A stretch of DNA of 24,000 nucleotides from an uncultured Kriegella sp. (lineage in GTDB: Bacteria > Bacteroidota > Bacteroidia > Flavobacteriales > Flavobacteriaceae). The translations under genes were made by a program, and so were the position numbers. This document shows, piece by piece, positions 1 to 24,000 of the stretch (within the stretch, counting starts at the first letter, position 1; each line of letters begins with the position of its first letter). The stretch spans positions 11,716 through 35,715 of the forward strand of contig CBDULZ010000028.1 of the NCBI GenBank assembly GCA_965368185.1. Direction: 5' to 3'. The notes under the pieces are model-generated. The model ran no database searches and was not told where the DNA came from. It saw only the letters and a program-made list of their open reading frames with translations.

Positions 1-890
1 ACAATCCGTTCTTTGTTATGCAATAAAACTGCCGCAGAAGAACCAACTCCCAAGTCATTGGTAAGATGATACCTGATTTCATTCAGATTACTCTCCTTTT
101 TCGTCTCAAATAGCGGGAATTCCCATAAATTTTGCCAAATGCCCTTACCCTTCCGTTGCTGTAATCTAACTTGATTTTTACAATCGATCATAACCAAATA
201 GTTGAAAAACCGCTTTTTTATTTTGGTCTTGTTAATCTTTACAGGAAGAAAATCTACTATGTTTTTTTGAAGTGCAACGCAACTATCATTCAATGGACAA
301 ATCCCACAATTGGGGTTCTTTGGGGCACACTGTATGGCGCCGAACTCCATGATGGCCTGATTATAATCACGTATGTTCTTCAGGTTCATTACCTCACGAG
401 CCAATTGTTTGAAGTATTTGATCCCAGCGGCACTATTTATAGGCTTATCAACACCAAAGTAACGTGCCAAAACCCGATATACATTGCCATCAACAACTGG
501 TTGGGGCTCGTCAAAACATATCGATGCGATTGCGCTGGCCGTGTAGTCGCCAACACCCTTTAATTCTAAAAGTTCTTTATAGGTATTGGGGAAATGACCA
601 TCATACTCTTCTACCACCATTTTGGCCGTAGCGTGTAAATTTCTGGCCCTGGAATAGTACCCGAGACCCTGCCAGAGTTTTAAGACCTGCTCTTCAGAAG
701 CGCTAGCCAAATGTTCTACGGCAGGAAATGTTTCATTAAATTTTAAATAGTAGGGCAAACCCTGCGCAACCCGGGTCTGTTGTAGCATAATTTCGGACAA
801 CCAAATCTTGTAAGGATCTCGCGTACTTCGCCATGGAAGTGAGCGTTTATTAGTTGAATACCAAAGGAGAATTTTTTCGGAAAAAGACAT
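1..890 (-). CDS. mutY: A/G-specific adenine DNA glycosylase MutY. About 296 N-terminal aa are present and the C-terminus runs off the window start.
   Basis: It is absent from the ORF track because the frame is open to the window edge. The reverse complement from the ATG (cat at 888-890) reads MSFSEKILLWYSTNKRSLPWRSTRDPYKIWLSEIMLQQTRVAQGLPYY, the MutY/HhH-GPD N-terminal signature. The reverse complement of ~250-310 reads CAPKNPNCGICPLNDSC, which is the C-x6-C-x2-C-x5-C [4Fe-4S] loop of the Nth/MutY family. Confidence 0.9.
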   Translation of the reverse strand, partial: MSFSEKILLWYSTNKRSLPWRSTRDPYKIWLSEIMLQQTRVAQGLPYYLKFNETFPAVEHLASASEEQVLKLWQGLGYYSRARNLHATAKMVVEEYDGHFPNTYKELLELKGVGDYTASAIASICFDEPQPVVDGNVYRVLARYFGVDKPINSAAGIKYFKQLAREVMNLKNIRDYNQAIMEFGAIQCAPKNPNCGICPLNDSCVALQKNIVDFLPVKINKTKIKKRFFNYLVMIDCKNQVRLQQRKGKGIWQNLWEFPLFETKKESNLNEIRYHLTNDLGVGSSAAVLLHNKERI

Positions 891-971
891 CAACAAGAAT
901 AGTGATTAACAAAAGTAACGGTTTATCTACTTAAAATTAGTTCTTTAGCCGTAAAGATTGAATTTAATTTA

Positions 972-979
972 TATATTTG
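972..979 (+). promoter_or_regulatory. Candidate Bacteroidetes sigma-A -7 box (TATATTTG) for the HU gene
   Basis: It is an exact match to the published Bacteroidetes -7 consensus TAnnTTTG. It lies 37 nt upstream of the ATG at 1017 and is followed by an A-rich leader without a Shine-Dalgarno sequence. I found no convincing -33 TTG at the canonical spacing. Confidence 0.4.
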
Positions 980-1016
980 CAACCCAAAAAAACATACAGA
1001 AAATCTAAAATTCAAG

Positions 1017-1307
1017 ATGACGAAAGCGGAAATTGTATCGAAAATCTCAGACAAACTGGGAATTGAAAAAGGTGATGTGCAAGCAACGGTCGAAACATTC
1101 ATGGAAGAAGTAAAATCTTCATTAGAAGGCGGAGACAATGTTTACCTCAGAGGTTTTGGAAGTTTTATCGTTAAAACGAGAGCTGAAAAAACAGGAAGAA
1201 ACATTTCGAAGAACACCACTATTAAAATACCCGCCCATAATATCCCTGCATTTAAACCTGCAAAGGTTTTTGTTGAAGGAGTTAAGAGCAATGTCCGGGT
1301 TAAATAA
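1017..1307 (+). CDS. HU/IHF family nucleoid-associated DNA-binding protein
   Basis: The 96-aa product reads MTKAEIVSKISDKLGIEKGDVQATVETFMEEVKSSLEGGDNVYLRGFGSFIVKTRAEKTGRNISKNTTIKIPAHNIPAFKPAK. This has the typical HU fold signature (RGFGSF ... R.GRNP-like arm ... F KP). Confidence 0.9.
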   Translation: MTKAEIVSKISDKLGIEKGDVQATVETFMEEVKSSLEGGDNVYLRGFGSFIVKTRAEKTGRNISKNTTIKIPAHNIPAFKPAKVFVEGVKSNVRVK

Positions 1308-1336
1308 ATTAAGAATAATCACTAAAGGAGAACTTT

Positions 1337-1426
1337 ATGCCGAGCGGTAAGAAAAGAAAAAGACATAAGGTAGCTACCCACAAACGTAAAAAACGTAGGA
1401 GAGCTAACCGACACAAGAAAAAGTAG
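1337..1426 (+). CDS. 29-aa hyper-basic micro-protein, possibly a bS22-type small ribosomal protein
   Basis: It is not in the ORF track because it is too short. ATG 1337 to TAG 1424-1426 encodes MPSGKKRKRHKVATHKRKKRRRANRHKKK, with 21 of 29 residues K/R/H. AAAGGAG at 1324-1330 lies 6 nt upstream of the ATG. A hairpin plus T-tract terminator begins at the stop codon. From memory, the pattern KKRKR..K..HKRK..RR..R resembles the mycobacterial bS22 peptide. Confidence 0.6.
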   Translation: MPSGKKRKRHKVATHKRKKRRRANRHKKK

Positions 1427-1450
1427 TTTTAAAAACTACTTTTTCGTTTT
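1421..1450 (+). terminator. Rho-independent terminator after the HU and micro-ORF unit
   Basis: aagtagt (1421-1427) pairs with actactt (1435-1441) across the loop tttaaaa, followed by tttcgtttt. The stem includes the TAG stop of the micro-ORF. Confidence 0.7.
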
Positions 1451-1468
1451 AATACGTTCTTTGACATA

Positions 1469-1488
1469 GAAATTCATAAATGAATTTC
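1469..1488. repeat. 20-nt dyad GAAATTCAT-AA-ATGAATTTC in the rng upstream region
   Basis: The arms are a perfect 9-bp inverted repeat separated by 2 nt, checked base by base. It could be an operator or an RNA hairpin. Confidence 0.5.
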
Positions 1489-1527
1489 GACGGGTTTATA
1501 CAACCTGTTTTGACAATTGTTTAATCT

Positions 1528-1547
1528 ATCTGCCCTAGTTGGCAGAT
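1528..1547 (+). promoter_or_regulatory. Leader hairpin 15 nt upstream of the likely rng start
   Basis: atctgcc (1528-1534) pairs with ggcagat (1541-1547), a perfect 7-bp stem with the 6-nt loop ctagtt. No T-tract follows, so it is not a terminator. Confidence 0.4.
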
Positions 1548-1561
1548 ATAAATACATTCAG

Positions 1562-3109
1562 GTGAATAGAGAATTAATCGTAAGATCTAGTTCAGATGCT
1601 GTCGATTTTGCCTTGTTAAAGGATGGAAAACTCACTGAATTGCATAAAGAAGAAGACAACAACAACTTTTCTGTTGGTGACATATTTCTGGCTAAGGTAC
1701 GCAAACCCGTAACTGGCCTTAACGCTGCCTTCGTTAATGTGGGTTATGAAAAAGATGCTTTTCTGCATTATCATGACCTTGGTCCGCAACTTTCCTCTAT
1801 GCTAAAATTCATAAAAGGAGTAAGTACAGGAAAACTTAGGGATTACACCTTAAAAAATTTCCATTTTGAAAAAGATATTGATAAAAATGGCAGCATTATC
1901 GATGTCATAAAAGCCAATCAATCCTTATTGGTGCAAATCGTAAAAGAACCAATTTCCACCAAAGGGCCAAGAATCAGTTCGGAGCTTTCATTAGCCGGAC
2001 GTTACTTGGTTATGGTACCTTTTTCAGATCGTGTTTCCGTCTCACAAAAGATAGGAAGCAAAGAAGAAAAAGATAGGCTAAAAAGACTTGTTACAAGTAT
2101 TAAGCCAAAGGGTTTCGGAGTAATTATACGAACGGTAGCCCAAGGTAAAAAAGTCGCTGAACTGGATAAAGATTTGGAAAACTTGCTGAACAAATGGTCA
2201 GCAATGTGTAAAAAATTGTACAGGGCGCATACCCCCTCTAAAGTATTGGTCGAGCTCAATAGGGCCTCTTCTATCTTGAGGGATGTTTTCAACGATACCT
2301 TTACGGGTATTCACGTTGATAGCGAAACGCTATTTGCACAAATTCAAGATTATGTGCAAGAGATAGCGCCAGGCAAGGAATCCATGGTAAAATTGTACAA
2401 TAACCCTGTTCCAATTTTTGAAAAATTTGGAATCGAGAGGCAAATAAAAACCTCTTTTGGCCGAACTGCCTCAATGAGCAAAGGTGCCTATCTGATTATA
2501 GAGCACACCGAAGCATTGCACGTTATTGACGTGAACAGCGGTAATCGTTCAAACAAGGCCAAGAATCAAGAAGACACCGCCTTGGAAGTAAATATTTTGG
2601 CGGCTTCTGAAATTGCACGGCAATTACGCCTTCGCGATATGGGAGGCATCATCGTAGTAGATTTTATAGACATGGTTAAAGCGCCTCATAGGAGAAAGCT
2701 ATTTGACCATCTCAGAGACGAAATGAAAGATGACCGTGCCAAACATAAAATTCTACCTCCGAGCAAGTTTGGTCTTATTCAGATTACCAGACAACGGGTA
2801 CGGCCCGAAATGAATATTAAAACAACAGAGGAAAACCCTAACGGCAGTGGCCAACAGGTTGAAGCCCCTATTGTTTTGATAGACAAGATAAACTCCGATT
2901 TGGAAAAGCTTTTAAAAGGTCCGAAAAAGGATAATGGCATTATTTTGAACATACATCCGTTTATTGCCGCCTATATTACTAAGGGTTTTCCCTCCATACG
3001 CTCCAAATGGTTCTTAGAGCACAAAAAATGGGTCAAAATACAACCTAGGGATGCCTATACGTATCTCGAATACCGTTTTAAAGACAAAGACGGCAAAACA
3101 ATTTATTAA
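1562..3109 (+). CDS. rng: Rne/Rng family ribonuclease (RNase E/G catalytic domain protein)
   Basis: There is an S1-like N-terminus (VGDIFLAKVRKPVTGLNAAFVNVGYEKDAFLH). The catalytic core reads ...HTEALHVIDVNSG... and GGIIVVDFIDM, and is followed by LPPSKFGLIQITRQR. The track start is TTG 1517. I prefer the in-frame GTG at 1562 (VNRELIVRSS...), because homologues begin about there and the leader hairpin at 1528-1547 would otherwise be coding. The start remains uncertain. Confidence 0.9.
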   Translation: MNRELIVRSSSDAVDFALLKDGKLTELHKEEDNNNFSVGDIFLAKVRKPVTGLNAAFVNVGYEKDAFLHYHDLGPQLSSMLKFIKGVSTGKLRDYTLKNFHFEKDIDKNGSIIDVIKANQSLLVQIVKEPISTKGPRISSELSLAGRYLVMVPFSDRVSVSQKIGSKEEKDRLKRLVTSIKPKGFGVIIRTVAQGKKVAELDKDLENLLNKWSAMCKKLYRAHTPSKVLVELNRASSILRDVFNDTFTGIHVDSETLFAQIQDYVQEIAPGKESMVKLYNNPVPIFEKFGIERQIKTSFGRTASMSKGAYLIIEHTEALHVIDVNSGNRSNKAKNQEDTALEVNILAASEIARQLRLRDMGGIIVVDFIDMVKAPHRRKLFDHLRDEMKDDRAKHKILPPSKFGLIQITRQRVRPEMNIKTTEENPNGSGQQVEAPIVLIDKINSDLEKLLKGPKKDNGIILNIHPFIAAYITKGFPSIRSKWFLEHKKWVKIQPRDAYTYLEYRFKDKDGKTIY

Positions 3110-3118
3110 ATGCTAAAA

Positions 3119-3147
3119 GCGACTTCGGCAACGGAGTCGCTTTTTTT
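3119..3147 (+). terminator. Rho-independent terminator of rng
   Basis: gcgact (3119-3124) pairs with agtcgc (3135-3140) across the loop tcggcaacgg, followed by ttttttt. Confidence 0.8.
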
Positions 3148-3260
3148 ATACCCAAATGTTACTTACGTCCAGAGTGACTGAGATGAAGCATCACATGACA
3201 GGTTCAAAACTGAACCTTATTATTTACTGCTATCCTTTTCTGCGTCGACGCACAATTTAA

Positions 3261-3268
3261 TATATTTG
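3261..3268 (+). promoter_or_regulatory. Candidate -7 box (TATATTTG) for the sulfatase gene
   Basis: It is an exact TAnnTTTG match, identical to the box upstream of the HU gene, and lies 24 nt upstream of ATG 3293. It overlaps the TTG at 3266 used by the ORF track, which argues against that start. Confidence 0.4.
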
Positions 3269-3292
3269 GCTTTCACCACAACTAGATATCCA

Positions 3293-5182
3293 ATGCCCGA
3301 CAAAATGATCATCTACCCCAGAAAGCACCCTATCTTTTATTGTCTTATACCCATCTTCGCTCTTTTGGGCTCGTGTATTTCAACAAGTAATCAAGACCTA
3401 CAACCTCCCAATATTGTATGGATATCCTCGGAAGACAATTCAAAACACTATATGGAATTGTTTGATGCCAATGGTGTGGCGACACCGAATATAAAAGCTT
3501 TGGCCGAAAGCGGTTTGCTATTCAACAAATGTTTTTCCAATGCACCGGTATGCAGCGTTGCCCGATCCACCCTAATTTCAGGCTGTTATGCCCCCCGGGT
3601 AGGCGCCCAGTATCATAGAAAACTACAAAAAGTACCGATGCCCGAGAACGTTCAGATGTTTCCTGCCTTTTTGAGAGAGGCAGGCTATCACACCTCGAAT
3701 AACAGCAAAGAAGATTACAATTTCTTTAAAAGTGACAGTGTTTGGGACGAATCTTCGAAGACGGCTAGTTGGAAAAATAGAAATGGCGAGCAGCCTTTTT
3801 TTCATGTTTTTAATATTGGTACCACCCATGAAAGCAGTCTACACTTTGACACTGCACAAATGCAAGCCACCAAGACCGAAACTGATTCCGATTCATTCAC
3901 CGTACAGCCCAACCACCCAGACACTGAACTTTTCAACTACACCAACGCCCGATACCGCGATAACATTGTTAAGATGGATAAGCAGGTCGGCGAAGTTGTT
4001 GAAGAGCTTAAAAAAGAGGGGTTGCTCGACAACACCTTTATTTTTTATTTTGGAGATCATGGCGGAGTACTCCCTGGCAGCAAAGGATATATTTATGAAA
4101 CAGGGCTGCACGTTCCTTTGGTGGTTCATATACCCAACAAATACGCACATTTAATAGATTCCGAAATAGGTAGCACCTTAGAAGCCTTCGTAAGTTTTAT
4201 AGACTTTGCTCCGACAGTTCTAAATCTAGCTGGTGTAGCTATTCCCAATGCCATCGACGGCAAACCTTTTCTTGGCAAGAACGTCAACGCCGATGATCTG
4301 GCCCGTCGCAATGAAACGTATAGCTACGCTGACCGATTCGATGAAAAGTACGATATGGTACGTGCTGTTCGAAAAGGCAAATACAAGTACATTAGAAACT
4401 ACCAACCTTTTAATTTTGATGGGTTGATGAACAATTACAGATACAAACAGCTCGCTTATCAAGAATGGTCGGAGTTGTATCAGAAGGGTAAATTGAACGA
4501 AATTCAATCGCAATTCTTTAAGTCTCGTGCACCTGAACAACTCTTTGATGTTGAGGCAGATCCCTATGAAACCCAAAATTTGGCACATGACGCAGAATTT
4601 GCCGATATTCTAAAGGAAATGCGCCAAAAACTAATCCACTGGACGGAAGAAATGCCCGATTTATCTTTCTTTCCCGAACATTTTCTAATTGAGAATGCTT
4701 TTGAAAATCCGGTTGTATTCGGACAAGCCAACAAAAGCAATATTCAAAAATATAGGGCCATTGCCGATTTAAGCTTGACCAATTTCACAGAGGCCGAAAA
4801 AACCTTACGAATAAGTCTGCAATCCGAAGACCCATGGGAACGTTATTGGGGACTTATCGTTTGTACCACTTTTAAAGAAGAGGCTATCACCCTAGCACCA
4901 CTGGCAAAAACGGTGGCTCAAACTGACCCTGAACCAATTAACAGGGTTAGGGCGGCAGAATTTCTGGGTATTATAAAAGCGGAAAATCCGGTTCAAGTGA
5001 TAACCGATGCCTTATACCAGGCACAAAACGGCACTGAAGCTTTACTTATTTTGAATTCAATAGTATTGCTTAGGGATGGCGACTCAAAATATATTTTTGA
5101 AATAGACAGGAATAAGATTTCCGAAGAAGTAAAAGAAAACGAAGAAGTAAAAAGAAGATTGGCATATCTCGCTCCAGCATAA
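3293..5182 (+). CDS. Lipoprotein S1-type sulfatase with a C-terminal HEAT/armadillo-like repeat region
   Basis: The signal peptide ends in a lipobox (LLGSC). The sulfatase core reads PPNIVWISSEDNS...APVCSVARSTLISG...FYFGDHGG. The last ~190 aa look HEAT-like (DPWERYWGLIV..., DPEPINRVRAAEFLGIIK...). The start could be ATG 3293 or ATG 3305. Confidence 0.85.
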   Translation: MPDKMIIYPRKHPIFYCLIPIFALLGSCISTSNQDLQPPNIVWISSEDNSKHYMELFDANGVATPNIKALAESGLLFNKCFSNAPVCSVARSTLISGCYAPRVGAQYHRKLQKVPMPENVQMFPAFLREAGYHTSNNSKEDYNFFKSDSVWDESSKTASWKNRNGEQPFFHVFNIGTTHESSLHFDTAQMQATKTETDSDSFTVQPNHPDTELFNYTNARYRDNIVKMDKQVGEVVEELKKEGLLDNTFIFYFGDHGGVLPGSKGYIYETGLHVPLVVHIPNKYAHLIDSEIGSTLEAFVSFIDFAPTVLNLAGVAIPNAIDGKPFLGKNVNADDLARRNETYSYADRFDEKYDMVRAVRKGKYKYIRNYQPFNFDGLMNNYRYKQLAYQEWSELYQKGKLNEIQSQFFKSRAPEQLFDVEADPYETQNLAHDAEFADILKEMRQKLIHWTEEMPDLSFFPEHFLIENAFENPVVFGQANKSNIQKYRAIADLSLTNFTEAEKTLRISLQSEDPWERYWGLIVCTTFKEEAITLAPLAKTVAQTDPEPINRVRAAEFLGIIKAENPVQVITDALYQAQNGTEALLILNSIVLLRDGDSKYIFEIDRNKISEEVKENEEVKRRLAYLAPA

Positions 5183-5231
5183 AAAAAATGATTCAGCAAC
5201 ATATTGTACACTTCGCCCCGTTTTACTTACA

Positions 5232-5705
5232 ATGACCGACTACAAAGCATATACACTTTCTGAGGCTACAAAAAAAATGGAAGGCTACTGCGCGTACCAG
5301 GAGCGTTGTCACAAAGAGGTTGCCACGAAGTTACGGGAAATGCGAATGATTCCTGAGGCCATTGACCAAATCATAGTCCATCTTATCAAAGAAAACTATT
5401 TAAATGAAGAGCGTTTTGTCCAAAGTTATGTCCGTGGTAAATTCAACATCAAAAAATGGGGAAAAAGACGCATCGAAATAGAACTAAAACGTCGCGACAT
5501 CTCGCATTTTCTAATCACAACGGCTCTAAAGGAAATTGATAACAACACCTATCAAGAAACCCTCGACGCTCTAATTCATAAGAAATTGGCAACACTGAAA
5601 GAGCCCAACATTCAAAAGAGAAAAAGGAAACTAGCCAATTATCTCTTGTATCGAGGATGGGAAAGTCATTTGATCTATGACAAAATAAATGAATTCGTCA
5701 AATAA
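5232..5705 (+). CDS. recX: Regulatory protein RecX
   Basis: The product is 157 aa. The N-terminus YCAYQERCHKEVATKL..., the repeated three-helix modules (ENYLNEERFVQSYVRGK...KWGKRRIEIELKRRDIS) and the overall size are typical of RecX. Confidence 0.85.
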   Translation: MTDYKAYTLSEATKKMEGYCAYQERCHKEVATKLREMRMIPEAIDQIIVHLIKENYLNEERFVQSYVRGKFNIKKWGKRRIEIELKRRDISHFLITTALKEIDNNTYQETLDALIHKKLATLKEPNIQKRKRKLANYLLYRGWESHLIYDKINEFVK

Positions 5706-5714
5706 CCAGAAAAC

Positions 5715-6212
5715 CTATTGTATATTGAACGAAGCCCCGATATTGATTGTGAACTGATTATGAAGCTTTTCCGCGGCCGTCAAGTTTTCGGTTTTGTATT
5801 TTGCAATCGGAGTCTGTAATTCGGTAAAAACCCCAAAGCCATCGGTAAAGAAATATCGAGCCCCCAAATGGCCGCCAAAGTTCTTTAACCCTAAATTGAG
5901 CCCTGGATAAATATCTACATTATCACCCAATTGGAATACACTTCCTAGATTGGCATTAAATTTCGCCTTAAGGTCTATTCGATCACTAAAATCGGCATCT
6001 AAAATAGAATTCACCCCCAAAAGGTAGGTCGATGCGGCCCCAATCGAAAAATTTTCTCCCAGACCGTAATCCAAGCTTGCCATTATGCCACTCCCATTAT
6101 CTTGAAGGTTCGCACCTATATTCAGTTTTAAATCTCCTTTACCCTCGTACGCTTGGGCACTGACCATAACAGTAGATAAAAGCAACAAGGCCAAAATTGA
6201 TAGTTTTCCCAT
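5715..6212 (-). CDS. Small outer-membrane beta-barrel (porin-family) protein
   Basis: There is a signal peptide (MGKLSILALLLLSTVMVSAQA). The rest shows alternating amphipathic G/aromatic-rich beta-strand patterns through to the C-terminus (..IGASFNIQ). Confidence 0.7.
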   Translation of the reverse strand: MGKLSILALLLLSTVMVSAQAYEGKGDLKLNIGANLQDNGSGIMASLDYGLGENFSIGAASTYLLGVNSILDADFSDRIDLKAKFNANLGSVFQLGDNVDIYPGLNLGLKNFGGHLGARYFFTDGFGVFTELQTPIAKYKTENLTAAEKLHNQFTINIGASFNIQ

Positions 6213-6237
6213 TTTAAAATTGTTAGTGTTTACTATG

Positions 6238-6245
6238 CAAATGTA
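6238..6245 (-). promoter_or_regulatory. Candidate -7 box (TACATTTG on the minus strand) for the OMP gene
   Basis: The plus strand reads caaatgta, so the minus strand reads TACATTTG, an exact TAnnTTTG match. It lies 25 nt upstream of the ATG at 6212. Confidence 0.4.
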
Positions 6246-6246
6246 T

Positions 6247-7125
6247 TTATTTATCTAAGACAGGAGTTCGGGTCGCCTGTTTATTTGTGTTTACGATAGC
6301 CTGTTCATTCTTCCAATCGATCCATTTTTGCCCTTTCAACTTTCGCATCATTGAATCATAGGTGCGCATAACAAATACATTGTATAACCCAATTGCAAAA
6401 TTTATGGGGTTTTTAGGCCATGCCCTTAAGCTCATTGAAAAGCCTGGGGAAATGTACTTCATATAGTGCCAGTAACCCTCTGGCATATAAAGTACTTCAC
6501 CATGGCGGAGTTGGGTTCTATACCCCGATGCTTCCTTCAAAGTAGGCCACCTTTCGAAATCAGGATTGGAAAAATCGATACTCTCGTGTGTAATCAAGGA
6601 ATGCGGCACCTTGTATAGATGCTTGGTTTCCGATTGTGGGAACAGTATACACTCCTTTTTACCTTCAAAATGAAAGTGAAAAATATTCGCCATGTCGATA
6701 TCGTAGTGCATAAAGGTATACGAATCCATTCCCCCGAAAAAGAGCATGGGCAACTTTTTCTTTAATTTCAGACCAAAATCGGGATAGGTGAAGTCGTTTT
6801 GTAGTTCGGGTACTTGTTTGAATATATTCCAGAGAAAAATACGGTATTTTGTAGGCTCGGTTTTCAGCAACTCAATGTAATCGGCCATTTTCATTTGGGC
6901 ATGGGGCTGATTAAAGCCCTCTTCGTGCCTTACTGGGCGATCATCGTACAATGGCACGATTTTATCACCAGCAACCTTTTTAATGTACTCCATATTCCAT
7001 TTGGAGTAGGCAGGCCACTCTTCGATCGATTGTTCGATAACTACCGGTTTCTGGGGTTTAAAGTAGTGTTTGATAAACTCCCTTTTGGTAATCTTTTTGA
7101 CTCTGGGGACGTCTTCTAAATTCAA
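6247..7125 (-). CDS. JmjC/cupin_8-like Fe(II)/2-oxoglutarate oxygenase family protein
   Basis: The product is 292 aa. The N-terminus (ITKREFIKHYFKPQKPVVIE..WPA..KW) is typical of JmjC/cupin-like proteins. Candidate metal ligands are H-x-D in FMHYDID and a distal H in EGYWHYMKY. The start codon is TTG (caa at 7123-7125) and there is no upstream ATG. Confidence 0.75.
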   Translation of the reverse strand: MNLEDVPRVKKITKREFIKHYFKPQKPVVIEQSIEEWPAYSKWNMEYIKKVAGDKIVPLYDDRPVRHEEGFNQPHAQMKMADYIELLKTEPTKYRIFLWNIFKQVPELQNDFTYPDFGLKLKKKLPMLFFGGMDSYTFMHYDIDMANIFHFHFEGKKECILFPQSETKHLYKVPHSLITHESIDFSNPDFERWPTLKEASGYRTQLRHGEVLYMPEGYWHYMKYISPGFSMSLRAWPKNPINFAIGLYNVFVMRTYDSMMRKLKGQKWIDWKNEQAIVNTNKQATRTPVLDK

Positions 7126-7147
7126 GCTTACTAAGGTTATTTGGGTT

Positions 7148-7155
7148 CAAAGTTA
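7148..7155 (-). promoter_or_regulatory. Candidate -7 box (TAACTTTG on the minus strand) for the cupin gene
   Basis: The plus strand reads caaagtta, an exact TAnnTTTG match on the minus strand, 22 nt upstream of the TTG start at 7125. A second match (TAATTTTG, 7179-7186) lies further upstream. Confidence 0.35.
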
Positions 7156-7194
7156 AAAAACCTTACAAAAAATTAGTCCAAAATTAACCTTTGA

Positions 7195-8295
7195 TTAAGA
7201 TTGCCCGGCTAATTTGGTTTTACCCTTGGCTGCTTCATTGCGCTCAATCGTATGGCCGGGCCGTGTCCATTTTGGCTTTTCGCCCAACGGTACAAACTCT
7301 GAATCTTGGGCTTCCACTGTTTTTGGCTGCGAAACTTTGGTAAATGGTTTTTGTGGACTTAACCCCAGCAATTTGAACATTTCCATATCTTCATTAACAT
7401 CGGGGTTCGGGGTCGTCAATAATTTATCTCCGGCAAAAATAGAATTTGCCCCTGCGAAGAAACACATTGCCTGGCCTTCCCTGCTCATCTCGGTCCGCCC
7501 CGCCGAAAGGCGTACTTGGGTCTCGGGCATCACGATACGGGTCGTAGCCACCATACGTATCATTTCCCAAATGGAAATAGGTTCCATATCTTCCATGGGG
7601 GTCCCCTCAACGGCTACCAATGCATTAATAGGTACTGATTCCGGTTGCGGATTTAACGAAGCCAGGGCCACCAGCATTCCTGCACGGTCTTCCAATTGTT
7701 CCCCCATCCCTATAATGCCCCCACTACATACGGTTACATTACTCTTACGAACGTTATCAATAGTTTCCAATCGGTCTTCGAAAGCGCGGGTCGAAATAAC
7801 GTCTTTATAATAATCTTCGGAAGTATCTAAATTATGATTATAGGCATACAGCCCCGCTTCGGCCAAACGTTTGGCCTGATTTTCAGTCAACATACCCAAG
7901 GTACAACAGACCTCCATATCCAATTTATTGATGGTACGTACCATTTCAAGTACTTGATCAAACTCTGTACCGTCTTTTACATTTCGCCATGCCGCACCCA
8001 TACAAACACGCGAACTGCCAGAGGCCTTGGCACGCAGCGCTTGAGCCTTTACATGGGGCACAGTCATCAGATCATTACCTTCGATATCGGTATGGTATCG
8101 TGCCGCTTGCGGACAATACCCACAATCTTCAGGACAACCGCCCGTTTTGATTGATAATAATGTCGACACCTGAACCGTGTTCGGGTCATGATGCTTGCGA
8201 TGAATCGTTGCCGCATCGTACAACAACTCCATCAAAGGTTTGTTGTAAATATCCAGAATTTCTTGTTTGGTCCAGTTATGTCTAGTATCGCTCAT
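7195..8295 (-). CDS. bioB: Biotin synthase (radical SAM)
   Basis: The radical-SAM motif is CPEDCGYCPQ. BioB blocks such as GAAWR and the C-terminal ...SIFAGDKLLTT are present. The product is 366 aa. Confidence 0.95.
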   Translation of the reverse strand: MSDTRHNWTKQEILDIYNKPLMELLYDAATIHRKHHDPNTVQVSTLLSIKTGGCPEDCGYCPQAARYHTDIEGNDLMTVPHVKAQALRAKASGSSRVCMGAAWRNVKDGTEFDQVLEMVRTINKLDMEVCCTLGMLTENQAKRLAEAGLYAYNHNLDTSEDYYKDVISTRAFEDRLETIDNVRKSNVTVCSGGIIGMGEQLEDRAGMLVALASLNPQPESVPINALVAVEGTPMEDMEPISIWEMIRMVATTRIVMPETQVRLSAGRTEMSREGQAMCFFAGANSIFAGDKLLTTPNPDVNEDMEMFKLLGLSPQKPFTKVSQPKTVEAQDSEFVPLGEKPKWTRPGHTIERNEAAKGKTKLAGQS

Positions 8296-8316
8296 ACATT
8301 TACCTTAAATCGACTT

Positions 8317-8324
8317 CAAAAGTA
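8317..8324 (-). promoter_or_regulatory. Candidate -7 box (TACTTTTG on the minus strand) giving bioB its own promoter
   Basis: The plus strand reads caaaagta, an exact TAnnTTTG match on the minus strand. It lies 21 nt upstream of the bioB ATG at 8295, the same spacing class as the OMP, cupin and sulfatase boxes. Confidence 0.4.
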
Positions 8325-8354
8325 ACTTATTATAAATCAAATGCCAATAAAAAG

Positions 8355-8388
8355 TGATTGATAGAGAGGATTCAAAATTAGTCAATCA
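8355..8388. repeat. Dyad TGATTGA-N20-TCAATCA that encloses a second -7-like box
   Basis: The 7-bp arms at 8355-8361 and 8382-8388 are perfect. The spacer contains caaaatta (8373-8380), which reads TAATTTTG on the minus strand. A second nested inverted repeat is AGAGAGG (8363-8369) with CCTCTCT (8421-8427). Confidence 0.4.
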
Positions 8389-8461
8389 TATTAAAGGCAG
8401 CTTACTTAATCACCTTCTAGCCTCTCTTTCAAAGTTTTCAATTTGAGGACTGGCCATGACT

Positions 8462-8488
8462 CTTTTGACATTTTCGGAATGTCAAAAG
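8462..8488 (-). other. Perfect 10-bp stem-loop immediately after the KAS-like gene stop
   Basis: cttttgacat (8462-8471) pairs with atgtcaaaag (8479-8488) across a 7-nt loop. It starts 9 nt beyond the stop at 8497. No U-tract follows on the minus strand, so it could be a terminator, an RNA-stability element or a protein-binding dyad. Confidence 0.5.
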
Positions 8489-8496
8489 TTCTAAAT

Positions 8497-9720
8497 TTAG
8501 AAATAAGATGGAGATTTAAAAAGTACAGATACCGCATTCCCTCCAAAACCCACGGCATTGACCATTACCTTGTTAATCTGCGATGGAACTGCCGTATTAT
8601 CTATAAAAGGAACTTTTATAAATTCTTGTTTTTGCAACATCAAGACAGCTAATTCAAGACTCAACATACCCGATGCCCCGAAGGTGTGGCCTATTTTCCA
8701 TTTGTTAGTGGTCAAGGCCGGCATCTTTTCACCAAATACCTTTTTTATCGCATTATATTCCGAAGAATCACCTTTAATCGTACCCGGGGCATGCATTACG
8801 ATTATATCGACATCTTTGGGCGACGTATTCCCAAGAGCCATTTTCATGGAGCGTTGAAAGCATTCGGCATCTGAAGAAATGGAAACATTATGTTTTAATA
8901 CTTCAGTAGCGTACCCTATTCCTTCAATCACGGCCAAGGCATTCTTCGAATGGCCCGCCTCTAAACAAACTACGGCTGCTCCTTCCCCCAAAACCATCGA
9001 ATTTTTGGTCTTGTTGGGATCAAGTGCCCGACATGGGTAATTTTGATTGCCCTCAGCCGCATCTTTTTGTCGCGCATATACTTTTAGCGCCTTCATTTGC
9101 GCTATGGTAAAGGGTGTCAACGGGGCCTCGCTACCACCGACCAAAAACTTATCGGTTAAACCACTTCTGATCCAAGCCACACCATTCAGAAGGGCGTGCA
9201 GTGCGGTAGAACAGGTTATGGAATGTGATATCTCAGGGCCTTTGGTCTGAAGGTCATGTGCAACCCAAGAAGAAATGTTTCCTAAAGTGGTTGTAGGCGA
9301 AGATAAGGTCGACGCCCTATTCTGGTCTAGAAACTCAGTGTGGTATTTTTCAAAAAGTGCCGTAGCCCCACGAGAAGAACCGATATTGATGCCAAAATTG
9401 TCCCCAGATTTCCACCCTGCAATAGCAACACTTTTTCTAGCGACATAAATCGTAAAGAGCACTGTATCGTCAAGATCCTTGTATTTTGAATCCGATTTTC
9501 GAAGTTGGTCAATCGCTACTTTTGCATCTTCCGTTAATGGAGCGGCCCATTCTTCGGTCGTACCAAATTGCATCTTTTTAAAAAAATGCCGATCCGTTTT
9601 ATAGTTCTTCCAGACTTCTTCCGACGAAACTCCCAAAGGAGAAACAGAAGCTACTGCCGTTATTGAAATAAGTCCTTCATTTGCCCGTTCCCCTAAAGGA
9701 AAGGAAGTTCCATTCTCCAT
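8497..9720 (-). CDS. Beta-ketoacyl-ACP synthase I/II (FabB/FabF)-like condensing enzyme embedded in the bio cluster
   Basis: The product is 407 aa. The N-terminus reads LISITAVASVSPLG. The nucleophile Cys is in HSITCSTALHALLNG, the first His in VMHAPGTIKGD, and the Lys/His pair in TTNKWKIGHTFGASG. This is a C-H-H triad, meaning KAS I/II type rather than FabH type. It lies 45 nt downstream of bioA on the same strand. Confidence 0.85.
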   Translation of the reverse strand: MENGTSFPLGERANEGLISITAVASVSPLGVSSEEVWKNYKTDRHFFKKMQFGTTEEWAAPLTEDAKVAIDQLRKSDSKYKDLDDTVLFTIYVARKSVAIAGWKSGDNFGINIGSSRGATALFEKYHTEFLDQNRASTLSSPTTTLGNISSWVAHDLQTKGPEISHSITCSTALHALLNGVAWIRSGLTDKFLVGGSEAPLTPFTIAQMKALKVYARQKDAAEGNQNYPCRALDPNKTKNSMVLGEGAAVVCLEAGHSKNALAVIEGIGYATEVLKHNVSISSDAECFQRSMKMALGNTSPKDVDIIVMHAPGTIKGDSSEYNAIKKVFGEKMPALTTNKWKIGHTFGASGMLSLELAVLMLQKQEFIKVPFIDNTAVPSQINKVMVNAVGFGGNAVSVLFKSPSYF

Positions 9721-9765
9721 GCTTTTTTAATCGTTTTGTACCGTAGAACAACTAATATAGTTGCT

Positions 9766-11103
9766 TTAGACCAACTCAAATGCACTCTTTATCGTGCTAT
9801 AAATTTTTTGAAGTTGGGCATCTGAAATTACATAGGGGGCCGAAATATATATCGTATTCCCAAGCGGACGCAAATATACCCCGTTATCCATAAAGTGTTT
9901 ATAAAGTCGATCCCTTAAATTCCCGTAGCGCTCCATTTTTACATTTAAGTCAAGCGCATAGATAATTCCACATTGTCGTGTACGCGCCACTTTTGGATGG
10001 TTCTTGATTTCGGCATCAAATTTTTGATGAGCGGCAACAACACGTTGTATGTCACTTTGAATTTCATCAGACCGTAACAGTTCTATTCCTGCCAAAGCCG
10101 TTGTACAGGCCAGGGGGTTAGCGGTATACGTATGCCCATGAAATAATCCCTTTATCAATTCGTCACTATAAAAAGCATCGTAAACCTTAGGGCTACAACT
10201 GGTAATCGCCATAGGCATCAAGCCGGCTGTCAGGGCCTTTGAAAAGCACATAATATCGGGTTTCGTTGTTATATGGTCGGAGGCAAAAAAACTTCCTGTT
10301 TTACCAAAACCAGTCATGACCTCATCGGCTATGGTCAATACATTGTGTTGTTGCAAAAGAGACACTATTCGATTTAACCCGTCTGCATCGTGCATTTTCA
10401 TTGCCGCCGCACCCTGCACAAGAGGTTCATAAATAAATGCGGCAATATTGTTTTGTTTCAGTCTATTCCCTAAAGAAACAAGAACACTTTCTATATTCTC
10501 TTTTGTTGGTACGGGAATACGCTCTACCTCAATAAAAAAATCTTCAAAAGGACCGTTGTATACCGATAAGCTAGAAACCGACATGGCGCCAAAAGTATCG
10601 CCGTGAAAACCATCTTCAAAAGCCAACAAAACATGCTGTTTATTCCCTTGATTGTGATGATATTGCAGTGCCATTTTAATGCCTACTTCCACGGCCGTAG
10701 ATCCATTATCGGAAAAAAAAAGTTTCTTTTGGTTTTCCGGTAAGATGCTTATCAATGCCTCTGATAATTTGACAGCAGGCTCATGCGTAAAACCACTGAA
10801 AACCACCTGATCCAATTGCTGCATTTGCCTATACACCTTTTTTAGGATAAAATCGTTGCAATGCCCATAAACACTGGTGTACCAAGAGGCAATTCCATCA
10901 ATGTATTCGACACCGTTCTCATCGTACAATACGGCACCCTTGGCCTTTATGATAGGCAACATTTCAGGATGCAGTTTGTGCTGTGTCAAGGGGTGCCACA
11001 AGTATTTTTTATCTCTTTCCGCTAGATTTTTCAAAACAATTGAATTCGTTAAACTCGCTTTTTCTATCTTGCAAAGATGGGAATTAATCCCTAAACAATT
11101 CAT
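9766..11103 (-). CDS. bioA: Adenosylmethionine-8-amino-7-oxononanoate aminotransferase
   Basis: The class-III aminotransferase/BioA signature ERDKKYLWHPLTQH is near the N-terminus, and ...DEVMTGFGKTG.. and FSKALTAG (PLP lysine) follow. The track start at 11193 would add ~50 aa of non-conserved sequence. Likely starts are ATG 11103 or TTG 11034, the latter giving MKNLAERDKKYLWHP. Confidence 0.9.
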   Translation of the reverse strand: MNCLGINSHLCKIEKASLTNSIVLKNLAERDKKYLWHPLTQHKLHPEMLPIIKAKGAVLYDENGVEYIDGIASWYTSVYGHCNDFILKKVYRQMQQLDQVVFSGFTHEPAVKLSEALISILPENQKKLFFSDNGSTAVEVGIKMALQYHHNQGNKQHVLLAFEDGFHGDTFGAMSVSSLSVYNGPFEDFFIEVERIPVPTKENIESVLVSLGNRLKQNNIAAFIYEPLVQGAAAMKMHDADGLNRIVSLLQQHNVLTIADEVMTGFGKTGSFFASDHITTKPDIMCFSKALTAGLMPMAITSCSPKVYDAFYSDELIKGLFHGHTYTANPLACTTALAGIELLRSDEIQSDIQRVVAAHQKFDAEIKNHPKVARTRQCGIIYALDLNVKMERYGNLRDRLYKHFMDNGVYLRPLGNTIYISAPYVISDAQLQKIYSTIKSAFELV

Positions 11104-12589
11104 GTTCCAAAGGCTTATACATTCATTGCTAAACAACTGCGATTCCCTGAAAAACCGTACTGTTTTTATGGTTCTATTTTTGACCGCATTCATTATTCGA
11201 TTCCCTTTTTTTTTTCGGGATTATATCGACCGCGATGAAAGCACCTTCATTTTAATGGGACAATCTTGGGTCGATGGGTACCTACCCTATACCCAACTCT
11301 GGGACCTCAAGCCACCAGTTGTCTTTCTTTTTTTTGCAACCATCATCTATAGTTTTGGCAAAAGTTATTTCGCCATTCGATTCTTTGGAGTTATCATCGT
11401 TATGCTGACCGCATTTTTTACCTATAAAATCGGTGAAACGGCGAAATCTAAAAAAATAGGGCTATGGTCAGCCATCGGTTGTGTCTTGCTCTTGAGCCTT
11501 TTCGGAAGTCTACAAGGCGTAATGTCAGAACATATTTGTATGTTGTTTTTCGTTCCTGCCCTTTATCTTTTGGTACGTTATAAAAAATTGTGGGCCTACT
11601 GTTGTGCCGGACTTTTATTCGGGCTGGCGGTAATGTCTAAATTGAATATCGCTTATGTGATTCTTGTTTTATGCTTATATCTGTTATATCAGAACTACAC
11701 CGAAAAAAGATTTTGGACGGGGTTTGTACATCTTGTTGGTCTCGGCTTAAGCCTTGTGTTTGTTATACTTTTAACTTTATTACCCTATTTTTTTCAAGGC
11801 CAAACGGAAATTTGGTGGAATTCGGTTGTCATGGCTCCCATCGAGTATTCGGCCTCGCAACAGAACCCGATATACAAAACAGCCCCTTTCTGCGTCATTA
11901 TTCTAGTTTTCTTATTTCTTACATGGAAAAAGAAACTTTTAAACGTTAAAGACCGAACGGTAGCTCTTTTAGTTGTTACCGTTTTAGGGATAATACTTAT
12001 GTTTTTTTTGGGTGGGAAGGTCAACGGGCATTATTTGATTCAATTCCACCCTGTATTCATTGTACTGTTCGCAATGGTACTAGGGCAGGTTAGCCTATTT
12101 CATTTTAGGAAGCTGATAGGTTATCTGCCGATTCTATTACTTTTACTTCCTATGGAAAGCTATTTGGAATACGCCAACATCATTAAGAATCGATGGGAAA
12201 AAGGCACTTTTTATAATGGCGAAGGAATTGATGTACCCAACTACATCCTTGAAAAAGGTATGGAAACCGAGAATATACTCTTCCTGGAATACCATATTGG
12301 TTATTGGGGTTTAGAGCAAACACCACCGACAGTGGCAGCGACGCATCCGAGCAACATTTTGCGGGAAGCCCTTTTTCCGTATTATAAAAACCCGAGAAAA
12401 ACGGGTCTGGAAGAACTGCGCCATATCATGGAAAACATCCAACCACAAACAGTGATCACCCGAAAGAACAAAAGGGTATTCGATGAACAATACGAAGATG
12501 CAAATGCCTATATCAACGGCTATTTAGAAGTCCATTATACGCTTAACACCACCATTGGCAACGCCAACATACACCAAAGACTAGAGTGA
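11102..12589 (+). CDS. GT-C fold (GT39/ArnT-like) polytopic membrane glycosyltransferase
   Basis: There are about 10 or more hydrophobic segments. The first-loop acidic motif RDYIDRDESTF follows TM1 (MVLFLTAFIIRFPFFF), as in PMT/ArnT-type enzymes, and the C-terminal domain is soluble. Track ORF residues 1-75 are antisense to bioA and are rejected. The start is ATG 11102 or ATG 11168. Confidence 0.7.
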   Translation: MFQRLIHSLLNNCDSLKNRTVFMVLFLTAFIIRFPFFFRDYIDRDESTFILMGQSWVDGYLPYTQLWDLKPPVVFLFFATIIYSFGKSYFAIRFFGVIIVMLTAFFTYKIGETAKSKKIGLWSAIGCVLLLSLFGSLQGVMSEHICMLFFVPALYLLVRYKKLWAYCCAGLLFGLAVMSKLNIAYVILVLCLYLLYQNYTEKRFWTGFVHLVGLGLSLVFVILLTLLPYFFQGQTEIWWNSVVMAPIEYSASQQNPIYKTAPFCVIILVFLFLTWKKKLLNVKDRTVALLVVTVLGIILMFFLGGKVNGHYLIQFHPVFIVLFAMVLGQVSLFHFRKLIGYLPILLLLLPMESYLEYANIIKNRWEKGTFYNGEGIDVPNYILEKGMETENILFLEYHIGYWGLEQTPPTVAATHPSNILREALFPYYKNPRKTGLEELRHIMENIQPQTVITRKNKRVFDEQYEDANAYINGYLEVHYTLNTTIGNANIHQRLE

Positions 12590-13198
12590 CTCGAGCACAC
12601 CCTTAAACTTCTTGGCATATTTACTAATAATCTGTTTATCAAATTTTTCTTCCTCATCGATCCTACCAATCAATGAAACACCTGTTTTGTGCAATATAAT
12701 ATTTTCGGTATGCGGATTGGCATCTCCACTGAATAATACCGAGACGTCATACCCTTTTACCGTAAGCCAATTAATAGTCAATAAAGAATGGTTGATGCTG
12801 CCTAAATAATGTCGGGAAACCACTATAACCTTATAACTGGGCATAATAATATCGAACATGGTATCTTCGTCATTCAATGGTACCAGTAACCCTCCTGCCC
12901 CTTCAATGACCAAGTGGTTCGACGTCTTCGGTTCATTAATATGAAAACGGTCTATTCGCTGCCCGTCAATTTCAGCTGAGGCGTGCGGACTCATTGCCGT
13001 CTTTAGTTCATAGCTGCTTTTATGAATTACTGTTTTATCGTTGGAAATCAAGGATTTGACCTTATGGCTGTCTGAATTATCTAAATCCCCTGCCTGTATC
13101 GGTTTCCAATAATCAGCCTGTAAGGCTTCCGTTATAATGGCAGAGGCCATTGTTTTTCCAACTCCGGTCGATATTCCCGTGACAAAAATTTGCTTCAT
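12581..13198 (-). CDS. bioD: Dethiobiotin synthase (ATP-dependent)
   Basis: The N-terminus is MKQIFVTGISTGVGKTMASAIITEAL..YWKPIQAG, with a P-loop and the conserved K. EGAGGLLVPL is also present. The product is 205 aa. Confidence 0.9.
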   Translation of the reverse strand: MKQIFVTGISTGVGKTMASAIITEALQADYWKPIQAGDLDNSDSHKVKSLISNDKTVIHKSSYELKTAMSPHASAEIDGQRIDRFHINEPKTSNHLVIEGAGGLLVPLNDEDTMFDIIMPSYKVIVVSRHYLGSINHSLLTINWLTVKGYDVSVLFSGDANPHTENIILHKTGVSLIGRIDEEEKFDKQIISKYAKKFKGVLESL

Positions 13199-13635
13199 AT
13201 ATTGAACTTGTTTTTACAATTATCACACCGATATTCATATTTGGTATAGAATGGAAGTACTCCAAAAATAAATCCAAATAAAAAAGAAACCAGTGATTTA
13301 AAGTCTTTAACATTGGTAAAATAATCAATCTCTTTACTGTTACAGTTCGGGCATATGATATCATTACCTTGATCATCGATCGAGTAGCGATTTATAGATT
13401 TCAAGATTCGAATTGCCTCAACTTCATCTTCTGAACGAACTTTGAGCTTGACTCCACCAATAGCATTACTGACCAATGGATCGGTATCAATAGTAAGGTT
13501 ATCAGATAGAAAAACCGGGATACCTTCGGTTTCCAGCCGCCCCTTTACGATTTGTGCCTCTGAAGAATACTGAAAAGACGCAACTGTGCTAAAAATTCGG
13601 TCGTCCTTAACATATTCGAGTTTCCTTATCGTCAA
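13195..13635 (-). CDS. DUF2007-like domain protein with a zinc ribbon split by a TM helix
   Basis: The product is 146 aa. The N-terminal ~75 aa (FQYSSEAQIVKGRLETEGIPVFLSD...VKLKVRSEDEVEAIRIL) resemble the DUF2007 'putative signal transducing' fold. CPNC follows, then a hydrophobic helix (LVSFLFGFIFGVLPFY), then CDNC. There is no internal Met, and the only plausible start is TTG at 13635. The stop overlaps the bioD start as ATGA (13195-13198), and the start lies 12 nt after the bioF stop. Confidence 0.65.
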   Translation of the reverse strand: MTIRKLEYVKDDRIFSTVASFQYSSEAQIVKGRLETEGIPVFLSDNLTIDTDPLVSNAIGGVKLKVRSEDEVEAIRILKSINRYSIDDQGNDIICPNCNSKEIDYFTNVKDFKSLVSFLFGFIFGVLPFYTKYEYRCDNCKNKFNI

Positions 13636-13647
13636 AATACAGCGGAA

Positions 13648-14808
13648 TTACACTTCTTCCGTAAAAATAGCTAATAATTGTAAAACTTGCCTTATTTCTT
13701 TCTTTGTATTAAAACTATGTATACAGATTCGTAGGCGTTCTTCTCCTTTAGGAACGGTTGGGGAAAGAATAGGGCGTATGTCAAATCCTTCGTTTTGAAG
13801 TTTTGTGGCAATTGAACGAACCCTGTCATTGCCCGTACACAAGCAACAATGTATTGTTGAAGCACTTGGGATAAAAAGCGATTTCAAATTTAAAGATTCG
13901 GCCTGTTGAATAAAATAATCTATATTTTCCTTCAGCTGGGTCTTTGCCTTATTAAGTTCCTCAAGCTTGCCATAGGCGGCCAATATCGCAGCGATAGCAT
14001 GAGGTGGAAGTCCGGTGGTAAATACAAAGCTTCTTGCAAAATTCACTAAGTAGTTTTTTAGGGAAAGGGAGCCCAAAACTGCCGCCCCGTGCGCTCCAAT
14101 GGCTTTTCCAAAGGTTATTATCCGGGCAAAAACGGTATCTTGTAGATTTAGCTGCTGCACCAGACCTTCCCCCTTTTCACCAAAGACCCCGACCGCATGT
14201 GCTTCATCCACAACAAAAAAACAGTTGTATTTTTCACCGATTTGCGCCATGGCTTTTAAATCTGGGGAGTCGCCATCCATGGAAAAGACTGATTCGGTTA
14301 CAATATAAATAGCCGCATCGGGAGCACTTCGGCTGCGTTCCGTATCACATTTTTTTTTCAGATCCGAAAGACTATTATGATTGAATTTATAGTTTTTGGC
14401 ATTCCCGAGCTTGATACCGTCGCGTATACTGGCATGTATATATTCATCATACAAAACTATATCTCCGCGTTGCGGAACGGCACTGAAAAATCCGATATTG
14501 GCGTCGTAGCCCGAATTAAAGACCAAAGCTTCTTCTGCTTCATGGAAAGTAGCGATCTTCATCTCCAATTCTTTATAATACGGATGGTTACCCGTAAGAA
14601 GACGAGAGCCTGTTGCTCCATTCTGAACCTTTCCGCTTGTCAAAAGTATCTCGGACGTTTTATTAAGAAGGGATTCGTCTCTAGAAAATCCAAGATAATC
14701 ATTTGACGAAAAATCAACTAAATGGCTATTGTCGATTAAGCTACGGAGTGCATTCGCCTCTTTTCTTTTGTCAATTTTAGCTTCTAATTTTTTTGGGAAC
14801 CGGACCAT
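13648..14808 (-). CDS. bioF: 8-amino-7-oxononanoate synthase
   Basis: It belongs to the alpha-oxoamine synthase family. Signatures are FSSNDYLGFS, GATGSRLLTGN, SGYDANIG, VVDEAHAVGVFG and TFGKAIGAHGA (PLP lysine). The product is 386 aa. Confidence 0.9.
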   Translation of the reverse strand: MVRFPKKLEAKIDKRKEANALRSLIDNSHLVDFSSNDYLGFSRDESLLNKTSEILLTSGKVQNGATGSRLLTGNHPYYKELEMKIATFHEAEEALVFNSGYDANIGFFSAVPQRGDIVLYDEYIHASIRDGIKLGNAKNYKFNHNSLSDLKKKCDTERSRSAPDAAIYIVTESVFSMDGDSPDLKAMAQIGEKYNCFFVVDEAHAVGVFGEKGEGLVQQLNLQDTVFARIITFGKAIGAHGAAVLGSLSLKNYLVNFARSFVFTTGLPPHAIAAILAAYGKLEELNKAKTQLKENIDYFIQQAESLNLKSLFIPSASTIHCCLCTGNDRVRSIATKLQNEGFDIRPILSPTVPKGEERLRICIHSFNTKKEIRQVLQLLAIFTEEV

Positions 14809-14812
14809 ATAT

Positions 14813-14820
14813 CAAATTTA
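14813..14820 (-). promoter_or_regulatory. Candidate -7 box (TAAATTTG on the minus strand) only 4 nt upstream of the bioF ATG
   Basis: The plus strand reads caaattta, an exact TAnnTTTG match on the minus strand. Its position implies a leaderless or near-leaderless bioF mRNA if it is used. There is no other exact match in the 14809-14889 spacer. Confidence 0.25.
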
Positions 14821-14889
14821 CTACCTTTAAAGACGAGTTCTAAAACTTGGTGAATTATTCTTTAATTTTTTTTGACAAAACTTCGAGCT

Positions 14890-15420
14890 ATGATTATTTG
14901 CAAACAAGTTTCGGAAGAAGCCGAACTCGTTCAAATTTTGAAGCTGCAGCAACAGAATCTGAGTGCTATTTTGAAAGAATCGGAAAGAAAACATGAAGGG
15001 TTTGTCACTGTATCACATACCTTGGACATGTTAAAGGAAATGAACCATGCTTGTCCACATATTATCGCAGAGTCAAATGGCAAGGTCGTAGGATATGCTT
15101 TATGCATGCACCCCCAATTTGCCGATACCATCGAAGTATTAAAGCCCATGTTCTATGAAATAAATAAAACATTGCCTAAAACCGAAAACTATTTGGTCAT
15201 GGGACAAATCTGTATTGCCAAAGCCTATCGAAGACAAGGAATCTTTCGCAAACTATATGAAACGATGCAAAACAGCATCGCCCCTAATTTCAAAAGTATT
15301 ATTACTGAAGTTGACCGTAAAAACACAAGATCGATAAATGCGCATTATGCAGTTGGCTTCGAGCATCTAAAAAGTTATCAATCGGGGGGGCAACAATGGG
15401 AATTGATTATTCTAAGGTAA
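14890..15420 (+). CDS. GNAT family N-acetyltransferase
   Basis: An acetyl-CoA binding-type segment is present (QICIAKAYRRQGIFRKLYETM), matching the R/Q-x-x-G-x-G/A-like motif A, and the size is typical for GNAT. The track start is TTG 14872. I prefer ATG 14890 (MIICKQVSEE...). Confidence 0.7.
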   Translation: MIICKQVSEEAELVQILKLQQQNLSAILKESERKHEGFVTVSHTLDMLKEMNHACPHIIAESNGKVVGYALCMHPQFADTIEVLKPMFYEINKTLPKTENYLVMGQICIAKAYRRQGIFRKLYETMQNSIAPNFKSIITEVDRKNTRSINAHYAVGFEHLKSYQSGGQQWELIILR

Positions 15421-15946
15421 TGGGCTCGACCTTTATCCAAACATAGTTATTCGGTTGCGTTGCGTCCAATAGATCTACATTCAATTTAAGTGCTACTAAT
15501 TTCCCCATAGCAAAAGCCGGTTCTGGGTCAGCACTGTCATAAACATTAAAATGCCTATTCTTCTTATACCACAAATTGGTTTCAAAAATATAATTCCCAT
15601 TTTTTTTAGGTTGTTTGAATACTGAAACATATTCAACTTCCGGAAGTTTTTTCCATTGTCCCACAAATATTGGACCTATGCTATACTGAACTTTATATCT
15701 TTTTGTATCTAAATCGAAAAGTACACGTTTTATCAAGGAAAACAAGACACCTTGCGTCAAACAGGCGATTGCAAGCCATATGACACTAAAATCCCATCTT
15801 GGAGAATGTCCTTCTGAAGGAAACACTTCATAACCAAAAAAGAACATCGCCAGCAATACAACTGAGATGGTGTAAAAAAAAGAAGCTGTGAGACTTTGCC
15901 AAAATGGCCGGCTTCCTTCTGAGATAATGATTTTTCTTTCGCCCAT
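15407..15946 (-). CDS. Hypothetical two-TM membrane protein
   Basis: There are two hydrophobic helices (FFYTISVVLLAMFFFGY and VIWLAIACLTQGVLFSLI) followed by a ~100-aa soluble domain, with no recognisable family. The track start ATG 15976 lies inside the atpC terminator palindrome, so I prefer ATG 15946 (MGERK...). The 3' end overlaps the GNAT 3' end by 14 nt. Confidence 0.5.
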   Translation of the reverse strand: MGERKIIISEGSRPFWQSLTASFFYTISVVLLAMFFFGYEVFPSEGHSPRWDFSVIWLAIACLTQGVLFSLIKRVLFDLDTKRYKVQYSIGPIFVGQWKKLPEVEYVSVFKQPKKNGNYIFETNLWYKKNRHFNVYDSADPEPAFAMGKLVALKLNVDLLDATQPNNYVWIKVEPITLE

Positions 15947-15960
15947 TATTTCAACTAACG

Positions 15961-15995
15961 AAAAAAGGCCATACAATTGTATGGCCCTTTCTTCT
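15961..15995. terminator. Bidirectional rho-independent terminator, mainly serving atpDC
   Basis: ggccatacaattgtatggcc (15967-15986) is a perfect 20-nt palindrome. It is flanked by aaaaaa on one side and ctttcttct on the other. Read on the minus strand, the stem is followed by tttttt. Confidence 0.8.
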
Positions 15996-16015
15996 ATACA
16001 TCATATTCTCACCAA

Positions 16016-16294
16016 CTATTCTGCAAGAACAATTACTTTGTTGTCTTTCATTTCAAGCGTTCCACTAGAAATTGGCAGAACCATCTTTCCGTTCTCATCT
16101 TTTGAAAACTTGCCCTCATAAGCCTTCTTGATTATAATGTTACCTTCGAATTTGACTTTACCCTTCTGCAATAAGGACACTATTGGCGCATGATTTTCCA
16201 ACATCTGAAATTCCCCGTCAACCCCCGGCACAGTAACCGAGCTAACTTCTCCGGCGAATAAGGTCGCTTCTGGCGATACGATTTCTAAATACAT
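16016..16294 (-). CDS. atpC: F0F1 ATP synthase subunit epsilon, short form
   Basis: The N-terminus MYLEIVSPEATLFAGEVSSVTVPGVDGEFQMLENHAPIVSLL is the epsilon beta-sandwich domain. The protein is only 92 aa and lies immediately downstream of atpD. Confidence 0.85.
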   Translation of the reverse strand: MYLEIVSPEATLFAGEVSSVTVPGVDGEFQMLENHAPIVSLLQKGKVKFEGNIIIKKAYEGKFSKDENGKMVLPISSGTLEMKDNKVIVLAE

Positions 16295-16372
16295 ATTCTA
16301 TAGTTGTTGGTTGCTAGTTGTCGCTTAATGTTTCAGGCTCTCCAAAACAATAAACAGTCAACTATCGACTAA

Positions 16373-17893
<1,521 letters not shown>

Positions 17894-17956
17894 TTATCTT
17901 TTTAAGATTAACCTAGATAAAAAAACCAGGCTTGGAAGCCTTTGTTTTTCAGGCTG

Positions 17957-17964
17957 CAAAGATA
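17957..17964 (-). promoter_or_regulatory. Candidate -7 box (TATCTTTG on the minus strand) for atpDC
   Basis: The plus strand reads caaagata, an exact TAnnTTTG match on the minus strand. If used, it implies a ~70-nt leader. Confidence 0.35.
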
Positions 17965-18011
17965 TAGTTTTCCATTTTAATTAAAAACTTCTTTCATTTC
18001 TTTTTTGACAT

Positions 18012-18042
18012 AAAAAATGCCCTCTTAAAAAGGGCATTTTTA
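18012..18042 (-). terminator. Rho-independent terminator of the receptor/lipoprotein operon
   Basis: atgccct (18017-18023) pairs with agggcat (18031-18037) across a 7-nt loop, with an A-tract on one side and a T-tract on the other. It lies ~20 nt past the stop at 18062. Confidence 0.8.
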
Positions 18043-18061
18043 CTGTTTGTCATTTACCATT

Positions 18062-19708
18062 TTATTGAAGGGTGGGCGAATAATTTGTAGGAATGTTTCC
18101 TAGATCGACTAAAGACCTCGAGGCCTCGAAATTTGAACCATATGTTGCATCGATAGCCTTCATAAACTCGTTCGCCATAACGGCATACCCTTTTCCCGTA
18201 AGGTGAACGCCATCAAGCGAAAATGCCCCACCGGTTACCAAACTAGCGGTAAGAGTGTAGTCTCCGTCAGTGAATCCACCACTTGCCAGAGTCTGCATCA
18301 TAGCGTTTGCATCGACAAAAGCAAGTCCGGCACCATTGGCCGCGGAAGCAATTGTTGCGTTAAAACTGTCGGTTGCCAATTTTATCTCCTCCTGCTCTTC
18401 TGGAAGCAAAACCCATTTATCTTCCAATGGAAAGCTCACGCCCTCCACGGAGAATTGGCCTGCCAACTCCAAAGGCAAGTTTTGAGCGACTAGAGCCGCC
18501 ACAGATGCTTCATTGACCGTTCCGATCACCGAACTACTTGGCAAAACGAACAAATCATTTTCATTGGCTTGTCTTGTTTGTCCATAGGTTGTACCTAACA
18601 AATTGGCCACCAGCGGAGCCGCCTCTTCCGGAAGGCCGAATTGTTGAACAAAAATTGAAAATGCAGGGTTTGCATTTAAGGCGCCTATTATTTGTTCGGA
18701 AATATCCGTTAGGTTTTCATCCTTAATAACTACAGCACTGGCCTCAGTCTCGGAAAAAATAACATTACGCTCCGGCTGCCCCAAGGCCGTATAAATTTGA
18801 TTCAATGCACCAAAAATAGTGTTCAAAGTAGGTATTTGCGGACCAAAATCAGGATTTGTCGGATCCAACGGGTTATAGGGAACAGTAGTAAAATGCGGTA
18901 TTGTACTCACATACGGTATATTGGCCATAACCCCTTGCGCCCCACCAGAGGTCAAAGTCGATACCAAAGTGCTAATGGCAAAGTCAAAAGTGGGTTGATC
19001 GGTAATTGGATCCGTACCGTCACCTCCTTTTGTTGCATATCCCAAAACATCACCGCTACCAGCCCACAGGGTAAAGAAAGTCGGGGATTGCACCATGGCC
19101 AATTCCAATACACTCGCATCAGGTGTAGCTCCTGTCATTCTAATAAAATACGGATTTGCCAACATTGCGGGTAAATTGGCAATATTGCCATATCCCGGCG
19201 CAATCAGGTGAAAACTTTTAGCCCCAGGAACGCCCATATTGTTAAATGGTCCCGCAGGATTATTCAGAACGATATCGGTGGTCGGCATAACAGGCCCGAT
19301 CAAATCGGACAAATCGACCGGCCCTTGGCCATCAAATACCAATCTGGGGTTGAATCCCGGTATCTGTGCGCCACCGGCAAGCAACCCTCCAATATTATCA
19401 TTTGTCAAAGGCTGGGAGAAGCTACCGCCACCCACAAGGGCAAACTTTGCAGCTAATAAATTTGGCATTGAATTTTCTTGACCGGCTTTGAACAGTGCAT
19501 TATCGGTGAACCCCGCGGTCAAAGAATTTCCGATGGCAACATAAGTCGAAAAATCTGCCGAACCCGCAGTCAACTGTGGTGGCGTCTCAACCATTTCCTC
19601 CATCTCATCTTCGGGTAAAACATCTTCAGGTTCATTACACGCCATAAAGCCTATCAACACAGTGAGAAAGGCCAAATATTTAATATGTTTTATTTTCATG
19701 ATTTTCAT
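18062..19708 (-). CDS. Lipoprotein with a split SGNH/GDSL-like hydrolase domain, probably surface-exposed
   Basis: The lipobox is GFMAC, followed by an acidic stretch (CNEPEDVLPEDEMEEM). Block I is VAIGNSLTAG (GNS in place of GDS). A block II-like NMGVPGA and a block III-like LWAGSGDVL follow. Block V is FSLDGVHLTGKG (D-x-x-H), ~450 aa after block I. A tandem 9-bp duplication (attttcatg twice, 19692-19709) creates two in-frame ATGs at 19708 and 19699. Confidence 0.7.
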   Translation of the reverse strand: MKIMKIKHIKYLAFLTVLIGFMACNEPEDVLPEDEMEEMVETPPQLTAGSADFSTYVAIGNSLTAGFTDNALFKAGQENSMPNLLAAKFALVGGGSFSQPLTNDNIGGLLAGGAQIPGFNPRLVFDGQGPVDLSDLIGPVMPTTDIVLNNPAGPFNNMGVPGAKSFHLIAPGYGNIANLPAMLANPYFIRMTGATPDASVLELAMVQSPTFFTLWAGSGDVLGYATKGGDGTDPITDQPTFDFAISTLVSTLTSGGAQGVMANIPYVSTIPHFTTVPYNPLDPTNPDFGPQIPTLNTIFGALNQIYTALGQPERNVIFSETEASAVVIKDENLTDISEQIIGALNANPAFSIFVQQFGLPEEAAPLVANLLGTTYGQTRQANENDLFVLPSSSVIGTVNEASVAALVAQNLPLELAGQFSVEGVSFPLEDKWVLLPEEQEEIKLATDSFNATIASAANGAGLAFVDANAMMQTLASGGFTDGDYTLTASLVTGGAFSLDGVHLTGKGYAVMANEFMKAIDATYGSNFEASRSLVDLGNIPTNYSPTLQ

Positions 19709-19720
19709 GGTGCTATTTTT

Positions 19721-22492
19721 TTAGTTATTGATTGTCCAGCCTACATAATACATAGACCCAATAAAGCCTGTTCCGAAAGCCGTGAAATATTCATCTCCCA
19801 AAAGATTGGTGCCACCTGCCTTAAACGTAGATTTTATGCTCGGAACACTATAGCTTATCTGAGCATCTACCGTGTGGAACTCTGGCACTAGGCCATCTCC
19901 AAACGTTGCTTCCCAATAATAATCATCACTAAATCGATAGGCCACATTAAAACCAAAGTTCTCGAAGAGCTCAGTGTTTCCAAAACTTGCCTTGAATTTA
20001 TGCTCGGGCGTGTTAAAGTTTGTTGTAAAATCGGGATATTTTGCTTGGTCAAAATCTAGTTTCGAAAAGGTATAACTTCCGCTTAGATCAAAATCACCAC
20101 ATATTTTCAGGGATAATCCCAAAGAAGCACCATACGAGTTAACATCAGCTTCGGCATTGGTATATGTGCCATAACCAATATAATCACTATTTACTATTGC
20201 AGCCACTGACAGGCTATTATCGCCAACCGTTCCGTATAAAGGTGCCGCAACAGATTCTTGGGAGATAAAATCTTTGTACGTATTATAATAGGTACTAAAA
20301 TCTATTATTAAATTACCGAACTTGCCTCGATAACCGATTTCAGCAGATGTCACTTGTTCGGGCTTTATTAAATCAGGATTTGAAATTGCACCTGGATCGG
20401 CCAAAACAGCAGGATTCCCTGTCGCGGCAAATTCTTGCAATGAACTTTCAGTATAAGAGTTCATATAGGCCGCGGCCCCTGTTTGGGTTATGGTCGCCGG
20501 TTGACCTAATAATTGCCCCGCAGCGCTCACATCATACGGTTTCGAGTATCGATCTAAATTATCTGGAGCAGAGCCTACCAAAACGCCTTGACCCGAATCT
20601 AGCCCAATAAACAAATCTTGGGTAGTCGGATTTCTAAAACCGGTCTGTACCGATGCCCGAATGTTATGGTCTCGATTAAGAGTAAGCCCTGCCGATATTC
20701 TAGGCGAGACGTAACCATCAAAAAATTCGGATTTATCATATCGTGCAGACCCCGTTAATTTCAAATTCATAGCCTCGCTTAAATCAAAATCTTTTTGAAT
20801 CTGAGTATAGACACCAAATTCAGAATAGTCGATAGCCCCATCAAAGTCAGTATAAATGGTTCCGCCGGAATTCAAACTATACTGTCGGTAAGAACCTCCT
20901 ATTTGAATATCTGCAAATTCGGTCAAATGGCTGAAATTATAATTAGCGTCTGCATGATAATATTTCGAAGCATCTTGGAATTTAGACCCTGTTAGTAAAC
21001 TAGGGTCATTTATGCTCCTGTTAAATGCAGCCTGAAATTCAGATGTGCCGGGTTCAAATCTTCCTTGTTCAGCTACTGCCCTAGCTGCATCGTGCTTTTG
21101 TTGTGTAGTTAGTCCTTGGGGATTACCGCTTAATTCAATTCCTGCATAGGCACCAATATACTCTTGAAACCATTGCAAATGTGGTTTCCAAGAGTTTAGA
21201 ATGTTAATACCCGTAAAGACCATATCGTACGAATCTCCCGCTTTATCGGCAACGATATATCCTCTTAGAAAGAAGTTGTCGTTTTTAATTTCCAATTTAT
21301 GCTGTTCTTGGAAGAAACCGTCAATATTGTATCGGTTCAAGCCTTGATATATGGTCGTTCCCGTTCCCACCTTACCTACATATGATAATTCTAGGCTATT
21401 ATCTAAAATTGGGCGGTAATAAAGTCCCCAATCCGCTTTTACACTTTCGGCCTTATAATCTGTCAAGTCTCTCTCATTGTATCCTGTTCTTGAAACGACG
21501 ACGTCTGGAATAATGCCTAAACCGGAAGCCGACCTAATATTTCTTGCCACCTCATCTCCGTAAACATTTATACCATTGTATGAAGGGTTCATCCTTGTTC
21601 TCCCCTCAACAAATTTATCGACCTCACTCGTCGCCTGCCAGTCAATACCCCTGAGATAACCGAAGTTCACTTTGGCAGCGAACTTATCGCTAAATTTATA
21701 AGCCGCCCTAACACCAACATCTGTGTAGGCATTGTCACCTGCCGCTTCTTGCGAGGTTATTCCACGCTTAATGGACGCGCTGATGCCCTGATGATCAAAA
21801 GGGTTTTTACTACGCATAAACAAGATTCCGTTAAATGCGTTAGCACCGTACAATGCAGACGAAGCTCCAGGCAGCAATTCTACGCTCATAACGTCTGTTT
21901 CGACCATACCCACTAGGTTACCGATAGGAAAGTTCAAAGCGGGAGTAGAATTATCCATTCCATCGACCAGCTGCATAAACCGATTGTTGGCGAATGTGGC
22001 AAATCCCCTAGTGTTAACGGACTTAAAAGTCAAACTGTTCGTATTGACATCAACTCCCTTTAAGTTCTCCAGACCATCATAAAAATCAACCGAAGCCGTA
22101 TTTTTAATTTCTTTTAGGCCCAAACGCTCTACGGTTACGGGCGACTCAAAAATACGCTCCGGGGTACGTGATGCGGAAAGAACGACCTCATCTAAAAAAG
22201 TTTGTGCTTCAGTAAGAACAATCGCCAAAGTTTGATTATTGGATGTCACTTCGGCTATAGCATCGGAATAGCCTAAAGTAGTAATGCGTAACTGAAAAGG
22301 AGGTTGCTCTTCTGTTTCAAGAAGGAAGTTTCCGTCAAAGTCTGAAGTAGTTCCAATGGCCTTACCAACAATTACAATGTTGGCGCCCGGCACTGGCGCT
22401 CCATTCTCATCGGCTACGCTTCCTTTGATATTAGTCTGTGAAAATGCAATTGCCCCAAGCAACAGCAGGGGGACGAGTAGTACTGTTCGCAT
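19721..22492 (-). CDS. TonB-dependent outer-membrane receptor with an N-terminal carboxypeptidase-regulatory-like domain
   Basis: The signal peptide is MRTVLLVPLLLLGAIAFSQ. A CarboxypepD_reg-like segment follows (IKGSVADENGAPVPGANIVIVG...TSDFDGNF). The plug region reads LDEVVLSASRTPERIFESPVTVERL. A long G/Y/N-rich beta-barrel follows. The product is 923 aa and is separated by 12 nt from the downstream lipoprotein gene. Confidence 0.85.
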   Translation of the reverse strand: MRTVLLVPLLLLGAIAFSQTNIKGSVADENGAPVPGANIVIVGKAIGTTSDFDGNFLLETEEQPPFQLRITTLGYSDAIAEVTSNNQTLAIVLTEAQTFLDEVVLSASRTPERIFESPVTVERLGLKEIKNTASVDFYDGLENLKGVDVNTNSLTFKSVNTRGFATFANNRFMQLVDGMDNSTPALNFPIGNLVGMVETDVMSVELLPGASSALYGANAFNGILFMRSKNPFDHQGISASIKRGITSQEAAGDNAYTDVGVRAAYKFSDKFAAKVNFGYLRGIDWQATSEVDKFVEGRTRMNPSYNGINVYGDEVARNIRSASGLGIIPDVVVSRTGYNERDLTDYKAESVKADWGLYYRPILDNSLELSYVGKVGTGTTIYQGLNRYNIDGFFQEQHKLEIKNDNFFLRGYIVADKAGDSYDMVFTGINILNSWKPHLQWFQEYIGAYAGIELSGNPQGLTTQQKHDAARAVAEQGRFEPGTSEFQAAFNRSINDPSLLTGSKFQDASKYYHADANYNFSHLTEFADIQIGGSYRQYSLNSGGTIYTDFDGAIDYSEFGVYTQIQKDFDLSEAMNLKLTGSARYDKSEFFDGYVSPRISAGLTLNRDHNIRASVQTGFRNPTTQDLFIGLDSGQGVLVGSAPDNLDRYSKPYDVSAAGQLLGQPATITQTGAAAYMNSYTESSLQEFAATGNPAVLADPGAISNPDLIKPEQVTSAEIGYRGKFGNLIIDFSTYYNTYKDFISQESVAAPLYGTVGDNSLSVAAIVNSDYIGYGTYTNAEADVNSYGASLGLSLKICGDFDLSGSYTFSKLDFDQAKYPDFTTNFNTPEHKFKASFGNTELFENFGFNVAYRFSDDYYWEATFGDGLVPEFHTVDAQISYSVPSIKSTFKAGGTNLLGDEYFTAFGTGFIGSMYYVGWTINN

Positions 22493-22622
22493 AGTATTTG
22501 AGTTATATAGTTTTACCTTAGCAATTTACGCAATTTTTCAGTCCAAGAATACGAAAATGAAAAAAATTATGCATGCATAGTATATTTTTTTTAAAAATGC
22601 GTGCCTTGAAATCATAAATCCA

Positions 22623-22659
22623 CAAAAAAAGCCCATGAATCACTTCATGGGCTTTGTAA
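22623..22659 (-). terminator. Rho-independent terminator of glmS
   Basis: gcccatgaa (22631-22639) pairs with ttcatgggc (22644-22652) across the loop tcac. On the minus strand the stem is followed by ttttttt. Confidence 0.85.
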
Positions 22660-22677
22660 GAATTTAAACTATATTTC

Positions 22678-24000
22678 TTATTCCACAGTAACCGATTTAG
22701 CCAAATTTCGAGGTTGGTCTACATTACAACCTCGCATTACGGCGATATGGTATGATAACAACTGCAATGGTATCGTAGTCAACAAGGGCGAAAGGCTTTC
22801 AAGTGTCTCTGGTACTTCGACTACATGGTCGGCCAGCTCCCTTACTTGCGTATCCCCTTCGGTAACGATGGCAATGATTTTTCCCTTACGGGATTTTATC
22901 TCCTGGATATTGCTAACTACCTTTTCATAATGTCCTTTTTTAGTGGCAATTACAAAAACAGGCATTTGTTCATCGATCAAAGCAATAGGACCGTGCTTCA
23001 TTTCGGCAGCAGGATAACCTTCGGCATGAATGTAACTGATCTCTTTTAGCTTTAAGGCGCCTTCAAGAGCCACAGGAAAATTGTATCCCCTGCCCAAATA
23101 CAGGCAGTTCGTAGAATCTTTGTATACATCTGAAATTACCTCAATGAGCGCATTGGACTCCAACGCTTTCTCCACTTTAGCCGGAATAGTCTCCAACTCT
23201 GTCAAAAACTCATGAAACTTTGATTCTGAAAAAACACCTTTCTCCTTGGCCAATTTTAAGGCCATCAACGTAAGGACGGTAATCTGGGTAGTAAATGCCT
23301 TTGTAGAGGCTACACCAATTTCCGGACCGGCGTGTGTATAGGCCCCGGCATGTGTCTCACGGGCAATGGAAGACCCAACAACGTTACAAACACCGAACAC
23401 AAAAGCACCTTTTTTCTTGGCCATCTTGATTGCCGCCAAAGTATCTGCTGTTTCCCCAGACTGCGAAATGGCTATCAATATATCTTTATCTGTAATTACC
23501 GGGTTTCTATATCGAAATTCCGAGGCGTATTCCACTTCCACGGGAATTCGGGCCAAATCTTCGAAAATATACTCGGCAACCAAACCTGCATGCCACGAAG
23601 TACCGCAAGCGACGATAATTATTCTATTTGCATTTAGAAATTTTTCCAAATGTTGATCTATACCAGCCATGCGAATCAGTCCTTGATCTGCCAGTAAACG
23701 TCCGCGATAGGTATCTAAAATCGCCCTTGGCTGCTCGTATATCTCTTTGAGCATAAAATGGTCGTAACCACCTTTTTCAATTTCCTCAAGATTTAATTGC
23801 AGCTCTAAAATATTTGGGTATGCAATGGCATCATCTTTGATCTTTCTTAATTTGATTTCCTTGCCCAACCGAACAATCGCCATCTCTTCATCTTCTAAGT
23901 AGACCGCATTATTTGTAAATTCTATGAACGGTGATGCATCGGAAGCAATAAAAAACTCTTTGTCTCCAACACCAATAGCCAACGGACTGCCCAATTTGGC
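22678..24000 (-). CDS. glmS: Glutamine--fructose-6-phosphate aminotransferase (isomerising). The two C-terminal SIS domains are present and the N-terminus lies beyond the window end.
   Basis: The frame is open to position 24000. Signatures are ...IIVACGTSWHAG..., ISQSGETADTLAA, ..EGYPAAEMKHGPIALID.. and the canonical C-terminus PRNLAKSVTVE. Confidence 0.95.
   Translation of the reverse strand, partial: AKLGSPLAIGVGDKEFFIASDASPFIEFTNNAVYLEDEEMAIVRLGKEIKLRKIKDDAIAYPNILELQLNLEEIEKGGYDHFMLKEIYEQPRAILDTYRGRLLADQGLIRMAGIDQHLEKFLNANRIIIVACGTSWHAGLVAEYIFEDLARIPVEVEYASEFRYRNPVITDKDILIAISQSGETADTLAAIKMAKKKGAFVFGVCNVVGSSIARETHAGAYTHAGPEIGVASTKAFTTQITVLTLMALKLAKEKGVFSESKFHEFLTELETIPAKVEKALESNALIEVISDVYKDSTNCLYLGRGYNFPVALEGALKLKEISYIHAEGYPAAEMKHGPIALIDEQMPVFVIATKKGHYEKVVSNIQEIKSRKGKIIAIVTEGDTQVRELADHVVEVPETLESLSPLLTTIPLQLLSYHIAVMRGCNVDQPRNLAKSVTVE

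Follow-up and report, generated by a model that had tools for sequence, protein, structure and literature searches.

A divergent FabF-like ketosynthase linked to the biotin genes of Flavobacteriaceae and other Bacteroidota, a putative condensing enzyme of the pimeloyl arm

It is in making the pimelate arm that the biotin pathway varies and is still incompletely described; BioZ was added in 2020 and BioE in 2025, and the Desulfovibrio route is still unsolved. BioZ is an alpha-proteobacterial KAS III that condenses glutaryl-CoA with malonyl-ACP (Hu and Cronan, 2020; PMC7645780) and, as seen in its structures, anchors the ω-carboxylate via Ser84 and Ser287 (PMC8024396; PMC12625853). In Desulfovibrio, the bio cluster DVU2558-2565 encodes a FabF-like protein (DVU2563) together with an ACP (DVU2562), a FabG-like protein (DVU2561) and a FabZ-like protein (DVU2560); DVU2563 was predicted in 2004 (Rodionov, 2004), was found by RB-TnSeq to be needed for biotin-free growth (Trotter, 2023), and is biochemically uncharacterised (PMC10102598). 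In Weeksellaceae, where the classical routes are all absent, the bio cluster carries bioE, which encodes a ferritin-like diiron oxygenase that cleaves long acyl chains oxidatively at C7-C8 (PMC12704756; PMC12915131). For most Flavobacteriaceae, which are major polysaccharide degraders in marine and freshwater environments, the papers on pimelate routes that we consulted name none, although one of them reports bioE homologues there; our full-text literature search found no description of the ketosynthase analysed here in Bacteroidota bio clusters. A preliminary description of the locus, made from its sequence alone, was aware of no characterised route based on such a FabF/FabB-type enzyme. This has to be amended in view of DVU2563, with its prediction of 2004 and the RB-TnSeq data of 2023 (PMC10102598), and the list of pimeloyl routes given at that time was incomplete, as BioE of Weeksellaceae was missing from it.

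The window, by which we mean the whole stretch of 24,000 nucleotides analysed, derives from an uncultured Kriegella sp. (Flavobacteriaceae) and contains on its minus strand an ORF of 407 aa with an ATG start (8497..9720; ORF list and translation), hereafter KS, which starts 45 nt past the stop of bioA and lies 201 nt upstream of the start of bioB, all three on the same strand; the preliminary description had likewise placed it between these two genes. It matches both the N-terminal (PF00109, 1e-22) and the C-terminal (PF02801, 5e-18) ketoacyl-synt families of Pfam above their gathering scores, and the recovery of more than 600 homologues, with a mean column identity of 66% among the closest 20, shows the ORF to be real beyond chance. 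The four bio genes first reported for the window are all found on the minus strand: bioA (adenosylmethionine-8-amino-7-oxononanoate transaminase, 9766..11103; TIGR00508, 530 bits against 405), bioB (biotin synthase, 7195..8295; TIGR00433, 404 bits against 225) and bioD (dethiobiotin synthase, 12581..13198; TIGR00347, 102 bits against 83) score above their NCBIfam cut-offs, given as the second figure in each case, and bioF (13648..14808), whose product, 8-amino-7-oxononanoate synthase, uses up the pimeloyl thioester, has TIGR00858 as its best match, at 353 bits and thus below the cut-off of 426. As an ORF, bioA extends over 9766..11193, and the ATG chosen by the gene callers, at 11101-11103, gives a protein of 445 aa (call in locus L001).

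The bio cluster of the window is in two parts, bioF-DUF2007-bioD (14808..12581) standing apart from bioA-KS-bioB, with an opposite-strand PMT_2 glycosyltransferase (about 11171..12589) as the divider. The gene between bioF and bioD (13195..13635, minus strand) encodes a small protein that weakly matches the Pfam families DUF2007 and Zn_ribbon and has a Cys motif resembling a zinc ribbon, and such a protein fills the same slot in 51 of 81 genome loci and in 12 metagenome loci. Nine nucleotides past the KS stop lies a perfect 11-bp hairpin without a U-tract (8462..8488, minus strand; fold energy -11.2 kcal/mol, z = -2.1). Inverted repeats upstream of bioF, bioA, KS and bioB were compared across the 81 loci for a shared operator; none is widely conserved, so that the comparison lends no support to co-regulation by a biotin repressor, and the best of them, ATTATTG-N5-CAATAAT before bioF, occurs in 7 loci. 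The promoter and terminator scan was uninformative, with terminator matches at chance level; sigma-70 consensus promoters are not used by Bacteroidota. Elsewhere in the window, a 548-aa protein (18062..19708) contains a GDSL-lipase-like domain and is not of a known BioH type.

KS carries the motifs HSITC(170)STALHA, MH(310)APGT and NK(340)WKIGH(345)TFGASG. In MAFFT and hhalign alignments, its C170, H310, H345, K340 and F392 correspond to C163, H303, H340, K335 and F400 of FabF, that is, to the Cys-His-His triad, the Lys and the gating Phe of elongating KAS I/II enzymes. On the minus strand, the codon of the active-site Cys170, aligned to Cys163 of E. coli FabF, lies at 9211..9213, and those of the other conserved positions fall within 8686..8793 (His310, 8791-8793; Pro312, 8785-8787; Lys340, 8701-8703; His345, 8686-8688; placed by alignment and conservation). 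Among 314 family members, C170 and H310 are conserved in all and K340 and H345 in 312 each, and these four residues and the gate F392 are each kept in at least 311. With the full residue set retained, including the Cys170, His310, Lys340 and His345 already recognised from the sequence, KS is predicted to be catalytically competent. Its AF2 model (pLDDT 81) is matched by Foldseek to FabF, FabB and the mitochondrial KS with TM scores of 0.75-0.79, and is weak (pLDDT ∼50) at the pocket-lining residues 121-150.

The best NCBIfam match of KS is to the FabF model TIGR03150, at 151 bits against an equivalog cut-off of 494, and all 18 KAS/PKS models of NCBIfam that match it score below their own cut-offs. 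Of the structures in the PDB, that of Listeria FabF comes closest to it (about 27% identity), and the 150 best representatives of the KS family, taken at a clustering level of 50% identity, score 240-560 bits. Judged by these profile scores, KS does not cluster with housekeeping FabF, a possibility that the preliminary description had raised; it is a member of a large, distinct clade. A plasmid collection searched for the KS family yielded zero members and only FabF-like proteins of at most 28% identity. A KS-like protein from an aryl-polyene cluster of Aureispira, which has the same generic NCBI name and a Lys at the position of Arg117 of KS, was considered separately and proved to be no close relative (24% identical).

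A bio gene lies within 6 kb of KS in 155 of 173 related loci, a proportion not to be read as a family-wide frequency, since the 160 scan loci were those with the highest tblastn scores in two clades; among members less than 56% identical to the KS of the window, about 18 lineages are linked and 6 unlinked. In 81 genomes from different Flavobacteriaceae species, KS follows bioA in 77 and has bioF and bioD nearby in 75, bioF adjoining bioD and bioA in 75 of the 81 loci, and bioA is found at most 300 nt upstream of KS in 99 of 169 loci. The gene orders comprise bioFDA-KS-bioB (74 loci), bioFDA-KS (30) and KS-bioB alone (17), as well as bioB-bioF-bioD-bioA-KS (L093, Pontibacter burrus L180, L183) and KS-bioB-bioF (L089). 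A lack of preferential bio linkage among the orthologues had been named as a point on which the idea could fail; the orthologues are preferentially bio-linked, and the linkage persists through rearrangement, spans Flavobacteriaceae and Pontibacter (Cytophagales), and reaches down to a KS identity of about 33%.

One may nevertheless ask whether KS is related to biotin at all, or whether its product is a short or unusual acyl chain destined for a lipid or secondary metabolite, its place beside bioA being owed only to inherited synteny. Eighteen of the 173 loci are without a bio gene, ∼10 of them with enough flank to be called unlinked (L085, L087, L092, L094/L135, L098, L123, L181 and L182); much of the synteny around KS (RecX, Cupin_8, DUF6646) is also conserved in Flavobacteriaceae, NfeD/flotillin pairs adjoin KS in two unrelated contexts, and a PfaD-like gene is found 4 kb from one unlinked member, all of which speak for such a role. 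The linkage, however, is specific to bio genes and outlasts rearrangements that break other synteny, as in Flavobacterium spp. with a moved or inverted bioB, where KS remains beside bioFDA, in the bioBFDA-KS order of Cytophagales, in KS-bioB-bioF, and in KS-bioB pairs set among unrelated housekeeping genes. Moreover, the unlinked L094/L135/L097 share 59-60% identity with L102, which is bioA-linked; this marks them as orthologues that lost their linkage and not as a separate paralogue. Nor do the genes that recur beside KS across loci include any for an ACP, an acyltransferase, a thioesterase or another protein of polyketide or lipid synthesis, so that we consider a function outside biotin synthesis quite unlikely. 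Two further candidates were examined and set aside: a separate non-bio paralogue clade, to which the grouped and unlinked P0241, P0338 and P0165 pointed, because further unlinked members proved closely orthologous to linked ones and all keep Arg117; and the Cupin_8 gene after bioB as an oxygenase of the pathway, because it tracks the bioB/RecX synteny within Flavobacteriaceae and not the bio genes elsewhere.

Twenty ORFs of the window, comprising all called genes and leaving out overlapping, spurious-looking ORFs, were scanned with Pfam, and ten of these also with NCBIfam. Among the 20, neither a BioC-type methyltransferase nor a BioH/G/J/K/V esterase, BioW, BioI or BioZ was found by Pfam or NCBIfam, nor a ferritin-like BioE-type protein by Pfam, which agrees with the initial observation that the window holds no known pimeloyl-arm gene. 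Likewise, the neighbourhoods of the 173 KS loci contain no ORF cluster resembling BioC, the esterases, BioW, BioI, BioZ or BioE, and no dedicated ACP, FabG-like or FabZ-like gene accompanies KS in the window or in these neighbourhoods. KS could still help a BioC-type pathway with its methyltransferase and esterase encoded elsewhere, by elongating malonyl- and glutaryl-ACP methyl esters that the housekeeping FabF and FabH of Bacteroidota would handle poorly. Linkage to bio genes would be equally expected in that case, and in 5 loci a SET-domain gene (SAM-dependent methyltransferase fold) is found between bioA and KS. Against this, those Bacteroidota and Balneolota that use BioC keep bioC inside the bio cluster, where 0 of the 173 KS loci have one, and reports on Weeksellaceae, the sister family, describe it as lacking both bioC and bioH.

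Further evidence comes from the acyl pocket. By phmmer, MAFFT and hhalign alike, Arg117 of KS (codon 9370..9372, minus strand) is the equivalent of FabF Ile108, which pairs with Phe202 to close the FabF acyl pocket at C7-C8 as its back gate and whose mutation to Phe (I108F) limits the enzyme to elongating C6 to C8 (PMC9006962). Arg is found at this position in 314 of 314 family members, with Lys never in its place, and by motif match in 289 of 296 further homologues; seven other KS sequences, a small background that includes four FabF-like plasmid regions, have I, V, V, L, M, K and a gap. The position of FabF F202 is taken by Met209, and the residues around Arg117 are conserved polar ones (Ser/Thr/Asn/Gln) where those of FabF are hydrophobic, so that the hydrophobic pocket with its Ile108-Phe202 back gate is absent from KS. 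Nor is the Thr305/Thr307 pair of the FabF phosphopantetheine pocket (HGTST) kept: the KS motif is HAPGT, with Pro312 in place of Thr305 in 310 of 314 members and Thr307 retained as Thr314. Judged by the alignment, Arg117 would point into the pocket, whose lining residues 121-150 are modelled with low confidence by AF2. As read from the sequence, this feature suggests a pocket suited to an ω-carboxy substrate.

The same residue bears on two other readings. In a BioC-type pathway, the intermediates would be neutral methyl esters; the ordinary KS of E. coli works on these, and the glutaryl-ACP methyl ester reaches about as far as the back gate (PMC9006962), but a neutral ester does not call for a charged, invariant Arg at that place, and we regard a helper of BioC as an unlikely role for KS. 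Alternatively, Arg117 could be a plug and nothing else, in a chain-length-restricted enzyme that supplies acyl-ACP of C8 or shorter, e.g., octanoyl-ACP for lipoate. In line with this, a blocked back gate limits FabF to ∼C8 in the I108F mutant, and the mitochondrial KS, in which Met occupies the gate, gives a product peak at C8 that is connected with lipoate (PMC9006962). A plug, however, needs no invariant Arg that never gives way to Lys amid conserved polar residues, and no locus shows linkage to lipA or lipB, the partners of KS being bio genes, which makes a supplier of medium chains highly improbable.

The reading that we favour, and hold to be rather likely, is that KS is a dedicated condensing enzyme that would convert an ω-carboxy short acyl thioester to 3-oxopimeloyl-ACP, in analogy to BioZ and DVU2563, which we take as precedents. 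In Flavobacteria and some other Bacteroidota, the seven-carbon arm of biotin is probably made by KS, through a biochemically uncharacterised route, and we infer that it is a thiolase-fold enzyme derived from FabF/FabB that serves biotin and not bulk fatty-acid synthesis. The proposal of a dedicated elongating enzyme made in the preliminary description gains partial support, from the bio linkage, from the separateness from FabF and from an Arg117 that fits an ω-carboxy substrate. In the mechanism that we propose, an acyl thioester with a free ω-carboxylate would be loaded onto Cys170, the likeliest primer being glutaryl-ACP or glutaryl-CoA and the alternative being malonyl and then glutaryl primers in two rounds. 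Arg117 would neutralise the distal carboxylate at ∼C7-C8, assisted by the nearby conserved Ser, Thr, Asn and Gln residues, and decarboxylative condensation with malonyl-ACP would give 3-oxopimeloyl-ACP, which housekeeping FabG, FabZ and FabI would turn into pimeloyl-ACP, the substrate of BioF. The Arg plug may also block further elongation and so fix the chain at C7. With a salt bridge doing the job of the BioC methyl ester, the proposed route would dispense with BioC and with a BioH-type esterase alike.

Some points count against this mechanism. As no dedicated ACP, reductase or dehydratase is encoded with KS, the housekeeping FAS would have to accept intermediates with a free carboxylate, a tolerance demonstrated only at the C7 stage, in the BioZ route. 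FabF-type enzymes usually take an acyl-ACP as their primer, and we know of no source of glutaryl-ACP. For the wider proposition, that a further, BioC-independent route to pimeloyl-ACP operates in Flavobacteriaceae, in at least some Cytophagales and possibly in other Bacteroidota, using one FabF-derived KS that would accept a free ω-carboxy thioester and an Arg that would both neutralise the carboxylate and set the length at C7, and that this route evolved independently of BioZ and can do without an ACP, a reductase and a dehydratase of its own such as the Desulfovibrio cluster encodes, we see a nearly even prospect, tilted slightly towards doubt.

KS is in any case a concrete and widely conserved candidate gene, and Arg117 offers a single residue for probing the mechanism. 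Should the proposal be true, the annotation of an 'extra fabF' would be corrected in hundreds of genomes and predictions of biotin prototrophy in models of marine microbiomes would improve; the enzyme would be an example of a fatty-acid ketosynthase pocket re-tuned to dicarboxylates, of use in the bio-based production of pimelate and biotin, and, in Tenacibaculum, Flavobacterium and similar fish pathogens, an additional target specific to the pathway.

Compared with the described systems, KS shares the common fold and the catalytic residues with E. coli FabF and FabB, which in the BioC-BioH pathway bring the chain to C7 in two rounds of elongation. FabF, however, is a generalist with a hydrophobic pocket that needs a substrate disguised by BioC, while KS, at ∼23-27% identity, has Arg for I108, Met for F202 and Pro for T305 in a polar pocket; charge pairing would thus be its answer to the problem that BioC solves by the methyl-ester disguise. 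With BioE of the sister family within Flavobacteriales, KS shares the identical slot in the bio cluster and the principle of a single, cluster-encoded gene as the answer to the pimeloyl problem, although protein and chemistry are unrelated and no ferritin-like gene is found in the window or the KS loci. The Desulfovibrio system is alike by description, in that a KS annotated as FabF lies between bio genes and the organism has neither bioC nor bioH, but is reported only in anaerobes, whereas the Bacteroidota KS is found in aerobes and stands alone, with a dedicated ACP, reductase or dehydratase in 0 of 173 loci. BioZ is FabH-like, has a Cys-His-Asn triad and uses a CoA primer, whereas KS has Cys-His-His and Lys in a PF00109 and PF02801 architecture and shows no KAS III signal other than an ACP_syn_III match over 30 residues, which does not reach the gathering score; the two are of independent origin. 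What they have in common is a single condensing-enzyme gene within a bioFDAB cluster, in genomes or clusters without bioC and bioH, and KS is likewise expected to hold a charged ω-carboxylate in its pocket and to hand 3-oxopimeloyl-ACP to the housekeeping FAS.

The 407-residue ketosynthase (KS) encoded at 8497..9720 (−) carries both ketoacyl-synthase domains by Pfam and is predicted to adopt a FabF-like fold (pLDDT 81; TM 0.75-0.79 against FabF, FabB and mitochondrial KS). Its score with the FabF equivalog model is 151 bits (cut-off 494), the remaining matching curated KAS and PKS models score it lower still, the closest solved structure is Listeria FabF (110 bits, about 27% identity), and profile-profile alignment with E. 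coli FabF yields 23% identity. KS identity places the organism in the Flavobacteriaceae, the closest named relative being an uncultured Kriegella sp. (91% identity). An exhaustive search over 1.84 billion representatives returned 418 clusters with E ≤ 1e-30; the top 150 of these reach 240-560 bits and 36-66% identity, and members of the family carry only a generic name at NCBI. Together, the sub-threshold FabF score, the low identities and the 418-cluster search show that the protein is no housekeeping FabF, in keeping with the idea in the preliminary description, and that its family is a large clade of its own.

We compared 173 loci with homologues of this KS: 80 from a scan in which a single genome stood for each species and which covered numerous genera of the Flavobacteriaceae (among them Zobellia, Maribacter, Cellulophaga, Arenibacter, Tenacibaculum, Winogradskyella, Lutibacter and Flavobacterium), one from Zobellia galactanivorans, 80 from metagenomes scanned with a distant subclade as the seed, and 12 from look-ups of single distant members. 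Neighbourhoods were scored by tblastn with the window's bio proteins and by de novo ORF clustering. Across the 81 genome loci, they contain bioA in 77, bioF and bioD in 75 each, and bioB in 67. At least one bio gene lies within 6 kb of the KS in 155 of the 173 loci, a proportion that overstates family-wide linkage since the sample is non-random, the two scans having kept the best-scoring loci within two clades; in 99 of 169 scored loci, the KS follows the end of bioA by no more than 300 nt. Among members less than 56% identical to the window KS, about 18 lineages are linked and 6 unlinked. In Flavobacterium spp., bioB has moved or been inverted and the KS still stands behind bioFDA; one clade keeps the KS-bioB pair alone amid unrelated housekeeping genes; the order bioB-bioF-bioD-bioA-KS is found in L093, L180 (Pontibacter burrus, Cytophagales) and L183, and KS-bioB-bioF in L089 (35% KS identity); and bioD-bioA-KS-bioB is kept in "Bacterium SCSIO 12741" and one other distant genome. 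Because it outlasts rearranged gene orders and divergence down to 33%, the lowest KS identity among bio-linked pairs, the linkage is more than inherited synteny, and the expectation that orthologues would be preferentially bio-linked holds.

This persistence speaks against an unrelated lipid or polyketide KS that stands by the bio genes through synteny only, which we consider decidedly unlikely; in its favour could be counted the 18 of 173 loci without a visible bio gene, about 10 of which have flanks long enough to be called unlinked. At least one unlinked group (L094, L135 and L097) is 59-60% identical to the bioA-linked L102, which by sequence marks its members as orthologues that have lost linkage. 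Some bio-unlinked members have suggestive neighbours: in L092 (4141-5859 and 1-4144), a PfaD-like enoyl reductase and a 2050-aa protein lie 4 kb away, and in L182 (1280-4118), genes for a carboxyltransferase and a biotin-carrier protein, together with one faintly resembling a nitroreductase, lie at 4-6 kb. In the Cytophagales loci L180 (18938-21209) and L183 (a related metagenome contig; 9378-11844), bioBFDA-KS is followed by lysC (aspartokinase) and lysA (diaminopimelate decarboxylase), which is curious because the route through BioZ, the alpha-proteobacterial KAS III of biotin synthesis, takes its glutaryl primer from lysine catabolism.

Within the window, profile searches place bioF (14808..13648), bioD (13198..12581), bioA (11103/11193..9766) and bioB (8295..7195) on the minus strand; as originally described, the KS ORF lies on the same strand between bioA and bioB. 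The gaps are 45 nt to bioA and 201 nt to bioB. A PMT_2-family membrane glycosyltransferase gene on the opposite, plus strand (about 11171..12589; ORF and Pfam) separates bioF-x-bioD from bioA-KS-bioB, an insertion also seen in about 22 genome loci; its mechanical ORF (10877..12589) runs over the bioA 5′ end, and the true start is probably near 11171. The bioF product matches BioF best, at 353 bits against an NCBIfam equivalog cut-off of 426, and its context is unambiguous despite the low score, which may reflect divergent acyl-donor specificity (ACP vs CoA). A perfect 11-bp hairpin, CTTTTGACATT-ccgaa-AATGTCAAAAG (8462-8488, −; −11.2 kcal/mol, z = −2.1), lies 9 nt past the KS stop codon with no U-tract behind it, and a related near-palindrome, TTTTGTCAAAA, stands before bioF, at about 14870; comparison of the loci revealed no conserved operator.

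Several neighbours recur. Between bioF and bioD, a minus-strand gene whose last 4 nt overlap the start of bioD (13635..13195) encodes a 146-aa protein that matches DUF2007 weakly in Pfam and has a zinc-ribbon-like CxxC...CxxC motif at its C-terminal end. The gene stands in the same place in 51 of 81 Flavobacteriaceae loci and 12 metagenome loci and is thus a conserved, unnamed bio operon member; in loose analogy to BsaP, the mycobacterial BioB helper, its product might have an accessory role with metals or Fe-S. A Cupin_8 (JmjC-like; Pfam) gene, at 7125..6247 (−) in the window, directly follows bioB in 49 of 81 genome loci, is tandemly duplicated in some metagenome loci (L101, L107, L108) and shows no co-travel with bio genes outside the bioB synteny block. 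In 24 of 81 Flavobacteriaceae genomes (L004, 11261-13280, and 23 others), two genes stand between the KS and bioB, one for a membrane protein of 192 aa that lacks annotation and one for a Band_7/flotillin protein of 478 aa, and in L085 (865-2331) an NfeD and FloA pair is directly upstream of a distant, bio-unlinked KS; the KS thus adjoins flotillin operons twice, with differing flotillin families.

Pfam profiles applied to 20 ORFs that take in every gene called in the window, and NCBIfam profiles to 10 of them, gave no match to a methyltransferase, alpha/beta-hydrolase, BioW, BioI, BioZ or ferritin-like protein, confirming that these genes include no known pimeloyl-arm gene. The window's sole esterase-like ORF (18062-19708, −) encodes 548 aa and matches GDSL/SGNH hydrolases in its C-terminal part. 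It is unrelated to known BioH-type esterases, lies 3.3 kb from bioF beside a TonB-dependent receptor gene, and shows no conservation in the vicinity of bio genes. The recurrent neighbours of the KS, taken over all loci, include no methyltransferase, esterase, acyl-CoA ligase, P450, KAS III or ferritin-like gene. In five genomes (Galbibacter, Sinomicrobium, Joostella, Flavobacterium selenitireducens and one Bacteroidetes MAG; L020, L022, L023, L077, L080), a SET-domain protein of 195 aa (Pfam SET, 1e-10) is encoded after bioA and before the KS (for example at 8935-9522 in L023). As the SET domain is a SAM-dependent methyltransferase, this protein might conceivably replace BioC in those genomes.

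The catalytic motifs quoted in the preliminary description are present and hold Cys170, His310, Lys340 and His345; in an alignment of 314 members, down to about 34% identity, the first two are invariant and the last two are kept in 312 each. The family's "GSSRGAT" aligns on "GSGIGGL" of FabF in three independent alignments (phmmer to 3o04, MAFFT and hhalign), so that Arg117 takes the place of Ile108; it is present in 314/314 and, by motif check, in 289 of 296 further homologues, the equivalent position in seven unrelated KS being I, V, V, L, M, K or a gap. According to a review of elongating ketosynthases (PMC9006962), FabF has a "back gate" made up of I108 and F202, about level with C7-C8 of the acyl chain it holds, and I108F limits elongation to C6 → C8. 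By this precedent the KS could be a chain-length-limited enzyme with a C8 product, which seems very improbable. In the KS family, F202 corresponds to Met209, and S116, T120, S141, T144, T145, N148 and Q208 are near-invariant and polar, their FabF counterparts being hydrophobic. Thr305 of the FabF phosphopantetheine pocket is replaced by Pro312 (HAPGT vs HGTST). The review notes that glutaryl-ACP methyl ester, once on the cysteine, is about C7 long (PMC9006962), and a helper KS could act on such methyl esters if bioC were encoded at another site in the genome; given the arginine at the gate, we regard this as unlikely.

The most parsimonious interpretation is a condensing enzyme with an acyl pocket shaped for a short carboxylate-ended chain. 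Glutaryl on Cys170 would direct its carboxylate to Arg117 and condense with malonyl-ACP to 3-oxopimeloyl-ACP, from which the housekeeping enzymes (reductase, dehydratase and enoyl reductase) would make pimeloyl-ACP for BioF; Arg117 would also bar another elongation round. The primer could be a glutaryl thioester of CoA or ACP, in the manner of the BioZ route, or the KS could start from malonyl and act twice, as proposed for Desulfovibrio. We infer all of these steps; the structure model is of low confidence over residues 121-150 (pLDDT about 50).

Described routes to the pimeloyl thioester are BioC plus esterase, BioI, BioW, BioZ and, since 2025, BioE, a ferritin-like protein of the Weeksellaceae (PMC12704756, PMC12915131). 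Reports describe this sister family as devoid of every classical route and as carrying bioE in its bio cluster (PMC12704756, PMC12915131); bioC is present in Balneolaceae, beside bioA, bioD and bioF, and in Bacteroides, which also has bioG. The KS thus fills the slot that others give to bioC or bioE, and a role as their functional substitute fits, short of proof. Our literature search found no paper mentioning the KS family, as the preliminary description had supposed of such a route; its novelty is to be tempered by the Desulfovibrio bio cluster, whose FabF-like KS (DVU2563), ACP, FabG-like and FabZ-like proteins are required without biotin (RB-TnSeq) and biochemically uncharacterised (PMC10102598). 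The original idea of a dedicated pimeloyl-arm KS is supported in part, by bio linkage and separation from FabF, and offers a specific gene and residue for settling how a large, ecologically important group starts biotin synthesis. By hypothesis, the KS works like BioZ and DVU2563 yet belongs to neither family: BioZ is a KAS III, which the window KS by KAS III criteria is not, and holds the substrate carboxylate by Ser84/Ser287 (PMC8024396, PMC12625853); the Desulfovibrio cluster has dedicated accessory genes, which the KS cluster lacks; and housekeeping FabF differs in score, back gate and Thr305. A cluster-encoded, dedicated pimelate-arm ketosynthase is, by these analogies, a known kind of system, to which the KS family would add a variant.

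Follow-up and report, generated by a model that had tools for sequence, protein, structure and literature searches.

In the window analysed here, a stretch of 24,000 nucleotides from an uncultured Kriegella species (Flavobacteriaceae), a small open reading frame, in the following referred to as gene X, is inserted between bioF and bioD, two genes of biotin synthesis. This position raises the question whether X encodes a missing part of the pathway, as had been suggested in the initial annotation on account of the tight coupling to both biotin enzymes, or a protein with a task of its own that is co-expressed with them.

Position, start codon and coding status of gene X

Gene X (13195..13635, minus strand) encodes a 146-aa protein consisting of a DUF2007 domain and a putative split zinc ribbon. 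The gene upstream of it (13648..14808, minus strand) belongs to the Pfam family Aminotran_1_2 and has TIGR00858 as its best NCBIfam match (E 1.7e-105). With 352.8 bits, its product scores under the curated cutoff of that model (426), and the assignment as bioF, encoding 8-amino-7-oxononanoate synthase, is made because TIGR00858 is the best match and because the gene occupies a conserved place beside bioD, bioA and bioB. The downstream gene (12581..13198, minus strand) is assigned as bioD, encoding dethiobiotin synthase, by a match to TIGR00347 above cutoff (102 bits). Further downstream, beyond an oppositely oriented PMT_2 glycosyltransferase gene, bioA, a gene for a FabF-like ketosynthase (KAS-like gene) and bioB follow on the minus strand. 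An Rfam scan of positions 12000-16500 (E ≤ 0.1) did not reveal any RNA family. Assigning promoters by Bacteroidota-type -7 boxes (TAnnTTTG) was abandoned, as these occur eight times on the minus strand within 3.7 kb and are thus too frequent.

Both junctions of X are as tight as initially described. The bioF stop codon TAA is followed by the 12 nt ttccgctgtatt and then by TTG, the probable start codon of X (13633..13635, minus strand), while the stop codon TGA of X (13195-13197) overlaps the ATG of bioD (13196-13198) in the sequence ATGA (13195..13198, minus strand), a junction also found in most relatives having bioD downstream. Hence, the embedding of X between bioF and bioD is evident from the 12-nt gap and the ATGA overlap, and X would be read from the same message as its neighbors, with ribosomes probably being passed on to bioD via the overlap. 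Likewise, the lack of internal methionine residues could be verified; cysteine is present solely at residues 95, 98, 137 and 140, in the motifs CPNC and CDNC. However, relatives of X do possess internal methionine and the Met-free state is consequently not conserved. It is without deeper meaning and relevant only insofar as it leaves no alternative ATG start.

Most members of the X family comprise 137 aa and start with an ATG aligning to residues 11-12 of the window protein. Since neither ATG nor GTG nor TTG is present at these residues in the window, the upstream TTG, which is the only one of these three codons found ahead of the conserved core, represents the sole standard start. The same TTG is found in Kriegella aquimaris, and a related genus (G106) shows an ATG at the homologous position. 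Within the first 14 codons constraint was not detectable (dN/dS of about 1.3, calculated from very few sites), so that the additional N-terminal residues probably form a loose tail.

Apart from this tail, X is a genuine gene under purifying selection. Comparison with the K. aquimaris orthologue gave a dS of 0.58 and a dN of 0.064, corresponding to a dN/dS of 0.11. More than 1200 homologues were found overall. The closest ones are from Kriegella (88-92% identity) and bear the name "DUF2007 domain-containing protein" or, alternatively, "putative signal transducing protein" in their sources. At 50% identity and E ≤ 1e-10, the family falls into 309 clusters of mostly full-length sequences of about 130-145 aa, and 24 columns are invariant across 92 homologues, all four cysteines being among them. 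X thus belongs to a family of small proteins (about 135-146 aa) that is widespread among the Bacteroidota, and what is new here is one more member of a known but uncharacterised DUF2007 family. A non-functional X, being either a spurious ORF in the bioF-bioD spacer or present merely to keep translational coupling to bioD, might be argued for from the non-ATG start codon, from the lack of detectable constraint in the first 14 codons and from direct bioF-bioD coupling in operons lacking X. This reading is already refuted by the conservation data and its probability is practically nil, as it is at variance with the low dN/dS, with a protein sequence conserved across the phylum and with the retention of X, provided with its own ATG, in genomes where no bioD follows.

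The DUF2007 domain and the putative C-terminal split zinc ribbon

For identifying the domains of X, the window protein, its 92 close homologues and 10 distant homologues were compared with profile models. The N-terminal part (residues 15-81, 13393..13593, minus strand) matches the DUF2007 model PF09413 with an E value of 4.1e-5 and 24.1 bits, narrowly missing the gathering score of 25.7 bits by 1.6 bits. The same model is matched by 91 of the 92 close homologues (E ≤ 0.01; best value 4.3e-8), and its gathering score is reached by 8 of the 10 distant ones. Accordingly, the DUF2007 assignment, originally made by recognition from the sequence, holds at the family level, with the score of the window protein itself lying just under the threshold.

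An AlphaFold2 (AF2) model built on the 92-sequence alignment reached a moderate mean pLDDT of 74.7. It predicts strands at residues 15-21, 41-44 and 62-67 and helices at residues 24-36 and 68-80, hence the order strand-helix-strand-strand-helix for the DUF2007 part, followed by a strand (103-108), a helix (112-124) and another strand (132-137) in the C-terminal part. The last strand of a ferredoxin-like beta-alpha-beta-beta-alpha-beta fold is unclear in this model. When comparing the model with the PDB by Foldseek, no match at E ≤ 0.001 was obtained. The best matches, none of them significant, are generic alpha-beta domains such as T3SS ring motifs, 2hfv, ACT and PII, with 2hfv ranking third (E 0.039, TM scores of 0.38/0.54; not significant). 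In addition, searching all PDB sequences with a profile of the 92 members did not retrieve any related solved structure at E ≤ 1.

Conservation within the protein is highest where the model is least confident, namely in the loop connecting strands 2 and 3 (residues 45-61, 13453..13503, minus strand), which is predicted to be flexible and shows a pLDDT of 52 at residues 51-60. In this region D45, T48, D52, P53, S56, A58, I59, G60, G61 and K63 are invariant across the 92 sequences, and the motif is still recognisable in other Bacteroidota families. By position, the loop may correspond to the T-loop of PII proteins. The N-terminal domain would adopt a PII/ACT-like alpha-beta fold, with the strand 2-3 loop probably being its functional surface.

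The C-terminal part shows the split layout already noted in the initial annotation, i.e., two CxxC pairs flanking a hydrophobic stretch, and this layout is kept in distant homologues. The first putative zinc knuckle, CPNC with C95 and C98 (13342..13353, minus strand), is invariant and conserved in other Bacteroidota families; the second one, CDNC with C137 and C140 (13216..13227, minus strand), is likewise invariant. Between them, residues 114-130 (13246..13296, minus strand) form the most hydrophobic stretch of the protein, a segment of about 17 residues with a 15-residue core (115-129; Kyte-Doolittle mean of 2.34). The helix predicted by AF2 at residues 112-124 falls into this region, and all distant homologues possess an equivalent hydrophobic, aromatic-rich stretch. 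Basic residues are located on both flanks, with K101, K110 and K113 before and K132, R136, K141 and K143 after the segment. A signal peptide was not found in X.

The hydrophobic helix had initially been labelled as transmembrane. The hydrophobic stretch itself is clearly present, but the transmembrane label is not adopted and a monotopic or re-entrant anchor is preferred, because one metal site can be formed by both CxxC halves only if these face a common side of the membrane. Considering the putative single metal site together with the basic flanks and the lack of a signal peptide, X most likely resides in the cytoplasm and is anchored to the inner leaflet. Its C-terminal module may accordingly be pictured as a zinc ribbon interrupted by a short hydrophobic stretch, which would insert into the cytoplasmic leaflet and form a monotopic anchor like that of LITAF. 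Weak matches to zinc-ribbon models were obtained for 87 of the 92 family members. A zf-LITAF-like alignment of X extends from position 4 to position 65 of a model comprising 70 positions, at 16.8 bits versus a gathering score of 23.8. At E ≤ 0.01, zf-LITAF is matched by 19 of the 92 close homologues (best E 6.4e-5) and by 1 of the 10 distant ones. As these scores are sub-threshold and not recurrent, membership of X in the LITAF family was dismissed, and the resemblance is retained as an architectural analogy.

Occurrence of X with and without biotin genes

For assessing the conservation of the bioF-X-bioD arrangement, one genome from each of 150 other Flavobacteriaceae genera was searched for X and BioD. 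X is adjacent to bioD in 57 genera, whereas in a single genus (G021) both genes are located on different contigs, the X copy being divergent in this case (38% identity). X is present without bioD in 11 genera, bioD without full-length X in 32, and neither gene was found in 49. Of the 69 X-bearing genera, G112 and G102 have copies containing stops; these two were assigned to the adjacent class. The copy of G112 has a +1 frameshift beside an A-run within an otherwise intact operon, due to either real decay or an assembly error, and was not used as evidence. Thus, of the 58 genera having both genes, 57 show them side by side, and X occurs in 58 of 90 bioD-positive versus 11 of 60 bioD-negative genera. 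Direct inspection of 29 loci revealed the order bioF-X-bioD in 20 of them, in most cases joined to bioD by the ATGA overlap seen in the window. This arrangement is a genuine and old feature of the Flavobacteriaceae, found in many marine members, and the conserved gene order anticipated in the initial annotation is well borne out by the finding of X beside bioD in 57 of the 69 X-bearing genera of the family.

Conservation of this order with its translational overlap across 57 genera, as well as the enrichment of X in bioD-positive genomes, speaks for X being a biotin-related accessory or regulatory protein. It could act as a tethered PII-like sensor of an intermediate, of ATP or of CO2/bicarbonate, which is the co-substrate of BioD, or it could modulate biotin homeostasis or uptake in a way that remains of use to auxotrophs. 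However, co-deletion of linked genes and shared ancestry can explain the enrichment as well. Moreover, about one third of the bioD-positive genera have otherwise identical operons without X, while X is kept in eight genomes devoid of both bioD and bioB; in other families the same architecture is found in unrelated contexts, and X does not show any sequence feature tying it to biotin, acyl-ACP or DNA binding. Altogether, such a biotin-related function is rather unlikely, with perhaps one chance in a few.

The genomes possessing X but not bioD are informative in this respect. Nine of these 11 genomes are at least 95% complete, and eight of the nine are also without bioB, a gene that the same query did detect in the two control genomes G126 and G021. 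X is still located in the neighborhood known from the window, flanked by atpD on one side and by u292/u165/w157 on the other, while its direct neighbors bioF and bioD are missing. The order found in G146, for example, is w157, u292, PMT, X, GNAT, atpD and equals that of the window minus every bio gene. All seven X copies examined from bioD-negative genomes are intact and have retained the invariant residues, and among them pS is saturated (0.64-0.85) while pN amounts to only 0.13-0.27. As X is intact in these genera at saturated pS and low pN, selection has kept it long after the loss of biotin synthesis.

Conversely, 32 of the 90 bioD-positive genera are without full-length X. In most of the 16 operons inspected from this group, bioF and bioD are separated by a gap of a few to about 110 nt, and the context is the same, from atpD to bioF-bioD-bioA-KAS-bioB. 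The KAS-like gene is present in all 16 of these X-less operons and, therefore, X and KAS are not co-dependent, a partnership of the two having initially been considered. The slot between bioF and bioD can also hold other, unrelated cargo. In G114 it is occupied by a PIN-like protein and a small partner encoded upstream of it, resembling a PIN-like toxin-antitoxin pair, and G134 has a GIY-YIG-like ORF at this place. In a BioF+BioD tree, X-positive and X-negative operons are interleaved, requiring at least seven changes on the best tree, in which only two branches are well supported. This distribution suggests multiple independent losses of X.

Beyond the Flavobacteriaceae, a sample of 300 Bacteroidota genomes was screened. 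At least nine further families of the phylum were found to possess full-length homologues with the DUF2007/CxxC/hydrophobic/CxxC layout. In none of these sampled families was bioF or bioD found within 1.5 kb of the X homologue, and neighbors of the distant homologues are not conserved beyond one genus. A scattering of homologues over random genomic locations, which the initial annotation had named as evidence against a role in the pathway, is hence what is seen outside the Flavobacteriaceae, where X resides in unrelated contexts.

In biotin-auxotrophic relatives, the place of the bio genes is taken by a MocR/PdxR-like regulator and a BtuB-like TonB-dependent receptor of about 606 aa. X is located within about 4 kb of this cassette in 7 of the 13 auxotrophic genera carrying it, and all 13 close orthologues of the regulator (at least 65% identity) are from bioD-negative genomes. 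The cassette may be vitamin-related, and the regulator together with the small receptor represents a candidate vitamin-uptake module, possibly the more useful observation of this study. For a biotin-related X, the persistence beside genes that have replaced the bio genes is a further supporting point, as is the control of biotin synthesis in Elizabethkingia by BioL, a MocR-family regulator (PMC12915131).

The occurrence pattern also bears on a possible contribution of X to metal or sulfur handling, either through a rubredoxin-like iron site or as an Fe-S helper of biotin enzymes such as BioB. The four invariant cysteines in two CxxC knuckles would be compatible with this, and one distant homologue weakly matches a rubredoxin-like model (E 0.0073). 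However, the knuckles match zinc-ribbon models far more often than rubredoxin models, X adjoins bioF and bioD instead of bioB, and it is kept in genomes without bioB while being absent from many that have it. Accordingly, a metal- or sulfur-handling X appears highly improbable.

Probable role of X and comparison with known systems

A dedicated role of X in biotin synthesis is unlikely, because X is kept in the absence of bioD, is absent from 32 bioD-positive genera, occupies a slot that holds other genes elsewhere and belongs to a family that is otherwise found away from bio genes. The initial conclusion from coupling to a pathway function is thus not supported, considering the intact X in 11 genera without bioD and its absence from 32 genera with bioD. 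Most likely, X is a long-term lodger of the operon and not a missing part of the pathway. As to its function, we favor, with some confidence, a small membrane-tethered DUF2007 sensor or adaptor which is independent of biotin synthesis and co-expressed with the bio genes through inherited gene order. A partner of such a protein would be something other than a biotin enzyme. In the Flavobacteriaceae, X has been a long-time resident between bioF and bioD, most likely being neither obligatory for nor dedicated to biotin synthesis. For the DUF2007 sub-family represented by X, the range of functions is thereby narrowed to one that would be useful with or without biotin synthesis and is probably exerted at the inner face of the membrane. 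More generally, the case advises caution when inferring function from operon position, as even an ATGA-coupled gene between two enzymes of the same pathway can be a long-term passenger.

A bolder proposal is that X represents a membrane-tethered PII-like sensor that was recruited into biotin metabolism by the Flavobacteriaceae and tunes the output of BioF and BioD or the acquisition of biotin upon sensing a small ligand, for instance an intermediate of the pathway, ATP/ADP or CO2/bicarbonate. We give this proposal a small chance, clearly less than that of a biotin-related function in the wider sense. If true, the biotin system of the Bacteroidota would have in X its first protein with an accessory or regulatory task, and the LITAF-type monotopic zinc anchor would have a counterpart among prokaryotes.

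Among known systems, an accessory protein of biotin synthesis is BsaP, which is described as a small cysteine-containing partner of mycobacterial BioB encoded together with biotin genes (PMC12915131). As a small Cys-rich accessory protein, BsaP may be regarded as a precedent for a biotin-related X and, due to its working with BioB, for a metal- or sulfur-handling X as well. The two proteins are likened here by description, and they differ in that BsaP is required for BioB, while X can be found in genomes devoid of BioB and is lacking in many of those possessing it.

With DUF2007 (PF09413, "putative prokaryotic signal transducing protein"; founding structure 2HFV), X shares the match of its N-terminal 65 residues to the model, and the predicted order of alpha-beta elements agrees up to the last strand, which is unclear in the model. 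Compared to DUF2007 proteins in general, the sub-family of X adds the putative C-terminal split zinc ribbon with its hydrophobic insert. Judging by titles and abstract openings, none of the listed papers mentioning DUF2007 is a functional study, one of them having the term as an entry in a protein table, and a link between DUF2007 and biotin was not found there either. Presumably, DUF2007 is placed by Pfam in the GlnB-like clan. With the PII/GlnB-like and ACT ligand-sensing domains, such as GlnK, SbtB and PstA/DarA, X has in common a small alpha-beta domain with a long, conserved and flexible strand 2-3 loop, the likeness being reflected in weak Foldseek matches and not in any significant sequence or structure match. 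Moreover, X would be tethered, in contrast to the soluble PII proteins.

The closest parallel to the C-terminal module in terms of design is the eukaryotic LITAF/SIMPLE-like domain (PF10601), for which zinc binding and a monotopic membrane topology are reported to have been demonstrated experimentally (PMC5095921, PMC5142333). X displays the same layout of CxxC, hydrophobic stretch and CxxC within about 50-70 residues, with a hydrophobic stretch of about 17 residues versus 22 in LITAF, a likeness in design by which homology is not implied. In bacteria, X and its relatives thus draw attention to a recurring, putative split zinc-ribbon anchor that resembles the design of the eukaryotic LITAF domain.

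Boundaries within and ahead of the bio genes

Ahead of bioF, a possible Bacteroidota-type -7 box, TAAATTTG, is found on the reverse strand at window positions 14813-14820, ending 5 nt before the bioF ATG. From sequence, this box is an uncertain candidate, such motifs being too frequent in the region; if real, its closeness to the start codon would imply that the bioF leader is very short or absent. Farther along the operon, bioD and bioA are separated by a gene of opposite orientation encoding a PMT_2/GT-C glycosyltransferase (about 11100-12589, forward strand). A 570-aa GTG-initiated ORF from 10877 was rejected as the extent of this gene: it is overlong, its first approximately 60 residues being antisense to bioA. 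The glycosyltransferase gene is present at this position only in a subset of genera (the window, K. aquimaris, G019, G048, G146 and G439), while in most other genera bioA directly follows bioD with no such gene in between. The 475-aa bioA ORF of the window (9766-11193, reverse strand) probably reaches too far in the 5' direction, since its homology begins at about residue 45-56 and the called gene in K. aquimaris encodes 445 aa, compared to 475 aa here.

Variant states of X and other genes at the bioF-bioD junction

In genus G112, X, the DUF2007/zinc-ribbon gene lying between bioF and bioD, bears a +1 frameshift right after the first CxxC, beside an A-run (L042:7682-8105). Apart from that, its two halves are intact, as are bioF and bioD on either side, and the frameshift reflects either decay that began recently or a fault in the assembly. 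Some genomes have a second, divergent X copy (35-38% identity) apart from the bio genes (L043:7807-8202 in G071 and L041:8117-8509 in G021); G071 possesses one bio-linked and one unlinked copy. Small genes unrelated to X fill the junction in G114, with a PIN-like protein gene and a small partner upstream of it (L081:2143-3069), and in G134, with a GIY-YIG-like ORF (L080:3607-3990); both labels derive from sequence motifs recognized by eye, not from an HMM search.

Neighborhood in genomes lacking bio genes

Between atpC and the GNAT and bioF genes, the window encodes a 189-aa protein (15407-15976, reverse strand) with two N-terminal hydrophobic helices followed by a soluble tail and no match in Pfam or NCBIfam. 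In some bio-less genomes (L032, L037), X is immediately preceded by the gene for a homologue of this protein; in other genomes (L016, L079), the homologue's gene lies ahead of bioF. In biotin-auxotrophic relatives, the bioD-bioA-KAS-bioB position is taken by two genes, one for a MocR/PdxR-like regulator of about 498 aa and the other for a TonB-dependent receptor that is small (about 606 aa) and BtuB-like, as in G073 (L034:4321-7714) and at L033, L035, L036, L037 and L039. Among the 150 genera searched, all 13 close regulator orthologues (≥65% identity) reside in bioD-negative genomes, and none is encoded in the window's own genome. The cassette is a candidate module for uptake of biotin or another vitamin.
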